IMG/VR virus record: IMGVR_UViG_3300042894_007411
DNA length: 64,000 nt
Origin: a virus
Lineage: Duplodnaviria > Heunggongvirae > Uroviricota > Caudoviricetes
Strand: one strand, 5' to 3'
Shown here: one piece after another, positions 1 through 64,000 of the stretch
Position numbering within the stretch: position 1 is the first letter of the stretch
How the letters are laid out: each line of letters opens with the position of its first letter
Made by a program: the position numbers and the translations under genes
Notes under the pieces: generated by a model
Database searches by the model: none
Seen by the model: the letters and a program-made list of their open reading frames with translations, nothing else
Told to the model about the DNA's origin: nothing

Positions 1-339
1 AACAAAGTGTGTGGAATAAACCAAATGAAATTGATTTGAACTCTCTCGAAAAAATGTTGTAAGTGTTGAATAGTTCTTCAAACTCAAAATACATTTTATG
101 TAGAATTTCATTTGCTTTTTCCCTTTCAATCTTACCTTTCTCTTGTTCAATTCTAACATCTAATGCGTTCCAAGCCAACGAATATACTCTTGCAATTAGT
201 TTATCTGAAAATACCCCACACAACTGCATATTAGCCAGAAGTTTATTGTGTGCTTCGTAGTTTGGTTGAAGTTTTTTTAATTCTTTTGGTGGTTCACCAA
301 CTTGATAATCTAAGTTCATATGTTTAGTGTTTGTTTTTA

Positions 340-371
340 CAAATATACAAATAAATTTCTAAATTTTCAAA
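340..371 (-). promoter_or_regulatory. Bacteroidota sigmaA-type promoter (TTTG-N20-TATATTTG)
   Basis: Minus strand TTTG (368-371), 20 nt, TATATTTG (340-347). The same geometry recurs at about 24391-24422. Matches the known Bacteroidota -33/-7 consensus. Confidence 0.7.
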
Positions 372-382
372 TCTTATCTACA

Positions 383-622
383 CTAATATACAAGTTGTAG
401 GTAATGCCTTGAAAACCATTCCTCAAATTTCAATGCTTTGTCAGGAACATCTTTAATATCAGTATCCACACTTCTATTTTTGTATTGTTCCATATCAAAC
501 ATTCTACCATTACTCCACGCCTTTCTAAGATGTTCCTTGAAAAAGGCACTACTCATAACAGCAGATATAAGCAATTGCTCATCGCTGTTATTAAGTTTTT
601 GTTGTTTATTATCATTCTTCAT
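383..622 (-). CDS. hypothetical phage protein, N-terminus runs through an attC-like half-site
   Basis: 79-aa ORF co-oriented with neighbours; SAVMSS is encoded by the reverse complement of ACTCATAACAGC. Confidence 0.7.
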   Translation of the reverse strand: MKNDNKQQKLNNSDEQLLISAVMSSAFFKEHLRKAWSNGRMFDMEQYKNRSVDTDIKDVPDKALKFEEWFSRHYLQLVY

Positions 623-695
623 ATTATCAAATTTTGTCTGTTAATTAAAAGAGCAACTGCTCATATCTGCAAACCGTTTTAGCTAATAAAATTTA

Positions 696-911
696 CTACG
701 CCTTTACCCATTTTTTACCATTGTGTTTTAATTCTACAACTTGTTTTAATTTCGTTTGTTCATCGTATGCTTCAACATTACTACTGTCTAAAGGGTGTTC
801 ACCCCATCTGCTGTAAGTAAGTTGTTGTTCCCACAATTCTCTTGCCTGTTTTTCGTCCTTTGCCATTATTACAACTTCTGCTTTAATAATGAATTTTTTA
901 ATTGTTTTCAT
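696..911 (-). CDS. hypothetical phage protein
   Basis: 71-aa ORF, ATG start, in leftward gene run. Confidence 0.75.
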   Translation of the reverse strand: MKTIKKFIIKAEVVIMAKDEKQARELWEQQLTYSRWGEHPLDSSNVEAYDEQTKLKQVVELKHNGKKWVKA

Positions 912-952
912 AATCCGTAAATTTTCAAATCTTACCTACACTAATATACAAG

Positions 953-1330
953 TTAGCGGTCAGCTTTAGACAGTTCACTTTTCAGCCACTCTTTACGCCA
1001 ATTAAGACAGTAGTTAATGGCATCTTCAAGTTTCTTAAACTCTTTACTATGCGGTAATTCCATAAACATTGAAATATCGTGAACATTACACACATCGTGT
1101 TTAGTTCTTGGACACACCCACCAATGAGTTTTTTTGTATTTAGTATAATCTTTGTTATCAGGTGGACAACCATCTAACCCACAAATAACATCAAAAGGCA
1201 TAAAGATACCTTTCCAAACAACTTCCCAGCATCCACTACCTTCTGAATAGTTTTTGGGAGTTTTCAATGACCAAGCCGAACCGCTAACACGGGTTTGGCA
1301 AAATGGCTGTTCAGTAATTCTATTTGACAT
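953..1330 (-). CDS. hypothetical protein in attC-like cassette
   Basis: Likely start MSNRIT at 1330; cassette bounded by GTTAGCGGT (952-960) and ACCGCTAAC (1280-1288); stop codon lies inside the GTTA box. Confidence 0.75.
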   Translation of the reverse strand: MSNRITEQPFCQTRVSGSAWSLKTPKNYSEGSGCWEVVWKGIFMPFDVICGLDGCPPDNKDYTKYKKTHWWVCPRTKHDVCNVHDISMFMELPHSKEFKKLEDAINYCLNWRKEWLKSELSKADR

Positions 1331-1356
1331 ACCTATAACATAACAAGTGATATATG

Positions 1357-1857
1357 TTATTTGACTTCGTACAAGTGAAAGCAAATTACATATTCAAAGT
1401 CATCACCAAAATCTTCATCATCTAAATATTCACATTTAGGTTCTAACTTACCAATGTATTCACCCCATTTGTGCCAACGCCATCCCCCACCTTTGCCTTT
1501 ATTTTCTTTATCTTGAAATACGGGTGTAACTGCAATAAAGTATTTCCTGTTGGGGTCTTCAATTTCTTCCTTAAAATACTCTTTTATTTGTTCAATACTA
1601 TCACCAACACCATATTGTGCTTTAAGATAACTTGGAGCAAAAACTTCAAAACTTTGGTCAAATGGGATACTACCCATATCATCAAATTCTAAAAACTCTT
1701 CGTGAGAAAAATTAAATTCAATGTTACATTGGTAAACACCAATACCGAACTGCATCCATAATTCATCACACTGCGGGATGTATTCAAAATTGTGCTCTTT
1801 TGATATGGCACTTCTTCTTTCTATTTCTTTCCAATTTGGAGTTAAGTTTACTAACAT
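1357..1857 (-). CDS. hypothetical phage protein (GGGWRWHKWGEYIG motif)
   Basis: 166-aa ORF with realistic composition. Confidence 0.8.
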   Translation of the reverse strand: MLVNLTPNWKEIERRSAISKEHNFEYIPQCDELWMQFGIGVYQCNIEFNFSHEEFLEFDDMGSIPFDQSFEVFAPSYLKAQYGVGDSIEQIKEYFKEEIEDPNRKYFIAVTPVFQDKENKGKGGGWRWHKWGEYIGKLEPKCEYLDDEDFGDDFEYVICFHLYEVK

Positions 1858-1913
1858 TTGTGTTTCAAATTAAATTGTCTTATTGTCTAGAAAAAAGTTT
1901 TAAGTCTGGTGAT

Positions 1914-2441
1914 TTATTTATTTAGAACTATCTTTGCAAATGACGAATCCACATTCATCTTTTGAATTAATTCATCCGTGGTCATATTTTTAGCTTCATT
2001 TAATATCTTCTCCTTTTGGTTTGCGATATTCAAATCAACTTTAGCATCTGCCGCCATATTTTTTAATTCGGTTACAACAAAGTTAGATAACTCATGTGGA
2101 ATTTGTTTAGCACTAGAATCTGTTGTTAAAAAGTTCATTGTTTGACCACCCGCCACAATTAATAAAGCGTCTTTCTTAGATGGTGTGAACACCAAAAGTG
2201 CCCACCACAAAAACATAAAAGGATAACTCCACAATATCCATTTTCTAGATGATTTTGCTGTTTGTAAATAATCTTCCTTGTCACTTTCAGGGGTTTCAGA
2301 ACTCAAATATTTACCACGACAAATAATATTAATAATAGTAGCTACAACAGCAATGGTCGTAAAAATAGCAACACCCCAACCAAATAGTGTTCTTGCATTG
2401 TCAGCTACTGCGAGCCAATAAAATAATTTTGTGTAATTCAT
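1914..2441 (-). CDS. membrane protein, two predicted TM segments
   Basis: 175 aa with two hydrophobic stretches. Confidence 0.8.
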   Translation of the reverse strand: MNYTKLFYWLAVADNARTLFGWGVAIFTTIAVVATIINIICRGKYLSSETPESDKEDYLQTAKSSRKWILWSYPFMFLWWALLVFTPSKKDALLIVAGGQTMNFLTTDSSAKQIPHELSNFVVTELKNMAADAKVDLNIANQKEKILNEAKNMTTDELIQKMNVDSSFAKIVLNK

Positions 2442-2465
2442 AATTTTTGTTTTGAAAAGTTTGAG

Positions 2466-2825
2466 TTATTGATTTTTTAATAAGGGATTTCCTAATGCAA
2501 TACTTCTAAGTGCTAACATTGCGTTATTATACTGTTTTGCAGTCATTGTATTTTCATAGTCTCGAAATAAATACTTCAAAACATATTTACATCTTTCTTC
2601 CAGTAAATCCTTTTCTTTGTCTAAATATTGTTTAGATCTGTTGTCTTCAATTACACCATTTGAATTCTCAAAGTAAATTTCCTCACCTTTAGAATCATAT
2701 TCCCACTTTTCCCAATATCCACCTGAAATCTCAAAGTAAACTAGATTACCATTCGTGTCTTTAATTGCCAAGGAAGGATTGGCCTTAAAATCCCATTTGA
2801 TTAGTTGTCCTACTGTTTGTTCCAT
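2466..2825 (-). CDS. beta-hairpin repeat protein (orphan member of the 14.1-15.7 kb family) with an extra C-terminal helix
   Basis: KWDFK...YFEISGGYWEKWEYDSKGEEIYFENSNG matches the array paralogs. Confidence 0.8.
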   Translation of the reverse strand: MEQTVGQLIKWDFKANPSLAIKDTNGNLVYFEISGGYWEKWEYDSKGEEIYFENSNGVIEDNRSKQYLDKEKDLLEERCKYVLKYLFRDYENTMTAKQYNNAMLALRSIALGNPLLKNQ

Positions 2826-2829
2826 GGTT

Positions 2830-3039
2830 TCACTTTTCTAAAACATACCGCATCATTTCTTGCATCTTGAGAATCAAAACTTTCATTTCATCCTCATTAA
2901 GATACAACCTACTGTTAGGTGTTTTATCATCTAATTCTTTGGTTTCTATGATGATTCCATCGAACTCTTCCATGGGGTAAATTCCAACATTCTGGGATTC
3001 TGTTGAAATAATAGTTTTGATCCAAACTTTGTTAGCCAT
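2830..3039 (-). CDS. hypothetical protein
   Basis: 69-aa ORF downstream of an N25 promoter. Confidence 0.75.
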   Translation of the reverse strand: MANKVWIKTIISTESQNVGIYPMEEFDGIIIETKELDDKTPNSRLYLNEDEMKVLILKMQEMMRYVLEK

Positions 3040-3074
3040 TCCGTGAAAATTGATGTTTTAGTTTATGGTGTAAA

Positions 3075-3113
3075 TATAGGATAAAAATGGAAATAAAAAA
3101 AATGGAACCCCGG
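3075..3113 (-). promoter_or_regulatory. phage bipartite promoter GGGTTYC-N25-TAnnTTTR (representative copy)
   Basis: Exact 25-nt spacer counted at about 3075, 3595, 4215, 6430, 6922, 9877, 10615, 11454, 13016, 14067, 15679, 16207, 17248, 18240 and 20039, each upstream of a leftward gene. Confidence 0.75.
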
Positions 3114-3134
3114 AAATTCCGGGGCTCCTTCAAT

Positions 3135-3569
3135 TTACTTCAAAATCAAAATTCTTTTTCCTGTTGAAATTTCTTGGGTCAAAATCATTTCAAAGTTTGG
3201 ATTTTGAATCAAAAATTCCAAAACAAAATTCACTTTGTCATGAATTTGGGGTTGGGTTGGAATGGTTTGGACTTTTGGTTTTGGTTGAGAAATCTTTTTG
3301 AGACAAACTTGAACATAACCATGTTGAGCTCCAACAATTCTGGCAATGTCTTTGGATGAGAGTTCGGGGAATTTCTTTTTCAACCTCAAAATTTTCTGAC
3401 TTTTTGTGGTTTTCTTTTCCTCCCTCAAACAAAAGTGAACATAACCAATGTGAACTCCCAATTTCTTGGAAATGTCCATGAATGACATTTTGGGATTTTC
3501 CTTTCGGATTTGCAGGATTTTTTCCTTTTTGAAAATTGGTTTGGGGGTTGGGATTTGGATGTTTTGCAT
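3135..3569 (-). CDS. tandem helix-turn-helix DNA-binding protein
   Basis: Two repeats: KILQIRKENPKMSFMDISKKLGVHIGYV and KILRLKKKFPELSSKDIARIVGAQHGYV. Confidence 0.7.
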   Translation of the reverse strand: MQNIQIPTPKPIFKKEKILQIRKENPKMSFMDISKKLGVHIGYVHFCLREEKKTTKSQKILRLKKKFPELSSKDIARIVGAQHGYVQVCLKKISQPKPKVQTIPTQPQIHDKVNFVLEFLIQNPNFEMILTQEISTGKRILILK

Positions 3570-3658
3570 AAGTGGTTGGTTTTAGTTAATGATGTAAAGA
3601 TAATCCAAAACTTAGAAAAATAAAAATGGAACCCCGGAAAATTGGGGCTCCATTTCAA

Positions 3659-4195
3659 TTAAACAACTGGACCAACAAGTTCGGTTTTGGATTTCCGAAT
3701 TTTGAGGATGGATTCAAAGGAGTAGGTTCGAATGATAACCTTGTCAATCAAACCACCTTGTTCTCCCTCTGTTTTTGTGGGTAAACCTTGGACTTCTTCT
3801 TTGGAAATTTCCACCCCATCCAAGAGGTAGGTTGATTGACCGCCTCTCAGGAAAATACACTCAAGATATTCCTTTCCTTTGTGGGTGATGAAAGGGGAGT
3901 TTGGGATCCTTTCTCCCCATGCCCTAGGTCCTGGCTCCCAACATCCATTGGGGGAATCTGTTGCAAGGATTTCAAACACTCTGTTGGCTTCATGTTGCTT
4001 TGAAAGCCTCCGGTTGACCATGTTGAAGTAACCTTTGCCATTTTTGAAAATCATCACCCTTGAATTGGTGGTAAGTTTGGTGACCCTTCCTTGTTGAGGA
4101 TTGGATTTTCCCCCAAGCAAATCTACTTTGACGAGGGTATCAAGGCTGACGATTTGGCAACCTTTGAAAGAATTGATTTGAGATTTTTGAAACAT
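3659..4195 (-). CDS. conserved hypothetical phage protein
   Basis: Start MFQKSQ at 4195 just downstream of an N25 promoter; YFNMVNRRL / PRAWGERI motifs. Confidence 0.8.
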   Translation of the reverse strand: MFQKSQINSFKGCQIVSLDTLVKVDLLGGKSNPQQGRVTKLTTNSRVMIFKNGKGYFNMVNRRLSKQHEANRVFEILATDSPNGCWEPGPRAWGERIPNSPFITHKGKEYLECIFLRGGQSTYLLDGVEISKEEVQGLPTKTEGEQGGLIDKVIIRTYSFESILKIRKSKTELVGPVV

Positions 4196-4293
4196 ATGTG
4201 GTTGGTTTATGTCGTAAAGATACGACATTTTTACTAAGAATAAAACCAAAACCCCGAAAAGTTTTTCCCCAATTTATGGGGCTAAGTAAATTG

Positions 4294-4367
4294 TGATTCC
4301 ACTAGGACTCGAACCTAGGACCTACAAATTATGAGTTTGCAGCTCTAACCAACTGAGCTATGGAATC
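4294..4367 (-). tRNA. tRNA with CAU anticodon (Ile2 or elongator Met)
   Basis: Full cloverleaf GATTCCA / GCTC-AGTTGGTTA-GAGC / GCAAA-CTCATAA-TTTGT / CTAGG-TTCGAGT-CCTAG / TGGAATC-A. Confidence 0.92.
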
Positions 4368-4674
4368 TTTGGGTAAATTCTGTTTACGGTTTGTAGGGGT
4401 TTGTAAACAAAATTATGGTGGGTTGTTTAATTCATTTTTTTGATTTCCTCTATTAACTGAATAAACATGGATTTTGTTATATGTTCTTGTTTAACCCACA
4501 TATAAATTATGCCCATCCTTTCATGGTAATCTTTTTTAGTTTGTAATTTTTCAATGAGTTCCTTTATCATTTAACTATTTGTTTTTTCTTCTTTTGACCC
4601 GCCCGCGTTCGACGTATGTTAGTAATATACTATGTTAAAAAGTAACACCTAGCCGTTGTCTGTTTCGGAACGTG

Positions 4675-4772
4675 TAGTCAGGACAGGATTCGAACCTGCA
4701 CACCTCAGTGTTTTATAGTTCATCAACTATGCGTTTCCCAAATGATATGTCTACCAATTTCGCCACCTGACT
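4675..4772 (-). ncRNA. tRNA-like element E1 (AGTCAGG family, 98 nt)
   Basis: Acceptor AGTCAGG/CCTGACT-A, Leu-type D-arm start, T-arm GCAGG-TTCGAAT-CCTGT, no canonical anticodon arm. Confidence 0.75.
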
Positions 4773-4875
4773 ATTTGTTTAACGATACGGTATTACATTA
4801 TTTTCAATACACCATAAGTAATACTCTCTGTTGTCAATGTAATAATCTTTCATTGTTTCTATTTTTAATTGTTAG

Positions 4876-5007
4876 TAGTCAGGACAGGACTCGAACCTGT
4901 GCCTTGAGACTGACCCCTTGCTGACCTTTAGGTATCCACATCCTACCAGACTTGATGTGATATTTCTTTATCTGGGGAGCTGCTCTAACCAACTGAGCTA
5001 CCTGACT
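4876..5007 (-). ncRNA. tRNA-like element E2 (132 nt)
   Basis: Same acceptor and T-arm; class I D-arm TAGCTCAGTTGGTTAGAGC; about 80-nt unrelated core. Confidence 0.75.
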
Positions 5008-5012
5008 GTGTT

Positions 5013-5210
5013 TTATTCCTCAATATATGTCCACTTTTTAATATCTTTCTCATCACAATAATCATCATATGATGGAAGATACCACTCACCATTTTTATAA
5101 TAACACACCTCAAACTTTGGTGTGTTTTTTAATGATGTCCGAATCAAAACCCAACTATTATCTTTGGGAGGTATTTTGTCTTTTTTGAAATCTATCCAAT
5201 TCATATCCAT
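5013..5210 (-). CDS. small phage protein, DUF551-like
   Basis: MNWIDFKKDKIPP...VLI...YYKNGEW...IKKWTYI pattern. Confidence 0.65.
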   Translation of the reverse strand: MDMNWIDFKKDKIPPKDNSWVLIRTSLKNTPKFEVCYYKNGEWYLPSYDDYCDEKDIKKWTYIEE

Positions 5211-5212
5211 AC

Positions 5213-5419
5213 TTAAGAATTAAACAATCTTTTATATTCACTTTCACAAGTATCTCGTTTGTTTAATGGGTGAACGTCATTCCACTCACCTATATCAACA
5301 CATTTGACATCTTTTACCTTGGGGTAAATGTAACTAGTGTTTTCAATTAATTGTGTAATTTCTTGTTCACCGACATTTTTTATATCAATAACCAGTAATT
5401 CTACTTTATATGCTTTCAT
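5213..5419 (-). CDS. hypothetical protein
   Basis: 68-aa ORF between tRNA-like elements. Confidence 0.75.
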   Translation of the reverse strand: MKAYKVELLVIDIKNVGEQEITQLIENTSYIYPKVKDVKCVDIGEWNDVHPLNKRDTCESEYKRLFNS

Positions 5420-5433
5420 ATTTTTATTTTTAG

Positions 5434-5566
5434 CAGTCAGGACAGGATTCGAACCTGTGGTGCAAGTTATTAGGTGAAGTAATACTCTTCATTCATCAGA
5501 CTGAGCTGAACCTCTCATTACCTTGCCGACTTGTAGTAGTTGCGTCTGCCATTCCGCCACATGACT
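5434..5566 (-). ncRNA. tRNA-like element E3 (133 nt)
   Basis: AGTCATG-TGGCGGAATGGCAGACGC ... ACAGGTTCGAATCCTGT-CCTGACT-G. Confidence 0.75.
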
Positions 5567-5696
5567 ATTTTATTTTTTTATGCTGTCAACATTCTTATTA
5601 CAACACCTAACAATACTGAGTAAATCATTGCGGTAATTGCAAAACCAATCATTATACCATCAAAATATGTTTTTTCCTTTTTCATAACTTTAAATT

Positions 5697-5906
5697 TTAG
5701 GATTTCTGTCTTATCCAAACCTCACCACATTTTTCACACTCTTGTCGGTCTTTAAAATTTCGTACATCATGCTCGCAAACCGATTTCATAACAGCAGATT
5801 GGCGTAATACTTTGGCATACTCATCGGCAAAGTTAAGTGCCATTTCTAAAGTCCAGTGTCTCGTTTCAATCATTCGAGTTGATTTGTAATATTCTTTTGC
5901 TGTCAT
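5697..5906 (-). CDS. hypothetical protein, C-terminal CxxC-type Zn-ribbon-like motif
   Basis: CEH...CEKCG; internal SAVMKS from a TAAC half-site. Confidence 0.7.
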   Translation of the reverse strand: MTAKEYYKSTRMIETRHWTLEMALNFADEYAKVLRQSAVMKSVCEHDVRNFKDRQECEKCGEVWIRQKS

Positions 5907-6095
5907 AACCTTTATTTATGAACTGTGAGGTATTGACTTATCCTTTTGAATTACTTCTAGTGTATCTAGCTGTTCTTTCAAAGATTTAAGTTCTGTGTGA
6001 CAAATTAATAACTGCCTTTCCTTTTCTTTAATATGCAATTTTACATCGTAAATTGCTTTCTCAATTTTATTCATTGTGTTAATTAAAAATTTTAG

Positions 6096-6189
6096 TAGTC
6101 AGACAGGGTTCGAACCTGTATGTCAGCTTTACATTTCGTTGACTGACCGCACCTTGAAGCGAGCGTCTATCCAATTCCGCCACTTGACT
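6096..6189 (-). ncRNA. tRNA-like element E4, degenerate Leu(CAA)-like (94 nt)
   Basis: Leu-type D-arm, CGC-TTCAAGGT-GCG short anticodon hairpin, long variable hairpin GTCAG...CTGAC, acceptor stem one base short. Confidence 0.7.
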
Positions 6190-6195
6190 ATTTAT

Positions 6196-6411
6196 TTAAG
6201 TAAGCAAATCCCCACACTTTAGTATATCCCCAACCATTTTCTTGGTACCATTTTCATCAGTAATAGAATTTAGTTGATAGTGTTTTCCACTGTTGATTGC
6301 ATCAGCAGTTAAAAGGAATAATGCTTGGATAAATCCATTACAATAAGCAGTCAATTCATATGTGTGTCCATTACTGCTTTTAAATAAGCCTATGTACTTG
6401 TTATGTTTCAC
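6196..6411 (-). CDS. hypothetical protein
   Basis: 71-aa ORF downstream of an N25 promoter. Confidence 0.75.
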   Translation of the reverse strand: MKHNKYIGLFKSSNGHTYELTAYCNGFIQALFLLTADAINSGKHYQLNSITDENGTKKMVGDILKCGDLLT

Positions 6412-6543
6412 TGTATTTATTTTATTAAGACAAATATACTATTGAAATGAGATTAGAAAAAATGAAACCCCAGGCCAAAAGACCTGGGGCTTGAAAGGGA
6501 CCCAACCACAGATCCCTTTCGGGAGGGGGACTTTGGACTCCTA

Positions 6544-6894
6544 TTAGTCTTCCCCCTCCTGGTCCATTTCTTTTTTACGTTCAAGACCCCCAAACAAACC
6601 CCCCATCATTTTCTGAATTTCTTCTCGTTTGTTTTCGAATCCTGCGTGGATTTTTCCAACAAAATAACCTGCCAGAAGAAGTTTCTTTTCGTAACGTGTT
6701 AGGGAACCAGGAACATCCAGTTCCTCGGAACGAACAAAGTTACCACAGTCAAGAATGGTGTCAGAAACTGAATCACATTTCTTAAAGGAATTCACACATT
6801 CCTTAGCCAATGAATCGAAACAGGAATCTGATAAACTGAGACCTCCGGAGATAGTTTTTGGGTAGAATGGTGCGTCATGCGGATGATTTGACAT
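6544..6894 (-). CDS. hypothetical protein
   Basis: 116-aa ORF downstream of an N25 promoter. Confidence 0.75.
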   Translation of the reverse strand: MSNHPHDAPFYPKTISGGLSLSDSCFDSLAKECVNSFKKCDSVSDTILDCGNFVRSEELDVPGSLTRYEKKLLLAGYFVGKIHAGFENKREEIQKMMGGLFGGLERKKEMDQEGED

Positions 6895-6994
6895 AAAATA
6901 AGGGTTTAAAGGTTAATGATGTAAAGGTAAGATAAAATTTAGTGAAAAAAAAATGGAACCCCGATTTTATAAAATAAATTTGAAATTGTTTTAG

Positions 6995-7081
6995 TAGTCA
7001 GGACAGGATTCGAACCTGTGTTCAGGGACTCAAAGTAAGTAACCCTCTGAGTTTGAATGGCAATCTTTTCGCCACCTGACT
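6995..7081 (-). ncRNA. tRNA-like element E5 (87 nt)
   Basis: Perfect AGTCAGG/CCTGACT acceptor and ACAGG-TTCGAAT-CCTGT T-arm; eroded D-arm. Confidence 0.7.
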
Positions 7082-7145
7082 ATTTGTAATTTTGGCTTTT
7101 CATTTAGTATCCACAGAGCCCAAATTACTAAAATGAACTGTGCTG

Positions 7146-7267
7146 TAGTCAGGACAGGATTCGAACCTGTGACATTGCAACCCTTATACTTCCCGCGTCC
7201 TAATGATTATGAACCGTGTTGTTTTCGGGATGTGATAAACCTCTTTCACATTACGCAATACCTGACT
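7146..7267 (-). ncRNA. tRNA-like element E6 (122 nt)
   Basis: Perfect acceptor and T-arm; core unrelated to the other copies. Confidence 0.7.
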
Positions 7268-7481
7268 ATGTTTCCCCACCCTGAGATTTGGGGTGAGTAG
7301 TCATTCTGGTTTTTTCCTATTGATAAAACCTACAGGGCATCCCCTATTAAAACAGTCACACTACGAAGGAGGGGCTGTGAGTGGCACCTTTAGCCCTAAG
7401 AACCGGCATTCCGCTGTCCGATTTAAGCGAGTCCATTGTTTAAGTCTTGAACCAAAGACTCTGAGTATCTCTTACTCATTG

Positions 7482-7602
7482 CAGTCAGGACAGGACTCGA
7501 ACCCGTGGAGAACGGCTTGATAGTTTCTGCGCGAGGGCTACTTAATTCGCCACCCCTCAATCCTTGTTCTCAATTACGCTGCGGAACCACCGCCACCTGA
7601 CT
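7482..7602 (-). ncRNA. tRNA-like element E7 (121 nt)
   Basis: AGTCAGG-TGGCGG ... ACGGGTTCGAGTCCTGT-CCTGACT-G. Confidence 0.7.
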
Positions 7603-7763
7603 ATATTTAAAGTAACCCAACTCAGAGGGGTATTTGTTACATTATCACAGCTTTTGCAAAGTACTCTGGTTAATTACTCCGTCTGTACCCAACTGCTTTA
7701 TGTTGGCTTATAGCTGGCTATTTTAATGCAACTCACAACTTTATTTGTTGGAATTACTTTTTG

Positions 7764-7844
7764 TAGTCAGGGCAGGACTCGAACCTGCGGGAACTGTTTT
7801 GCCACGTAGGACTTATGTAGGCTCCACCATTTTGCCACCTGACT
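7764..7844 (-). ncRNA. tRNA-like element E8 (81 nt)
   Basis: AGTCAGG ... GCAGG-TTCGAGT-CCTGC-CCTGACT-A with a compensatory pair change in the T-stem. Confidence 0.7.
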
Positions 7845-8016
7845 GTGTGTACCGTTCCTATCTACTTTATGAACATACGGTACCAGATGCTTCATCATGA
7901 CCTTCGGATAGGTAAGTTTTGAGGATGAGAAGACCTCTGTGTTGTAAGTTGCCTACCATAAATGGTATCCTTTAGCATCTACTCAAGCAATTCCTTTCTC
8001 AAGGGAACAACACTAG

Positions 8017-8137
8017 CAGTAAGGACAGGCTTCGAACCTGTAAGGTCTCCATGACAGAGCCTATGGTGTGATTACGCTCACTCATCTTAGGGATGCGAAC
8101 CCATTCCAATACCGTTTACCAATTTCGGCACCTAACT
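8017..8137 (-). ncRNA. tRNA-like element E9 (121 nt)
   Basis: AGTTAGG-TGCCGAAATTGGTAAACGG ... ACAGGTTCGAAGCCTGT-CCTTACT-G. Confidence 0.65.
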
Positions 8138-8649
8138 AAAAAAGAAGGTTCTGGATCGTACCTGGACCAATCAGGAGAACCTTCAAATTGTATATAAAAG
8201 GTCATTTATAATCCTACCTATATTTCCAAGATCCTTTGGAATATAGTAACCATCCAAGGTAGGCCTATACTCTGGCACTCCGTCTGTACTTGTTGGCCTA
8301 ATCAATGTGTCATAGGTTTTCAGATACAGCGTTCAGTGTTACCCTCAGGACTTCTTCATCCTGCCCCCAAAGTTACGTGGGAACCTCACTTAGAAGTTTA
8401 AGTGTGTATCGTAGAATTGTCCAGTATTTCTACGACTTGTGGATTACAACACGACCAATTAAGGCCCCTTACCCTCTCAATCCATAATGAGGGACTCATT
8501 TATTCTCGTTCCCGACGTAACCTACTGAATACCTTCTGTGGTTATACGAATTTCACTTTTGTGTATCTTTCACCCATAGCCACGAAGACTTCCAGTCGTG
8601 GATCACACACCATAACGGATGAGTACTTCCGTTAATTGTGGGCTCTTTT
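8138..8649 (-). ncRNA. candidate large structured non-coding RNA
   Basis: No credible ORF; many hairpins (GAAGGTTCT/AGAACCTTC, CCTACC...GGTAGG enclosing a TTCCAA/TTGGAA stem, TCGTAGAA/TTCTACGA, CCACGA/TCGTGG, AACGGA/TCCGTT); strand assumed from the flanking RNA genes. Confidence 0.45.
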
Positions 8650-8746
8650 GTTGATTAATAAGGATTCGAACCTTAATCCTCCAGCCCTGTAGCGTTTCGT
8701 GTTCCCGAACCTACCGGGGCCAGTGTGCCCATTACACTATAATCAA
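8650..8746 (-). ncRNA. tRNA-like RNA with a structured insert replacing the anticodon loop
   Basis: TTGATTA/TAATCAA acceptor, GTGT/ACAC D-stem, GGCCC/GGGCT anticodon stem enclosing 29 nt, TAAGG-TTCGAAT-CCTTA T-arm. Confidence 0.7.
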
Positions 8747-9014
8747 TCGAGAGTTTCGAACCTCTCAGGTACCAAGGTAATTAATCTTGGACTTTGCAAT
8801 CGGTGTGAGAATCGAACTCACTCAAAAGGACGGTTCCTTTATCAGTTACACAAAGTAATTACTCCTTGCTTTACCTGCCGTGTAACGTTTTGTGGCCACT
8901 CCGCGTTACCAAATGTCAACCAAAGACATACCAATTCCGCTGTCTTCCCAGCTGTGTGGGTTTAGTATTGACTTACCCGTCAATGACGAGCTCTTGCCCC
9001 AAACCAAGGCTAGG

Positions 9015-9110
9015 TAGTCAGGACAGGAATCGAACCTGTGAGTATAGGATTAGCGCTTAGCCTATACACATCTTATTTCTAGAGTGCGTCTACCACTCCG
9101 CCACCTGACC
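9015..9110 (-). ncRNA. tRNA-like element E10 (96 nt)
   Basis: GGTCAGG-TG-GCG-GAGTGGTAGA-CGC, long variable hairpin GTATAGG...CCTATAC, ACAGG-TTCGATT-CCTGT-CCTGACT-A. Confidence 0.75.
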
Positions 9111-9339
9111 AAATAAAGGGACTGGTTACCCCTTAAGTACCGTTTTCCCGGTTGACGATCTTTCTGTTCACACCATGCCACTTTTTTTAGGCATTACAGT
9201 GACTGGTTGTTCCCTACTCCAACTACCAGAAAGATCTCGTTGAAAGCAAGGCCGGGTCTAAAAATGGAAAGCAATAACTTTCCAAATGAACCATTTTCCA
9301 TTTTCAGTCTCCCGACTGAAGATGATGATTTTTCCAAAA

Positions 9340-9351
9340 TGTCAAAGAACA
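9340..9351 (-). promoter_or_regulatory. boxA-like antitermination signal TGTTCTTTGACA
   Basis: Close to rRNA-operon boxA (TGCTCTTTAACA); lies at the 5' end of the leftward RNA cluster. Confidence 0.5.
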
Positions 9352-9361
9352 AAATCTTTAG

Positions 9362-9432
9362 TAGCGGGTGGGGGTAACGCTCCCCCTACACACCTTGGGT
9401 TATGAGCCCAGGCTGCTACTAAGCTACCCGCA
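9362..9432 (-). tRNA. degenerate initiator tRNA-fMet(CAU)
   Basis: 1:72 mismatch (U:U), GCGGGT/ACCCGC stem, TGGG-CTCATAA-CCCA with three G-C pairs; D-arm and T-loop (GAGCGTT) non-canonical. Confidence 0.65.
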
Positions 9433-9444
9433 TAAATATCTATC

Positions 9445-9852
9445 TTACCACCATGAATCGTACCAAATTGTGAATCCTTCCTTTAATGCCTGTGATGCCT
9501 TTTCTAGAAATTCAATGTCTTTCTCCTTCATTTCATCAGACGACTTACCAAAATTAAAACCTTCAGTAATGGGAAGTTCATCATCAATAACCAAAGCACC
9601 AATCCTATCTAAATCTTCCTGGGTAAGTTTGACAGGAGTACAGTTGAAATGATTTTCTTTACCTCCCTTTTCCCTGTAAATTTTTTCCATCAAACCATGA
9701 AGATTTGGATGGTTTCTCCAGTGAAAAAATTTTTCTGGTTTATGAATGGTTCCATCATTTTCCACAAGGAAATCTATTTCTTCATGGAAATCGACAGTGT
9801 TAGAAGGTTTGAATTCCTTCATTTTATAAACATACATATCTAATCCACCCAT
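9445..9852 (-). CDS. conserved hypothetical phage protein (GLDMY...WRNHPNLHG...YDSWW)
   Basis: 135-aa ORF downstream of an N25 promoter. Confidence 0.85.
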   Translation of the reverse strand: MGGLDMYVYKMKEFKPSNTVDFHEEIDFLVENDGTIHKPEKFFHWRNHPNLHGLMEKIYREKGGKENHFNCTPVKLTQEDLDRIGALVIDDELPITEGFNFGKSSDEMKEKDIEFLEKASQALKEGFTIWYDSWW

Positions 9853-9948
9853 ACTTTGTTTTTGTTTTGTGAAAGCAAATTTATGTAAAGAATCGAAATT
9901 AAAAAAATTAAACCTCTGTTTTTAAACCGGAAAATTTCAAAAATGTTT

Positions 9949-10149
9949 CTACTTTTTTTTCAGTAATCCAAATAAAACAATTACACCCAAAACAAAAAAA
10001 GCAAATTGTGAAAAGGAAATCCCAGACTCAATTCCTGCCAATTCTGTTAATAGCCAGTAGAAAAATCCAATTACTAAAATATTCCACAATAAAATTAGTA
10101 GTCCTGCTAGAACTACTAATTTAATGAAACAGCCAATCAAATCACTCAT
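9949..10149 (-). CDS. small membrane protein
   Basis: Two hydrophobic helices. Confidence 0.7.
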   Translation of the reverse strand: MSDLIGCFIKLVVLAGLLILLWNILVIGFFYWLLTELAGIESGISFSQFAFFVLGVIVLFGLLKKK

Positions 10150-10592
10150 TTGATTTCTCCTTTTCTGAAGTAAAATGGGTTTTCCATTCCAGGTGATTTT
10201 TTGATTTTGTCCAACATGTGATTGTTGAATTCAATTGCAGATTCAAATTCTGGAACATTCAATTTTTCTGATTCCACCCATTCGAAGGGTAGAACCATCA
10301 TTCTGGTTGCCAGTTGGGTTTTTTCCCAGAATTTGGTGACAACATTTTCCTGCTTTGAAAAACCATCAGCTGGAGAATTGAGGTAGGCATGAAGCTGAGA
10401 TGGATTGTTGGGTTTGATGATTGCAAACATTCCTTTCATAACTCCATACATAGATTCATGAACCAAACCAACCAAAACCTTGTCTCCATTCTTGGCAAGT
10501 TCTCCAAGAAGCAATTCGATAGGGGTTGGTTGATAGGTTTGACCTGAATTGTCGTTGACAATTACTGTTTGTGGTTTTTGGTTTTTGTTCAT
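10146..10592 (-). CDS. hypothetical protein
   Basis: 148-aa ORF, 4-bp overlap with the next gene. Confidence 0.8.
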   Translation of the reverse strand: MNKNQKPQTVIVNDNSGQTYQPTPIELLLGELAKNGDKVLVGLVHESMYGVMKGMFAIIKPNNPSQLHAYLNSPADGFSKQENVVTKFWEKTQLATRMMVLPFEWVESEKLNVPEFESAIEFNNHMLDKIKKSPGMENPFYFRKGEIK

Positions 10593-10662
10593 AAGTGGTT
10601 GTTTTTAGTAAAAGCAAATGTACAATAATTCTTAGAAAAGTAAAAATGAAACCTCATTTTTT

Positions 10663-11439
10663 TCAAATCCCCAATTCTGCAAAATCATGAATTGTTGTAC
10701 CTACTTCCTCCCCAAATACTTCTTGAATAGTTTTTAGTTCCCCATATGGAATATCCATATTATAAACAGAGATGCTATAATAAAATTCCCGATCTTCTTT
10801 GAATCCCATCTCATAAGTGAATGAATTGATTTTTTTCTCGGGTTTACTTTGGTATCTCTTCCACAATTTAAATTTGGGGTTTAGAGGTTCAACCCTCACA
10901 TATTTGGAACCAGCTGAAACAACTTTAAAAACATCTCCAAGTTCATATCTTGGTCTGTAAGAATCTTTGGAAATTAAACACAATGACCCAACCTTAAATT
11001 TCTCTTTTGCTGATTGTATTTTAGTATTCAATACTTTGTCGATTGGTAAAAAAATAATACTGTTAGCAGAAATCGTAACATTTACATTTGGTTCATCCAC
11101 CAAATAACCTTTAACACACAAATTCGATTTACTTCTCACACACATTTTATACCCGTGTTTGGAAAAAGAGGGAGAGTTAATTTGAATTATTTCACCTGGT
11201 TTTACTAATTTGTAATTGATAGCACCAATGATATTTTGATTAATTTCAGTTCTAGTAGCAACAAAATACTCTTGATAACCATACACAATTTTAGGAATCT
11301 CTAATTTTACATCTTCCATCAGAATTTCCAAAATATGGGGCGCATAACCATAGATAGCAGGTAATTCTGCTTCAAATTTTTCCCTTGTAGGTTCAAACCT
11401 AACAATGTTACGTGCTAATGAAAGTCTAGTTCTAGGCAT
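10663..11439 (-). CDS. hypothetical protein
   Basis: 258-aa ORF downstream of an N25 promoter. Confidence 0.8.
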   Translation of the reverse strand: MPRTRLSLARNIVRFEPTREKFEAELPAIYGYAPHILEILMEDVKLEIPKIVYGYQEYFVATRTEINQNIIGAINYKLVKPGEIIQINSPSFSKHGYKMCVRSKSNLCVKGYLVDEPNVNVTISANSIIFLPIDKVLNTKIQSAKEKFKVGSLCLISKDSYRPRYELGDVFKVVSAGSKYVRVEPLNPKFKLWKRYQSKPEKKINSFTYEMGFKEDREFYYSISVYNMDIPYGELKTIQEVFGEEVGTTIHDFAELGI

Positions 11440-11491
11440 AAGATTTAATACCGTAAGAATAAAAGAATCAAGTGAACAAAAAAAATGAAAC

Positions 11492-11725
11492 CTATCTTCT
11501 ATTTCTAAATACTCCCACCAAAATTAAAAACACTACCATAAAGAAAATCACATATTCTCTATCCTCTGGTTTGTTTTCAATTGCCGCTTGTATCACAATC
11601 CAAACTGATTTTCCAATTAATTGGATAACATACCAAAAGAATTTAGCAATATCTCCAAATAGGGGAACATTGATTATAACATACCCAAAGGCAAAAAAAA
11701 CCAACAACCTAAATGCTTGATTCAT
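11492..11725 (-). CDS. small membrane protein
   Basis: Hydrophobic 77-aa ORF. Confidence 0.65.
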   Translation of the reverse strand: MNQAFRLLVFFAFGYVIINVPLFGDIAKFFWYVIQLIGKSVWIVIQAAIENKPEDREYVIFFMVVFLILVGVFRNRR

Positions 11726-11727
11726 TT

Positions 11728-11994
11728 TTATTTGGTTTGGGTTTTCTTTAACCTTTCCTTCTTGGCCTTCTCCCTTCTTGCTATCCAGGCGAATTCAGCA
11801 TTAACCCTCTTCATTTCCCGATCTGCTGCCTTCTGAAAAACGGTGGAATTAAAGGTTGATTTTTGGGGTGTTGGTTTGGGTTGATTCCTTTCGTTTTCGA
11901 TTTGGGTCCAACGTAAAACTGGATCTTGGGTAACCTGTTGGGCAAAGGTTTGGATACAACAGATAAGGCAGAGGAAAAAAAGAGATGCTTTCAT
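11728..11994 (-). CDS. hypothetical protein with signal peptide
   Basis: MKASLFFLCLICCIQTFA N-terminus. Confidence 0.65.
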   Translation of the reverse strand: MKASLFFLCLICCIQTFAQQVTQDPVLRWTQIENERNQPKPTPQKSTFNSTVFQKAADREMKRVNAEFAWIARREKAKKERLKKTQTK

Positions 11995-12041
11995 AGGGTT
12001 GGGTTTCGCGAGCGCTGAGTATGTTAGTAATATAGTATGTT

Positions 12042-12617
12042 TTAAAATGTGTTGTTGTCAATTTGGGATTTCTCTTCCGTGTTTATCTTCGTAACTTCCT
12101 CGTCTTCGTAAGAAATTCTAATTTCAGCTTCTCCGTATTTCACAGAGGTAATTTCAAGTAAAATAGAACCACCGGGTATATTCCAATTGTACAAACAAAC
12201 TACCTTGTCAAGATTAAGAGCCAACATCTCGTGACCATCTCCTTCTTCATAAGGGTTTCTAAAATAGAAATATTGATCGGAATGTGCACCGTATTTTTTG
12301 GTGAAAATTTCGATGTATTTATTCAAGGAAGCCTTGGTGTCATACCAATCTGTATGAGTCTCGGCTACCACTAAAAATTTCCAAACCAATTTTGATTTGG
12401 GAGTTGAAACTGTGTAAATCTTACCGGTTTTTCCGCCGAAAGTACCTTCCCAGGTAATAACATTACCTTTGGATGATTTTTGAACAAATCCCTTTGCAAT
12501 AAAGTTTTTCTTTGTGATTTCCAAACTTTCTCCTACCCTCATGCCGTTAAACTCGACTTGAGAGTGTGAAAGAAATGGAATTAGAAAAAGAAGAGGGATT
12601 AAAAGAAATTTTTTCAT
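12042..12617 (-). CDS. exported protein with signal peptide
   Basis: MKKFLLIPLLFLIPFLSHS-QVEFNG, Bacteroidota-style exported protein. Confidence 0.8.
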   Translation of the reverse strand: MKKFLLIPLLFLIPFLSHSQVEFNGMRVGESLEITKKNFIAKGFVQKSSKGNVITWEGTFGGKTGKIYTVSTPKSKLVWKFLVVAETHTDWYDTKASLNKYIEIFTKKYGAHSDQYFYFRNPYEEGDGHEMLALNLDKVVCLYNWNIPGGSILLEITSVKYGEAEIRISYEDEEVTKINTEEKSQIDNNTF

Positions 12618-12641
12618 GGGTTTGTGATTTGGAAATTAAAG

Positions 12642-12995
12642 TTAAAGTGAATATGACGATTCTTGGTTGGCAAAATAACCAACCTCCTGTAATTCTGTGA
12701 TTGCTGCCTGGTCCCATTTATCGGGAAGACCAGATTCGATTTTCAACATCCACTCAACGTGCTCCTCTTTGTCCTCATCATAAACAAGGGCCAGGTCAAG
12801 ATAAGTGCCAAAGTCGTGGGGACAATGTAAGGTTTTGAATCGTGCTCCTTCGGGAGGAACACCATGAATTCGAAGTAACTGCCGGGTAAATGCCTGGACT
12901 TCTTGTCTTGCCCTGGTGGAATAATTTTCAGAGCCAATTTGGGCACATTCCTCTTCGTGAGGAACTGTGGTTGCTAATTCTAGAGTTTCTAACAT
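12642..12995 (-). CDS. conserved hypothetical phage protein (CPHDFGTY motif)
   Basis: Start MLETLE at 12995 downstream of an N25 promoter. Confidence 0.8.
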   Translation of the reverse strand: MLETLELATTVPHEEECAQIGSENYSTRARQEVQAFTRQLLRIHGVPPEGARFKTLHCPHDFGTYLDLALVYDEDKEEHVEWMLKIESGLPDKWDQAAITELQEVGYFANQESSYSL

Positions 12996-13092
12996 GTGTG
13001 TGTTTTTATGAAGGTAAATGTACAAATAAACTGGGAAACAAAAAAACGAAACCCTACAAAACTAGGGATTTTTAATCAATATTTTAAGAACA

Positions 13093-13800
13093 TTAATTAA
13101 TAATAAATTTACTGAAATTACTGAATGATGTTTCAAAGTATTCATCTTCAAAGTATTTATTTGAATATTCATTTTTTTCATATGGAACATAAAATCTAAC
13201 ATCTTCATTTTCCATTTTTCTTATAGGAAAAATATAAGTTGTATTATGTACATATTTTGGATAATTTAATTCATTTTGTATTAGGTCCAAAAATAAGGTT
13301 TCTTCATATTCTTCATAATATGATCCTAATTCTACTGTTAGTTGTGTTTTTAAATCTAGATTAGTCTTTATATTTTTAAGTTTATTATATTCAGTTTCTT
13401 CAAAAATATAACCATACATAGTTTTAAATTCTCTCCAATTATACATTATTTCCTTATATTCATAATTACCATTCCATTTTTCAACTAATATAACATAATA
13501 TCTAATATCTTTGTAAATTAAAACTTTAGTTTGGATTGATATAAAATTTTGTTCATTATTTTTAGACATCATATAAGAACCTTGTAAATTACTCCAAGTT
13601 TCTTTCCATTTTTTATCTTCACAAATAACATTCTTATAATCAATCCATTCTCCAATTGTATGGTTATAAGACCAACCAATTGATGATGTTAATTGAAAGG
13701 AAGAGTCAATAAATTTCAATTTTTGTCTATTAACCCTATCTTGAGCTAAAGTTAATAACGAAAGAAAAATAAAAAAAATTGTTAAAATTTTGTGTTTCAT
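13093..13800 (-). CDS. exported protein with signal peptide (AT-rich, host-like)
   Basis: MKHKILTIFFIFLSLLTLA-Q; 235 aa. Confidence 0.8.
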   Translation of the reverse strand: MKHKILTIFFIFLSLLTLAQDRVNRQKLKFIDSSFQLTSSIGWSYNHTIGEWIDYKNVICEDKKWKETWSNLQGSYMMSKNNEQNFISIQTKVLIYKDIRYYVILVEKWNGNYEYKEIMYNWREFKTMYGYIFEETEYNKLKNIKTNLDLKTQLTVELGSYYEEYEETLFLDLIQNELNYPKYVHNTTYIFPIRKMENEDVRFYVPYEKNEYSNKYFEDEYFETSFSNFSKFIIN

Positions 13801-13829
13801 GAATTCTCGTTTTTTTAAAATCCCTTTTT

Positions 13830-14045
13830 TTACATGTCTCTTTCTTCTAGAAAAGCTTGAATTTCTTCCACCAAAGCTGGATCCTCAATGGAAAAACCAT
13901 CTTTGTCTCTTAACTGAAAATCTATGACCTTTCCTTTTTCATTCAACCATTCCTTATAGATAAGCTTTCCTTTAGAATCTTGAAGGATGAAGGTTTCTTC
14001 AGTAATAGGACCTGAAGTGTCGTGATTCAAAATTTCAAATCTCAT
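13830..14045 (-). CDS. hypothetical protein
   Basis: 71-aa ORF; promoter region nearly identical to 12996-13055. Confidence 0.75.
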   Translation of the reverse strand: MRFEILNHDTSGPITEETFILQDSKGKLIYKEWLNEKGKVIDFQLRDKDGFSIEDPALVEEIQAFLEERDM

Positions 14046-14109
14046 GAGTGTGTGTTTTTATGAAGGTAAATGTACAAATAAACTGGGAATCAAAAAAACG
14101 AAACCCCGT

Positions 14110-14421
14110 TTATAATTTTACAAGTTTAAATTTTTCACCACCAATTACGATTTCTTTATCTTCACAAGGTTTAGGCCGATTATCTATGATTTTACCTTTT
14201 GAATCCTCGTAGTAGATTCTATTACCTTGAGAATCCCACTCCTGCTTTGACCAATATCCATTTGAATTCTCAAAGTAGATTAATTTACCTTGAGAATTCC
14301 ATTCCTTCTTTGCCCAAAATCCACCTGAACCCTCAAAGTAGATTTCTTTGCCATTCTTGTCTAGTATTGCCAAGTTTCCATTGGTCTTGAAGTCCCATTT
14401 GATTTGTTGTGCTATTGTCAT
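14110..14421 (-). CDS. beta-hairpin repeat protein, array copy 5
   Basis: MTIAQQIKWDFKTNG...(YxENSxGxWxKxExDSxGN)n...RPKPCE.KEIVIGGEKFKLVK. Confidence 0.85.
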   Translation of the reverse strand: MTIAQQIKWDFKTNGNLAILDKNGKEIYFEGSGGFWAKKEWNSQGKLIYFENSNGYWSKQEWDSQGNRIYYEDSKGKIIDNRPKPCEDKEIVIGGEKFKLVKL

Positions 14422-14666
14422 ACTTTTACAAGTTTAAATTTTTCACCACCGATTACAATCTCTTTACCTTCACAGGGTTTGGGTCGTTTGTCTATGATGT
14501 AACCATCTGAATCCTCATAGTAAATTCTATTACCTTGAGAATTGTATTCACGCTTTGTCCAACCTCCATTTGAATTCTCCCAGTAGATTACTTTACCATT
14601 CTTGTCTTTGACTACCAATTCACCATTGGTCTTAAAATCCCATTTGATTTGTTGTGCAATTGTCAT
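14418..14666 (-). CDS. beta-hairpin repeat protein, array copy 4
   Basis: Same termini, one repeat unit; ATGA-coupled. Confidence 0.85.
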   Translation of the reverse strand: MTIAQQIKWDFKTNGELVVKDKNGKVIYWENSNGGWTKREYNSQGNRIYYEDSDGYIIDKRPKPCEGKEIVIGGEKFKLVKV

Positions 14667-14977
14667 ACTTTCACGAGTTTAAATTTTTCACCACCAAATT
14701 CTACAATCTTACCTTCACAGGTTTTAGGTCGGTTGTCTATGATTAGACCATCTGAATCCCCAAAGTAGATTTGATTACCTTTAGAATCGTATTCACACTT
14801 TTCCCAATCCCCATGTGAATTCTCCCAGTAGATTAATCTACCTTGAGAATCGTATTCATACTTTACCCAAAGTCCAGTTGAATCCTCAGAGTAGATTACT
14901 CTACCATTCTTGTCTTGGATATCCAAGGAACCATTGGTCTCAAAATCCCATTTGATTTGTTGTGCGATTGTTTTTAT
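14663..14977 (-). CDS. beta-hairpin repeat protein, array copy 3 (ATG mutated to ATA)
   Basis: In-frame (I)KTIAQQIKWDFETNG upstream of the called TTG start. Confidence 0.7.
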   Translation of the reverse strand: MKTIAQQIKWDFETNGSLDIQDKNGRVIYSEDSTGLWVKYEYDSQGRLIYWENSHGDWEKCEYDSKGNQIYFGDSDGLIIDNRPKTCEGKIVEFGGEKFKLVKV

Positions 14978-15348
14978 ACTTTTACAAGTTTAAATTTTTC
15001 ACCACCGATTAGGATTTCTTTACCTTCACAGGGTTTGGGTCGTTTGTCTATAATTCCACCATTTGAATTCTCGTAGTAGAGTTCATTGCCTTGAGAATCC
15101 CGTTCATACTTTGCCCAATCACCATTTGAATTCTCTATGTAGATTCTATTTCCTTTGGAATCCAGTTCCCTCTTTACCCAAAATCCACCTGAATTTTCAT
15201 AGTAGATTTCATTTCCTTGGGAATCGTATTCTCGTTTTGCCCAATCCCCAAATGAATTCTCCCAGTAGATTCTATTACCATTCTTGTCTTTGATTGTCAA
15301 TTTACCATTGGTCTTGAAATCCCATTTGATTTGTTGTGCTATTGTCAT
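14974..15348 (-). CDS. beta-hairpin repeat protein, array copy 2
   Basis: Three repeat units. Confidence 0.85.
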   Translation of the reverse strand: MTIAQQIKWDFKTNGKLTIKDKNGNRIYWENSFGDWAKREYDSQGNEIYYENSGGFWVKRELDSKGNRIYIENSNGDWAKYERDSQGNELYYENSNGGIIDKRPKPCEGKEILIGGEKFKLVKV

Positions 15349-15659
15349 ACTTTCACAAGTTTAAATTTTTCACCACCAAATTCTACTATCTTACCTTCGC
15401 AAGACTTGGGTCGTTTGTCTTTAATTAGACCATCTGAATTCTCAAAGTAGATTTGATTGCCTCCAGAATCGTATTCATACTTTGCCCAAAATCCATCTGA
15501 ATTCTCAAAGTAGATTACTTTTCCTCGAGAATCGTATTCACGCTTTAACCAATACCCAGTTGAATCCTCAGAGTAGATTGGGTTACCATTCTTGTCTTTG
15601 ATTTCCAAGGGGCCATTGGTGAAATCCCATTTGATTTGTTGTCCTATTGTTTGGTTCAT
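15345..15659 (-). CDS. beta-hairpin repeat protein, array copy 1
   Basis: Start MNQTIG at 15659 downstream of an N25 promoter. Confidence 0.85.
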   Translation of the reverse strand: MNQTIGQQIKWDFTNGPLEIKDKNGNPIYSEDSTGYWLKREYDSRGKVIYFENSDGFWAKYEYDSGGNQIYFENSDGLIKDKRPKSCEGKIVEFGGEKFKLVKV

Positions 15660-15762
15660 TTTCGGATTTTTACAAAGGTAAATGTAAGAATAAAAGGGGA
15701 AACAAAAAAACGAAACACACAAAAAGTCTTGAATTTAACTTCATCAAAAATTGGATTGTTTT

Positions 15763-16185
15763 TTACATATCAATAGAGAAACAATGGTTCCAATCATCTT
15801 TTGATGGATTTTCAGAATAAAACCATGAACCATTACGGAAAAGAAAAATATTAATTGGTCTAAATAAGTCACAATAAAACAAAAATTCATTCATGTTTTC
15901 GAAAACCTTGGCTTCTGTTCCAGTTTCTCCCTTATCTCTTTTATATGCAACTGTAATACCTACAGCGGGATTTTCAAAATCGTGTGATTGACCTTGTTCA
16001 GGAGACAATTTCTTCTCAAGATAAGATAAATCTCCTAACCCCAAAATTTGAGATGCTGCAAGTAATGAGTTGTAGTGGGTGTGAAGCATGTGACCCAATG
16101 CTTCTGTCTGACCAAATTTAGAACAGTATATCGCCTCAATAGTTCCATTTGGCATTTCAACACCTATAACTGAATGGTTTTGCAT
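15763..16185 (-). CDS. conserved hypothetical phage protein (IYC...LGxMLxxHY...YxRDKGE)
   Basis: 140-aa ORF. Confidence 0.8.
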   Translation of the reverse strand: MQNHSVIGVEMPNGTIEAIYCSKFGQTEALGHMLHTHYNSLLAASQILGLGDLSYLEKKLSPEQGQSHDFENPAVGITVAYKRDKGETGTEAKVFENMNEFLFYCDLFRPINIFLFRNGSWFYSENPSKDDWNHCFSIDM

Positions 16186-16289
16186 AATTATATTTTATTA
16201 ATGAGCCAAATGTAGAAAACAAAATTGGATCAAAAAAATTAAACCCCACAAAAAACCCGGTTTGAAGACCGGGTTATTTTGGATTGGAT

Positions 16290-16796
16290 TTAAACAACTT
16301 TGAAAATCAATGTTATTCTTGGATTCATAAACATTCCAGATCCAGATACAACTGCTTTACAGTGATTTAAGAATTCTGGTGTGTATTTTCTCTTATCCGG
16401 GTCTTCTAAAACCTCTTCACATTGATCTTTTTCAATCTCTGGATTTTCATTAAAGTTATTTATAAAATCTTCCAATTCCCTTTTGAAATCCTCTGGTGAG
16501 ATTGAAGGATCTGCTGCAAATATTACCATTCCATTATCACGTTGACTAAGATTCATACCATTTTGGTCACCCCCAATTATTTCTTCAACACCTTGTTCAA
16601 GGTCTAATGTTTCGCCAGGGGTTGAACCTTCTAAATCACGCAGTTTTTGAGAGGGATTAGTGTGATAGGTTACCATATAAGTGTTAGGTTGTGTCCAATC
16701 AATGGGGGAACCGTCTTTTGTGAGTTTTGAAAAATCACCAGTTGCTGTGATAATTGGATTGGTTCCAAAATTTTCGAATAATTTAATGTGTTTCAT
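16290..16796 (-). CDS. MKHIKLFENF-type protein (putative virion internal protein)
   Basis: N-terminal motif; GATATATA box at 16813-16820. Confidence 0.8.
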   Translation of the reverse strand: MKHIKLFENFGTNPIITATGDFSKLTKDGSPIDWTQPNTYMVTYHTNPSQKLRDLEGSTPGETLDLEQGVEEIIGGDQNGMNLSQRDNGMVIFAADPSISPEDFKRELEDFINNFNENPEIEKDQCEEVLEDPDKRKYTPEFLNHCKAVVSGSGMFMNPRITLIFKVV

Positions 16797-16850
16797 TTTT
16801 TTGTTTTTTTTTTATATATCTAAATGTGAGGAAGAATTTTTGGTTGGTTT

Positions 16851-17225
16851 CTATTTCAGATTCTTGGCAATAACTTCCCATTGATTTAAAATCTCTTCCA
16901 TCATATTTGTGCCATTTTTCAAAATTGCGTAGTAGCATTCTTCATATCTCAGTTCCTCAAGATTCTCCTCCAATTCACTCACAGATTTAACCAAACCATG
17001 TGAAAGATTTTCCAAAAAATTTTCCCAATTTCTTTCAATGGGTGCATTGTTGTAGGATTTCACTTGTTCTAGGGTTTTCTGCCATACAGATTCTTCTGCT
17101 TCTTGCAAAGTTAGAAAAGTTCCAACCGGATCTTTCTCACCCCTATATAAATTGTAGTACATAACAAGGAATGGTCCTGAATTAGATGAAGCCCCAAAAT
17201 TTTCGAATAATTCTACGTGTTTCAT
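16851..17225 (-). CDS. MKHVELFENF-type protein
   Basis: N-terminal motif; GATATATA box at 17241-17248. Confidence 0.8.
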   Translation of the reverse strand: MKHVELFENFGASSNSGPFLVMYYNLYRGEKDPVGTFLTLQEAEESVWQKTLEQVKSYNNAPIERNWENFLENLSHGLVKSVSELEENLEELRYEECYYAILKNGTNMMEEILNQWEVIAKNLK

Positions 17226-17410
17226 TTTTTATTTTTTTTTTATATATCTAAATGTAAGAAAAAATTTTGGAGCAAAAAAACCAAACCCCACAAAAAACCC
17301 GGTTTGAAGACCGGGTTCTTAATTTTTGTATTTTAAAGTTTTGTTTTTTAATTTAAGTTCTCGTTAGCACTGCGTATATACGCAAAACGTTATAAGTAAT
17401 AAAACAAAAA

Positions 17411-17827
17411 TTATGAGTTTATTATATTAATTAACGATTTCTTACAATTTTCAATAACTTCATTTGAGACATATTCATCTTTGTATGTTTTTAATTCGTC
17501 CAGGTAGAATTTTGATAATTCTTTTAACCCTTCATCCGAAGTTAGAAATCTATAACCGATCCTTCCAAGTTCATAATCAAAATCATTATCACCCTGATTT
17601 ATTTTAATAAACTTAATTAAGAAATCTTTATCAAAATTACCTTCATTTGGTTTTACTTTATATCGTTGAACTCCACCATATAATCCTTCGTATATGGATT
17701 CAAATAAATCATGAATTCCCATCATACCTGTAAAAAAATCAATAATAATATTATTATAATTCATACTTTCTTGTTTTAGTTGTTCGTTAATAAACTGACT
17801 TAGAGTTCTTTTAATATTCTTTTTCAT
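17411..17827 (-). CDS. hypothetical protein (…LSQFINE N-terminus)
   Basis: 138 aa; an attC-like right half-site ends at about 17396. Confidence 0.75.
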   Translation of the reverse strand: MKKNIKRTLSQFINEQLKQESMNYNNIIIDFFTGMMGIHDLFESIYEGLYGGVQRYKVKPNEGNFDKDFLIKFIKINQGDNDFDYELGRIGYRFLTSDEGLKELSKFYLDELKTYKDEYVSNEVIENCKKSLINIINS

Positions 17828-17860
17828 ATTTATTATTTTTATATGTATAGTTTTAATTTT

Positions 17861-18208
17861 TTACCCACCCACTTTTGAAATAGATGTTTTAGTTGCCCCA
17901 CATTTAAAACCATCATCAAAAATCAAATTTACCATAGCACTATCATTTTTACCTCGTTCTACCCAAGTTACAGTTGCTATATCACCAGATAATGCCTTAT
18001 CATATAACCCATCATGTTGTCCAGCCATATGTATTTCTCTTTTAAAATGTTTGCCTAACGCTTTTTTCATCATTTTTTCGTAGCTTTCCATTTGATTTTT
18101 AATGATTTCAGGATTGACTAAAACCTTATCACCTTTTTTAAAATCAGTAGTTATTTCTTCATTCAAGAATTGTTGCCAGTTCTTTACTTTGTTTATTTGT
18201 TCTCCCAT
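17861..18208 (-). CDS. hypothetical protein, SH3/KOW-like (…WQQFLNE N-terminus)
   Basis: FKKGDKVLV motif; GATACATA box at 18232-18239. Confidence 0.75.
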   Translation of the reverse strand: MGEQINKVKNWQQFLNEEITTDFKKGDKVLVNPEIIKNQMESYEKMMKKALGKHFKREIHMAGQHDGLYDKALSGDIATVTWVERGKNDSAMVNLIFDDGFKCGATKTSISKVGG

Positions 18209-18291
18209 TTTTTGCTATTATTTTTATTTTTTATGTATCTAAATGTAATTAAGAATTTTTGACCAAAAAAATCAAACCCCATTTTTACAAT

Positions 18292-18609
18292 CTAGAAATC
18301 GGAATCCTTGGAAACTGTGTTACCTTCTTTGGTTCCAAAATAATAGGAAAAGATCATAAGAACCAAAGTTCTAATTAAATCAAAAAGCTGGTCGCTTTGT
18401 TCTGGTGAAAGTAGGGATACTTTCCATGCAATTGTTTTATCCACAATAAACAAAGCAACCAAAGAGGTAAAAATAACTAAAATGTATCTTACCAAAATTT
18501 CTTTGGTGCTTTTAGCAAACATCCTATAAACAAAAAAGGATGTGCCTAAGATAAATCCTAGAGCCATGAAAATCCCTAGCATCATAATGGTGGGAGAAGA
18601 GGAAAACAT
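18292..18609 (-). CDS. membrane protein, 3 TM
   Basis: Hydrophobic segments; GATATATA box at 18614-18621. Confidence 0.75.
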   Translation of the reverse strand: MFSSSPTIMMLGIFMALGFILGTSFFVYRMFAKSTKEILVRYILVIFTSLVALFIVDKTIAWKVSLLSPEQSDQLFDLIRTLVLMIFSYYFGTKEGNTVSKDSDF

Positions 18610-18677
18610 GGATTATATATCAAAAAAAAAGACCCAAACTTTCGTTTGGGTCTGGCGTCAATTTTAATTCTTTTTTT

Positions 18678-18899
18678 TTAAATCTGACCTTCTGGCTGGG
18701 GAGAATTAAGACCCAACAGATGGCGTGAAGACTCTAATAGATTAAGGTAGGCTTTTTCTCCCATTTCCTCTTTCAATTGTTTTACAAGTACTTTTAGTAG
18801 CATTTGCTTTTGCCACTTGATGTAGGCATCCTCGGAGTTTTTGATTTCTTGATGCACCCCGAGGATCCGATTCCACAGATAATTTGAAGTTTCAGACAT
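18678..18899 (-). CDS. hypothetical protein
   Basis: Start MSETSN at 18899. Confidence 0.7.
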   Translation of the reverse strand: MSETSNYLWNRILGVHQEIKNSEDAYIKWQKQMLLKVLVKQLKEEMGEKAYLNLLESSRHLLGLNSPQPEGQI

Positions 18900-19219
18900 T
18901 TGTTTTTGGTTTGGTGAAACAAGGTTTTGATTTAATGAAGGCAAAAGTAACCCAAAATGTTTAAAAATGTTTATATTTTGTTTAAAATATTTATTCAGTT
19001 AACAATTCAACCTTTTGTTTGTTTAACTTTTTACTTTAAAAGTTAAACAGGATTTGGATTTCCCGGGTCCCTGCTCGGTTTTGGATACATCCAGCACGGG
19101 AATTCAAACTGGACTACCCCACAAAAAAAGTGCTCCCTGAGGAGCACTTCCAAAAGTCAATAACCCTTTAGAAATAAACTTTTGTAACCTGACTGCCGAT
19201 GCAACAGTCAGATGTGGGA

Positions 19220-19543
19220 TTACGCCAAAACCTCTTGGGCGTGTGTGGCGTTGGTGTAGAAAGTACGGGTTGAACCGTCTTTCCGAACTCTTACCAGCTG
19301 TGTGCCAGTAGAATCAGTAGCCTGTAGAAAATCTAAAATGACCTCAGAGCCTGGACGCATACGAGCTGGCTTTTCTGTGTTCAGTGCTTTGGTTGGGAAA
19401 ACATTGAGATGATTTTGTGTCGTCAGCTTCAATGTCTTCTGAGCCATTTCAGTTACTTCTTGACTAACGGATTTTTTGCTCGCAGCTTTTACTGTACGAG
19501 CTGGTGATGGGGTGATTGGGGTTTTCGATTTTGCTTTCGGCAT
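19220..19543 (-). CDS. basic hypothetical protein
   Basis: K/P/S/T-rich N-terminus; hairpin terminators at about 19128-19153 and 19189-19212. Confidence 0.75.
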   Translation of the reverse strand: MPKAKSKTPITPSPARTVKAASKKSVSQEVTEMAQKTLKLTTQNHLNVFPTKALNTEKPARMRPGSEVILDFLQATDSTGTQLVRVRKDGSTRTFYTNATHAQEVLA

Positions 19544-19696
19544 TTGATTTTAGTTTAGGTGAAATGATTTTGAAAACAGGGCAAACATACGGTGTAAATT
19601 AAATAAAAACCCCGTTGTACAAAATTTTGTCGAAAAAAAATTTATAGGATTCAAAACCCCCTCCCGCGCCGGGTGTATCTTACTAACATAACATCT

Positions 19697-20020
19697 TTAA
19701 AGAATACCAGACCTAAAAAAGAAAGGATCCCCTGTTAGAATTCCTTGTGCCAAATTTCGTCTAATAATAAACGATCCTTCTTCTAATGTCTTTACTTTCA
19801 TTGGCGGGTATTCCAAATCATTAACCATTCTCAAAGGCATTACCATAGGCCTTGTTGACAACATGGTTTTTTCCCAAATATCAGAAATTAAAATTTGAAA
19901 CCTTTCTTGGAGGTCCAAATTTGTGTCTTGAGATTCCAGTAAAAAGTTTAAACTTCTGATTGGACCGAAGTGTGAATTAACAAACGAAATAAGTGTTGGG
20001 CTTGGAGTTGATGAGATCAT
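19697..20020 (-). CDS. hypothetical protein
   Basis: Start MISSTP at 20020 downstream of an N25 promoter. Confidence 0.7.
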   Translation of the reverse strand: MISSTPSPTLISFVNSHFGPIRSLNFLLESQDTNLDLQERFQILISDIWEKTMLSTRPMVMPLRMVNDLEYPPMKVKTLEEGSFIIRRNLAQGILTGDPFFFRSGIL

Positions 20021-20126
20021 ATAATTTTTTATTTGATCCAAAGGTAAAAAGAAAATTAAGGAATAAAAAATGAAACCCCACAAAAAGGGCCAGACTTTTG
20101 CCTGGCCCTTGGAGGTGGAAGTCTGA

Positions 20127-20717
20127 TTACTTCCGGTTCAAACCAAGTCCTTGAAGAACCATGGTGTTGGTTGGGCGATTTTCCATGTGGAGAAAAGCCA
20201 TGTCCAAAACCTCTTCTGACAGGTACCAACCATCAATCACCCTGGAAACAAATCCTGGGGATTTCTTGCAGATGTCAGAGATTGACTTGATGTCACCTCT
20301 CTGCAACCTTTGGTTGACAAAGGCAAGTTTGAAGGTGTACTTGTTGTACCCATTCATCTTTGACTTCTCCTTTGGCTTCCGGCCCCTTTTTGGGGTAGAT
20401 GGAGCAATTGGGAAAAGGGTGGCAACTGGAGGTTCTGGAATTTGAACCTTGGGTTTCTCTGCCACCTTAACCAATTTTGGTTTGCGAGCAGGCTTGGTGT
20501 CGAACTTCTTGATGGAACCTTCAACCTGGGACTTGGTGGATCTTTTGATCCTGCCTTTCAAACCCAGAATCAATTTCCGGGAATAAATGGAGGTGAGGGT
20601 TCTGCCAAAGAAGTTGGCGATTTCCGCGGAGGAAAATCCTCCTGCGACCATGTTCTTCAGTTGGGTGTCCTGCTCAGGAGTCCAACGAGAATGATGGGTT
20701 TGGGGTCTTTTTGCCAT
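20127..20717 (-). CDS. two-domain DNA-binding protein (N-terminal WTPEQD HTH, C-terminal RGD..HTH)
   Basis: SRWTPEQDTQLK...SAEIANFFGRTLTSI; the C-domain is paralogous to 48102-48305. Confidence 0.7.
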   Translation of the reverse strand: MAKRPQTHHSRWTPEQDTQLKNMVAGGFSSAEIANFFGRTLTSIYSRKLILGLKGRIKRSTKSQVEGSIKKFDTKPARKPKLVKVAEKPKVQIPEPPVATLFPIAPSTPKRGRKPKEKSKMNGYNKYTFKLAFVNQRLQRGDIKSISDICKKSPGFVSRVIDGWYLSEEVLDMAFLHMENRPTNTMVLQGLGLNRK

Positions 20718-20914
20718 ACGTGATGGGTTTAAAGGGTGGAAGAAATAAAATTGACAAGGCAAATATACGATGGTTTGATTGATAAAAAAAACAAATTTAC
20801 CAAAAATGCCATTAAAAAATAAAAAAAAATTTATTAATGGACTTAACTTGTTGTAAATGAACAACTTAAGAAAACCAGCAAATTAAATTTTTTTTCTGTG
20901 CCTACGACAAACAA

Positions 20915-21223
20915 TTATAATAGTTGAATTTCCTTTTTTACATCTAACCAAAATTGGTAGTTACCGAACTCCTCTTTTAATTTTCCGTTTTCTTCCAAGT
21001 AATTCACTATTGGCTCAAATTCAATAGCACTATCTCCAAAAGCTTTTCGCCATTGAGCAACGGTCACCATTTGGTTATCTTCCATTCCGTCAATTCTAAA
21101 AAATCCATAGTGAGCATCTAACCACTTGCCCTCTACAACATGACCACTTAAGTTTGTGAATTTGAATTTAAGTGAGTTAAATCCTTTTTCTTTAGCATAT
21201 TCTTGTAGTTCTAAAATTCTCAT
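20915..21223 (-). CDS. hypothetical protein
   Basis: Start MRILEL at 21223. Confidence 0.75.
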   Translation of the reverse strand: MRILELQEYAKEKGFNSLKFKFTNLSGHVVEGKWLDAHYGFFRIDGMEDNQMVTVAQWRKAFGDSAIEFEPIVNYLEENGKLKEEFGNYQFWLDVKKEIQLL

Positions 21224-21281
21224 TTTAATTGGGTTAGGGGTTGGGCGTGGATGAATGTGCGAGTTATCGGCAACCCTACGA

Positions 21282-21542
21282 CTACTCTGTAGCAAGTTTT
21301 ATAGCATTGACTAAAGGCATTACTCCTTCGCCTCCATTTTGAGAAAGCATAAATTCAGGATAACGACCTTCATCTGCCAATTTCTTAAATTGTTCTTTTG
21401 CCCATTCACAAGCAGCAAGTAATTCATCAGCTACTTTCTTATCTACATACTCGCCTGTTTGGTCATTTGGTTTACTTACTTTGTATCCTACAAATAATTG
21501 CGGGCTGTAAGTTAATTTTAAAGGTTCTTTACAATTGTTCAT
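21282..21542 (-). CDS. hypothetical protein in cassette
   Basis: 86 aa, entirely between the GTTATCGGC and GCCGATAAC cores. Confidence 0.75.
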   Translation of the reverse strand: MNNCKEPLKLTYSPQLFVGYKVSKPNDQTGEYVDKKVADELLAACEWAKEQFKKLADEGRYPEFMLSQNGGEGVMPLVNAIKLATE

Positions 21543-21650
21543 TTTATGTTTGTTTTTAAGTTAATAATTCCGAAAGAAGGGCAGCCGATAACAGCACCTA
21601 CCAAAAAGGTGGGGGTTGGGGGGTTAGACAAATATGCGAGTTATAAGCAA

Positions 21651-21839
21651 TTATTTTGCCTCAATACCATCCCAACAAGACTTACAGCAGTATCCATCAA
21701 ACTTTTTGTTGTTATGAAAGGTGTGACAGTTACGGCAAAATAACTGTCCGCTTCGCCTTATAACAACAGGTTTGTGAAATAAACCGCTTTCGATTTGTCC
21801 GTAAGTTGGTAGTGATTTGAATGTTCTGTTATTCTTCAT
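21651..21839 (-). CDS. small Cys-motif protein (CxxC...CCxxC) starting inside an attC loop
   Basis: ATG lies within the 21757-21887 hairpin. Confidence 0.6.
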   Translation of the reverse strand: MKNNRTFKSLPTYGQIESGLFHKPVVIRRSGQLFCRNCHTFHNNKKFDGYCCKSCWDGIEAK

Positions 21840-21887
21840 ATATTTCGTTGTTAAATGTTTACTTCACAAACCTGCAAACCGTTAGCA
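21757..21887 (+). repeat. complete attC-like site
   Basis: CTTATAAC-AA-CAGGTTTGTGAAATAAAC ... GTTTACTTCACAAACCTG-CAAACC-GTTAGCA: imperfect inverted repeat, asymmetric spacers. Confidence 0.75.
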
Positions 21888-21897
21888 GAAATAAAAA

Positions 21898-22053
21898 TTA
21901 CTCCTGCAATGCTTCCAACTCATATCGTACCAAAGCCATTTCGTCAATTGCTCTGATTTGTTCTTCAATCTTTTCACGTTCTTTAATCAATCTGATTATT
22001 TCTTCGTTGTCTGTTACTTTTGTCCAATCTATCATGTCAGTAATTTTTATCAT
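21898..22053 (-). CDS. small coiled-coil protein (51 aa, below ORF-track cutoff)
   Basis: MIKITDMIDWTKVTDNEEIIRLIKEREKIEEQIRAIDEMALVRYELEALQE. Confidence 0.6.
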   Translation of the reverse strand: MIKITDMIDWTKVTDNEEIIRLIKEREKIEEQIRAIDEMALVRYELEALQE

Positions 22054-22568
22054 TTGTGTTTAATTTTGTATTAGTGCGCTCTAAACAGAATTTACAATTC
22101 CCTTTGTGGGTTAATACTACCAATCAATTTCAATCGAATATTCACCTGCTTCAATTAAACCTCTTTTATAAAGGTCATTTGCAACAGTATGTATGTCTGG
22201 ATAAAAATTTCTATCCCACCATAACTTAATACCATAGTCGGTTCTACCAGCAACAGGTTCATTAGGGTCACGTTCTAACCACTTTTCAAATTTTACACCC
22301 ATAGTTTTACCATTTATTATTTCAGGTATTTCATCATTCATTTCATCATCACGAGTGTATTCACTTGGTATTGTAAGATGGAATATTCCCCTTGACCAAC
22401 AACCATTTTGTTGTTGAAAACTATACGGCTTACCGTAAGTGTCTGAAACTAATTTATTCCAATCACTCACTTCAATCATTTTTACATTTTTAATTTTTAT
22501 CATTTGTGTTTAATTTTGTATTAGTGCGCTCTAAACAGAATTTACAATTCCCTTTGTGGGTTAATACT
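22041..22568. repeat. 78-bp exact direct repeat (22041-22118 and 22491-22568) flanking one gene
   Basis: TAATTTTTATCAT...GGGTTAATACT read identically twice. Confidence 0.9.
22117..22503 (-). CDS. conserved hypothetical phage protein (W..NFYP motif)
   Basis: 128 aa. Confidence 0.8.
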   Translation of the reverse strand: MIKIKNVKMIEVSDWNKLVSDTYGKPYSFQQQNGCWSRGIFHLTIPSEYTRDDEMNDEIPEIINGKTMGVKFEKWLERDPNEPVAGRTDYGIKLWWDRNFYPDIHTVANDLYKRGLIEAGEYSIEIDW

Positions 22569-22735
22569 GTTTGGTTACCCCAATCGCCAAGTAAATACTC
22601 GCAACTATCTACCTCTACTATTATTAATGGGTCTTTGTCTTTTCTTACCACAAAGCCGGATGTGTTTACTTCGCGGCAACCGCAAGAAAGAATAGTCATT
22701 AGTAGTGTACTGATAAAGGGGAATGTTGGTTTCAT
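22490..22735 (-). CDS. putative small lipoprotein
   Basis: Start MKPTFP; hydrophobic stretch then LSCGC; VDSCEYL...LTHKGNC. Confidence 0.7.
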   Translation of the reverse strand: MKPTFPFISTLLMTILSCGCREVNTSGFVVRKDKDPLIIVEVDSCEYLLGDWGNQTVLTHKGNCKFCLERTNTKLNTNDKN

Positions 22736-22890
22736 AAGGTGAAATAAGCAATAAGACACAAGATGGCAAGCACAACGAATAGTGCCAAAAAAACAGGTAA
22801 GCACCCGTATTCTTCAATCATGTGACCGATGGCGTTTAACTGGGATAGAATCATGGGTTTAGGGGTTTGGGGGTTAGACAAATATGCGAG

Positions 22891-23124
22891 TTATACGCAA
22901 CCTTGACGAAAAACAATCAACTGACTGCGACATTCTTCATAAAGCCCATAATCATAGTCATCTCCTTTTCTTGATTTGTTTAAAAAGAAATCTACTGCGA
23001 CTATTCCACTTTCAATTGCTAATAATCTATGGGCTTTCATATCACCCACTCCAAATTGTGCTATTAAAAAACTATCAATCAATGATTGTGCTATTTCTTT
23101 TGCGTGTTCTGTTCTGTTGTACAT
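22891..23124 (-). CDS. hypothetical protein in cassette
   Basis: Stop codon inside the GTTA core. Confidence 0.7.
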   Translation of the reverse strand: MYNRTEHAKEIAQSLIDSFLIAQFGVGDMKAHRLLAIESGIVAVDFFLNKSRKGDDYDYGLYEECRSQLIVFRQGCV

Positions 23125-23235
23125 ATTTATTTTGTTTTAAAATTATAATCAAAAAGGCTGCTTATAACAGCAGTTTGGCAAGATGTGGGGGTTGGGGGAA
23201 GGAAAACTGGACAAATAAAGGAGTTACCTGCAAGG

Positions 23236-23610
23236 CTACGAAACTGCATAGACAGACATTCCTATAATAACCAGAGCGTGTAACAATTGGTCAAATCCAA
23301 ACACAATCCAATGCCATTTATTAGCAGGTGATTGTAGTGAAGGAAACCAGCCATTCATTCTACCTTTCCAAACATCAATTATAAAGTGTGTTACCCATTG
23401 GAATATTACTAAGTAAGCCCAATCGTTTGTAAAGCCAATAAACCATCCTAAAACAAGCGACATTAACATAGTGTGCATTGCAGCGTGAATGAATATTGGA
23501 AACAATGGCTTTCCAAGTCGCTTTGCATTAAGCATCCAAGCATTTGATAAATGTGTGTAATCTGCTAAAAAATGGCAGATAAATAATCCGATTAAAATTT
23601 GTGTTTGCAT
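23236..23610 (-). CDS. DUF3307-like membrane protein
   Basis: HFLADY...H...HFIIDVWK...FGFDQLLH pattern. Confidence 0.8.
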   Translation of the reverse strand: MQTQILIGLFICHFLADYTHLSNAWMLNAKRLGKPLFPIFIHAAMHTMLMSLVLGWFIGFTNDWAYLVIFQWVTHFIIDVWKGRMNGWFPSLQSPANKWHWIVFGFDQLLHALVIIGMSVYAVS

Positions 23611-23672
23611 TTGTATTTTAAATTAAATCGTTTAGGGGTTGGACAAATAAACGAGTTAGTGATAATTAAAAA

Positions 23673-23921
23673 TCACAAAATTGTACAATTTTCAATTTCA
23701 TAAACCTTTGGATGTTTTTCTTTTAGTTTATTTATAGCATTTTCATAATTTTCAGCATAAATTAATTCATAACAAATTGGATATTCGTCACCAATACCTA
23801 AACTAAAAGAAAGTAAATAAATATTAACCTTTTGTGAATTTTGTGATTTTTCACTCTCCCTAACATCAGATATATTCAATTCCGAGTTTTCTTTAAAACT
23901 CTTAATTATGTTCTTTTCCAT
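23673..23921 (-). CDS. hypothetical protein in cassette
   Basis: SDVRES encoded across a core site. Confidence 0.7.
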   Translation of the reverse strand: MEKNIIKSFKENSELNISDVRESEKSQNSQKVNIYLLSFSLGIGDEYPICYELIYAENYENAINKLKEKHPKVYEIENCTIL

Positions 23922-23946
23922 ATTCTATATTTTTTATCATCAACCG

Positions 23947-24354
23947 TTATGAGAAATGTTTTGTCAAAGCATCCTCTAATATTTGTATAGCTGTTTCTAA
24001 TCCGCATTCCATCCCTTCTCTCCATTGTCCTTCACTATAATCTAATGGGGGTGATAATTGCCTACTACTTTCAAGTTGGCTTTGTAAATCTGCCAAAACA
24101 CTTCTCATAACATCAGGTTGTTGCAATGTGGTTTCGGTGGTATGTGTTACATCTTCCATTTTAAGAAATTTTTCGTATTTTTCTTCCGTCATTCCGATTG
24201 CTTGTCTTTCCCATTCATGTTCACCTTGTTCACCATAAATTTCATATTCAGTCATAGGAGATTTTTTAACATCATTGACCATAAAAATAAAAAAAGCAAT
24301 TCCTATTAAAAGGAGAACAACCAATCCAATAACTGCTAGTAATGTGATATCCAT
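23947..24354 (-). CDS. membrane-anchored protein fused across an attC core
   Basis: N-terminal TM; PDVMRS at 24102-24111; stop in GTTA. Confidence 0.75.
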   Translation of the reverse strand: MDITLLAVIGLVVLLLIGIAFFIFMVNDVKKSPMTEYEIYGEQGEHEWERQAIGMTEEKYEKFLKMEDVTHTTETTLQQPDVMRSVLADLQSQLESSRQLSPPLDYSEGQWREGMECGLETAIQILEDALTKHFS

Positions 24355-24499
24355 AAAATTTACTTAGTTTTATTTTCGTATTTGCGTTTGCAAATATACA
24401 AATAAGTTTCGAGATTTCCAAATCTTACCTACAAAAATACATCATATTCCTGGTGTGTGGATGAAGGGAAATTGGACAAATAAACGAGTTATAGCACAT

Positions 24500-24655
24500 T
24501 TAATTATCGCTTAACGACTGGCCGAAAACTATACAAGCTAAACATACAGGAAGATACCATTTCCAATTATCTGTTTGTGTTATCCAAAGCGATGATAAAA
24601 TCATCCCACTTGTGATTATTGCAACTGTGTTTAAAAATTTCTTTACTTTTTTCAT
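24500..24655 (-). CDS. small membrane protein (51 aa)
   Basis: MKKVKKFLNTVAIITSGMILSSLWITQTDNWKWYLPVCLACIVFGQSLSDN. Confidence 0.55.
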   Translation of the reverse strand: MKKVKKFLNTVAIITSGMILSSLWITQTDNWKWYLPVCLACIVFGQSLSDN

Positions 24656-24740
24656 CGTTTTAAAATTAACGCCTTATAACAGCAAATTTGGAAAATGTAA
24701 AAATTGGTTTCATGGGTTAGGGGTTGGGCGAATGTGCGAG

Positions 24741-24980
24741 TTAGGTGCAAGGCTCTGCCAACCATCCACCACAAGCAGACCAAACCACCCAACCACCATA
24801 AGCAACGTGCATACCGCCAAAAAACTTTGAAACAGATACAGACCAAGTGAAGTAACCTTCTTCAAGTGTTTGTCCTGTATCAAAATGTTTAAACTTATTA
24901 CCCAAATGTTTTTTGGCTCGTTCCAAGACAAAAGCCCTGCAACTAACACGGGTTTGGCAAGATTGAGGGGTTGGTTTCAT
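24741..24980 (-). CDS. hypothetical protein in cassette
   Basis: Starts in the attC-like repeat (QTRVSC), stop in GTTA. Confidence 0.6.
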   Translation of the reverse strand: MKPTPQSCQTRVSCRAFVLERAKKHLGNKFKHFDTGQTLEEGYFTWSVSVSKFFGGMHVAYGGWVVWSACGGWLAEPCT

Positions 24981-25039
24981 GGGTTAGGGGTTGGGGGTTG
25001 GGAAGGAAAACTGGACAAATAAACGAGTTATGTGCAATT

Positions 25040-25282
25040 TTAAGACACCCACTTATGACACCTTTTACAAGCGATTTCTTTTGGCTCGTTAGTGTCAGGC
25101 GTGTATTTCCTATGTCCTACAATTTTGCACCATAAAGGCAAAAAAGTATCTTCAAACATTAGTTTGCGCTGGTGTTTTATTACAGACCAAAAACGGTCAT
25201 AGTAATATTTTTTGTTGTCAGGATACTTTCTTGCTAATCGCAGTATCCAAAATAAATCGCAAGTTTCTCTTGATGTTGACAT
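25040..25282 (-). CDS. hypothetical protein (C..GH...CxRC motif)
   Basis: 80 aa. Confidence 0.7.
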   Translation of the reverse strand: MSTSRETCDLFWILRLARKYPDNKKYYYDRFWSVIKHQRKLMFEDTFLPLWCKIVGHRKYTPDTNEPKEIACKRCHKWVS

Positions 25283-25365
25283 TTTTTTATTGATTTATGG
25301 TTTGGAAAAGTGTGTATTTACCGCATTTTGCAATAATAGTTTTTACTTTAGGCGCGATAAGTTTC

Positions 25366-25647
25366 TTAATTCAAAATGAATTTAAGAACCAAAATCAAAA
25401 TTAGAATTAAACCAAACCCAAGAACGCTCACCAAAATTACAATACGTTCTCCCATAGATGATATCCCTTCGAATTGGATTTTGCCCTCATCTTGTTTGTA
25501 TGGAATAAGTTCCTCCCTCATTAATTCCCTCCAAAGTTCGGAATTACACTCTTCATTATCACATAAGAAGAAAAAACCAAACTCTCCTACATTCACCCTT
25601 CTTTGGGCTTGCTCTTGGCACTGACAACAGGTGGATTGTTGTTTCAT
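25366..25647 (-). CDS. Cys-motif protein with C-terminal TM
   Basis: CCQC...CDNEEC; hydrophobic tail. Confidence 0.65.
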   Translation of the reverse strand: MKQQSTCCQCQEQAQRRVNVGEFGFFFLCDNEECNSELWRELMREELIPYKQDEGKIQFEGISSMGERIVILVSVLGFGLILILILVLKFILN

Positions 25648-25670
25648 AAGGATATGTGGGTTTAATTGTG

Positions 25671-25743
25671 TGATCCCGACTGGACTCGAACCAGTAACCT
25701 ACTGCTTAGAAGGCAGTTGCTCTATCCATTGAGCTACGGGACC
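25671..25743 (-). tRNA. tRNA-Arg(UCU)
   Basis: GGTCCCG-TA-GCTC-AATGGATA-GAGC-A-ACTGC-CTTCTAA-GCAGT-AGGTT-ACTGG-TTCGAGT-CCAGT-CGGGATC-A. Confidence 0.95.
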
Positions 25744-25963
25744 TGGATTTATTTTGGATCCATTTTTTCGTATTCTTTTTTGACCTGTGCCTGAAAATTT
25801 TCCACGTTTGCAGAGAATTTACCGTAGGCAGCTCCTGACATGAAAGCAAGAATTCCAAAAAGAATGAAGGTAATTAGTAACAGCATAAGTTTGTTTTTTT
25901 ACAAATATAAGAAAAAAACTAATATGATCGATTTCCAAATCAAAAAAATGCGGTCCTACGACC

Positions 25964-26278
25964 CTACACATCGGGATTAATTTCAGCCCAAAACAACTTT
26001 ACAACACTTCCCTTTATTTCTCCATACACACAGTCACTAAATTCGTAGGCTGGCACAAAGGAATTCAAATCTACCCAAGCCCAATCAGCATCATGGTTTG
26101 GGAATTGGGCCATGTACTGACCCTCTTCGTTTACCATCAATAATTCTCTTTTTTTGTCATCCAAAAAAGTTCCCCCGGTGTATATGTGTTTTTTCACATC
26201 CAAAATTGGTGGTGTTAGCATTTCGGGCTTACAAACATTGTCCTCTAATAAATTGCGGAAAAAAGAAATTGGATTCAT
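25964..26278 (-). CDS. hypothetical protein
   Basis: Start MNPISF at 26278. Confidence 0.7.
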   Translation of the reverse strand: MNPISFFRNLLEDNVCKPEMLTPPILDVKKHIYTGGTFLDDKKRELLMVNEEGQYMAQFPNHDADWAWVDLNSFVPAYEFSDCVYGEIKGSVVKLFWAEINPDV

Positions 26279-26283
26279 GTTAC

Positions 26284-26499
26284 TTATACAGCAGAACCAA
26301 CATTTGATTTCGTTTCCACCTCCTTTAAAACCTCGATCCAATACAGATGCATCACAATCAACTCTGGGTGGATTTCGGTACAGTTAATTAAGGATTGTAT
26401 GTTTTTTAAACAATCATTTACTGTTTTTTTACCCAACATCTCTTTTGCCTTCTGGGAGGGAGAAAGTGCAGGCAAATCAAACAAAACAGATTGGCTCAT
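26284..26499 (-). CDS. hypothetical protein
   Basis: 71 aa, ATGA-coupled to the sigma gene. Confidence 0.7.
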   Translation of the reverse strand: MSQSVLFDLPALSPSQKAKEMLGKKTVNDCLKNIQSLINCTEIHPELIVMHLYWIEVLKEVETKSNVGSAV

Positions 26500-27380
26500 A
26501 GACTTGGTTCAAATTGAATTCTTCTTGCTCCGGATTTCATTTTCGTGATCGCCTTACGGTGAATGATCTCTGCCTTCTGTTTTGAAATTCCAAATTTCAA
26601 ACCAATTTCTATGTATGTCAATGGGTAATCATATCCCACTCCATGATGTAATGTCACGATGTCTTTTTCTAAAGGAGTTAAAGAAAGCAACAACTTATTA
26701 ACCATCTTCTTTTCGTCATCCTTGTTCAACACATCTTCTGGTGTATCTTCACCGGAATCAATTATCTCATACAGGTTAGAGTCTTCTGCTGTTTCTAGGG
26801 GCTTGTCCAAAGAGACAGACACAAAATTTTGGCCTGTCACAAATTTAAAGGTATCAAAGGTTAGATTTTCTCTTTTGAGTTCTTCCTTCATGTATTCAAA
26901 TACCTCCATCTCTGTGGCCTCCCTACCAATCCTAGCAAAAAGGTAACATTTCGCATCCTCTGCTTTTTGAACTAAACGTAATTGATTGGGCGGGATGTAC
27001 ACTGTTCTTTTAAACTTCTGTATGTAAAGAATCATTTCCTTTCGGATATGCCAAACAGCAAAGGAGATAAATCTAAATCCCTTGGTTGGATCAAATCTAT
27101 CTGCTGCATCCACCAGCCCCACGTTGCCCACAGCCACCATCTCCTGCTGTGATTCTTCATTACTAGCATACATCTTGGCAACCGATAACACAAACCTCAA
27201 ATTTGAGGTAACCAGCTTTTCTCTGGCTTTGGCATTACCATTAAAGGCCTGGGTGGCTATTTCGTATTCCTCATCTGGTGACATGATGGGTATTCGGGAT
27301 ACCTCCCTCAAATACACCTGGGTTGAAAACTTCTGGCTGAGAGTAAATGTCTCAACTTTTTTAAATTGTCTCATGCCCAT
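26496..27380 (-). CDS. RNA polymerase sigma-70 family factor (RpoD/SigA-like, no region 1.1)
   Basis: YLREV (1.2), NLRFVLSVAK (2.1), GNVGLVDAADRFDPTKGFRFISFAVWHIR (2.2-2.4), SLDKPL (3), region 4 HTH. Confidence 0.93.
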   Translation of the reverse strand: MGMRQFKKVETFTLSQKFSTQVYLREVSRIPIMSPDEEYEIATQAFNGNAKAREKLVTSNLRFVLSVAKMYASNEESQQEMVAVGNVGLVDAADRFDPTKGFRFISFAVWHIRKEMILYIQKFKRTVYIPPNQLRLVQKAEDAKCYLFARIGREATEMEVFEYMKEELKRENLTFDTFKFVTGQNFVSVSLDKPLETAEDSNLYEIIDSGEDTPEDVLNKDDEKKMVNKLLLSLTPLEKDIVTLHHGVGYDYPLTYIEIGLKFGISKQKAEIIHRKAITKMKSGARRIQFEPSL

Positions 27381-27397
27381 TGAAGTTCATTCAAAAT

Positions 27398-27661
27398 TTA
27401 AATTTCGTCATTTGAAAAAGTGGCAATCTTTTGTTTCTGAACCCTTAGTACCGACTTTAGGTTTTTGTGATGATTGGAAAGTTTGAGGGCGAGTTGTCCC
27501 TGGAAATCAGAATCCTTAGCCACAACCTTCATCCACGAATCCAAAAAGATATCGAGAAATCTGGCCGAGGATTCCAACTGAATGGGTGTAATACAGGATT
27601 TGATTGTTTCCTCTACCTTCACGGCATCAGAGGTCAATCTTGAGAAAATGGGCTGTGACAT
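27398..27661 (-). CDS. hypothetical protein
   Basis: 87 aa. Confidence 0.7.
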   Translation of the reverse strand: MSQPIFSRLTSDAVKVEETIKSCITPIQLESSARFLDIFLDSWMKVVAKDSDFQGQLALKLSNHHKNLKSVLRVQKQKIATFSNDEI

Positions 27662-27877
27662 ATCAAGGGTTTAGAACCCAAGATTAAGTCAAACGAACCA
27701 AACAAAAAAATTTAACTTCTTTTATTTTCCCTGCCCAACGTATTTCTTCTGGTAAAACTTGCTTCTCTTATTAGAAGAGGTTTTGGTTTTAGCATGAATA
27801 CCTCTTCTTCTCTTCTTAAAAGAATCCTTGTGGGAGTTTGAACTCGTTTGTGATTTGGTTGCCATTGTGTTTGAAAT

Positions 27878-28162
27878 TTATTTTTTGCACTCAGATGGTT
27901 GAAAACATCCTTGTCCTCCACCCTCAACGTACCCTACCCTGAAATCCACATCATGACCCTGGGTGTAGGGAGACTCCTGCCCACATACAACACAAAGGTC
28001 ATACTCGGGGAAGGGAAGCTCGGGCTGGGACGTCTTAAGGGATCGAACAAATTCGTTCTCTCTGTTTTTCTGGTTCCAGTATCTTTCCTGGACAATTTCC
28101 CCTAGGGCATAGGCATTCGGGGTGGCGAGGATCTCTACCTCTGTGAGTGTGACTGTGATCAT
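27878..28162 (-). CDS. hypothetical protein with CxxC...YVEGGGQGC motif
   Basis: Last leftward gene before the divergent spacer. Confidence 0.75.
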   Translation of the reverse strand: MITVTLTEVEILATPNAYALGEIVQERYWNQKNRENEFVRSLKTSQPELPFPEYDLCVVCGQESPYTQGHDVDFRVGYVEGGGQGCFQPSECKK

Positions 28163-29010
28163 GTTCGAATTTTAGAGGGTGTAAAACATACTATCTTAGC
28201 ACCATACTATATCTATTGTTTCGATTTTTCGGGTCCACAGAGGACCTGCCCACAGGTACAGGACTTGGTGGGATCAGTGACACAGGGGGTTTCGGGATTG
28301 GGGGACATCGGGAGGGGCTGGGATCCAAAGAGGGCCGAGCGGACTCTGGCCCATAGCCGCCGGAGTAGAGGGGGAAGTGGAGGAAAGTGGAACATGGGTA
28401 TATTTTGTGTTGAGGCGCCGTGCGCGTCGCGTGCACGCGCTGGGCTTGAGTATGTTAGCATCATACTATGTCAAACCCCAAAAATTTCACCCGGGCCCGG
28501 GGTACGTTTTGTTTGTTTCTGTCTTATCTTTGGATTGTGTTTCTCATATGTGTTTTGCCCGTGTCGGTCTCCGGATCGGCACGGGATTTTTGTTTGTCCC
28601 AGATTTCCAGGATAATCTCAGCCCAACGAAAACCTTTCGTTATAACACAACATGTTTACTTAGAATGACTTACAAATCGTAACAACAAAAAAATTTACCG
28701 GGCGGGCTGACCCAGATTAACCTCGGACTAACCTCGGCCCATCCGGGGCGGAGTTAAATTGGAAATCCGGGTTATCCTCCACAAGCCTCCACTTAACCCC
28801 ACTTTTTACCACACGGAGGTGCTAGGAAAAAAAATCGAGGTTAGCGGGGATAAATTTGGGGACAACTGGGAGAACTTGGTTAACCCCGCCCTACAGGGGT
28901 AAAACGAGGCTTTCCCGGACGATCGGGTCTGGACTCATGGCCCTGGGTGGTTTTCAAGGCCTCAGAGGGGCTTCCACAAGGGGGATTTTTCCGCGAAACC
29001 TTGAGGGCAG

Positions 29011-29261
29011 AGTCCTTTAAAGAATCCCTTTCTTCTTGTCTGTCATGTCTGGGCCAGGAGGGCCAAGGAGTCCTTTAAAGAATCCGATTCTTCTTTGTGA
29101 TGTCTGGACCAAGGAGTGTCGGGAAGTCCTTTAAAGAATCCCTTTCTTCTTGTCTGTTATGTCTGGGCCAAGGAGATCCCTACAGTAACCTTTAGCTACC
29201 TATGTGTCTCCTTGTCTTCTTATATGTCTTTGATGTCTGGGCAGAGTCCTTTAAAGAATCC
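29011..29261. repeat. four copies of 17-bp AGTCCTTTAAAGAATCC (iteron-like)
   Basis: At 29011, 29069, 29125 and 29245 (spacing 58, 56, 120), each followed by a pyrimidine tract and ATGTCTGG. Confidence 0.85.
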
Positions 29262-29542
29262 GATTCTTCTTGTCTTCTTGTATGTCTTTTATGTCTGGGA
29301 CAGTAGATCTTTCTGAGTACGTGTGTCTTCTCTTGTGTGTTCTCTTTATACTTTGCATGTTCGGGTTAAAACATGTTAGATGTGGTGTAGTCCTTCTGTG
29401 TCTCCTTGTTCGTCTGTGTGTTCTTTTCTTCATTCTTAAATTGACATTGGATTTTGTTCTTTTTTATTTGGAAGGGCCGGGGTTCTTTCTGTGTTCCCAA
29501 TTTTGTCCCCCTCGATTTTTGAGGAACACGTTTGATGCAAAT

Positions 29543-29550
29543 GATATATA
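29543..29550 (+). promoter_or_regulatory. putative late promoter GATATATA (representative copy)
   Basis: Also at 31924, 32563, 33393, 34221, 35061, 35955, 42191, 43087, 45696, 49266, 50808 and 56672, with variants at 36848, 44431 and 53277; mostly 5-20 nt before the ATG; analogous to the T4 late box TATAAATA. Confidence 0.7.
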
Positions 29551-29565
29551 AAAAAAATTGTTTTT

Positions 29566-30996
29566 ATGAAACGCATTAAATTATTTGAATCATTTGTTGC
29601 CGAAAACTACTCAAAACGTTCTCCTAAATTTAATATGCCTGATTTCTATGTTATGCCTAATGGATTATCCAGAAATAAGGTTTATGTTGTCAAGTTGACT
29701 TACCAGTGTGAGAATTTAATTTATGCCTTAATGGATTATTCTCAGTTGGAAAAAACATATGAGTTATTGAATCTAAATCTCGTCTCAGAAAAGATACGAT
29801 GGTATTCCTGGATGATTTATGAATTCCCGAACAATCCAAATGTCGAAGAGGAATCTAAAAAAGGAGACCCATTATACAATCAAAAGGTTCTAACCCAGAA
29901 AGGTTGGTCTATCCAAATTATTGCAGAGGCGGAGAGTGACAAGTTTCCCTATTATGTTTTCATTCCAAAAGGCGATGAACCCCCATCAATCATGAAAAAA
30001 TTGAAGGAAATTTCTAAAAATTGTAAATTTTGTGCAGATGAACCAGATATTTCCTCCTTTAGGCCTGGACAGATCACATGTGCAATAGGTAGCGAAGATG
30101 TTGTTTTCGATCCTGGAATGGGAATGGAATTATCTGATATCATTTATGATGATAGCGGAACTTATGAAAGCCCGCAAGATATCGATCGCGGGTTTGAACC
30201 AAGGGGATTCTACATTAGATTTGATTCTCTAGGAGCATTTTTAGCAGCGCACCATCCTTCTTATCATGAATTTAATAGATTCTATAAGTCTAAGTTTGTT
30301 GTTGACAATTCGAAAATCTTTGAAATTCTCCAATACAAGCCAGACCTTGTTGGGGTTAGAAATTTAATTCAAGGAAAGGAAGGTTCCCGGGATTTTCTAG
30401 ACGATATATTTGCATTCCTTATAGATGAGGATGCCCCTCAAAAGATTGTAAAAGAAATTAGTGATATTTTAAATCCGGATGACTATGAACCCCAAACCAT
30501 GGATTTTTATAGGGCCAAGCTTAATATATACACGAAGAGAATTCTTTCCTGGGATCCTTTAAAAAAATCCGAAACTCCAGATTTTAAAGAAGGAAATATT
30601 TTTCTAGCACTTCCTGATGATCGATCTCTTGTTGTTTCCATCCTCAATAAACTTCCGAAGGATTATCAAGAAATTAAAGAAGGGTTAGATTCCATAGATC
30701 CATCCTTTCTTCAAAAAAATATGGATGATTATGGATCTGATTTTTCAACTTTGGATTCATATAAAGAAATGTTAAAATCTAATATTTATTTTTTTGAAAA
30801 AAATTCAATCACAAAACAAAAAATAAATCTCTATGATGGGAAATTACCATCAATAGATGTTCTAATGAATGAAACTCATTGTGATTTCTTTTACGGAATA
30901 TTTAGAAATATAACCGCCGATGAAATTAACAGGATGAGTCCAATCGAACTTTATCTTAATGTATTTTTTCAAGGAAAAAGCATTTTAGATTTTTAA
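29566..30996 (+). CDS. hypothetical protein, MKRIKLFESF N-terminus
   Basis: 476-aa ORF. Confidence 0.85.
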   Translation: MKRIKLFESFVAENYSKRSPKFNMPDFYVMPNGLSRNKVYVVKLTYQCENLIYALMDYSQLEKTYELLNLNLVSEKIRWYSWMIYEFPNNPNVEEESKKGDPLYNQKVLTQKGWSIQIIAEAESDKFPYYVFIPKGDEPPSIMKKLKEISKNCKFCADEPDISSFRPGQITCAIGSEDVVFDPGMGMELSDIIYDDSGTYESPQDIDRGFEPRGFYIRFDSLGAFLAAHHPSYHEFNRFYKSKFVVDNSKIFEILQYKPDLVGVRNLIQGKEGSRDFLDDIFAFLIDEDAPQKIVKEISDILNPDDYEPQTMDFYRAKLNIYTKRILSWDPLKKSETPDFKEGNIFLALPDDRSLVVSILNKLPKDYQEIKEGLDSIDPSFLQKNMDDYGSDFSTLDSYKEMLKSNIYFFEKNSITKQKINLYDGKLPSIDVLMNETHCDFFYGIFRNITADEINRMSPIELYLNVFFQGKSILDF

Positions 30997-31102
30997 TTGG
31001 GTAAAGCGAGATTTATTTTAATTTTGGGGCCGGGGTTCTTTCGGTGTTCCCAATTTTGTCCCCCTCGACTTCGAATGACTGCGGTTGGGAATATATAAGG
31101 AC

Positions 31103-31921
31103 ATGAAACACCTCCAATCCTTTTCCCTGTTCGAAGCCCAAACTTCTGTCCTGACCACAGACCAAGAGGCATTTTTGAATGAATACATCAAAGGAGCATG
31201 GTCGGTCAATCCAACAACAGGTCTGGTCGATGTGGAGGGAAATTTTGCTTGTAGTTCCAAAAGGCTGAAGTCTCTGTCGGGCATCTCGTTCGGACATGTG
31301 AGTGGGAATTTCGCCTGTTTCAACAACCAACTGACCTCCCTGAAAGGAGCACCACAGACGGTGGGTGGGGGTTTCGATTGTTCTTATAACGATCTCACTT
31401 CCCTGGAAGGAGCACCACAGACGGTGGGTGGGGATTTCAATTGCTTTTATAATTACAATCTTAAATCCTTGGAAGGAGCACCTCGGACTGTGGGTGTGAA
31501 TTTCGATTGTTCTTATAACGATCTCACTTCCCTGGAAGGAGCACCTCAGACGGTGGGTGGGGATTTCAATTGCTTTTATAATTACAATCTTAAATCCTTG
31601 GAAGGAGCACCTCGGACTGTGGGTGTGAATTTCCTTTCTGACAAATTCCAATTAGAAGAAGGCGAATGGAACATGCAAGGATGGCTGGAGGTTTTGAACA
31701 CAGGAACGGAAGAAGCCAAAAAATTGATTTCCACCCTGCCATGGCTACAACCGGACTGGTGGAACTTGGAACTCCAACGGGATCCCGGTAAAACAGTTCA
31801 TCTATTGGGGTCTTTATGGAAACATATGCCAAAGGACATGCAATCTGCAATTAAGATTCCCGGGGGATATGAAGATGATTTCGAACTGTTTTCTGGATTT
31901 AACGAGCTGGGCTTGTTTTAG
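31103..31921 (+). CDS. short-LRR repertoire protein 1 (5 modules)
   Basis: Start MKHLQS at 31103; 129-bp internal tandem duplication; C-cap ending FSGFNELGLF. Confidence 0.9.
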   Translation: MKHLQSFSLFEAQTSVLTTDQEAFLNEYIKGAWSVNPTTGLVDVEGNFACSSKRLKSLSGISFGHVSGNFACFNNQLTSLKGAPQTVGGGFDCSYNDLTSLEGAPQTVGGDFNCFYNYNLKSLEGAPRTVGVNFDCSYNDLTSLEGAPQTVGGDFNCFYNYNLKSLEGAPRTVGVNFLSDKFQLEEGEWNMQGWLEVLNTGTEEAKKLISTLPWLQPDWWNLELQRDPGKTVHLLGSLWKHMPKDMQSAIKIPGGYEDDFELFSGFNELGLF

Positions 31922-31936
31922 AGGATATATAGGAGA

Positions 31937-32560
31937 ATGAAACACCTCCAATCCTTTTCCCTGTTCGAAGCCCAAACTTCTTTCCTGACAACCGACCAAA
32001 AGGAATTTTTAAATGAATGCACCAAAGGAGCATGGTCGGTCAACCGGCAGACCGGTCTGGTCAATGTGGAGGGGAATTTTGACTGTAGTTTCAAATCACT
32101 AAAGTCTCTGCCTGACATCTCGTTCGGACACGTCAGTGGTCATTACGGCTGTTTCAACAACCAACTGACCTCCCTCGAGGGAGCACCCCAGACGGTAGGC
32201 GGGGGTTTCTACTGTTCCAACAACAAACTGACCTCCCTCGAAGGATCCCCACAGACTGTGGGTGGGGATTTTTGGTGTGACGAATTCGAATTAGATTCAG
32301 GCAAATGGAACATGCAAGGATGGGTGGAAGTTCTGAACACAGGAACACCAGCAGCCCAAAAATTGATTTCCACCCTTCCATGGATCCAACCGGACTGGTG
32401 GAACCTGGAACTCCAACGGGATCCCGGGAAGACGGTTCATCTATTGGCCACTGCATGGAATCACATGCCAAAGGACATGCAATCTGGAATTAAGATTCCT
32501 CGGGGATATGAAGGTGATTTCGAACTGTTTTCCGGATTTGACGAGCTGGGCTTGTTTTAA
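31937..32560 (+). CDS. short-LRR repertoire protein 2 (2 modules)
   Basis: LTSLEGAPQTVGGxFxCxxNx 21-aa modules between constant caps. Confidence 0.9.
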   Translation: MKHLQSFSLFEAQTSFLTTDQKEFLNECTKGAWSVNRQTGLVNVEGNFDCSFKSLKSLPDISFGHVSGHYGCFNNQLTSLEGAPQTVGGGFYCSNNKLTSLEGSPQTVGGDFWCDEFELDSGKWNMQGWVEVLNTGTPAAQKLISTLPWIQPDWWNLELQRDPGKTVHLLATAWNHMPKDMQSGIKIPRGYEGDFELFSGFDELGLF

Positions 32561-32577
32561 AGGATATATATAAGGAC

Positions 32578-33390
32578 ATGAAACACCTCCAGTCCTTCGT
32601 ACTTTTCGAAGCCCAAACTTCTGTCCTGACACCCCGCCAAAATAAATTTTTGAATGGATGCACCAAAGAAACATGGTCGGTCAACCGGCAGACTGGTCTG
32701 GTCGATGTGAAGGGAAATTTTGACTGTAGTTTCAAATCACTAAAGTCTCTGCATGGCATCTCGTTCGGAAACGTCAGTGGTCATTTTGGCTGTATATACA
32801 ACCAACTGACCTCCCTGAAAGGATCACCCCAGACGGTGGGTGGGAATTTCAACTGTTCCACCAACCGACTGACTTCTCTAGAAGGAGCACCGCAGAAGGT
32901 GGGTGTGAGTTTCGACTGTGGTGTAAACAAATTGACCTCCTTGAAAGGATCACCACAGACGGTGGGTGGGATTTTCTCCTGTTACAACAACCGACTGACC
33001 TCTCTCGAAGGAGCACCTCAGAAGGTTGGCTCGAATTTTTCTTGTACTTTTAACGATCTCACTTCCCTGAAAGGAGCACCTGAGACGGTGGGTGGGTATT
33101 TTACGTGTGACGAATTCAAATTAGATTCGGGTGAATGGAACATGGAAGGATGGGTGGAGGTTTTGAACACAGGAACACCAGCAGCCCAAAAATTGATTTC
33201 CACCCTTCCATGGCTCCAACCAGACTGGTGGAACTCGGAACTCCAACGGGATCCAGCGAAAACAGTTCATCTATTGGGGTCTTCATGGAAACATATGCCA
33301 AAGGACATTCAATCTGCAATTAAGATTCCTCGGGGATATGAAGGTGATTTTGAATTGTTTTCTGGATTTGACGAGCTGGGGTTGTTTTAA
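32578..33390 (+). CDS. short-LRR repertoire protein 3 (5 modules)
   Basis: As above. Confidence 0.9.
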   Translation: MKHLQSFVLFEAQTSVLTPRQNKFLNGCTKETWSVNRQTGLVDVKGNFDCSFKSLKSLHGISFGNVSGHFGCIYNQLTSLKGSPQTVGGNFNCSTNRLTSLEGAPQKVGVSFDCGVNKLTSLKGSPQTVGGIFSCYNNRLTSLEGAPQKVGSNFSCTFNDLTSLKGAPETVGGYFTCDEFKLDSGEWNMEGWVEVLNTGTPAAQKLISTLPWLQPDWWNSELQRDPAKTVHLLGSSWKHMPKDIQSAIKIPRGYEGDFELFSGFDELGLF

Positions 33391-33405
33391 AGGATATATA
33401 GAGGG

Positions 33406-34218
33406 ATGAAACACATCCAATCCTTTTCTCTGTTCGAAGCCCAAACTTCTGTCCTGACCACAGACCAAGAGGCATTTTTGAATGAATTCACCGACGGGAC
33501 CTGGTCGGTTAATCCAACAACTGGTTTGGTGGACGTTCAGGGTGATTTTAACTGTTTCGGTCAAGGTCTGAAATCACTTCGAAAAATATCTTTCGGTCAT
33601 GTGAGTGGGTATTTCTCCTTTTCCGACAACCAACTGACCTCCCTGGCAGGGGCACCCCAGACGGTGAGTGGGCATTTCTTCTGTTCCCGCAACCAACTGA
33701 CCTCCCTTAAAGGAGCACCCCAGACGGTGGATGGGCCTTTCTACTGTTACAAAAACAAACTGACCTCCCTCGAAGGAGCACCTCAGACGGTGTATGGGGA
33801 TTTCCGGTGTTACAATAACCAACTGACCTCCCTAGAAGGAGCACCACAGACGGTGGGCGGGGATTTCTCTTGCTACAACAACCAACTGACCTCCCTGGAA
33901 GGAGCACCTCAGACGGTGGGTGGGTATTTTACGTGTGACGAATTCCAATTAGATTCGGGTGAATGGAACATGGAAGGATGGCTGAGGGTTTTGAAAACAG
34001 GAAAAACAAAAGCCAAAAAATTGATTCTCACCCTGCCATGGCTACAACCGGACTGGTGGAACTCGGAACTTCAGCGGGATCCAGGGAAAACCGTTCATCT
34101 ATTGGGGTCTTTGTGGAAACATATGCCAAAGGACATGCAATCTGGAATTAAGATTCCTCGGGGATATGAAGGTGATTTTGAATTGTTTTCTGGATTTGAC
34201 GAGCTGGGGTTGTTTTAA
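33406..34218 (+). CDS. short-LRR repertoire protein 4 (5 modules)
   Basis: As above. Confidence 0.9.
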   Translation: MKHIQSFSLFEAQTSVLTTDQEAFLNEFTDGTWSVNPTTGLVDVQGDFNCFGQGLKSLRKISFGHVSGYFSFSDNQLTSLAGAPQTVSGHFFCSRNQLTSLKGAPQTVDGPFYCYKNKLTSLEGAPQTVYGDFRCYNNQLTSLEGAPQTVGGDFSCYNNQLTSLEGAPQTVGGYFTCDEFQLDSGEWNMEGWLRVLKTGKTKAKKLILTLPWLQPDWWNSELQRDPGKTVHLLGSLWKHMPKDMQSGIKIPRGYEGDFELFSGFDELGLF

Positions 34219-34233
34219 AGGATATATAGGAGA

Positions 34234-35058
34234 ATGAAACACCTCCAGTCCTTCGTACTTTTCGAAGCCAAAGCTGCTCGTCTTCCTTCTGGACTTACTC
34301 AAAGTCAAGAAAATTTCTTGAACCGACACACCAGAGGAACATGGTCTGTTAATCCAACGACCGGTCTGGTAGATGTTTTTGGGGAATTTTACTGTTTCGG
34401 TCAAGGTCTGAAATCACTTCGAAAAATATCTTTCGGTCATGTGAGTGGGAATTTCGACTTTTCTTCCAACAAACAAACCTCTCTGAAAGGAGCACCCCAG
34501 ACGGTTAAACGTCAATTCAATTGTTCTGATAACGAACTGACCTCCCTGGAAGGAGCACCTCAGGAGGTAGGTAGGAGTTTCTACTGTTACAAAAACAAAC
34601 TGACTTCCCTAGAAGGATCACCTAAGACTGTAGGCGGTGATTTCGACTGTGCTATCAACCATCTGACTTCCCTTAAAGGAGCACCACAAACGGTGGATGG
34701 TCGTTTCTACTGTGATAGGAACAAATTAACCTCCCTGGAAGGAGCACCTCAGACGGTGGTTGGGAATTTTAAGTGTGACGAATTCGAATTAGATTCAGGT
34801 GAATGGAACATGGAAGGATGGCTGAGGGTTTTGAAAACAGGAAAAACAAAAGCCAGAAAATTGATTTGCACCCTTCCATGGCTACAACCGAACTGGTGGA
34901 ACTCTGAACTTCAGCGGGATCCCGGTAAAACAGTTCATCTATTGGGGTCTTTGTGGAAACATATGCCAAAGGACATGCAATCTGGAATTAAGATTCCTCG
35001 GGGATATGAAGGTGATTTTGAATTGTTTTCTGGATTTGACGAGCTGGGGCTGTTTTAA
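34234..35058 (+). CDS. short-LRR repertoire protein 5 (5 modules)
   Basis: As above. Confidence 0.9.
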   Translation: MKHLQSFVLFEAKAARLPSGLTQSQENFLNRHTRGTWSVNPTTGLVDVFGEFYCFGQGLKSLRKISFGHVSGNFDFSSNKQTSLKGAPQTVKRQFNCSDNELTSLEGAPQEVGRSFYCYKNKLTSLEGSPKTVGGDFDCAINHLTSLKGAPQTVDGRFYCDRNKLTSLEGAPQTVVGNFKCDEFELDSGEWNMEGWLRVLKTGKTKARKLICTLPWLQPNWWNSELQRDPGKTVHLLGSLWKHMPKDMQSGIKIPRGYEGDFELFSGFDELGLF

Positions 35059-35073
35059 AGGATATATAAGGGC

Positions 35074-35952
35074 ATGAAATATCTCGTTTCATTTGTCCTT
35101 TTCGAAACCGAAAAGACTTCAGGCCTGACACCCGGCCAAGAGGCATTTTTGAATGAATGCTCCAGCAAGACCTGGTCGGTTAACCGGCAGAATGGTCTGG
35201 TCGATGTGCAAGGAGGTTTTACTTGTAGTTTCAAATCCCTAACGTCTCTGCCTGACATCTCGTTCGGAAACGTCAGTGGTCATTTCATCTGTTCCAACAA
35301 CCAAATGACCTCCCTTGATGGAGCACCACAGAAGGTGGGTGGGATTTTCTCCTGTGCCGGCAATCAGCTGACCTCCCTAAAAGGAGCAACCCAGAATGTG
35401 GGCGGGAATTTTTGGTGTCACCAAAACCAGCTGACCTCCCTGGAAGGAGCACCCCAGACGGTGAACGGGAATTTCCACTGTTACTACAACCGACTGACCT
35501 CTCTCGAAGGAGCACCCCAGACGGTAAAAAAGAATTTCCACTGTTACAAAAACCAACTGACCTCACTTAAAGGAGCACCTGAGACGGTGGGTGGGAATTT
35601 TGAATGTTCCAACAACAAACTCCAATCCCTGGAAGGAGCACCTCATACGATAAACGGGGGTTTTCGGTGTGACGAATTCCATTTATATTCAGGCAAATGG
35701 AACATGCAAGGATGGGTGGAGGTTTTGAACACAGGAACACCAGCAGCCCAAAAATTGATTTCCACCCTTCCATGGATCCAACCGGACTGGTGGAACCAGG
35801 AACTCCAAAGGGATCCTGGGAAGACGGTTCATCTGTTGTCTACCATGTGGAACCACATGCCAAAGGACATGCAATCTGCAATTCAGATCCCTCGGGGATA
35901 TGAAGGTGATTTTGAATTGTTTACTGGATTTGACGAGCTGGGCTTGTTTTAA
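35074..35952 (+). CDS. short-LRR repertoire protein 6 (6 modules)
   Basis: As above. Confidence 0.9.
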   Translation: MKYLVSFVLFETEKTSGLTPGQEAFLNECSSKTWSVNRQNGLVDVQGGFTCSFKSLTSLPDISFGNVSGHFICSNNQMTSLDGAPQKVGGIFSCAGNQLTSLKGATQNVGGNFWCHQNQLTSLEGAPQTVNGNFHCYYNRLTSLEGAPQTVKKNFHCYKNQLTSLKGAPETVGGNFECSNNKLQSLEGAPHTINGGFRCDEFHLYSGKWNMQGWVEVLNTGTPAAQKLISTLPWIQPDWWNQELQRDPGKTVHLLSTMWNHMPKDMQSAIQIPRGYEGDFELFTGFDELGLF

Positions 35953-35969
35953 AGGATATATATAGGAGA

Positions 35970-36845
35970 ATGAAACACATTCAATCCTTTTCCCTGTTCG
36001 AAGCCCAAACTTCTGTCCTGACAACCGACCAAGAGGAATTTTTAAATGAATGCACCGACGGGACCTGGTCGGTTAATCCAACAACAGGTCTGGTAGATGT
36101 TAAAGGAGATTTTGATTGTAGTTCCAAAAGGCTGAAGTCTTTGTCGGGCATCTCGTTCGGACATGTCAGTGGGTATTTCTTCTGTTCCAACAACCAATTG
36201 ACCTCCCTGAAAGGAGCACCTCAGACGGTGAGTGGGACTTTCTTCTGTACTGACAACAAACTGACCTCCCTGAAAGGAGCACCACAGACGGTGGGTGGGA
36301 GTTTCTACTGCGGTGAAAACCAATTGACCTCCCTGGAAGGTGCACCCCAGACGGTGAGTGAGGATTTTTGGTGTCACCAAAACCGACTGACCTCCCTCGA
36401 AGGAGCACCCCAGACGGTGGGTGGAAGTTTCAACTGTATGGACAACCGGCTGACCTCCCTGGCGGGAGCACCTCAGACGGTGGATGTGGATTTCAATTGC
36501 TTTCATAACAATCTTAAATCCTTGGAAGGAGCACCTCAGAAGGTGGGTAGGAATTTTAAGTGTAACGGATTCCAATTAGATCCAGGCAAATGGAACATGG
36601 AAGGATGGCTGGAGGTTCTGAACACAGGAACACCAGCAGCCCAAAAATTGATTCTAACCCTTCCATGGCTACAACCGAACTGGTGGAACTCTGAACTTCA
36701 GCGGGATCCCGGTAAAACAGTTCATCTATTGGCCACTGTATGGAATGACATGACAAAGAACATGCAATCTGCAATTAAGATTCCTAAGGGATATGAAGAT
36801 GATTTCGAACTGTTTTCTGGATTTGACGAGCTGGGCTTGTTTTAA
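35970..36845 (+). CDS. short-LRR repertoire protein 7 (6 modules)
   Basis: As above. Confidence 0.9.
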   Translation: MKHIQSFSLFEAQTSVLTTDQEEFLNECTDGTWSVNPTTGLVDVKGDFDCSSKRLKSLSGISFGHVSGYFFCSNNQLTSLKGAPQTVSGTFFCTDNKLTSLKGAPQTVGGSFYCGENQLTSLEGAPQTVSEDFWCHQNRLTSLEGAPQTVGGSFNCMDNRLTSLAGAPQTVDVDFNCFHNNLKSLEGAPQKVGRNFKCNGFQLDPGKWNMEGWLEVLNTGTPAAQKLILTLPWLQPNWWNSELQRDPGKTVHLLATVWNDMTKNMQSAIKIPKGYEDDFELFSGFDELGLF

Positions 36846-36860
36846 AGGATATATTAGGAC

Positions 36861-37484
36861 ATGAAACACATCCAATCCTTTTCTCTGTTCGAAGCCCAAA
36901 CTTCTGTCCTGACAACCGACCAAGAGGAATTTTTAAATGAATGCACCGACGGGACCTGGTCGGTCAACCGGCACACTGGTCTGGTCAATGTGCAAGGAGG
37001 TTTTGCTTGTAGTTTCAAAAGTCTAACGTCTCTGAATGGCATCTCGTTCGGACACGTCAGTGGTAATTTCTTCTGTTTCTACAACCATCTGACCTCCCTG
37101 GAAGGAGCACCTCAGACGGTGGGTGGGGATTTCTTCTGTGATAAAAACAGATTAACCTCCCTGGAAGGAGCACCACAAGAAATAAATGGTCGATTTCTTT
37201 GTGATGAATTTGAATTAATCAAGGGTAAATGGAACATTGAAGGATGGGCGGAGGTTCTGAACACGGGAACGGAAGAAGCCAAAAAATTGATTCTCACCCT
37301 TCCGTGGCTCCAACCGGACTGGTGGAACTCGGAACTCCAACGGGATCCAGGGAAGACGGTTCATCTATTGGCCACTGTATGGAAGAGCATGCCAAAGGAC
37401 ATGCAATCTGCAATTAAGATCCCTCGGGGATATGAAGGTGATTTCGAATTGTTTTCTGGATTTGACGAGCTGGGTTTGTTTTAA
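36861..37484 (+). CDS. short-LRR repertoire protein 8 (2 modules)
   Basis: As above. Confidence 0.9.
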   Translation: MKHIQSFSLFEAQTSVLTTDQEEFLNECTDGTWSVNRHTGLVNVQGGFACSFKSLTSLNGISFGHVSGNFFCFYNHLTSLEGAPQTVGGDFFCDKNRLTSLEGAPQEINGRFLCDEFELIKGKWNIEGWAEVLNTGTEEAKKLILTLPWLQPDWWNSELQRDPGKTVHLLATVWKSMPKDMQSAIKIPRGYEGDFELFSGFDELGLF

Positions 37485-37584
37485 AGGATAATCGCAGATC
37501 CGGAGTGAATTTTTTTTGGAAAAATTCGAAAGTTTGAGGATTTATATGTAATTTTGGGGTAAACACACTTCAAAAAAAATTGTA

Positions 37585-37977
37585 ATGAACACACCAGTAA
37601 GTTTTGAATTAGCTAAGTTGCTAAAAGAAAAAGGATTTGATGGTAATTACTTTCATTATTGGAATATGGTAAATCATAGCGGAGAATGGAAAGTAGATAC
37701 AAGTATATGGGAATATACTGACAATTATATTGAAGCACCAACCATTGCAGAAGTAGTAATGTGGTTGTATGAGAAGCATGGGATTTGGATTTATCCATTA
37801 CCTATAGATGATGATATGAAATTATGGCAAGCAAGAATTATTAAAGGTGAACCATTTAATAAATTAAGCAATACCTTAAAAATAATATCTTATGGGGAAA
37901 TTTCCTACAGAGGTATATATTCACCAACAGAAGCTTATGAAGCTGCTATCAAATACACTTTAAAAAACTTAATCTAA
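37585..37977 (+). CDS. paralog family A copy 1 (MNTPVSFELAKLLKEK...APTIAEVVMWLYEKHGIW)
   Basis: Shared termini with 38372. Confidence 0.85.
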   Translation: MNTPVSFELAKLLKEKGFDGNYFHYWNMVNHSGEWKVDTSIWEYTDNYIEAPTIAEVVMWLYEKHGIWIYPLPIDDDMKLWQARIIKGEPFNKLSNTLKIISYGEISYRGIYSPTEAYEAAIKYTLKNLI

Positions 37978-38375
37978 TGTTAGAAAAAGACTTTGTACCT
38001 TACGAACCATCCTTAGCACTCAGAGAACTTGGTTTTGACGAGCCTTGTTTTGGGTATTATGAACCTAATAAAGTGTTTAATTACATAAATTGGGAAATCT
38101 TTAAAGATTTTCCATACCTTGCAAAAAATAGTGAATGGCAAGATTTATGTGGGGCACCAACATACTCACAAGCATTCAGATGGTTTAGAGATAAGTATAA
38201 AATTCATTCAGTTATTAATCTTACTATAATTGGTACTTGGTATTTTGAATTATATGATTTGAATGATAAAAGAAATGCTGAGATTAAAACAAATCAAAAT
38301 GAATTTAAAACACCCGAAGAAGCAGAACTTGCTTGTCTTATCAAACTAATTGAAATTGTAAAAGAAAAGAAATGA
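37977..38375 (+). CDS. paralog family B copy 1 (FVPYE..LALRELGFDEPC...APTYSQAFRWFR)
   Basis: Shared termini with 38734 and 39164. Confidence 0.85.
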   Translation: MLEKDFVPYEPSLALRELGFDEPCFGYYEPNKVFNYINWEIFKDFPYLAKNSEWQDLCGAPTYSQAFRWFRDKYKIHSVINLTIIGTWYFELYDLNDKRNAEIKTNQNEFKTPEEAELACLIKLIEIVKEKK

Positions 38376-38737
38376 ACACACCAGTAAGTTTTGAATTAGC
38401 TAAGTTGCTAAAAGAAAAAGAGTTTGAACAAAAAACAAAATCATATAATGAAGATGGTAAACTAGTTACCGTTTCTTTAACTATAAGAAGATTCAACCCA
38501 GAAAAAATTTATTATCCAGCACCAACCATTGCAGAAGTAGTAATGTGGTTGTATGAGAAACATGGGATTTGGATTGAGGCAAGCTTAAATCAATTCTCTA
38601 AACCTAAAGATTTACACTGGATGTACTCTATAACATTTACACAGAATTGTACTTATTCTCATAGTCCTAAATCATATAAATCACCAACAGAAGCATACGA
38701 AGCTGCTATTGAATACACTTTAAATAACTTGTTATGA
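38372..38737 (+). CDS. paralog family A copy 2
   Basis: As above. Confidence 0.85.
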   Translation: MNTPVSFELAKLLKEKEFEQKTKSYNEDGKLVTVSLTIRRFNPEKIYYPAPTIAEVVMWLYEKHGIWIEASLNQFSKPKDLHWMYSITFTQNCTYSHSPKSYKSPTEAYEAAIEYTLNNLL

Positions 38738-39171
38738 ACTCCTTAGAAAAAGAATTTGTCCCTTATGAACAAGCCTTAGCACTTAAAGAACTTGGGTTTG
38801 ATGAACCTTGTTTAATGAGGATATGGTGGCTCAATAGTGTTCATAAAGACACAATAATACCTTTTGAACCACATATTTCTATAAATGGTAGAGATATTAA
38901 CTTTGAATATTCTTTACCAAAGAAACACCCTTCAACAGAATTTGTTGCATTAGAATTACAAGTACCAACATTCTCACAAGCATTCAGATGGTTTAGAAAA
39001 AACCATAAATTAGGTGCAATTGTTAGTCAGTTTGGCTATGGTATAGAAGATGAGTATGGACAAATTATTTACAACATTGATGATGACGAAAAACCATTAT
39101 GCTATGAAGAAGCAGAACTTGCTTGTTTAATCAAACTAATTGGAATTGTAAAAGAAAAGAAAAATGGATAA
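38734..39171 (+). CDS. paralog family B copy 2
   Basis: As above. Confidence 0.85.
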   Translation: MNSLEKEFVPYEQALALKELGFDEPCLMRIWWLNSVHKDTIIPFEPHISINGRDINFEYSLPKKHPSTEFVALELQVPTFSQAFRWFRKNHKLGAIVSQFGYGIEDEYGQIIYNIDDDEKPLCYEEAELACLIKLIGIVKEKKNG

Positions 39172-39556
39172 AGAATTTGTACTCTACGAACAAGCCTTAG
39201 CACTCAGAGAACTTGGGTTTGATGAACCTTGTATTTGTGGTTATTCAAAAAGTAATGAAAAACTTGAAATTTATTCTAGATTTTTAGTTACAAAAGATAG
39301 TTTTACTGTTGATGCACCAACATTCTCACAAGCATTCAGATGGTTTAGAGAGAAGCATAATCTAAGAGAGTTTATTGGATTTAGACCAAATGTTAAAAAG
39401 TTTGCTTTCCACATCTATGATATGTCATTATCAGGTATGGAGTATGTTAAACAAAGAACAATGGAAGAATTTAATAAAGACCCTAAAGTTGGAACCTACG
39501 AAGAAGCTGAACTTGGTTGTTTAATCAAACTAATTGAAATTGTGAAAAACAAATAG
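39164..39556 (+). CDS. paralog family B copy 3
   Basis: As above. Confidence 0.85.
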   Translation: MDKEFVLYEQALALRELGFDEPCICGYSKSNEKLEIYSRFLVTKDSFTVDAPTFSQAFRWFREKHNLREFIGFRPNVKKFAFHIYDMSLSGMEYVKQRTMEEFNKDPKVGTYEEAELGCLIKLIEIVKNK

Positions 39557-39557
39557 A

Positions 39558-40199
39558 ATGAAAAACATACACGTATTGCCAACAGACAAACCAAGTAGGT
39601 TAGGACAAGTATATGAAAAGTTATCTTTTTTTAAAGATAGAACTTGGGATAATACTGAAAATTGGAGGTGTAAAAACATCTACATCACTAATGATGAAGA
39701 AATTAAAGAAGGAGATTGGTTTTATGATTTAGGTACCAAGTATATTAAGATTAAACAATCTTGGGAAAATTCACATTTAGATTTTAATGGTAAAAAAATA
39801 ATCCTAACAACAGACCAAGATTTAATCAAAGATGGTGTACAAGCTATTGACGATGAATTTTTAGAGTGGTTTGTTAAGAATCCAAGTTGTGAGAGTGTTC
39901 ATGTATATAATCAAACTCAGGTTGGTTATCAATATGATGGATATCATTATATTCTACCAGAATATAATCAAGAAACACTTGAAGAAGCTGCTGAAAATTA
40001 TGTTAGAAATGAGCCAGATGCTACTCTGAAACTAATTAGTAAGTATTCTTTTAAAGATGGTACTAAATGGCAAGCAGAAACAATGTATAGTGAGGAAGAA
40101 GTATTCAATCTATGTCGTGAGTTTGCAATATTTGTACAGCGTAACGGGCCGAGTTATAAGAAACAACAAGAATGGTTTGAACAATTTAAAAAGAAATAA
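39558..40199 (+). CDS. hypothetical phage protein (MKNIHVLPTDKPSRL...KIILTTDQDLI...ETLEEAA)
   Basis: 213 aa. Confidence 0.85.
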   Translation: MKNIHVLPTDKPSRLGQVYEKLSFFKDRTWDNTENWRCKNIYITNDEEIKEGDWFYDLGTKYIKIKQSWENSHLDFNGKKIILTTDQDLIKDGVQAIDDEFLEWFVKNPSCESVHVYNQTQVGYQYDGYHYILPEYNQETLEEAAENYVRNEPDATLKLISKYSFKDGTKWQAETMYSEEEVFNLCREFAIFVQRNGPSYKKQQEWFEQFKKK

Positions 40200-40547
40200 G
40201 ATATGAATAACAATTTAGAATTTGAAAATGAAGACCCATCTCCTGATAGTATAGAAGACAATCATCCAAGAACTAATTATGGAGAAGGTTATGGTGGTAA
40301 AGAAACACTTGAAGAAGTTGCCCATGAAATGCTTGTTGATTATGGAATTAAGTCAATAGGTCAAAGTATAGGAGTTTTCTCAGTTAAAAAACTTATGGTG
40401 AATATGGCTAAATGGCAAGCTGAAAGAAGGTATAGTGAGGAAGAAGTATTCAATCTATGTCGTGAGTTTGCAATATTTGTACAGCGTAACGGGCCGAGTT
40501 ATAAGAAACAACAAGAGTGGTTTGAACAATTTAAAAAGAAATAAGAT
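40085..40547. repeat. 118-bp direct repeat (40085-40202, 40430-40547; one mismatch) giving two genes the same C-terminus
   Basis: YSEEEVFNLCREFAIFVQRNGPSYKKQQEWFEQFKKK in both. Confidence 0.9.
40203..40544 (+). CDS. hypothetical protein sharing its C-terminus with the upstream gene
   Basis: 113 aa. Confidence 0.8.
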   Translation: MNNNLEFENEDPSPDSIEDNHPRTNYGEGYGGKETLEEVAHEMLVDYGIKSIGQSIGVFSVKKLMVNMAKWQAERRYSEEEVFNLCREFAIFVQRNGPSYKKQQEWFEQFKKK

Positions 40548-41250
40548 GATACACAAACTAATCCACACGCCCAATTACCTGTTGGTGGTTGATGATTCAG
40601 AGATTAAAAAAGGGGATAAATCACTTCTAAATATAGAAGGATTTGTACCAATGATATTAACTAATCATGAACCTATTGAAGAGGGATATGAAGGTAAAAA
40701 AATCATCGCCCACCTACCACTCAACAACTCACCAATTCTTGAAGGAGTGGATTTGTTAGCACCGTTGGAGACAGAAGATTTTAATCCTACTGGTGAATAT
40801 ACTAAAGAGTACATGTCTTCTTTGATGTTTGATGGCAAATCATTTGTATCGGATGTTCTGTTAGCAACAAGAGTAGGTTACAACAAAGCCAAAAAGAAGT
40901 ACAAGTACACATTGAAGGATATAAATATTATGGTAAACAATTGCGTTACATTTGCTATATCAAACACACACCTATCAGTAGGTGAGTATGCAACGAAATT
41001 CAAAGATTTCTATGATAAGTGCATCCAATCACTCAACCTTTCCGAATTACCTACTTCTTTTGAGTGTGAGATTGAGCATTTTTATATGTCAAACAAAGAG
41101 TTTTACAAAGATGCAGGTTGGGTTAAGTGTGATGAGGCTCAATATAAAAGCATCAAAGAAGAAATACCTACCTGTCCTTTGAAAAAATTACATAAGGAAA
41201 CCACAACACCTGAAGGTCATACCCAATGGGTAGGCAAATACATGTACTAA
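40546..41250 (+). CDS. hypothetical phage protein (KIIAHLPLNNSPILEGVDLL)
   Basis: Start MIHKLI at 40546. Confidence 0.85.
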   Translation: MIHKLIHTPNYLLVVDDSEIKKGDKSLLNIEGFVPMILTNHEPIEEGYEGKKIIAHLPLNNSPILEGVDLLAPLETEDFNPTGEYTKEYMSSLMFDGKSFVSDVLLATRVGYNKAKKKYKYTLKDINIMVNNCVTFAISNTHLSVGEYATKFKDFYDKCIQSLNLSELPTSFECEIEHFYMSNKEFYKDAGWVKCDEAQYKSIKEEIPTCPLKKLHKETTTPEGHTQWVGKYMY

Positions 41251-41414
41251 ACAACCCAACCAATAAAAATATACACAGAAGAATTGGATTGGGATAGAAT
41301 CCATAGAAGAATCAAAACAAAAAATGTTTTTACTTGCTAAACCAAAAGAACTTTTTAATTTTTATGATAAGCCAGGAAAAACTTTGGATTGGCTTTAAGA
41401 GATAAAATCTGCAC

Positions 41415-41993
41415 TCAAATTTGATTTTGAATGGCTTTTCTCATCTGATTCAGATTGGTGGGCTCTATTCTGTATTTGAAAAATTTGATGTTGTTGTATT
41501 GCGGAAATTCTTTTTTAAATTCGGGGGTTATATCTAACACTTCCCTTATTTTCACTCCAAACTTATTCACATTTTTTTTCATGATGGAATCGTAAATGTT
41601 TGGACGTCTGAAGTCTCCTTGGTATTCCAATTTTGAGCCTATCACAATTGAAACAATTCTTTCGTTTCCCGGATATTCTTGTAACCATTCCTTCACAACA
41701 CCCACTAAGTTAGACATAACCTCGAGCATGTTGTTCTTGTTTGTCATTTCTACTGAAATTTCATCTTCCACAATCCTACCAAAATCTATTTTGAGTGCAG
41801 AATCCCCCTGGGAATTGGAAATGATCTGAATGACTACCTGATAGGGATCATCTCCAATTTGGAAATCGTAGAAAAAAGTTTTTCCGGTTTTTCCCCCGTC
41901 TATGGGACGAGTCAATGATGATTTTTTTATTTGGTGGGGTGTCTTTATTCTGTCCCCTATTTCATTCAGTTTAAATTCTGTAAAAGATTTCAT
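41415..41993 (-). CDS. hypothetical protein, MKSFTEFKLNE N-terminus
   Basis: 192 aa; N-terminus resembles the T4 capsid-targeting sequence. Confidence 0.8.
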   Translation of the reverse strand: MKSFTEFKLNEIGDRIKTPHQIKKSSLTRPIDGGKTGKTFFYDFQIGDDPYQVVIQIISNSQGDSALKIDFGRIVEDEISVEMTNKNNMLEVMSNLVGVVKEWLQEYPGNERIVSIVIGSKLEYQGDFRRPNIYDSIMKKNVNKFGVKIREVLDITPEFKKEFPQYNNIKFFKYRIEPTNLNQMRKAIQNQI

Positions 41994-42202
41994 TCGTTTG
42001 TTTTTACCTAGGTGAACAAAATTTTCCTTCGGTTGATTTTTTTTCTGTATATGTATCCTCTAAATCCCAGAAGTTGTCATGGTGTAAAACAAATTGAAAT
42101 GCGGAATGTTCCCCTTTATTTGGCAGGCCGGGGTTCTTGGAGATCCGACGATTTTAACCCCCATTGTTAAGAAGTGTCAGTTGTTCCTCTGATATATAGG
42201 AC

Positions 42203-43084
42203 ATGAAACATCTGATTCCATTTAGGATCTACGAATCCCAGACGACTTCAGGTCTTACGGAGGGACAGAAGGAATTCTTGAACAAATACACACGAGGAAC
42301 CTGGTCCGTCAATCCAACAACAGGTTTGGTGGATATAGATGGGTATTTTGATTGTTCAGGTAGTAAAATTAAAAACTTTATGGGAATTCAATTTGGTGAA
42401 GTGACACGATCTTTTGATTGCGAGTCTAACCTTTTAACTTCTTTGGAAGGATCGCCCAGGTTCGTGCGTGGTACTTTTAGATGTAACAATAACTCTATCA
42501 CCTCTTTGGAAGGATCTCCCCAAACTGTAGGGGGGGATTTCCTTTGCAGCAAAAACTCACTTTCTTCGATTAAAGGAGCTCCAAGAAAAGTTGGTGAGGA
42601 TTTTTGGTGCAATGATAATGATATAGAAACACTAGAGGGTGGTCCAGATATTGTTGGTAAAGATTTTGAATGCGAAAATAACCATCTGAGCTCTCTTAAG
42701 GGATCACCAAAAACGATTCCGGGAGATTTTTATTGTTATGGAAACCCTTTATTAATTTCTCTCGAAGGAGCACCACAGACTATAGATGGGATTTTCTTCC
42801 ACGACAAAATAAAAATGAAAAAAGGAGAATGGAACATGCGAGGATGGGTGGAGGTTCTGAACACAGGATCAGAAAAAGACAAAAAATTGATTCTCACCCT
42901 GCCATGGCTCCAATCGGACTGGTGGAACTTGGAACTCCAAAGAGATCCTGGGAAGACGGTTCATCTATTGGCCAATGTATGGAATCTTATTCCAAAGAAC
43001 ATGCAATCTGCAATTAAGATTCCTAAAGGATATGAAGATGATTTCGAACTGTTTTCCGGATTTAACGAGCTGGGTTTGTTTTAA
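42203..43084 (+). CDS. short-LRR repertoire protein 9 (6 diverged modules)
   Basis: Same caps; modules diverged at the DNA level. Confidence 0.9.
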   Translation: MKHLIPFRIYESQTTSGLTEGQKEFLNKYTRGTWSVNPTTGLVDIDGYFDCSGSKIKNFMGIQFGEVTRSFDCESNLLTSLEGSPRFVRGTFRCNNNSITSLEGSPQTVGGDFLCSKNSLSSIKGAPRKVGEDFWCNDNDIETLEGGPDIVGKDFECENNHLSSLKGSPKTIPGDFYCYGNPLLISLEGAPQTIDGIFFHDKIKMKKGEWNMRGWVEVLNTGSEKDKKLILTLPWLQSDWWNLELQRDPGKTVHLLANVWNLIPKNMQSAIKIPKGYEDDFELFSGFNELGLF

Positions 43085-43098
43085 AGGATATATAGAAC

Positions 43099-43671
43099 AT
43101 GAAACACCTGAAATTATTCGAAAATTTCACGAAAGATGATTTGGATAATTTGATTTCGGGATTTGAGGAACTCGGAATTAACAAAAAGAAATTTCTCAGA
43201 ATTAAATTTGTTGGTATTTACGTAACTGAATCTGATAGAACAAATGAAGCTGATTTCAGATTTCATAATGATAGAATTTTGAGGATCCCAATTTCGGAAT
43301 TTGAAAAAGAAGATTTAGAACCCGGCAAAGAATCTTTTTCGAAAACCCTCCAAGATTCGGTTTTATATGCCATCAGAAATGGTGAAGCCGAAGTAAATCC
43401 AGATTGTGTGGGTGAATTATATATTGGCGAAACTTTTGATCCTAGTACCTTAATCTCCGTCGCCGAAAAAACACAAACCCTGGATGGATTTTGGGATCTT
43501 GTCACCCAATATTTATATGATGTTGGAACTGATATCATTTATGACCATTTCAGTAATGAAGGTATAATGGAAGAATTCGCTGATTTTTTCTTTGACGAAT
43601 GCAAGAATTTAAAGCCAAAATTTTGGATAGAAAAAGAAGGTGAAAAATGGGGGGAAATCAGTAAAATATAA
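43099..43671 (+). CDS. MKHLKLFENF / ISGFEELG protein
   Basis: 190 aa, acidic. Confidence 0.85.
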   Translation: MKHLKLFENFTKDDLDNLISGFEELGINKKKFLRIKFVGIYVTESDRTNEADFRFHNDRILRIPISEFEKEDLEPGKESFSKTLQDSVLYAIRNGEAEVNPDCVGELYIGETFDPSTLISVAEKTQTLDGFWDLVTQYLYDVGTDIIYDHFSNEGIMEEFADFFFDECKNLKPKFWIEKEGEKWGEISKI

Positions 43672-43675
43672 AGAC

Positions 43676-44428
43676 ATGAAACATCTTCTCCCATTTAGGA
43701 TATACGAATCCCAGACGACTTCAGGTCTGACCGAGGAACAGCAGGAATTCTTGAACAAATACACCGAAGGAACCTGGTCTGTCAATCCAACAACAGGTTT
43801 GGTGGACGTTCAGGGTGATTTTAACTGTAGTTCCGAAAGACTGAAGTCTCTGCTGGACATCCATTTCGGACATGTGGTTGGGAATTTCAACTGTTACGAC
43901 AACCGACTGACCTCGCTGGCGGGAGCACCCCAGACGGTGGGTGGGAATTTCAACTGTTACAACAACAAACTGACCTCCCTGGAAGGATCACCTCAGACGG
44001 TGGGTGGGGATTTCAATTGCTTTTTTAACGATCTTAAATCCTTGGAAGGAGCACCTCAGACGGTGGGCGGGAATTTCGATTTCTCTCCTAACGATCTTAA
44101 ATCCTTGGAAGGAGCACCCTATACGATAAATGGGATTTTTATTTCTGACGAATTCAAATTAGATGCTGGCAAATGGAACATGGCAGGATGGCTGAAGGTT
44201 CTCAACACAGGAACAGAAGAAGCCAAAAAATTGATTCTCACCCTGCCATGGCTCCAACCGGACTGGTGGAACTTGGAACTCCAACGGGATCCAGGCAAAA
44301 CAGTCCATCTGTTGGGGTCTTTATGGAACCACTTGCCAAAGAACATTCAATCTGCAATCAAGATTCCTAAGGGATATGAAGATCAGATGGATCTGTTTTC
44401 TGGATTCGACGAGCTGGGTTTGTTTTAG
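43676..44428 (+). CDS. short-LRR repertoire protein 10 (4 modules)
   Basis: Start MKHLLP at 43676. Confidence 0.9.
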   Translation: MKHLLPFRIYESQTTSGLTEEQQEFLNKYTEGTWSVNPTTGLVDVQGDFNCSSERLKSLLDIHFGHVVGNFNCYDNRLTSLAGAPQTVGGNFNCYNNKLTSLEGSPQTVGGDFNCFFNDLKSLEGAPQTVGGNFDFSPNDLKSLEGAPYTINGIFISDEFKLDAGKWNMAGWLKVLNTGTEEAKKLILTLPWLQPDWWNLELQRDPGKTVHLLGSLWNHLPKNIQSAIKIPKGYEDQMDLFSGFDELGLF

Positions 44429-44443
44429 AGGATACATAAGGAC

Positions 44444-45637
44444 ATGAAACACATTCAATCCTTTTCCCTGTTCGAAGCTCGGAAGACTTCAGGCCTGACC
44501 CAAAAGCAAAAGACTTTCTTGACCAAATACACAATGGGCAGCTGGACATATAATCCGGCCACTGGGATGGTAGATGTGGAGGGAAATTTTGACTGTAGTT
44601 TCAAATTCATAAAGTCTCTGCCTGGCATCTCGTTCGGACATGTGAGTGGGAATTTTGATTGTTCCGGCAATCAGCTGACCTCCCTGGCAGGAGCACCCCA
44701 GACGGTGGATGGGGGTTTCTTCTGTTCCAGCAACCAACTGACCTCCCTGGAAGGAGCACCTCAGACGGTGGATGGGACTTTCAACTGTTCCAACAACAAG
44801 CTGACCTCCCTGGAAGGAGCACCTCAGACGGTTGGCGGGGATTTTTCCTGTACTTATAACAATCTCACTTCCCTGGAAGGAGTACCTCAGACGGTAGGAG
44901 GTGATTTCTACTGTTATCACAACCAACTGACCTCCCTGGCAGGAGCACCACAGACGGTGGATGGGGATTTCTACTGTGAAAACAACCAGCTGACCTCCCT
45001 GGAAGGAGCACCCCAGACGGTGAACGGGAATTTCCACTGTTTCTACAACCGGCTGTCCTCCCTGGAAGGAGCACCCCAGACGTTGGATGGGGATTTCGAA
45101 TGTGGATTTAACCAACTGACCTCTCTGGCAGGAGCTCCCCAGACGTTGGATGGGGATTTCGGATGTGATAACAACCGACTGACCTCCCTAGAAGGAGCTC
45201 CCCAGACGTTGGATGGGAATTTCAAATGTGATAACAACCGACTGACCTCCCTAAAAGGAGCACCCCAGACGGTGGGTGGGTATTTCATGTGTTTCTACAA
45301 CCCGCTGTCCTCCCTGAAAGGATCACCCCAGACGGTGGTTGGGAATTTTTGGTGTGACGAATTCGATTTAGATCCAGGCAAATGGAACATGGAAGGATGG
45401 CTGGAGGTTCTGGACACTAGATCAGAAGAAGCCAAAAAATTGATTCTCACCCTTCTATGGCTCCAACCGGACTGGTGGAACCAGGAACTCCAAAGGGATC
45501 CAGGGAAAACAGTTCATCTATTGGCCACTGTATGGAAACATATGCCAAAGGACATGCAATCTGCAATTAAGATTCCTAAGGGATATGAAGATGATTTCGA
45601 ACTGTTTACTGGATTTGACGAGCTGGACTTGTTTTGA
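44444..45637 (+). CDS. short-LRR repertoire protein 11 (11 modules)
   Basis: 397 aa, i.e. the 2-module scaffold plus 9 x 21 aa. Confidence 0.9.
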   Translation: MKHIQSFSLFEARKTSGLTQKQKTFLTKYTMGSWTYNPATGMVDVEGNFDCSFKFIKSLPGISFGHVSGNFDCSGNQLTSLAGAPQTVDGGFFCSSNQLTSLEGAPQTVDGTFNCSNNKLTSLEGAPQTVGGDFSCTYNNLTSLEGVPQTVGGDFYCYHNQLTSLAGAPQTVDGDFYCENNQLTSLEGAPQTVNGNFHCFYNRLSSLEGAPQTLDGDFECGFNQLTSLAGAPQTLDGDFGCDNNRLTSLEGAPQTLDGNFKCDNNRLTSLKGAPQTVGGYFMCFYNPLSSLKGSPQTVVGNFWCDEFDLDPGKWNMEGWLEVLDTRSEEAKKLILTLLWLQPDWWNQELQRDPGKTVHLLATVWKHMPKDMQSAIKIPKGYEDDFELFTGFDELDLF

Positions 45638-45745
45638 TTAATGCCCAGATAGAAAATTATTATTGGATAGAAGCAAAAAGTTATTTTGCTGAGAAGATAT
45701 ATAAATTTATTTGCTAAAATAAAAAAAAATTAAACACAAACAAAT

Positions 45746-46402
45746 ATGCCATTGATTTCTTGGAATTCTTTTTGTTCTAGTAATATCGAATATTTAAATG
45801 AATCCGATGAATTAGAAACATTAATTGGGGGTTTTGAAGATTTGGGTTTTTCCGAAAAAAGATGGTCCTGGTCTGAAATTGAATCCGCCTGGCATAAAAT
45901 TATGTGGGAAGGAATTTTTAATTTTGATGTTAACCACACCATATCAAGATTAAATTGCACATTGGCAGGCAATAATTTAAGGGTTGAAGTCTACAAACCA
46001 TTTTCTGTAACTATCAATCAAAAAGTTTTCATCAAATACTTTACCTCTAATTTACAAAAAATTCCTTCTTCTGGAAAACGAATTGAAAGTTTCACCTTAA
46101 ACCAAATTTTAGAAACTTTAGATAAAATGGCAAGGGGGTTTTCCATACAATACGGACAAATTGAAGAAATTTTTGTTCATCTATTGGATGAATTGCGCCA
46201 GGATGAAAAAAACCCCAATCTTTGGTTGAAACTTAAGGTAGATTTGGACCCCGAAACGGATCAGGCGGGAAACTCTAATTTCCGATTATCTTTGTCAGAA
46301 ATGAAAGTAGATCCTAATTGGGACCAGGTGGCGGATATAATGTGTGATCCAAGAATGCTTAAAGAATTTAAACGCAATTTGTATGAAAAAGCGGGAATCT
46401 AA
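45746..46402 (+). CDS. GFEDLG-family protein (subfamily 1)
   Basis: LIGGFEDLGFSEKRWSWSEI. Confidence 0.85.
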   Translation: MPLISWNSFCSSNIEYLNESDELETLIGGFEDLGFSEKRWSWSEIESAWHKIMWEGIFNFDVNHTISRLNCTLAGNNLRVEVYKPFSVTINQKVFIKYFTSNLQKIPSSGKRIESFTLNQILETLDKMARGFSIQYGQIEEIFVHLLDELRQDEKNPNLWLKLKVDLDPETDQAGNSNFRLSLSEMKVDPNWDQVADIMCDPRMLKEFKRNLYEKAGI

Positions 46403-47036
46403 AATTAGGTCGTTCTCTTCCTTTCGAGAATCTGAGGATTTTGACGATGTTTTATTCGGATTCGAGGAACTTGGTTTATCAGAAAAAACCTACTCTTGGT
46501 CACAGATTTTGGAAGTTTGGGGTAATTTACGTTGGCTAAAAACAATTGTGGAAATAAGTATCCAAAAGCGGGCAGCACAAAATCGAAAACAATTGTCTGT
46601 AAAATTTGACGAACGTCAGATAAAACTAGAAATTGAATTTGAAGGAAGATTCGAGGTAGAAATTGATGTGGATTTTTTATCAGAAGAATTAGAAAATTCA
46701 TTGGCTGTTCTTCCCGTTGATAAGACAACTGGATCTGAACCTAGATTTACGGAAAACCACATAATCGAAACTTTGTCTCATTCCGACCTGGAAGAACAGA
46801 TTCAAGATGCAATTAATGATAGACAGCAAAAAGAAAATTCAAACTGGTGGGTTGAAATATATAATTACAAAACAGGAGATCCGGAGAATGATGTTATACA
46901 TAATGGACCGGCGGAAATTGATTTTCATTTAGAAGCTGAATTGGCTGTAAAAAAAACAGAGTTTAATGAGATTATGATGTCCGAAAAAATGGTAAAATGG
47001 CTCAAAAAAACACTTGAAAAATCAACATATACATGA
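46383..47036 (+). CDS. GFEDLG-family protein (subfamily 1)
   Basis: Start MKKRES at 46383; VLFGFEELGLSEKTYSWSQI. Confidence 0.85.
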   Translation: MKKRESKIRSFSSFRESEDFDDVLFGFEELGLSEKTYSWSQILEVWGNLRWLKTIVEISIQKRAAQNRKQLSVKFDERQIKLEIEFEGRFEVEIDVDFLSEELENSLAVLPVDKTTGSEPRFTENHIIETLSHSDLEEQIQDAINDRQQKENSNWWVEIYNYKTGDPENDVIHNGPAEIDFHLEAELAVKKTEFNEIMMSEKMVKWLKKTLEKSTYT

Positions 47037-47644
47037 AAACATTTTTTTCCTTTCTAGAATCTGAAGATCTTAACAACCTAGAGGACCTTTTGTCCGGATT
47101 TGAAGATCTGGGTTTACAAGATAGAAAATGGGATGAGGACCAAATTAGAGAATGTTTGGAGGAATTAAACTGGGATGATTGTCTGACTTTCTTTGTAGAA
47201 GATTTTTTTATAGACTGGAGAGGACCGAATGTGAAAACCAAGACCAATTTAAACGGTTCAGAATTTTCAATTAAACCAGATATCGAATGTAAAATTGGGG
47301 CTCATTTAGATGTTAAGAAATTATCAGAAACCTTAGCAGAAAAATTACAAAAAAAACCTAAAACCACCCAAAATAAAAATTTGTTCACGATGGAAGAAAT
47401 TCTCAAAGGCTTCAATTTTGTTAAATGGGGAAACATATGGTCAGATTTTATGGATGATATAAGTGACAATTATAAATCTTGGGTTAAAATCAAAATGCAA
47501 GTTGAGGTTGAAGATTTTGCTAGCAATTATCCAATAAACATCGAAACTAGAATTTTGTTTGACGACTCGGACCAAGCCCCTTTCAAAATGAAAGACTGGG
47601 ACCACATTAATCGAGTTATTCAGAAAATTTTTATAGTTAACTAA
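47033..47644 (+). CDS. GFEDLG-family protein (subfamily 1)
   Basis: LLSGFEDLGLQDRKWDEDQI. Confidence 0.85.
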   Translation: MKTFFSFLESEDLNNLEDLLSGFEDLGLQDRKWDEDQIRECLEELNWDDCLTFFVEDFFIDWRGPNVKTKTNLNGSEFSIKPDIECKIGAHLDVKKLSETLAEKLQKKPKTTQNKNLFTMEEILKGFNFVKWGNIWSDFMDDISDNYKSWVKIKMQVEVEDFASNYPINIETRILFDDSDQAPFKMKDWDHINRVIQKIFIVN

Positions 47645-47667
47645 ATGAAAATTGATATTAATCATCT

Positions 47668-48003
47668 ATGAAACATCTAGCGAATTTTTTACTTTTCGAG
47701 AAGGTTATACTTCAGGGTGATAATATGAAGGAAAGAGCCGAAATTCTAAGAAAAATTATTCGAGGAAAATTAGAACCAGATGATGTTATCAACAAAGACA
47801 AATTTGATTACAAGAAGTGGTCACAAACAATCAAAGAACTTAAGGCAATTTATTTAAGAAAAAAATTTACAATTACGGATTCTCTAAATTTGCTTTATGT
47901 CGAACCTTCTTACCTTCCTGCCTATATAAAATTTGAAAAACCTAAACTGAAGGAAAAAAAGAAATCACCCGAAAAAGAAAAGGAAAAAACTAAGACAAAG
48001 TAG
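47668..48003 (+). CDS. MKHLANFLLFE-type basic protein
   Basis: 111 aa. Confidence 0.8.
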   Translation: MKHLANFLLFEKVILQGDNMKERAEILRKIIRGKLEPDDVINKDKFDYKKWSQTIKELKAIYLRKKFTITDSLNLLYVEPSYLPAYIKFEKPKLKEKKKSPEKEKEKTKTK

Positions 48004-48101
48004 TAAAACTTCCCAATTTAGGTAAATTTTAAGTTTTTTTCCAAGAATGTGTGAAACTTAAAATTCTCTCCATCATAGAAAAGGTGTTTAAACTCAATTT
48101 T

Positions 48102-48305
48102 ATGTCAAACACAACCAAAAAACCCCAAGTGTCCTACCAGGACAAAATGAACGTCATCCACAGCAAAAGCAGAAGGGGTGATCAAAAAAGAATTTCCGAG
48201 ATGACCGGTTATTCTGCCTCTTATGTGTCTGAAGTTTTGTCGGCTCGGTACAACAACGATGAAATCGTTAACTGCGCCTACAAAATTATGAGACCCCGGA
48301 AGTAA
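48102..48305 (+). CDS. small HTH DNA-binding protein
   Basis: RRGDQKRISEMTGYSASYVSEVL; terminator hairpin AAGCCCCAC-TTCG-GTGGGGCTT at about 48321-48342. Confidence 0.75.
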   Translation: MSNTTKKPQVSYQDKMNVIHSKSRRGDQKRISEMTGYSASYVSEVLSARYNNDEIVNCAYKIMRPRK

Positions 48306-48363
48306 TTTTCTTCCAACTTCAAGCCCCACTTCGGTGGGGCTTTTTTTTTAAATTTAAATCCAA

Positions 48364-48969
48364 ATGGAAATAATTATCAAAAAAGACAGACCCAATTATT
48401 TTAAATCTCATCTTAAAAAATTAAAGACGGGAAGGGGGGTAATTTTACAAGCAGGGGAAGGAAAATCTGCCAAAGAAATTTTGTCTTGCTGGCCAGGTAC
48501 AGTATTCTTGGTAGACTCGTGGTCTGATTCACAAGATATTGAAATAAGAGTACCGGGGATGGCGGGAGAAACAGTTTTGCTTCGGGCCTTGGACAGAATT
48601 AAGTTGTATGGAGATCGAGCTATTTTGATCAGGACCAGCACCGAAAAAGCGGGCAATTTATTTGGTCCAGAAAGTCTTGATTTTGTTTTTTTACAGGACA
48701 TTACAACCTATGAAGAGGTCAAAAGCACAATCAAAGAGTGGATTCCTAAAATCAAACCAGGAGGTGTGATTGGCGGATTTGGATTTTTAAATTCTAATTT
48801 ACAAAATTCCGGAAAAGAAAATGGTAACAATCAAATGATTTGGAACGAAGATGGGGTATTTTTGGGTTACTTTGGTGTTAACCGTGCAGTTAGAGAAACT
48901 GTAGGTTTTAGATTTGATGTAAGCGTAACCTCGGAAGAGGTAGGATCATGGTTTGTTACTCTTGAGTAG
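48364..48969 (+). CDS. class I SAM-dependent methyltransferase-like protein (Methyltransf_24-like, degenerate)
   Basis: FLVDSW...ESLDFVFL..YEEVKSTIKEWIPKIKPGGVIGG. Confidence 0.7.
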   Translation: MEIIIKKDRPNYFKSHLKKLKTGRGVILQAGEGKSAKEILSCWPGTVFLVDSWSDSQDIEIRVPGMAGETVLLRALDRIKLYGDRAILIRTSTEKAGNLFGPESLDFVFLQDITTYEEVKSTIKEWIPKIKPGGVIGGFGFLNSNLQNSGKENGNNQMIWNEDGVFLGYFGVNRAVRETVGFRFDVSVTSEEVGSWFVTLE

Positions 48970-49252
48970 GAGGTTCTTCACCCCTATTTCCATTTAATTT
49001 TTTTTCCTTTTGAATCTCCGTGAGTATGTAACCAGAAATGGCGAACTCAATCCCAGCCCAAATAGCTATATCTGAAGAAGTGGCCTCGGAGTGATTTTCA
49101 AGCAGCCAATAAACCATTCCCCATTGCCCGATGATAAAGGCTATGGAAGATTCTAGCCTTTTTTTGGAAAAAAAAGAAGATTGAGAGGTATAAATACCTA
49201 AAAGTTCTTTACCTAGCCAATATAGCCGATCTTTCCAAAATTCAATTTTCAT
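48956..49252 (-). CDS. small 2-TM membrane protein (holin-like, unproven)
   Basis: FSKKRLESSIAFIIGQWGM...IAIWAGIEFAISGY. Confidence 0.65.
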   Translation of the reverse strand: MKIEFWKDRLYWLGKELLGIYTSQSSFFSKKRLESSIAFIIGQWGMVYWLLENHSEATSSDIAIWAGIEFAISGYILTEIQKEKKLNGNRGEEPPTQE

Positions 49253-49307
49253 GGTTCAATTTTTTGATATATATATTTTTGGTGATTGAAAATGTATAAT
49301 CTAATTT

Positions 49308-50132
49308 ATGAAACGTATCCTTCCATTTGTACTTTTCGAATCCAAAGCTGTTCGTCTTCTTTGTGGTCCCACCAAGAAGCAGGAGGAATTCTTAAATCGT
49401 TACACACGAGGAACCTGGTCTGTTAATCCATCAACTGGTTTGGTGGACGTTCAGGGTGATTTTGATTGTTTCGATCTACGTCTGAAATCCTTTCGAGGAA
49501 TCTCGTTCGGACATGTCAGTGGGTATTTCGGCTGTTCCGGCAACCAGCTGACCTCCCTGGAAGGAGCACCCCAGACGGTGGGTGGGGGTTTCCACTGTTC
49601 CAACAACCGATTGACCTCCCTGAAAGGAGCACCCCTGACGGTGAACGGGGATTTCCTCTGTTACAACAACCAGCTGACCTCGCTGGCGGGAGCACCACAG
49701 ACGGTGGGTGGGTTTTTTAAGTGTTACGACAACCAGCTGACCTCTCTTAAAGGAGCACCTCAGACGGTGGGTGATGCTTTCTCCTGTTACGACAACCAGC
49801 TGACCTCCCTCGAAGGAGCACCTCAGACGGTGGGTGGGAAATTCTATTGTGATTTATTCGAAATACAAAAAGGCAAATGGAACATGGAAGGATGGGCGGA
49901 GGTTCTGAACACAGGAACACCAGCAGCCCAAAAATTGATTCTCACCCTCCCATGGCTAGGACCGGACTGGTGGAACCAGGAACTCCAACGGGATCCAGCG
50001 AAAACAGTTCATCTATTGGCCACTGTATGGAACCACATGCCAAAGGACATGCAATCTGCAATCAAGATTCCTAAGGGATATGAGAATCAGTTGGATCTGT
50101 TTTCTGGATTCGACGAGCTGGGCTTGTTTTGA
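49308..50132 (+). CDS. short-LRR repertoire protein 12 (5 modules)
   Basis: Same caps and modules. Confidence 0.9.
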   Translation: MKRILPFVLFESKAVRLLCGPTKKQEEFLNRYTRGTWSVNPSTGLVDVQGDFDCFDLRLKSFRGISFGHVSGYFGCSGNQLTSLEGAPQTVGGGFHCSNNRLTSLKGAPLTVNGDFLCYNNQLTSLAGAPQTVGGFFKCYDNQLTSLKGAPQTVGDAFSCYDNQLTSLEGAPQTVGGKFYCDLFEIQKGKWNMEGWAEVLNTGTPAAQKLILTLPWLGPDWWNQELQRDPAKTVHLLATVWNHMPKDMQSAIKIPKGYENQLDLFSGFDELGLF

Positions 50133-50141
50133 TAATAAAAA

Positions 50142-50792
50142 ATGGAATCAGAAAAAAAAATTGAATTTGTTAAATGGTTCTTGGGAACCTTTGTTCTGGT
50201 GATTATTACTACTTTTATTTCTTTTTACTTTCAGAATAGAGAACAATCTTTAAAAGAAGTTACTTTCTACGATAAATATGCCACGGAGCTTATCGTATTA
50301 AACCCAGATATTGCCAAAAGAAGACTTCTATCTCAATATTTTGCCCACGTAACACCAAACGCCCAAGTTAGGGCACAATGGATGTCCTATTACAAAGTCG
50401 TAAACGAAGAATGGCTAAATTCTACCGGTCAACTAGCACCACCCCCACAATCATCCATCCCTTTAGATTCTTCTGCCACATTTTTCAGTGAGCATCAAGA
50501 ACAAGAAAAAAAAGATGATCCTTTAGATTTCGTACTGCCTGGAACCAAATTTCAATCTGCTTCCGATTTGGAAAGGTTAGGCTGGGAATCTCTGCTTGAT
50601 GGCAAATATGAAGATGCTCTCTTTTATTTTAGAAGGTGCGAGGACATATATCCAGGTTTCCATTCTATTTGGGAGACAATAAAATTTTTGGAATCTAACC
50701 CAAATTACGAAGTTTCAAGTATGAAAACTGATTTAAAAAAATACACATGGAAACTTCCGGCAGATTTAAAACGAAGAGTTGAATCTCTTTAA
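50142..50792 (+). CDS. membrane-anchored protein with a C-terminal TPR-like helix pair
   Basis: N-terminal TM; LGWESLLDGKYEDALFYF. Confidence 0.8.
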   Translation: MESEKKIEFVKWFLGTFVLVIITTFISFYFQNREQSLKEVTFYDKYATELIVLNPDIAKRRLLSQYFAHVTPNAQVRAQWMSYYKVVNEEWLNSTGQLAPPPQSSIPLDSSATFFSEHQEQEKKDDPLDFVLPGTKFQSASDLERLGWESLLDGKYEDALFYFRRCEDIYPGFHSIWETIKFLESNPNYEVSSMKTDLKKYTWKLPADLKRRVESL

Positions 50793-50819
50793 ATAAATGT
50801 TGAAATGGATATATAAAAA

Positions 50820-52751
50820 ATGCAATTTAATCTACAGAAATTTTCTGATTTCGTTTGGCAAAGAATTTTGGAGGAAGACGATAATCCGGTTTCACCTCAA
50901 ACCACTCCCAATCCGTTTAGTTCACATTGGCTTGACCGAACTGCATTACCAGGAGACCCGGAATACGGGAAAAAAAAGTCTAGAATAGTTCCATTCGAAG
51001 AGGATATAAACCCGGAGGGATTTGTTCTAAAACAAAATCTTTTAAATTCCAATGGAATTATAATTGATAGTCTGACTTTAAATAATGTCTTAACGGGATC
51101 AGTGTTAGATTTTGAAGAATTGAGAAAAATTCTATCCCGTATTTTTTATAAAATTGCCAGAAGTTCCAAAATCAAAAATTTTTTAATCCAAACTGAAAAT
51201 ATTTCAGGTTTAAAGTCCAATTGGATCATGTTTTTGGGAAAAGTTTGTTTGAAAAATTCATCCTTAACAGATGAAAAATTATTTTTAGATTTCAGATGGG
51301 TTAAGGCTGTGGAGGAAAAAACCGGAGGTTCAATGTGGGGAGGAGGAAAAGGAATTGATCCTGGAGCAATGACGATTTTGTTTTATTCTATAGGATCTAA
51401 TTCAGATCCAATCTACAATCGTTATATTCAGAAAAACGCTGCTTTAGGTGAGATTGCCAACCAAGCAGGACAGAGAATTGTCAGAGTGCCAAGTGCTTCC
51501 GAAATTAAATCGGTTCAACTACTCTATCCTTTAGGTAAAGATTTCACCTTCGAAATTGACCTCCAGGAAAATTTATTTCAAATTCTGAATTCAATACAAA
51601 CACAAATTCATTCTGCACAGGAGGAATTCCCAGTGGTAGATCAAAAACAAGAAAAAATTGATTTTGTACCTCAAAAAATATTCAATCTTTTCCAAGAAAA
51701 TGCCATTTGGTTTTTAGATGGGGATTTGGTTTTTAACAACGAGAAAATTTTAGATATTTTTGATGCCATAGATGATGGAAGATTTTTAATCTGGGATTCA
51801 AATCAGAAGACTTATTCTAGTCCAACCTATATTTTTACCGATGAAATGTTGGTGAAAACAAGAAAAAGACTGGAAAATTTTTTCTCCCATTTCTATGAAC
51901 AATTTGAAAAACAAAAGTACTCTAGAGTTAGTTTGCAAAATCTTAACACACAAAATTTTAAAAATGCTTTTGAAGATATCAAGTTGTGCTTTGATAACTT
52001 TAAATTTAAAAAAGGAATGGATTTTAAAAAATTAAATTCCAAAATGAGACAAGAAATTGAAAAGACGACAGAAAACAAAAAAAACCGTGTTTCTGATTTT
52101 TCTAATTTTTTGGCAGAAAGGGAAAAAATTTCCGCCAGGAAGAAAAATCCATGTTGGTCTGGTTACAAAAAGGTGGGAATGAAAACCAAAAATGGCAAAT
52201 CCGTGCCCAACTGTGTTCCTGTAAACAAATCTAAGAATATTTTAGGAGAAAATGAGAATATAGATGACATAATTTCTGGGTTCGAAGATCTTGGAATTAA
52301 TAAAAAACTCAAGGTTTGGTTTATAGACTGGGAGTCTCATGTAGATGGTTGTAGTCGATATCTATTGTGTGTTGAAGGCTACACCAGACCGGAAGCCATT
52401 TTGAAAATTGCAGAAACTTTGAGTGTAGAAGATGGGGTAGATCAGGAAGATTGGAAAAATTTTTTAAATCTCGTGGAAGAAGATAAAGATGGAATTTGGG
52501 GAGAATTGGTTCAACTAGTTCAGGAGTCGAATTACAGAGAGGAAGAAGAAACCCTTTTGTCTGTTAATGTCATGGATCACCCTAAACCCTCAGCTTTAGA
52601 ACTTGAGCCTAGATCGCTCACTCTTTATAATGATTTCAATTCTTTTACAAAAAATGCAGAATTGGTTCTAGAGGCTGACAGAAATTTGAAATCTTGGTAT
52701 GGAATAAATTTGGACTCAATTGAAAAATTAGAATCAGACCATTGGATATAA
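50820..52751 (+). CDS. multi-module protein: unknown domain + PCWSGYKKVGMK..NCVP motif + SGFEDLG domain
   Basis: 643 aa; the C-terminal about 170 aa is paralogous to the next three genes. Confidence 0.85.
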   Translation: MQFNLQKFSDFVWQRILEEDDNPVSPQTTPNPFSSHWLDRTALPGDPEYGKKKSRIVPFEEDINPEGFVLKQNLLNSNGIIIDSLTLNNVLTGSVLDFEELRKILSRIFYKIARSSKIKNFLIQTENISGLKSNWIMFLGKVCLKNSSLTDEKLFLDFRWVKAVEEKTGGSMWGGGKGIDPGAMTILFYSIGSNSDPIYNRYIQKNAALGEIANQAGQRIVRVPSASEIKSVQLLYPLGKDFTFEIDLQENLFQILNSIQTQIHSAQEEFPVVDQKQEKIDFVPQKIFNLFQENAIWFLDGDLVFNNEKILDIFDAIDDGRFLIWDSNQKTYSSPTYIFTDEMLVKTRKRLENFFSHFYEQFEKQKYSRVSLQNLNTQNFKNAFEDIKLCFDNFKFKKGMDFKKLNSKMRQEIEKTTENKKNRVSDFSNFLAEREKISARKKNPCWSGYKKVGMKTKNGKSVPNCVPVNKSKNILGENENIDDIISGFEDLGINKKLKVWFIDWESHVDGCSRYLLCVEGYTRPEAILKIAETLSVEDGVDQEDWKNFLNLVEEDKDGIWGELVQLVQESNYREEEETLLSVNVMDHPKPSALELEPRSLTLYNDFNSFTKNAELVLEADRNLKSWYGINLDSIEKLESDHWI

Positions 52752-52764
52752 AATAAGAAAATGT

Positions 52765-53274
52765 ATGGCACTTAAAAATTTTTTAGATTTTTTTCTGACC
52801 GAAAACTCAGAGGAAGAAATTAATTCTTTAATTTCTGGATTTGAGGATTTGGGCATAAATGAAAAGCCCAAGGTTTGGTTCTTCTCGGCTGATTCCAGAG
52901 CGGATGGTTTCATAGAAGAATTGTTGGTTGTAGAGGCTACAACTGAAATAGAAGCAATTAAGATGGTCTTAAAACATTCTTTAATTAATTATGAAGAGGA
53001 AGAAGATGGTTCTATCTCCACTGAAGACGGCGACCCAATAAAAGATTTAGAAGACCTCGCAACAGCTTGTGAAGATTATTACAGCGATGTAAATTATTCA
53101 TTTTCTTTCATAGACCAAATTACACACCCATTCCCGAGCCGATATCAACCAGGCACAACTGAGTATTCAATTTATAGACAATATCACGAGGGTTTAAGTA
53201 ATGCTTTTAAGGAGATAAATAAAACCAACGCCGAATTAAAGAGAAAATATGGCATTGGATTGGAAGATTTATAA
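52765..53274 (+). CDS. SGFEDLGINEKPKVWF family protein (subfamily 2)
   Basis: Identical 47-nt segment shared by three genes; KYGIGLEDL end. Confidence 0.85.
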   Translation: MALKNFLDFFLTENSEEEINSLISGFEDLGINEKPKVWFFSADSRADGFIEELLVVEATTEIEAIKMVLKHSLINYEEEEDGSISTEDGDPIKDLEDLATACEDYYSDVNYSFSFIDQITHPFPSRYQPGTTEYSIYRQYHEGLSNAFKEINKTNAELKRKYGIGLEDL

Positions 53275-53293
53275 GGGATAAATAAAATTTAAA

Positions 53294-53794
53294 ATGGCAC
53301 TCAAAAAATTTTTTGAATTTTCAATTTCTGAAACAGAAGAAGATCCCGAATCTTTAATTTCTGGATTTGAGGATTTGGGCATAAATGAAAAGCCCAAGGT
53401 TTGGTTTTTCATTTTAGATTGGTACGATCACAATTTTACTGGAGATATAGATAATGAGATTCCGGATTATTCATATTTAATTGTTATAGAGGCAAATTCA
53501 CAAAAAGAAGCCATGGATTTTTTAAGTGAATATAGTCAGTCAGAATTTAAGGAAGAAATTCTCAACAGAGAAAATTGGAATCAATTTCTTAAAGAATTCA
53601 ATCAAACTGCTTTGGAGGAAGCACATCCTATCGGATGTAAGTTACATCTTTTAAAAGAAATTTTCCACCCTTATTCATCTAAATTTCAACCTGGTTTTGA
53701 ATTATTTGCCCTTGATAAAGGGAACAACAAAATACTGAACCAAGAATTAATTCAAAAATATGGAGTGGGAACAGAAGACCTTCGTATTTATTAA
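53294..53794 (+). CDS. SGFEDLGINEKPKVWF family protein (subfamily 2)
   Basis: As above. Confidence 0.85.
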   Translation: MALKKFFEFSISETEEDPESLISGFEDLGINEKPKVWFFILDWYDHNFTGDIDNEIPDYSYLIVIEANSQKEAMDFLSEYSQSEFKEEILNRENWNQFLKEFNQTALEEAHPIGCKLHLLKEIFHPYSSKFQPGFELFALDKGNNKILNQELIQKYGVGTEDLRIY

Positions 53795-53808
53795 AAAAAT
53801 AAAAAATT

Positions 53809-54312
53809 ATGAAATTACAAAATTTTTCGAATTTTTCCCCCCAAAAAAAAGATGACTATGATATTGATTCTTTGATTTCTGGATTTGAGGATTTGGGCAT
53901 AAATGAAAAGCCCAAGGTTTGGTTTTTTGATTACTCTTGTTTTGGAGATGGAACTCACCAAAGAAACATTCTCGCCATACAGGCAATTTCCGAAATGGAC
54001 GCCAAAAGAATGATGATGGAATATTTTAAAGCTGGAAGACCATCGAATTTTTCCCAAAAGTTGGGAAGCGATAAAGGCTGGGAAAATTTTCTAGAATTTA
54101 TTTTAGAAAAAGCCAATCCTGCTCTTGGAATGGAAGTAATCGATTTAGTAAAAGAAATTCCATTTCCTAACCCTTCTCGATTCAAAGAGGGAATTAATAA
54201 TTTGGTTTTATATTGGTCTGAAAATCAAGCAATTGATTGTTTTCATGCTATGAATGACGTAGAAGAATATCTTAGAAAAAAATATAATATTGGATTGGAA
54301 GATTTTTCCTAA
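53809..54312 (+). CDS. SGFEDLGINEKPKVWF family protein (subfamily 2)
   Basis: As above. Confidence 0.85.
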   Translation: MKLQNFSNFSPQKKDDYDIDSLISGFEDLGINEKPKVWFFDYSCFGDGTHQRNILAIQAISEMDAKRMMMEYFKAGRPSNFSQKLGSDKGWENFLEFILEKANPALGMEVIDLVKEIPFPNPSRFKEGINNLVLYWSENQAIDCFHAMNDVEEYLRKKYNIGLEDFS

Positions 54313-54336
54313 GATCACCGAAAATTTGAATTCATT

Positions 54337-54735
54337 TCAGGTTGGATCGTGTGTGGATAATTTCCATTTCCACCCTTCAATCATCAATGAAGCAGTGGCA
54401 TAATTCGTGGCTAGTGGCACATTGTAAACATTGCAAACTCTTAGAAGCATATTTACGTCCACAATGTGAGGATGAACAGCCAAGGGGTCGATAAAAAACA
54501 CGACCCCATCCACATGTCCGTCTGCTATCATGGCGGCGATTTGGGCGTCACCCCCCATAGGTCCAGACTTCTTTTTCTCTACCCGAATCCCAGCATGTTC
54601 GATGTGTGTACCTGTGGTACCGGTGGCCACGATGTTGTGGAGGCAAAAGAAATCCATTCTTTTCATGATGAAAGCAACTATGTCAGCTTTTTTCCCATCA
54701 TGTGCAATAACTGCTATGTTTAGCGGTTTGTTCAT
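54337..54735 (-). CDS. mgsA: methylglyoxal synthase
   Basis: IAHDGKK, ATGTTG, SGPMGGDAQI, FFIDPL..HPH..DVNMLLRVCNVYNVPLATN.ATA. Confidence 0.93.
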   Translation of the reverse strand: MNKPLNIAVIAHDGKKADIVAFIMKRMDFFCLHNIVATGTTGTHIEHAGIRVEKKKSGPMGGDAQIAAMIADGHVDGVVFFIDPLAVHPHIVDVNMLLRVCNVYNVPLATNYATASLMIEGWKWKLSTHDPT

Positions 54736-55757
54736 AATTTTCTAAATTCTGGCTTCAAAATTTTCCAAATAGAATGGGTAATGTCCTTTCCGTCAAGAAG
54801 ACTAAAAAGCAAATTGGGATGTCTAAATCTGGTGGCCTGTTCCGCATAGGACTTCCGGTCGGAGGGATTAATTTTTCCAAGAATTTCTTGATGATAAGAA
54901 ACATAGTCTTTTCGAATGTTGTCAAACCTAAGTGTTAAATCACCAGCTACCTCTTGGACCTTCCGATAAAATTCATCAGGTACATCCACAAGTAAATTAG
55001 TGAAATCCCCACCGGAAGCCAAAACCTCCCAGATGGCTGTCGTGGAGAGATTGGTCATGATTTTATGTAATCGCAAATATTCCTCTCCTTTGATTTTCAT
55101 CCTATCTCCATTCGAAAAACGGATCACAAAACCCTCTGCCTTATCGGAAATTTTCCCTTTTAAAGTGGAATAATCTAAAATCCCATCGTATCTGGGAGTT
55201 ATATCACAAACAATATATTTGGAAGTTAGATTTAAAATTTCGTAAGACATCTCTAATCCATCGTGGGTCCTAAATGCTCCCAAAAGGGTGAGTTTATCTT
55301 CGTTACCGTAATCTACTACAATCCGGTTCCAAGGAGCAGTTAATTCAAATAAATAGGTATACTCGTCATCAAGAGTTGAAGTGTCAAGAGCATCAAGCAG
55401 TTTTTGTCCAGCAACGGCCTGATCTGAGGTGAAAGAACCTCTAGAGGAGACGAACCAACGGTCCCACACGAAAAATGCAATTATCAGGGATCCGTCTATC
55501 TTTTCAAACACTTCGAAATCAGGAGTTGGGTTATGTTTGCCTTCCTCCAAATTAAAGAATTTACGGAAGGGCCTGGCACAGATTGTACCATCATCTGTCC
55601 AGGTAACCAATCCCCGGCAACTCAAAGTTACCTCGTCCCAAAGGGATTCGTATTGGACCTTTTCAGTGTAATTCCAAATTTCAAGGGGATACACTGGATG
55701 TTTCTGATGGTACAATAGACCTTGCTGGGCGTATTGACGTAAAGTTTGAAGTTCCAT
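54732..55757 (-). CDS. RNA ligase, T4 Rnl1-like
   Basis: CRGLV, ARPFRKFFN, motif I EKIDGSL, SRGSF, EGFVIRF, MKIKGEEY. Confidence 0.88.
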   Translation of the reverse strand: MELQTLRQYAQQGLLYHQKHPVYPLEIWNYTEKVQYESLWDEVTLSCRGLVTWTDDGTICARPFRKFFNLEEGKHNPTPDFEVFEKIDGSLIIAFFVWDRWFVSSRGSFTSDQAVAGQKLLDALDTSTLDDEYTYLFELTAPWNRIVVDYGNEDKLTLLGAFRTHDGLEMSYEILNLTSKYIVCDITPRYDGILDYSTLKGKISDKAEGFVIRFSNGDRMKIKGEEYLRLHKIMTNLSTTAIWEVLASGGDFTNLLVDVPDEFYRKVQEVAGDLTLRFDNIRKDYVSYHQEILGKINPSDRKSYAEQATRFRHPNLLFSLLDGKDITHSIWKILKPEFRKL

Positions 55758-55834
55758 ACCATATTTTAGTGTAAAAATACGAAAATTTTCTTGGAAAAAT
55801 CTCCCAAAAAAATAATTTTAAGCTATTTTATAAT

Positions 55835-56614
55835 TTAATCCTTGAAATTATAAATTTTACTGTACCTAATTTTAGGGTTAGACCTTATAGCTCTTGCCTT
55901 CTCATATTCTGTAGACTCTTCCATCCATGGGAGTTTTAAATAATCGGTTGATTTCCAAATTTGACTGTCTATTTTTTCCTCTATGTAATAATAAGAAGCG
56001 ATCGACATTCTTGGTTTTTTACCCTTAAAGGGGAAGGGCTGCCCATGGAAATTGTCCCGAGTATCAAATATTACCCAGGAATTAAATTGATTAAGTAGTT
56101 TGGTAACTTTTCCATCCTTCCAAAATTCTAATGATCCGTTGTTGAATTCCTGATCCTCGTCAGTCAAATATCCGATAACATTAATGCACCTCAAAAGCTG
56201 TTTTGTATTTGAATATGAATCTGGTAAAACGTTGAAGTCTTTATGGATAGAAAGATATCCACCATGTTTAGTTTTATGCAAACCACCTCCCCATCTTTTT
56301 TCATCAACTTTAAGATTTTCTAGTCCTGTTATTTTTTGTATAAAACTTACAAATTCATCGGAATGAATATAAATAAACAATCTTTTCAAATTTTCTGGCA
56401 TTTTATCCAAATTGTTTAATGTATATTTTTCAAACTCGAAATAGGGATCAGAGTACTTAAAAAAATCTTCATCCGATAAATCTAAAAATTCTTTTTCACA
56501 AATTTTGATAAAATCAGAATCAAAAAGGTCTTGTAATACAACGTGATTAGGGGAATTTTCTATGTAATTTTTTTTTAATTCTTCCAGATTCAAATTTTGA
56601 TTTAAAAATTTCAT
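55835..56614 (-). CDS. 2OG-Fe(II) oxygenase (prolyl-4-hydroxylase-like)
   Basis: GGGLH...LSIHKDFN (HxD), GSLEFW, FHG, R.SIASYYY. Confidence 0.85.
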   Translation of the reverse strand: MKFLNQNLNLEELKKNYIENSPNHVVLQDLFDSDFIKICEKEFLDLSDEDFFKYSDPYFEFEKYTLNNLDKMPENLKRLFIYIHSDEFVSFIQKITGLENLKVDEKRWGGGLHKTKHGGYLSIHKDFNVLPDSYSNTKQLLRCINVIGYLTDEDQEFNNGSLEFWKDGKVTKLLNQFNSWVIFDTRDNFHGQPFPFKGKKPRMSIASYYYIEEKIDSQIWKSTDYLKLPWMEESTEYEKARAIRSNPKIRYSKIYNFKD

Positions 56615-56684
56615 TTTTTTTAACGATTATATTTAATCCAAACTTTTATGTTTCAAAACTGTTTTCATCATGATATATAAATCT

Positions 56685-57875
56685 ATGGAAAATAGAATTT
56701 TAAATTTTTCTGATTTCATCTTGGAATCAACAATTAACAGGCCAAATTACTGGGAGGTCAATTACCCTGATAAATGGAAGGCTTTGCAAGATCTTGGGTT
56801 TGTGGATGTAACCACAGATAGAATGAAGAAAAATGGAAATAACATCATCATAAAAAACGACAATTTACCTCTTTACCCCGCCGGAATTTACTATCAAGAT
56901 TCGGGATATTTAAGAAACGTTGCTGCAAAAAATGGATTTATTACCAGAGACATGAATTGGGTTCAAGCAGCAGATTACTTGATTGATAAATTTAGCAAAT
57001 TAAAACAAATTATTCCTTCAGGCGTTCCCCCAAAAGTTTTCATTTCAATTTTAGAAAAATTAGAAAGATCGATTGTATCAAAATCGTCAGGAAAAAAAGT
57101 AATATTTGATCCATCTTCTAAAGAAGTTACTGTAAAAAGTACATTTGTACTTCATGTGGATGAAATTCCAGAATTTATATCTTTGGGTTACAAATTAGGT
57201 CATGTGGATTCATTCAAATTGAAAGGAGATTTGACCCGTTATCCAGAAATAACTAAAGCACAATGCGATTTAATTTTTCCATCTGAATGTAATGAATTGG
57301 AGGTTTTGGGTGTGAAATTTTCATCGGATTGTCAAAATGTTCCTATTTTTCCACCCGCAAGAACTTCGATAAATGTAAATATAGAGGGAATTAAAAATTT
57401 AAAATGCTTAAGTCCAGATCAACCACAAAAGATTGAAAGTTTAAAGGTTATAAGTGACCTTGAATCTCTGTATGGATTATACATCATTCAATGTGAAAAA
57501 GTAAATTTAAGAGTAAAAAAAAATACAGGACCTCGACCTTGGGAAAATAAACTCACTGGATTGACATTCCCAGACAGCTCTAACGATCCTTATTATTCTG
57601 GCGTCAAAACTACGGGCTGGGACATTGAAAATTGGGTAAAAGTTCTCCGAGAAGGAAATGAAGAGCAAAAAAAACTGATGATAACACTTCCGATGCTAGA
57701 TTCAAACTTTTGGAATGAACGGATGGAAGAAAATCCAGGTGAAACAATCCACATTTTGGCCCCGATTTGGAATGATCCAGGATTTACAGAAATAAACAAG
57801 GGAATTAAAATTCCTCCCGGATATGAAGACCAATTAGATTTGTTTTCTGGATTTTCGGAACTGGGATTGTTCTAG
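56685..57875 (+). CDS. divergent member of the LRR-cap family
   Basis: C-terminal cap GW....W..VL..G....KKL..TLP...KIPPGYEDQLDLFSGFSELGLF. Confidence 0.85.
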   Translation: MENRILNFSDFILESTINRPNYWEVNYPDKWKALQDLGFVDVTTDRMKKNGNNIIIKNDNLPLYPAGIYYQDSGYLRNVAAKNGFITRDMNWVQAADYLIDKFSKLKQIIPSGVPPKVFISILEKLERSIVSKSSGKKVIFDPSSKEVTVKSTFVLHVDEIPEFISLGYKLGHVDSFKLKGDLTRYPEITKAQCDLIFPSECNELEVLGVKFSSDCQNVPIFPPARTSINVNIEGIKNLKCLSPDQPQKIESLKVISDLESLYGLYIIQCEKVNLRVKKNTGPRPWENKLTGLTFPDSSNDPYYSGVKTTGWDIENWVKVLREGNEEQKKLMITLPMLDSNFWNERMEENPGETIHILAPIWNDPGFTEINKGIKIPPGYEDQLDLFSGFSELGLF

Positions 57876-57889
57876 AAATTTAAATCAAA

Positions 57890-58660
57890 ATGAAACATTT
57901 ATTTCCCTTTCCTCTGTTTGAATCCCGCAAACCTCCTTTAACCAAAGAACAGATTCAATTTTTGGAATTTCACACTACCGGAACATGTAATTATAATTTT
58001 TCCTCCGGGAAAATAGACGTGGATGGGGTTTTTAGTTTAGAAGAAGATCAAGATTCTCTGATGGGATTGGAATTTGGAGTGGTCGAAGGAGGTTTCTCAA
58101 TAAATGCAAATTTTCAAAATTTGAAAGGATTTCCAGAGGTAGTCGATGGTTTATTTTTTCTCCAATCAGATTTAATTTCAGATCTCACCGGATCACCACA
58201 GTTTATAGAAAATTGTATGATACACAGCAAAAGCTTAAAATCTTTAAAGGGGGGTCCCAGAGAAGTAGGATCTATGAGTCTCACCATTGAATTTCCATCT
58301 ATTCAAAACTTACAAGGGGCTCCTGAAATTGTCAAAGAAAAGTTTAGATTAAGAATTTCGGGGTTCAAAAGTGGATCCCCCATGGTGATAGTGTTTCTGC
58401 CTTTTACCTGGAACTTAGAGGGAAAGATTGAAATGTTAAAATTACAAAAGGGGGAAGAAAAAAATTTACTTTCTACTTTAATTTCTGTGGAGGATGTTAA
58501 AAAATCTTTTAAAGAAAGACCATCACAAACTTTATATGACCTCGTAGAAGTGTGGAATTTACCCGGATTTTCAGAGATAAAAAAACAAATTCAAATCCCA
58601 GCAAATTTTAGGGACCAATTTGATTTAATGACAGGATTTAATGAACTAGGATTATTTTAG
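57890..58660 (+). CDS. divergent short-LRR protein
   Basis: MKHLFPFPLFE; LKGFP, LTGSP, LKGGP and LQGAP modules; MTGFNELGLF end. Confidence 0.85.
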   Translation: MKHLFPFPLFESRKPPLTKEQIQFLEFHTTGTCNYNFSSGKIDVDGVFSLEEDQDSLMGLEFGVVEGGFSINANFQNLKGFPEVVDGLFFLQSDLISDLTGSPQFIENCMIHSKSLKSLKGGPREVGSMSLTIEFPSIQNLQGAPEIVKEKFRLRISGFKSGSPMVIVFLPFTWNLEGKIEMLKLQKGEEKNLLSTLISVEDVKKSFKERPSQTLYDLVEVWNLPGFSEIKKQIQIPANFRDQFDLMTGFNELGLF

Positions 58661-58806
58661 TTTTTAATATTTAGAATTTTTAATTATTATTTTCCATTTT
58701 TAAATATTTTTGTTACCAAATAAGAAAAAAATCATTATTTTTAAGGTAAAATCTCATTTGATCCATTTTAACCGAAATCTTTTACGGTTTTTGAAATAAA
58801 ATAAAC

Positions 58807-59475
58807 ATGATTGAATTTCCCGGAAAATCACAGGTTTCTAAGTTAAATCTTTGGTTTCAACTTATTGCCGATTTCATTAGATATAAAATCGTTTATTCGG
58901 TAGAAGAATTTTTGTTTTTATTTAAAAATTACCTTCGAAACATTTGGATTTTTCGAAAAGCACTTGCTAGCCACGTTTGTTGGGATTCTGGGTCAATTTT
59001 ATACTTCTTAGAATTGGGGATAGACGATATTAGAAAAAATATTCAGGAAAAAGGAAAAGAGATCTCTATTTCTAGGAATAAAAAAATCCAAAAAATGGAC
59101 AGAGCTGTCCAAATTCTTTCAAATATTAGGGAAGACAAATATTTTCTTTTGGCTGAAAATGAATTGGGCAAAATCCACACAGGAAAAACGTGGTTCGAGC
59201 CGTATCTTCCAAATTCAGAAGAAGAGAAACAATGTGAAGGTTCGGAATCAGAGTTTCCTTTGTATGAAATGAAAGATGACCTTTCCGAAGAACAAAAGGC
59301 ACACAATTCTAAAATTTTTAGCAGATCCCATGAACTAGAAAAGCTGGAATGGGAAGAATTATTTCAGATTCTGCAGGGGAAAGACAATTTAGAAAATTTG
59401 GAGACTTCAGAAGAATCAGATGATCCCTGGGGAAAAGCATACGACGGTTCGGGTTTAAAATCTTGGTGGGATTAA
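58807..59475 (+). CDS. conserved hypothetical phage protein
   Basis: KNYLRNIWIFRKAL..H..WD...SWWD. Confidence 0.8.
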   Translation: MIEFPGKSQVSKLNLWFQLIADFIRYKIVYSVEEFLFLFKNYLRNIWIFRKALASHVCWDSGSILYFLELGIDDIRKNIQEKGKEISISRNKKIQKMDRAVQILSNIREDKYFLLAENELGKIHTGKTWFEPYLPNSEEEKQCEGSESEFPLYEMKDDLSEEQKAHNSKIFSRSHELEKLEWEELFQILQGKDNLENLETSEESDDPWGKAYDGSGLKSWWD

Positions 59476-59512
59476 AAAATTTATCTTTTCATACAAAATT
59501 CAATTTTCAATT

Positions 59513-59731
59513 ATGACTAATTCATACGTTATCATCAAAAATTACAAAACTCCAGCTGGTACAACAGTTCCTGTTATCATGTTAGATTCTCAAGGAGAAG
59601 TTTTGGAATTCTCCTCTGAAACTGAAGCAGAAACTATGAGACAGATGTTTCAGAAAAATTCAGATTCTGGTTATAGATTTTCTCTCCGTGAAATCAAAGG
59701 TCACTTTCCACCTTCAACATTGAACTCATGA
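59513..59731 (+). CDS. hypothetical protein
   Basis: 72 aa. Confidence 0.75.
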   Translation: MTNSYVIIKNYKTPAGTTVPVIMLDSQGEVLEFSSETEAETMRQMFQKNSDSGYRFSLREIKGHFPPSTLNS

Positions 59732-59925
59732 GCAAAAGAGATCCTTTACTAGCCAAATTGAGAACTCCGGTTCACATTGATTTTATTGCCACATATATTC
59801 TTAAGGAATCTAGGGATAAAACCAGAGAAATTTTACAGGAATATATTGATGCAGGAATAGTGGGGGAGAGCCCTTTGGCCAAAGATTATTTTGGGGTCAT
59901 AAATCCCCAATCGGCGAATAAATAA
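59728..59925 (+). CDS. small winged-helix-like protein
   Basis: LRTPVHIDFIATYILK...ILQEYIDAGIV.ES. Confidence 0.7.
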   Translation: MSKRDPLLAKLRTPVHIDFIATYILKESRDKTREILQEYIDAGIVGESPLAKDYFGVINPQSANK

Positions 59926-59986
59926 TTTATTTTTCTTGGAACAAATCTTGAGTTTGTAAATTAAACTCAAGATAAATTTGTTTTTT

Positions 59987-61261
59987 ATGAGCAATAAAAA
60001 TCCTAGAATTTTTGTGCAAATTGCATCCTATAGAGATCCTCAGTTGGTGAATACTATAGAGGACATGATCAAAAATTCTAAATTTCCGAAAAATTTGGTT
60101 ATTGGATTGTGTAGACAATATCACCCCGAGGATGGGTTCGACAATGTGGATAAGTTCAGGAAAGACAAAAGATTCAGAATTATTGATGTTCCTTATTCTG
60201 AAAGTAAAGGTGTTTGCTGGGCGAGAAACCAAGTCCAACAGAAATACTCTGGTGAAGAATTTACCCTTCAAATTGATTCACACATGAGATTTGCTCCTGA
60301 TTGGGATGAAACACTTGTAGGAATGGTAAAACAGTTGCAGGAAGAAGGCTATGAAAAACCCTTGCTCACTTCTTATGTTTCTTCTTTCGATCCAGAAAAT
60401 GATCCAGCCGCTAGGGTACAAGAACCATGGAGAATGTCATTTGACCGTTTTATTCCAGAGGGTGCAGTTTTCTTTTTGCCTGAAACAATTCCAAACTGGC
60501 GCAATCTGACATCTCCGGTTCCTTCAAGATTTTACTCTGCGCATTTTGCCTTCACTTTAGGACAATTTTCAACCGAGGTCCAACATAATCCAAACTATTA
60601 TTTCCACGGGGAGGAAATTTCGATTGCTGTTCGTGCCTTCACCTGGGGGTATGATTTATTTCATCCACATAAAGTTGTTATTTGGCACGAATATACTCGA
60701 AAAGGAAGGACAAAACAGTGGGACGACGACAAAGAATGGGTCAAAAAAAACAATGTCTCTCATCTAACAAACAGAAAATTGTTTGGGATGGACGGAGAGA
60801 TTCGAGAAGGACACGATGGACCTTATGGTTTTGGTTCTATCAGAACTCTTCAACAATACGAAGAATATGCGGGTCTCCTGTTTGAAAAGAGAGCGGTACA
60901 ACAGGAAACATTGGACAAATATTATCCACCTAATCCCGGGATCAACATGTTCGAAGGAAATGAAGAAGCATGGAAAAATTCATTCTCACAAATCTTCAAG
61001 CACTGTATTGATATTAATTATAATCAAGTCACAGAAACGGACTATGATTTTTGGGTTGTTGCTTTCCACGATGAAACAGACAAGACACTTTTTCGAAAAG
61101 ATGCAGATAAGAATGAGATAAATAGAATGAAAAATGATCCAGATGGTTACTGTAAGGTGTGGAGAGAATTCAACACGACCACAAAACCTAAATACTGGGT
61201 CGTTTGGCCACACTCTGAATCCAAAGGATGGTGTGAAAGAATAACCGGAAATTTACCATAA
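59987..61261 (+). CDS. GlcNAc-transferase-like glycosyltransferase (Gnt1/GT60-like)
   Basis: IFVQIASYRDP, GVCWAR, LQIDSHMRF..DWD, GEEISIAVRAFTWGYDLFHP. Confidence 0.85.
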   Translation: MSNKNPRIFVQIASYRDPQLVNTIEDMIKNSKFPKNLVIGLCRQYHPEDGFDNVDKFRKDKRFRIIDVPYSESKGVCWARNQVQQKYSGEEFTLQIDSHMRFAPDWDETLVGMVKQLQEEGYEKPLLTSYVSSFDPENDPAARVQEPWRMSFDRFIPEGAVFFLPETIPNWRNLTSPVPSRFYSAHFAFTLGQFSTEVQHNPNYYFHGEEISIAVRAFTWGYDLFHPHKVVIWHEYTRKGRTKQWDDDKEWVKKNNVSHLTNRKLFGMDGEIREGHDGPYGFGSIRTLQQYEEYAGLLFEKRAVQQETLDKYYPPNPGINMFEGNEEAWKNSFSQIFKHCIDINYNQVTETDYDFWVVAFHDETDKTLFRKDADKNEINRMKNDPDGYCKVWREFNTTTKPKYWVVWPHSESKGWCERITGNLP

Positions 61262-61264
61262 AAA

Positions 61265-62566
61265 ATGAAAATAGTAACTTGTCAATTTTACACCAACAAT
61301 ATTCCATATAGAGAATTTTCAAAAGAAATAAATGAAAATTATTCAAAAGAGAATGGGTATATTTATTATGCTGAAAATAACAATGAAAAAATAATAGATA
61401 AATTAGAAGGAAGGTCAATTACTTGGTACAAGCCTCATTTATTACAAGAAATGATGATGAAGTACCCAACATGTGATTATATTCTATATTTAGATATTGA
61501 TGCGGTTTTTATAAATAAAGAAAGAAAAATTCAGGAATTTATAACAAATGATTTTTCAATACTAATGTCTTCTGACCATGGTCCTTCAATAGTAAATGCG
61601 GGTGTAATTTTATTGAAGAATAATAAATTCAATTATGAATTAATGTCTAAATGGTGGGAATTAGGAGAAGAATTCCCCGAGTATAAAACAGGTCTTTGGC
61701 ATGACCAAACTTGTTTAAAGTTTTTGTATGAAAGACTTGAAGATAAATCTATTTTTAAAATTATTGAAAACAACGATATAAATTCAAGAATTTATAATAA
61801 AGATAAATTTATTTTTCACGCTTTTAGTTACGGTCATTTACCTAACAGATCTTTAGACTTGGTTTATAATGATATTTTTAACAAAGAAGAATCAGGAAAA
61901 GAAACTTTAAGCCAGATTTCAAAAAAATTTCCAACAGATAAAGATTTCACTCATAATTATTTTGATGCCGTATATGAACCACATTTCTCCAAAATAAGAG
62001 AGAACGTAAAAAAATTTTGTGAAATAGGTGTTGGTGGTTTTTGGGGTGAAGTAGGATGGGTTCCCGGAAACTCTTTAAGAGTATGGGAAGAATATTTTCC
62101 TAATGCTAACATACTTGGTTTAGATCTTAATGATTATGATTTGGTAAGTGAGAATAGAATTACTGTTGATTATATTGACCAATCTAAAAAAGAACTTGTG
62201 GACGAATATGCGGAAAAATTATACGATTATGATATAATTTTAGATGATGGTTCACATAATATTCATGACCAACAAATTACTTTTGCATCTTTTTTTAAAT
62301 CATTAAAAAAAGGTGGAATATTTGTTATTGAAGATTTACATAGTAGTATTGAAGTAAAAATACCTGAAAAAAGAACAGTTTGGGGTTGGGGCGACCCAAC
62401 AAAAATTACAACATTAGAAATGTTAGAAAGCTTTAAACAAACAGGTAAAATTATTTCTGATTACTTAAGTGATGAAGAAAAGTATTATTTAGAAGATAAT
62501 ATTAGTTCCGTAGAAATTTTTACTAACTCACCTACAAGTATAACATCAATAATAATAAAAAAATAA
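61265..62566 (+). CDS. GT34 (GMA12/MNN10)-like glycosyltransferase fused to a class I methyltransferase
   Basis: WYKP...YLDIDA...NAGV...HDQ; EIGVG...GLD...DIILDDGSH...LKKGGIFVIEDL. Confidence 0.8.
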   Translation: MKIVTCQFYTNNIPYREFSKEINENYSKENGYIYYAENNNEKIIDKLEGRSITWYKPHLLQEMMMKYPTCDYILYLDIDAVFINKERKIQEFITNDFSILMSSDHGPSIVNAGVILLKNNKFNYELMSKWWELGEEFPEYKTGLWHDQTCLKFLYERLEDKSIFKIIENNDINSRIYNKDKFIFHAFSYGHLPNRSLDLVYNDIFNKEESGKETLSQISKKFPTDKDFTHNYFDAVYEPHFSKIRENVKKFCEIGVGGFWGEVGWVPGNSLRVWEEYFPNANILGLDLNDYDLVSENRITVDYIDQSKKELVDEYAEKLYDYDIILDDGSHNIHDQQITFASFFKSLKKGGIFVIEDLHSSIEVKIPEKRTVWGWGDPTKITTLEMLESFKQTGKIISDYLSDEEKYYLEDNISSVEIFTNSPTSITSIIIKK

Positions 62567-62666
62567 TTATGTTAGAAATTTATAGAACTAGACCAGATTG
62601 GATTATAAGGGCTATTGTAACAAAAGATCCTTCAAGAATAGTTAAAGTTAAACCCGAATAATTCCA

Positions 62667-63701
62667 ATGGACAATTTCAATACAAATCAAATTTCAACGG
62701 ATGTTGAAAATTCAATTCAGAATTCAGAGGAAATAAAAATAATCGTTGTTTATCACACCTATTTGGTCAATCAATGGAGGATTCAAGTTGAAGAACAGTT
62801 AAAAAGATTATATGATTCTGGATTATATGATGCAGCAGATAAAATTTGTGTTACTTCCGATTTAGGAGAAACCACAAGAGAAGAGGCAATAGAATTTTTC
62901 TCTGCATTTCCAAAATTAGAAATTGAATTATCGGATCAAAATTATGGAGAATATTTAGCGATTAGAAAAGTAAGAGAACTATCCTTCCTCCATAAAAATG
63001 CTAAAATTTTGAACTTTCATACTAAAGGGATTTTCAACAATTGGATAACTTTTAATGGAAAAGAAAAATCTGAAAGAAAAATTAAAAATTCAAAAGCATG
63101 GAGATATTGCATGGAATATTTCACCATAGACAGATGGAGAGAGTGTGTTGAATTACTTGAAACTTGGGACAATGTTGGGGTCACGTGCAACGGAGGATGG
63201 TATTGGGGTAATTTCTGGTGGAGTTCATTCAAACACATCAGTAAAACAATAGAACCCCATCACTCCACCAGATGGACAAATGAAGCCTGGCTTAATTGTG
63301 AAATTCCAGACTCTAAAAACTTCGAGTTCTGGCATTTTGAAATTGATCCATTCCAATCCGAATTAAGGCCAGAATTTTACATGGGGGGATTTGAGAAATA
63401 CAAACAAGATAGACTAATAGTTAAATCTGCTTTATGGGGATCATGTCCTTTTGAAATAGACGAAGGTTATTCTGGTTACAAATTCGGAATTACTGAAGAT
63501 GTAACAGAAAAAGTACAGGCTTCAATCGATCAAAACGGTGGAACGAAAATAGATTTCACAGTAGGGTTTAATTTTTTTAATACTGACCCTATTTTCGGTT
63601 ATAGGAAATGTTTAGATGTTGAATTATATCCAGAAACAAATCCAAATTTAATTATTAGATTAGGACAAAGAGAAGGACACCTATTTAAATTCTCTTTTTA
63701 A
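62667..63701 (+). CDS. putative glycosyltransferase with a C-terminal lectin-like (DP..G..K.L) domain
   Basis: NFHTKG...W...MEYF...WYWGNFWW...E.W; DPIFGYRKCL. Confidence 0.6.
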   Translation: MDNFNTNQISTDVENSIQNSEEIKIIVVYHTYLVNQWRIQVEEQLKRLYDSGLYDAADKICVTSDLGETTREEAIEFFSAFPKLEIELSDQNYGEYLAIRKVRELSFLHKNAKILNFHTKGIFNNWITFNGKEKSERKIKNSKAWRYCMEYFTIDRWRECVELLETWDNVGVTCNGGWYWGNFWWSSFKHISKTIEPHHSTRWTNEAWLNCEIPDSKNFEFWHFEIDPFQSELRPEFYMGGFEKYKQDRLIVKSALWGSCPFEIDEGYSGYKFGITEDVTEKVQASIDQNGGTKIDFTVGFNFFNTDPIFGYRKCLDVELYPETNPNLIIRLGQREGHLFKFSF

Positions 63702-63731
63702 AATTTCTTTTGTGATTATCTACAAAATTAT

Positions 63732-64000
63732 ATGAAAAACAACTTTACAATTGTTACAGGATTATGGGATTTGAAAAGAGGAGATTTGGAAGGTTGGGCT
63801 AAAAGAGATTTCTCCTATTATAAATCTAAATTTTTTGAGTTACTCGAAACAGATGTGCCCATGGTCATTTGGATTTCTGATGACCTAAGAACCGAGGTAG
63901 AGGAGGTGAGACAAGGGAAACCCACATCGATTCAAATTAAAAATTTGGAGGATTTTAAAACTTGGAATCCTTTTTTCCATCAAATACAAGAAATTAGAAA
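63732..64000 (+). CDS. HtrL/YibB-like putative glycosyltransferase (truncated by window edge)
   Basis: MKNNFTIVTGLWDLKRGDL.GWAKRDFSYYKSKFFELL. Confidence 0.65.
   Translation, partial: MKNNFTIVTGLWDLKRGDLEGWAKRDFSYYKSKFFELLETDVPMVIWISDDLRTEVEEVRQGKPTSIQIKNLEDFKTWNPFFHQIQEIR

What the first reader, a model, noticed from the sequence alone, without database searches (positions are those of the whole stretch)
4675..9110. Ten tRNA-shaped RNAs with one shared acceptor stem and T-arm but unrelated cores
Seen in sequence: ten leftward elements (4675, 4876, 5434, 6096, 6995, 7146, 7482, 7764, 8017, 9015; 81-133 nt) keep AGTCAGG/CCTGACT plus ACAGG-TTCGAAT-CCTGT. Deviations are few, and at least one is compensatory (E8 T-stem). 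The D-arm is Leu-type, class-I-type or eroded. The anticodon/variable region differs completely in sequence and length, and no element has a canonical 7-nt anticodon loop with U33. Random pseudogene decay would not spare only the top half. Known: RNase P, 3'-end processing/CCA-adding enzymes and EF-Tu recognise the acceptor/T-arm minihelix, and bacterial LeuRS relies on A73 rather than the anticodon. Inference: a tRNA scaffold either releases and stabilises diverse small cargo RNAs or acts as a decoy library against tRNA-targeting defences (anticodon nucleases, uncharged-tRNA sensing). The repeats may also be recombination handles, since small ORFs sit between them.
Basis: partly seen in the sequence, partly recalled or inferred. 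Interest (0 to 1): 0.9.

Follow-up and report, generated by a model that had tools for sequence, protein, structure and literature searches.

The report
Phage tRNA-chassis RNAs with swapped cores
An uncultured 219-kb phage carries at least twelve RNA genes that keep the upper half of a leucine tRNA but have unrelated folded inserts where the codon-reading arm should be. They belong to a very large, phage-only and apparently unpublished family that probably uses the cell's tRNA-maturation enzymes to make stable small RNAs of unknown function.

Summary
All ten minus-strand elements exist at the stated coordinates. ARAGORN calls none of them a tRNA. I found two further tRNA-shaped RNAs with other acceptor sequences (8797-8936, 8651-8745) in the same non-coding island.

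It also occurs in 18 MAG contigs, mostly Bacteroidota, where every copy is again an odd-core element. It is absent from 50,697 GenBank phages. In my sample, 220 distinct elements fall into 184 payload classes.

Flanks match those of genuine tRNA genes in the same contigs (U at -1, A73, C74). Payloads are conserved with covariation: the E6 class has 29 variants. One payload sits in three different but always base-paired acceptor and T stems. So payload plus tRNA-like shape are selected, not the chassis sequence.

Best reading (0.55): a tRNA-Leu-derived top half lets host RNase P, 3'-end enzymes and the CCA-adding enzyme excise and stabilise diverse payload RNAs, and also releases their neighbours. 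Payload function is unknown. Pseudogene decay is excluded; decoy, punctuation-only and charged-carrier readings remain open.

The closest known natural analogue is T4 RNAC. This scan already reported the same family on other genomes (e1-1836382, e1-5404840, e1-3635875). I found no paper describing it.

The parts
4675..4772 (-). E1, chassis RNA, 98 nt. Acceptor AGTCAGG/CCTGACT, A73, partly eroded Leu-type D region. The payload has two small hairpins.
   Evidence: R1 65.5 bits; Rfam tRNA 35.3 bits with inserts; fold. No payload orthologue in the loci held.
4876..5007 (-). E2, chassis RNA, 132 nt. Class-I D-arm with a 17-nt stretch identical to that of the neighbouring tRNA-Met. An alternative 77-nt form starts at the internal AGTCTGG (4952).
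   Evidence: Rfam tRNA 46.1 bits with 76 nt skipped; R1 picks 4876-4952 at 38.1 bits; D-arm identity to tRNA-Met.
5434..5566 (-). E3, chassis RNA, 133 nt. Leu-type D-arm, U6xC67 mismatch, G73.
   Evidence: R1 37.9 bits; payload orthologue in L010, 84% over 94 nt.
6096..6189 (-). E4, chassis RNA, 94 nt. The most tRNA-Leu-like core: a 4-bp stem with the 8-nt loop TTCAAGGT, plus a long variable-arm hairpin. The acceptor is damaged (A6, one base deleted).
   Evidence: R1 53.1 bits; the L010 orthologue (93% over 60 nt) has an intact acceptor and ARAGORN calls it tRNA-??? with anticodon (caag).
6995..7081 (-). E5, chassis RNA, 87 nt. Short D hairpin. The payload is an 8-bp hairpin with a 9-nt loop.
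   Evidence: R1 60.6 bits; payload orthologues in L150 and L166, 91% over 43 nt; core z = -2.9.
7146..7267 (-). E6, chassis RNA, 122 nt, with no Leu-type D-arm. It is the long form of a widespread payload class that has short (~81 nt) and long (~121 nt) forms.
   Evidence: The class-specific 19-mer occurs in 38 IMG/VR contigs. In the alignment of 29 distinct variants, 6 of 24 pairs show compensatory changes, including a payload helix with A-U in 21 and U-A in 8 sequences.
7482..7602 (-). E7, chassis RNA, 121 nt, G73.
   Evidence: R1 29.6 bits; payload orthologues in L026, L183 and L184 at 98-99%, while the flanks are not alignable.
7764..7844 (-). E8, chassis RNA, 81 nt. T-stem GCAGG/CCTGC (compensatory change at 49-65).
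   Evidence: R1 58 bits; Rfam tRNA 30.4 bits. No payload orthologue found.
8017..8137 (-). E9, chassis RNA, 121 nt. The payload holds a second T-arm-like hairpin. U4xU69 mismatch, G73.
   Evidence: R1 35.3 bits; orthologues in L184 (94%), L058 (85%, intact acceptor) and L020 (75%).
9015..9110 (-). E10, chassis RNA, 96 nt. G1.U72, Leu-type D-arm, 7-bp payload hairpin with a 12-nt loop.
   Evidence: R1 56.9 bits; Rfam tRNA 38.8 bits. Whole-element blastn matches (71-79%) in L056, L083, L118 and others. By eye, the payload stem of L056 and L083 covaries with E10's and part of the loop is kept.
8797..8936 (-). Acceptor AATTGGT/ACCGATT, T-arm GTGAG-TTCGATT-CTCAC, G73 C74. Its payload is orthologous to one carried in a standard chassis in L051 and in a third chassis in L010.
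   Evidence: Generic acceptor + T-arm scan, 7/7 pairs. In alignment A4, payload identity is 77-79% pairwise, while all 12 stem pairs stay paired under three different sequences.
8651..8745 (-). E12, a second tRNA-shaped RNA with another chassis. Acceptor TGATTAT/TTAATCA (6 of 7 paired), D-arm GTG-TAATGGG-CAC, T-arm TAAGG-TTCGAAT-CCTTA, A73 C74.
   Evidence: Generic scan. Homologues in L048, L016, L010 and L039, with pair 4-69 as U-A, U.G or C-G.
8937..9014 (-). Conserved 78-nt spacer RNA between E10 and E11. In the two relatives aligned (L010, L039) it likewise lies between two tRNA-shaped elements.
   Evidence: Alignment with L010 and L039.
8746..8796 (-). Conserved spacer between E11 and E12 with two hairpins: one with loop ATTAATTA, one T-arm-like (GAGAG-GTTCGAAA-CTCTC).
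   Evidence: Alignment A5 with four relatives.
7268..7481 (-). 'Block G', a conserved structured RNA of about 214 nt that fills the gap between E7 and E6. In relatives it also lies between a chassis element and the next tRNA or chassis element.
   Evidence: Homologues in L010, L055, L075 and L137; 18 of 52 predicted pairs show compensatory changes. No Rfam match.
4293..4367 (-). Canonical tRNA-Met(CAT) at the downstream end of the array. It shows that the array is part of the phage's tRNA region.
   Evidence: ARAGORN; Rfam tRNA 71.2 bits.

Best explanation
The elements are genes for small, non-decoding RNAs built on a tRNA-Leu-derived chassis. The chassis is a 7-bp acceptor stem stacked on a 5-bp T-stem with a UUCGAAU loop, usually with a Leu-type D-arm that supplies the G18G19 elbow. 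The anticodon and variable arms are replaced by a payload domain.

Inferred mechanism: the elements are transcribed leftward together with the neighbouring small ORFs and other RNAs. Host RNase P cuts in front of A1. The host tRNA 3'-end pathway trims after N73/C74, and the CCA-adding enzyme completes the end. The result is a compact, tRNA-like and therefore stable RNA that presents its payload.

The same cuts free the RNAs and short mRNAs lying between elements. The payload is the part with a specific, still unknown, trans-acting role, most plausibly binding a host or phage macromolecule.

Shown here: the anatomy, the tRNA-type flanks, the family size, the payload conservation and covariation, and the independence of payload from chassis sequence. 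Inferred: transcription, processing, stability and any payload activity.
For: 1. All ten share the chassis, and none has an anticodon arm.

2. Across 220 distinct elements, position -1 is T in 76%, N73 is A in 91% and position 74 is C in 98%. In 214 genuine tRNA genes of the same contigs, -1 is T in 69% and C74 is present in 90%. So the chassis elements carry the same end signals as real tRNAs.

3. In other phages they lie inside clusters of canonical tRNA genes.

4. In alignment A3 (145 distinct sequences), 99.4% of stem cells are paired. Nine of 12 pairs show compensatory changes, against 0.8 in shuffles. U8, A14 and T54-T55-C56-A58 are invariant, and A15, G18 and T48 nearly so, in the Leu-type subset.

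5. Payloads are conserved units. The E6 class has 29 variants with covarying payload helices. E7, E9, E3, E4 and E5 have orthologues at 84-99% identity. For E6, E7 and E9, homology stops at the element's ends.

6. The E11 payload occurs with three different acceptor/T-stem sequences, all fully paired. Structure, not the AGTCAGG sequence, is what goes with the payload.

7. In the island at 7260-9240 most of the sequence between elements also has homologues in related arrays, in blocks that start or end at tRNA-like boundaries.

8. T4 RNAC, a stable RNA from the T4 tRNA cluster, has a comparable tRNA-shaped domain.
Against: There are no expression, end-mapping or CCA data. No cultured phage carries the family, and the metagenome scan for encoded or added CCA gave only internal genomic matches.

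Payload thermodynamic z-scores are ordinary. Four of the ten payloads (E1, E2, E8, E10) have no orthologue at E<1e-3 in the roughly 190 loci held, and three elements have flawed acceptor stems here, so some copies may be decaying.

The near-invariance of the AGTCAGG chassis is not explained by processing alone, because RNase P, RNase Z and the CCA enzyme read shape. Each pair is the consensus in 82% (pair 49-65; the rest mostly G-U) to 100% of sequences. Canonical tRNA-Leu genes of the same contigs have very varied acceptor stems.

No payload motif is shared across classes. There is no long antisense match to the phage genome. BLAST found no payload homologue in 401 Bacteroidota genomes. So there is no clue to a target.
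Confidence: 0.55

Rival explanations
1. Decoys or sponges. Only the tRNA top half matters. It soaks up a host factor that recognises acceptor stem, T-arm and tail, such as a tRNA-tail or acceptor-stem nuclease or another tRNA-binding defence protein. The payload is a tolerated stuffer that only has to fold.
For: The top half is the invariant part. Copy number per genome is high: 10-12 here against 3 genuine tRNAs. [quoted passage not shown] The phage also carries an Rnl1-type RNA ligase, a T4 tRNA-repair enzyme family, which suggests pressure from tRNA-targeting defences. MAG contigs carrying the elements are mostly Bacteroidota.
Against: Payload loops and junction bases are conserved across diverged stems in the E6 class and the six-member class. 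The E11 payload is kept while the chassis sequence drifts. A stuffer would not be conserved at 77-99% identity when the flanks are unalignable. Ten different payloads are not needed to raise decoy dosage.
Confidence: 0.15
2. Punctuation only. The elements are processing signals, like mitochondrial tRNAs or plant t-elements. Their sole job is to cut long transcripts into the neighbouring small mRNAs and non-coding RNAs. The excised tRNA-like piece is a by-product.
For: E2, E3 and E4 are followed within 14-22 nt by the ATG of a small ORF. Conserved spacer RNAs are bounded by element ends. The flanks match those of real tRNAs.
Against: A processing signal needs no payload, yet payloads are long (median 54 nt), conserved and covarying. 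E5/E6 and E7/E8 are separated by short, partly unconserved spacers, where cutting would release nothing obvious. Genuine tRNAs would do the same job.
Confidence: 0.12
3. Charged carriers. The RNAs are leucylated by host LeuRS, which in bacteria reads A73 and the tRNA core rather than the anticodon. They then deliver or sequester leucine, or engage EF-Tu, the ribosome or an aminoacyl-tRNA-dependent transferase, without decoding.
For: A73 is present in 91%. A Leu-type D-arm with A14, A15, G18G19 and U48 is present in 138 of 184 payload classes. LeuRS identity rests on A73 and core structure (PMC2377443, listed; otherwise textbook knowledge).
Against: About a quarter of classes, including E6, lack the Leu D-arm. 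E11, E12, E3, E7 and E9 have G73 or other acceptor stems. A73 and the D-arm can simply be inherited from the tRNA-Leu ancestor. No aminoacyl-transferase or LeuRS gene was seen nearby; the neighbours have no recognisable families.
Confidence: 0.06
4. DNA-level modules. The constant 5' (~26 nt) and 3' (~24 nt) segments are kept identical by gene conversion. They serve as homology arms that shuffle units between co-infecting phages. Chassis uniformity reflects recombination and a high birth rate of new units, not RNA function.
For: Arrays are mosaics. Orthologous units appear in different orders and neighbourhoods, with homology ending at unit boundaries. The chassis sequence is far more uniform than the acceptor stems of canonical tRNA-Leu genes in the same contigs. 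Homing-endonuclease-like genes are among the commoner neighbours.
Against: Compensatory changes in both stems and tRNA-type end signals show selection at the RNA level. This mechanism may explain the uniformity, but it does not replace an RNA function.
Confidence: 0.05
5. Decaying tRNA pseudogenes from a former tRNA array.
For: E3, E4 and E9 have acceptor mismatches in this genome. E1, E2, E8 and E10 have no detected payload orthologues at E<1e-3.
Against: Hundreds of contigs carry the same intact top half with non-anticodon cores. Both chassis and payloads covary. Relatives do not have normal anticodon arms at these loci.
Confidence: 0.03

Closest known systems
Bacteriophage T4 RNAC (species 1 RNA) and RNAD, small stable RNAs of the T4 tRNA gene cluster
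   Same: They are encoded inside a phage tRNA cluster, non-coding and non-decoding. RNAC ends in a T-arm (CCGGG-TTCGAAT-CCCGG) followed by a 7-nt strand that pairs with an upstream strand (7/7 with one G.U). Model R1 scores this 92-nt domain at 20.1 bits, within the range of T4's genuine tRNAs. Their function has been unknown for decades (PMC3014915, PMC9697503).
   Different: T4 has single copies, with no shared chassis and no swapped payloads. RNAC has a 46-nt 5' extension. I found no similarity to the AGTCAGG chassis beyond the generic T-arm. RNAD has no T-arm. The Rfam tRNA model does not detect RNAC.
Engineered tRNA scaffolds for recombinant RNA expression (payload inserted in place of the anticodon loop; from my own knowledge, Ponchon and Dardel 2007; PMC3753655 listed)
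   Same: The logic is the same. A tRNA body gives recognition by the processing enzymes and protection from nucleases, and an arbitrary structured RNA replaces the anticodon region.
   Different: These are man-made. They keep the anticodon stem as a connector. The natural elements replace both the anticodon and variable arms, and sometimes the D-arm too.
Class II bacterial and phage tRNA-Leu (Rfam RF00005)
   Same: Acceptor/T-arm geometry, D-arm GGCGGAATTGGTAGACGC, A15-U48, A73, C74 and U at -1. A few family members still carry Leu anticodon loops (TAA, TAG, CAA).
   Different: None of the ten has an anticodon arm. The acceptor stem starts A1-U72 and is nearly invariant, whereas canonical tRNA-Leu genes of the same contigs start G1-C72 and vary.
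tmRNA tRNA-like domain and bacterial Y-RNA-like YrlA
   Same: Both are RNAs that keep an acceptor/T-arm module and replace the anticodon arm with other domains.
   Different: tmRNA needs G3.U70 and a tag reading frame; here the pair is U3-A70 and there is no frame. In YrlA the tRNA-like module is internal and closed by a Ro-binding stem. Neither Rfam model hits the array at E<=1.
Murine gammaherpesvirus 68 tRNA-miRNA encoded RNAs (TMERs) and plant mitochondrial t-elements (from my own knowledge; PMC1920247 listed)
   Same: A tRNA-like structure is used as a handle for RNase P or RNase Z to release adjacent RNAs.
   Different: These are eukaryotic systems, and the cargo lies beside the tRNA-like unit, not inside it.

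Membership tests
Canonical decoding tRNA (Rfam RF00005 / ARAGORN definition) | 7-bp acceptor stem and a 5-bp T-stem with a T-loop UUCRANY | tested here: met
   All ten. Three have one acceptor mismatch.
Canonical decoding tRNA (Rfam RF00005 / ARAGORN definition) | Anticodon arm: 5-bp stem, 7-nt loop with U33 and a purine at 37, at positions 27-43 | tested here: not met
   No element has one. ARAGORN calls none. The Rfam alignments skip 17-76 nt at this place.
Canonical decoding tRNA (Rfam RF00005 / ARAGORN definition) | Score at or above the Rfam gathering threshold (29 bits) | tested here: inconclusive
   Six of ten reach 30.4-46.1 bits, only through local skips. E3 scores 28.5. E4, E6, E7 and E9 are not reported.
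AGTCAGG 'tRNA-chassis' RNA family (unpublished; defined in this scan) | Acceptor AGTCAGG/CCTGACT, T-arm ACAGG-TTCGAAT-CCTGT, N73 mostly A, C74 | tested here: met
   Ten elements with 0-3 deviations. Family statistics.
AGTCAGG 'tRNA-chassis' RNA family (unpublished; defined in this scan) | Non-anticodon payload that differs between copies and recurs as orthologues in other phages | tested here: met
   184 payload classes among 220 elements. Orthologues of E3-E7 and E9.
AGTCAGG 'tRNA-chassis' RNA family (unpublished; defined in this scan) | Processed, stable RNA with a 5' end at A1 and an added CCA | not testable with these tools
   No transcript data. The CCA scan of metagenome contigs gave only internal genomic matches.
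T4 RNAC-type stable RNA | Lies in a phage tRNA cluster and has an acceptor-like stem plus T-arm without an anticodon arm | tested here: met
   Array next to tRNA-Met. T4 RNAC anatomy.
T4 RNAC-type stable RNA | Sequence homology to T4 RNAC | tested here: not met
   No GenBank phage, T4 included, matches E10 by blastn or the array (4200-9300) by megablast. Only the generic T-arm is shared.
tmRNA | G3.U70 alanine identity pair and an internal tag reading frame | tested here: not met
   Pair 3-70 is U-A in 140 of 143 sequences. There is no tmRNA hit in the array. The genome's tmRNA lies elsewhere.
YrlA / bacterial Y RNA | Match to Rfam RF02553, with the tRNA-like module closed by a Ro-binding stem | tested here: not met
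   No YrlA match in 4000-9500 at E<=1.

The most novel reading that the evidence does not exclude
The chassis is a natural, evolvable display scaffold. Phages of freshwater Bacteroidota carry libraries of tRNA-scaffolded RNA aptamers or mimics. Each payload neutralises or hijacks a different host RNA-binding protein, for example defence nucleases, toxin-antitoxin components or regulators. New payloads are swapped in between the constant halves by recombination. That would make this an RNA-based counter-defence or takeover arsenal with hundreds of specificities.
Probability: 0.2. Interest if true: 0.9.

Novelty: new variant of a known kind. Interest (0 to 1): 0.8.

Why it matters
If the reading holds, phages invented the tRNA scaffold long before RNA engineers did, and use it at scale. 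From 88 metagenome contigs with the rare encoded-CCA form, which is 2.3% of my sample, I roughly extrapolate several thousand elements in the JGI metagenome collection.

It would make the 50-year-old puzzle of T4 RNAC one case of a general class. It would define a large set of compact, naturally selected structured RNAs, with more than 180 payload classes in this small sample, whose targets could be found by pull-down. It would also add a rule to phage annotation: 'pseudo' or missed tRNA-like hits in tRNA clusters are genes.

The E11 series shows that the payload, not the chassis sequence, is what selection follows. That points experiments at the payloads.

Tried and rejected
1. Host tRNA mimicry or attP. 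The 23-mer occurs in only 18 of about 185,000 species genomes. All are MAG contigs, and every copy is itself an odd-core element, so it is not a host tRNA.

2. Known RNA families in the payloads or spacers. Rfam at E<=1 on the array and E<=0.1 on eight related arrays gave only tRNA hits. Outside the window there were also a near-threshold freshwater-1 hit, a tmRNA and a weak YrlA-like hit.

3. Antisense regulation of phage genes. There is no complementarity beyond chance between the ten payloads and the 219-kb genome.

4. Payloads copied from host DNA. BLAST of the array against 401 Bacteroidota genomes matched almost only generic tRNA-like parts; the bulk of hits fall on the class-I D-arm of E2.

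5. A dedicated protein partner. No ORF family occurs in more than 15 of 120 chassis loci, or in more than 10 of 38 E6-class loci. The window's neighbours have no Pfam or PHROG family.

6. A shared payload motif. None was found beyond residual D-arm words. A UAAUUA palindromic loop shared by E11 and the next spacer is not enriched elsewhere.

7. CCA addition seen in assemblies. The chassis 3' end plus CCA occurs in 88 metagenome contigs, always internal, so it is encoded there. This is uninformative.

8. Cultured relatives. None among 50,697 GenBank phage records.

9. A phage-encoded CCA-adding enzyme or a T4-type capsid. Neither was found; the Gp23 search had no positive control.

10. Literature. 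Six searches, including the sequence itself, found no description.

11. Intron-containing or quadruplet-decoding tRNA. Removing an insert never restores a cloverleaf. Only E4 and its L010 orthologue keep an 8-nt CAAG-containing loop, and E4's acceptor is damaged here.

Full report
**What is there**

On the minus strand of window 4675-9110 lie ten elements of 81-133 nt. Each begins with AGTCAGG (or a one-base variant) and ends with ACAGG-TTCGAAT-CCTGT-CCTGACT plus a discriminator base.
- The 23-nt 3' motif has 9 hits at up to 3 mismatches, against none in 100 shuffles. The tenth copy (6096-6189) has a one-base deletion.
- ARAGORN finds only two genuine tRNAs in the window, Met at 4293-4367 and Arg at 25670-25743, and none of the ten.
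- The Rfam tRNA model reaches threshold for six of them, only by skipping 17-76 nt where the anticodon arm belongs.
- No element has a 5-bp stem with a 7-nt U33/R37 loop at the anticodon position.
- A covariance model built only from relatives (R1) recovers exactly these ten at 29.6-65.5 bits, in the window and in the whole genome.

The genome is a 219,475-bp IMG/VR virus record with 36% G+C. It has three genuine tRNAs and a tmRNA.

Some details need correction. E3, E4 and E9 each have a flawed acceptor stem here, E2 has two possible 5' strands, and core folding energies are not unusual.

**The family**

- I extracted 226 elements (220 distinct) of 61-259 nt. Model R1 gives 210 hits in the first 100 loci.
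- ARAGORN accepts only about 18% as tRNA, mostly with implausible anticodons. About a dozen keep Leu anticodons.
- Among about 185,000 species genomes the motif occurs in only 18 MAG contigs, mostly Chitinophagia, Saprospirales, Flavobacterium and other Bacteroidota. Every copy there is again an odd-core element. So it is not a host tRNA, and the hosts are probably Bacteroidota.
- No GenBank phage has it, and six literature searches found no description.
- Earlier notes of this scan (e1-1836382, e1-5404840, e1-3635875) describe the same family on other genomes. My results agree with them and were obtained independently here.

**Chassis**

In the 145 distinct best R1 matches, 99.4% of stem cells are paired. 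Nine of 12 pairs show compensatory changes, against 0.8 in shuffles. The helices are therefore real.

Yet each pair is the consensus pair in 82% (pair 49-65; the rest mostly G-U) to 100% of sequences. The canonical tRNA-Leu genes in the same contigs have very diverse G1-C72 acceptor stems.

Among tRNA-shaped elements in these loci that ARAGORN rejects, about 160 of 185 use the AGTCAGG stem or a one-base variant. U8, A14 and T54-T55-C56-A58 are invariant, and A15, G18 and T48 nearly so, in the Leu-type subset. 138 of 184 payload classes keep a Leu-type D-arm.

**Flanks**

| Position | Chassis elements (220 distinct) | Genuine tRNA genes of the same loci (214) |
|---|---|---|
| -1 | T in 76% | T in 69% |
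| N73 | A in 91% | not tabulated |
| 74 | C in 98% | C in 90% |
| After 74 | A/T-rich | A/T-rich |

CCA is not encoded in the elements. They therefore carry the same end signals as real tRNAs. In other phages they sit inside clusters of canonical tRNAs.

**Payloads**

The 220 elements fall into 184 payload clusters, 160 of them singletons, and no k-mer is shared across classes. They are nevertheless not junk.
- The class of E6 is found in 38 contigs through a class-specific 19-mer.
- Its 29 distinct variants align cleanly. They come in a short form of about 81 nt and a long form of about 121 nt that carries an extra inserted hairpin domain.
- They show compensatory changes in a payload helix (A-U in 21, U-A in 8), in a GG-loop hairpin and in the T-stem. 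Many junction bases are invariant.
- E7, E9, E4, E5 and E3 have orthologues at 84-99% identity. For E6, E7 and E9 the blastn homology ends at the element's boundaries.
- E1, E2, E8 and E10 have no orthologue at E<1e-3 in the loci held.

**Two more elements and the key series**

The supposedly empty stretch at 8040-9015 holds two further tRNA-shaped RNAs with other stems: E11 (8797-8936) and E12 (8651-8745).

The E11 payload is orthologous (77-79% pairwise) to a payload carried in three different chassis:

| Source | Acceptor stem | T-stem |
|---|---|---|
| L051 | AGTCAGG/CCTGACT | ACAGG/CCTGT |
| L010 | AGTCGGT/ACCGACT | GCAAG/CTTGC |
| Window | AATTGGT/ACCGATT | GTGAG/CTCAC |

All 12 pairs are kept in each. 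This shows that selection follows the payload together with a tRNA-like minihelix shape. The AGTCAGG sequence itself is dispensable.

**The island**

In 7260-9240 most of the sequence between elements also has homologues in related arrays.
- Block G (7268-7481) has homologues in four loci, with 18 of 52 pairs compensatory.
- A 78-nt spacer (8937-9014) and a two-hairpin spacer (8746-8796) recur between tRNA-like units in relatives.
- Further blocks at 9116-9238, 8243-8647 and 7848-8013 have homologues too.
- Downstream, E4-E1 alternate with small ORFs whose start codons lie 14-22 nt after an element's end.

**Interpretation**

The data fit a tRNA-Leu-derived chassis that recruits host RNase P, the tRNA 3'-end pathway and the CCA-adding enzyme. 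That these enzymes read the acceptor/T-arm/elbow shape is established knowledge. The phage has no CCA enzyme of its own. Processing would excise and stabilise payload RNAs and, as a side effect, release the neighbouring RNAs and mRNAs.

Processing, stability and payload activity are inferred; nothing here measures RNA.

The chassis uniformity is best explained by a high birth rate of new units from a common template, plus gene conversion between the constant halves. The mosaic arrays support this, and so do the drifted older units E11 and E12.

**Rivals**

- Pseudogene decay is excluded by the family-wide conservation.
[quoted passage not shown] It also fits the phage's Rnl1-type RNA ligase. 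It does not explain payload conservation.
- Punctuation only does not explain payloads either.
- Leucylation is possible for the Leu-type majority but is not required, and it cannot hold for D-arm-less classes.

**Comparison with what is known**

The closest natural precedent is T4 RNAC. It is a stable RNA of the T4 tRNA cluster with unknown function (PMC3014915, PMC9697503). Its 3' 92 nt form a comparable tRNA-shaped domain, which R1 scores at 20.1 bits, like T4's own tRNAs. Functionally the elements work like engineered tRNA scaffolds. They are not canonical tRNAs, tmRNA or YrlA (see the membership tests).

Noticed in passing
window 7268-7481 (-): Block G: a conserved structured RNA of about 214 nt. 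Its 5' part is invariant (two hairpins), and 18 of 52 predicted pairs are covarying. It has homologues in L010, L055, L075 and L137, no Rfam match, and is always flanked by tRNA or chassis units.
   Followed up: partly
window 8243-8647 (-), 7848-8013 (-), 9116-9238 (-): Further non-coding blocks of the island have homologues in other arrays: L044; L026, L075, L057 and L020; and L010. I did not fold or classify them.
   Followed up: no
window 7676-7688 and 8277-8289 (-): An exact 13-mer, GTACAGACGGAGT, occurs twice in the RNA island. Each copy sits inside a similar context of about 45 nt (GCCAACA ... CCAGAGTA). Two or more matches arose in 7 of 100 shuffles, so this may be chance.
   Followed up: partly
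window 54732-55757 (-): A T4 Rnl1-type RNA ligase (PF09511, 66 bits), the enzyme family T4 uses to repair nuclease-cut tRNA. The next gene (55835-56614) is a 2OG-Fe(II) oxygenase. I did not look for a polynucleotide kinase-phosphatase partner.
   Followed up: partly
window 26496-27380 (-): A phage-encoded sigma-70 family factor with regions 1.2, 2 and 4.
   Followed up: no
genome C1:26337-26430 (-), outside the window: Another tRNA-shaped RNA with a different acceptor (ACGTAAG/CTTGCGT), a normal D-arm, and a 5-bp stem with a 10-nt loop in place of the anticodon loop. Rfam tRNA scores it at 32.4 bits.
   Followed up: partly
window 4981-5006 (-) versus 4342-4358 (-): A 17-nt stretch of the E2 D-arm is identical to that of the neighbouring tRNA-Met, and many Bacteroidota tRNAs match it too. 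E2 may be a chimera of a class-I tRNA 5' half and a 77-nt chassis element.
   Followed up: partly
window 6465-6492 (-): A strong intrinsic-terminator-like hairpin (12 bp, T-run) after the 116-aa ORF. It splits the array into at least two transcription units: E12-E5 upstream and E4-E1 downstream.
   Followed up: no
L016:4124-4186 (+), L075:5724-6218 (+), L075:11258-11367 (+): Related phage tRNA clusters also hold a near-threshold freshwater-1 RNA (70.1 of 72 bits), a tmRNA, and a weak YrlA-like hit (35 bits).
   Followed up: no
L075:4211-4391, L103:3736-3917, L139 (rc 2339-2464), L120 (rc 645-779): Some family members carry an extra hairpin inserted inside the D-loop, between GGAA(T) and (T)GGTAGACGC. 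The chassis therefore tolerates payloads at a second site while keeping G18G19.
   Followed up: no
L151, L170, L178 (E6-class short forms): In three contigs the 81-nt E6-class RNA is followed directly by a conserved spacer and a strong terminator, so there it ends a transcription unit.
   Followed up: no

Follow-up and report, generated by a model that had tools for sequence, protein, structure and literature searches.

Antisense integron-like cassettes and repeated attI-like junctions in a large phage genome without a detected integrase

How does a phage come to carry a row of integron-like cassettes in which every gene reads backwards and no integrase lies nearby? The question is raised by positions 21231-25040 of a 64,000-nucleotide stretch of viral DNA (the window), where a sequence-only reading had seen single-gene units with complementary ends and had proposed that the phage harvests or shuffles accessory genes through attC-type sites, using a host IntI, a phage recombinase encoded elsewhere, or homologous recombination. 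The window is contained in a 219,475-bp virus record of 88% completeness, present in lake and freshwater runs. The answer developed here is that the stretch probably belongs to an integron-like cassette system of Bacteroidota and of their phages, as a branch that has no integrase and is largely decayed, loaded in trans and reshuffled between repeats. The host is likewise likely to belong to the Bacteroidota, since attC sites of these types are also present in genomes of Flavobacterium, Chitinophagales and their relatives and the predicted promoters fit TTTG / TAnnTTTG, the Bacteroidota promoter consensus.

Cassette units, core pairing and polarity

The features of the window are listed by coordinates and strand; attI here denotes a site defined by position and homology, with a putative function.

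21231..21266, +: G-rich leader and short attI variant, core 21263 (weak variant, rank 67 of 3103)
21263..21592, +: cassette 1 (R' to R'', 9/9), antisense ORF 21282-21542, 86 aa
21593..21643, +: hybrid junction of truncated attC left arm, G-rich run and attI core 21640; left arm and G-run common to small phage L006
21640..21764, +: cassette 2 (8/9), antisense ORF 21651-21839 starting within the attC loop
21757..21888, +: intact attC-type hairpin site, top strand +; 77.6 bits, bottom-strand fold z -2.46
21881..22854, -: ORFs 21898-22053, 22117-22503 and 22490-22804, without matching R''; contain a 78-bp duplication (22041-22118 / 22491-22568)
22855..22893, +: G-rich leader and attI core 22890
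22890..23168, +: cassette (8/9), antisense ORF 22891-23124 with its stop in the core
23169..23226, +: hybrid junction of attC left arm, G-run and 25-nt attI, core 23223
23236..23610, -: DUF3307 membrane-protein ORF (PF11750, phrog_2470), cassette without R''; 82% identical unit in small phage L247
23632..23658, +: G-run and attI core 23655
23655..23864, +: cassette (7/9; 9/9 in L009 and L015), ORF 23673-23921 reading through the attC left arm
23946..24111, +: cassette (10-bp pair) after a decayed attC, ORF 23947-24354; directly behind attI in L093
24391..24422, -: predicted Bacteroidota-type promoter, leftward (TTTG, 20 nt, TATATTTG), fused to the full attI; consensus match only
24424..24491, +: full-length attI-like site, core 24488; 43-nt direct repeat and inner inverted repeat
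24488..24680, +: cassette (6/9), ORF 24500-24655
24714..24743, +: G-rich leader and short attI variant, core 24740 (rank 28 of 3103)
24740..25004, +: cassette (8/9), truncated attC arm and G-rich leader, ORF 24741-24980; 98% identical over 265 nt in L241
25001..25030, +: 25-nt attI, core 25027, followed by ORF 25040-25282 (minus strand)
394..1288, +: third mini-array with attI-variant cores 394 and 952, intact attC 552-683 and cassette 952-1288

The complementarity of cassette ends on which the sequence-only reading was built is borne out. Written as R' start/R'' end with matches out of nine, the core pairs are 21263/21592 (9), 21640/21764 (8), 22890/23168 (8), 23655/23864 (7), 23946/24111 (9, with 10 contiguous), 24488/24680 (6), 24740/24947 (8) and 952/1288 (9), the last being the exact 9-bp pair given as 952/1280 in the sequence-only reading. 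At least eight of nine positions pair at 4 of 9 window junctions, against 0.69 expected when cores are permuted among junctions (0 of 2000 permutations), and at 15 of 32 junctions genome-wide, against 2.2 expected from permutation of cores. Three units, after cores 21881, 23223 and 25027, retain no matching R''.

The attC-like hairpin first delimited as 21757-21887 is recovered on the + strand with one further nucleotide (77.6 bits, E 3e-16) by our own covariance model of 50 attC-type sites from other genomes, and its bottom-strand fold has a z of -2.46; a second intact attC at 552-683 reaches 68.4 bits with the same model. Default cmsearch filters passed over the short attC sites of L001, which the genome search recovered. 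Compensatory changes occur in 15 of the 16 stem pairs of the 50 sites, which were chosen for complementarity, so that this covariation is no independent test. An oriented hairpin scan of the arrays returned 11 on + and 0 on -, with 0.1 in shuffles; hairpin polarity and end complementarity both lie far above chance.

The spacers of attC measure 1-2 nt on the left versus 5-6 nt on the right, an asymmetry that seems greater than in classical attC sites. From this asymmetry + had been taken as the attC top strand, a polarity with which the hairpin scan agrees, as does the homology of the junction motif to a bacterial attI-like site, a line of evidence independent of the spacers. Every ORF of the array does lie on the minus strand, several of them starting inside an attC arm; stops fall in the core at 22891, 23947 and 24741, and the remaining ORFs stop 11-20 nt from it. 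The earlier proposal of antisense expression is supported, and the genes are probably read from candidate leftward promoters. Most cassette cargo has no family match.

Only one of the ten window junctions is an intact attC. A larger array outside the window (C1:26.5-39.5 kb) holds many intact attC sites, and in its C1:27-37 kb part at least two are neighbours without intI (own model).

attI-like copies at the junctions

Of the ten window junctions, eight share one short terminal motif ahead of GTTA; these are attI-like copies rather than attC, a feature that the sequence-only reading had missed. Because most junctions are of this kind, the window cassettes mostly lack the right attC arm needed for excision as attC circles. 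Twelve further copies lie at about C1:26.5-39.1 kb, and there are about 23 in all, in three arrays.

The origin of the motif was traced with profiles built solely from 16 Bacteroidota chromosomal first-cassette junctions and scored against 3,103 GTTR sites. With the profile of positions -14 to -1, the phage copies (n=16) occupy ranks 1-16 of 3103, and with that of positions -62 to -20, which does not overlap the first, the full heads take ranks 1-5, 8, 18, 21, 34 and 76, although the phage copies are interrelated and these ranks amount to one or two tests rather than twenty. The shorter profile also revealed three more copies, at C1:45289 and at window positions 394 and 952. Bacterial sites and phage heads both peak at the 43-nt direct repeat and at an inverted repeat at -52. 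By position and profile match, the junction motif is thus homologous to the attI-like site of bacteria. Thirteen copies agree in all 14 nt that precede the core, with drift at positions further upstream.

Full heads (window 24391-24491 and most copies of the large array) consist of a predicted leftward promoter and about 65 nt of attI, whereas short heads carry 10-25 nt of attI behind a G-rich run; a consensus promoter is predicted in five full heads and in no short head. Heads are 69-99% identical over 100 nt. No terminator-like site was found at the heads, where folding z ranges from 0.5 to -2.1. The link to bacteria emerged solely through position and profiles: an exact head pattern with two mismatches allowed gave chance-level hits in five Bacteroidota genomes, and the head motif had no real match in cultured phages. 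The counts of attI to attC in head loci (65:31 versus 50:221) are biased by locus choice, and only the many-per-contig figure, up to 9, is used from them. The idea that a head is the stump of an integrase gene was rejected, as it has no match to the gene. A G-quadruplex reading of the G-runs was also set aside; in a family of small phages (52% GC) such runs form the native leader of genes, and empty alleles have them too.

Recombinase and cassette traffic in other genomes

Beyond the neighbourhood of the array, too, no tyrosine recombinase was found in the 219-kb record, 88% complete, with PF00589, TIGR02249 or relatives of the system's recombinase; weak tblastn matches (E 0.03 or worse) were disregarded. 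The missing 12% of the genome could hold one. An Rfam search of the record returned tRNAs only, and a search through a flanking gene found no syntenic relatives.

In bacteria, arrays of this attC family lie downstream of a 349-aa tyrosine recombinase, with the first cassette core about 90-110 nt past its stop; in 9 of 16 cases that core is fully complementary (9/9) to the R'' of the site that follows, and cassette genes beside the enzyme are mostly sense (5 sense, 2 antisense). The enzyme scores 219 and 206 bits, below the IntI cut-off of 265, and also misses the thresholds for XerC and XerD; in the PDB it matches archaeal XerA best, and about 42 residues of the IntI insertion are missing, residues 247-268 corresponding to 176-239 of VchIntIA (2a3v). 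By these comparisons the enzyme of the system, in hosts and in other phages, is Xer-like and without the IntI insertion. A close relative is encoded in only 16 of 151 sampled genomes, which counts against the main reading. A relative is also encoded in 195 viral stretches, where the protein is about 265 aa long and its gene, in many cases beside an array, diverges from cassettes with intact attC sites, starting 36-52 nt from what is usually one short attI. Near these phage recombinases, 146 of 153 classifiable cassettes are antisense and 7 sense. Set beside such enzyme-bearing phages, the present genome stands out by its many attI copies, by attC sites that are mostly halved and by the lack of a detected enzyme.

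Other phages also carry cassettes of the window, and the breakpoints fall exactly at G|TT. The unit at 24740-25004 has a counterpart of 98% identity (265 nt) in an unrelated small phage (L241), where it follows a full attC; in the window it follows an attI variant, and similarity begins at the core. The cassette at 23946 sits after a decayed attC here and directly after attI in L093; the one at C1:27463, compared with L013, likewise follows attC in one genome and attI in the other; and the one at C1:36894 follows attI here and attC in L186, an integrase-bearing phage. Cassette 1 stands behind other sites in L225-L228, L230 and L231, and its gene is a plain operon gene in L229. The units are cassettes of the system, and they move at their cores.

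A second kind of change is seen at one locus in the family of small phages to which L241 belongs, where whole units of attI and cassette come and go between repeats of the G-rich leader: 14 empty alleles carry one leader each and lack attI, and the fillings, of which there are at least nine different ones, consist of a leader, an attI, one or two cassettes and a second leader. Of the phages in culture, Flavobacterium phage mumin6-1 has eight sites on + and all genes on -, and mumin6-3 and 6-4 are without a 506-bp unit of mumin6-1, cut within 7 bp across the core; this unit includes the attC on its right, which confirms the polarity. No recombinase was found in the cultured mumin6 phages compared.

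Harvesting or shuffling, as first proposed, thus stands as far as mobility at cores is concerned, but most junctions are attI-like rather than attC, and there is no sign of ongoing shuffling in four lake populations of this phage: the contigs of these runs carry the window array unchanged and without a joint at any core, in assemblies that drop rare variants. The joints listed in read-run contigs have short sides and are consistent with repeats. As to the enzyme, dependence on one acting in trans or on homologous recombination is retained, but the candidate is the Xer-like relative and not IntI.

Mechanism, alternatives and known systems

An Xer-like recombinase of the host or of a co-infecting phage would load cassettes at any attI copy and excise those that retain an intact attC, and homologous recombination between repeated attI heads or leaders would copy and trade units. 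The backward orientation of the genes may reflect their being read from leftward phage promoters, often with a start inside an attC arm; the right arm would then be dispensable, and its loss would fix the gene. A new cassette at attI would be the last in the leftward transcript, the opposite of classical integrons, and the repetition of promoter plus attI would keep each cassette row short.

Part of this picture has a precedent in the PeSL cassettes of the T4-type phages RB49 and phi1, in which copies of a promoter-bearing repeat split a variable region and phages swap the modules that lie between them (Arbiol et al. 2010, PMC2839356). It is conceivable, though we think it unlikely, that the repeats now act solely as such homology patches and expression signals, with attI ancestry a relic and all present exchange homologous and driven by phage enzymes. 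The identity among heads, the empty alleles without attI, the G-rich leader repeats that bound the inserts, the recombinase not found and the single intact attC of the window array would all suit this account. The repeat here, however, differs from a PeSL in being a homologue of a bacterial recombination site, in having no terminator and in that exchanges occur also at a fixed core: left flanks switch between attC and attI exactly there, beyond what head homology gives, and the 14 nt before the core stay invariant where upstream positions drift.

We give much less weight to the idea that the genome's own recombinase lies in the unassembled 12%, which would make this a complete phage integron with several attI sites. 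The incomplete record and the 195 viral stretches with a relative, many beside arrays, leave room for it, but in such phages the gene begins some 36-52 nt away from one attI, which is of the shorter type, whereas the three arrays here are completely flanked without such a gene and have heads like those of bacteria; a PF00589 match is also lacking in a complete small phage that carries two of these sites. Weaker still, and already largely refuted, is an ordinary CALIN of cassettes from a classical IntI integron, now inert. CALINs of attC-bounded genes are known in lytic phages without integrase and their attC sites function with IntI1 (Qi et al. 2023, PMC9892861), and the array appears static in four populations; yet the matching bacterial sites adjoin a recombinase that lies below the IntI cut-off and is without the insertion residues, the genes are uniformly antisense, and recent traffic is suggested by the unit that an unrelated phage carries at 98% identity. 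Assembly chimeras at repeats are very improbable: the G000 data are all metagenomic and heads are repetitive, but contigs from independent runs cross the window junctions with few differences, common repeats are mostly 14-30 nt, and both the layout and exact differences by a cassette are found again in cultured phages.

Our preferred reading, trans-loading into a decayed branch, places the system beside integrons (PMC8618304), with which it shares GTTR cores, complementary cassette ends, hairpin sites with covarying stems, an attI-like first junction with accessory repeats, and exact gain and loss of units at G|TT. It differs in a recombinase without the IntI insertion, not found in this record; in antisense genes that often start in attC; in about 23 attI copies versus one; and in predicted expression from promoters at the far end. 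The system works like an integron yet departs from one on two defining points, and hence is not filed as a member. The enzyme shares size and fold family with the simple tyrosine recombinases XerC, XerD and XerA, but it lies beside cassette arrays with hairpin sites and not at dif. The phage CALINs described by Qi et al. are mostly in the typical orientation and without repeated attI (PMC9892861), and the Polaribacter phage P12002L of that study had no match to the attC model. Phage CALINs and PeSLs (PMC2839356) are already known. In the literature searched we found no account of repeated attI, of phage cassettes that are antisense throughout or of the system in Bacteroidota (most subscription papers were outside its scope); the Muminvirus paper leaves integrons unmentioned.

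More tentatively, and just short of an even balance, we entertain a sister system of integrons whose Xer-like enzyme, without the IntI insertion, would feed a cassette pool common to Bacteroidota and their phages; in the present lineage its docking site would have become mobile and amplified, traded between jumbo and small phages, and would offer phages without a recombinase many active entry points for a host enzyme to fill with backward-facing, phage-adapted genes. The IntI insertion is regarded as essential for hairpin-based cassette recombination (PMC8138268), and surveys report few complete integrons in Bacteroidota (PMC9024848). If the reading is true, such recombination would extend to an enzyme without the supposedly essential insertion, and the scarcity of complete Bacteroidota integrons would be explained. 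One gene of the window, known in cassette form and also as an ordinary member of an operon, offers a handle on cassette origin or fixation. Cassettes of cultured Muminvirus carry methyltransferases, and absence of one methyltransferase has been tied to lower plating efficiency (Nilsson et al., PMC7077304). Cultured Muminvirus phages and their hosts make the system testable, and it would provide a concrete route for accessory-gene traffic between unrelated lytic phages.

Further arrays in the same record

Besides the array at window 21231-25040, the 219,475-bp viral record has further arrays, and the window has tRNA matches:

C1:26500-39500 (record coordinates; L001:4500-17500), small ORFs on the minus strand: larger array beyond the window
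window 394-1288 and C1:45289: a third, much smaller array whose attI is of another variant
window 4294-9110 and 25670-25743: tRNA-Met, tRNA-Arg and four weak tRNA-like matches

The larger array comprises 12 attI heads and no fewer than 10 attC hairpins, along with about 35 minus-strand small ORFs, and its cassette at C1:33379 matches the one at C1:45289 over the initial 20 nt. A solitary cassette remnant lies at window 5697-5906, where the start of an ORF reads through the attC left arm. The window array ends about 600 nt before the tRNA-Arg gene, and some 12 or more paralogous genes carrying 21-aa repeats (63-nt period) occupy window 31085-58660.

Duplication, strain variation and inverted cores

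An exact 78-bp duplication (window 22041-22118 and 22491-22568) spans two gene starts. To judge by joints in the X11 and X13 runs, there may be strains in which window 20911-22528 is missing or has moved. At two compared loci, L077 and L097, R'' is joined to an inverted attI core to form a perfect 22-bp palindrome at the right end of a cassette that matches the one at C1:26871; another inverted remnant lies in the phage's own genome at C1:32505-32535. Such inverted cores are possibly products of wrong-way recombination.

Coding arms, attI relatives and exchange

One attC left arm encodes an identical N-terminal peptide at five loci (L029, L045, L050, L051 and L025), where it joins unrelated ORF bodies in frame, many of them DNA methyltransferases. 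The left arm of the phage-type attI upstream of the recombinase gene (L161, L165) may resemble the XerC arm of dif. Other phages (L225, L226, L228) carry repeats of another, distinct attI-like head, so attI has been amplified more than once. Bacterial arrays (L041:4700-5000, reverse, and L051) carry sense cassettes with phage-type antisense cassettes alongside, a mixture which suggests that cassette exchange between bacteria and phages runs both ways.
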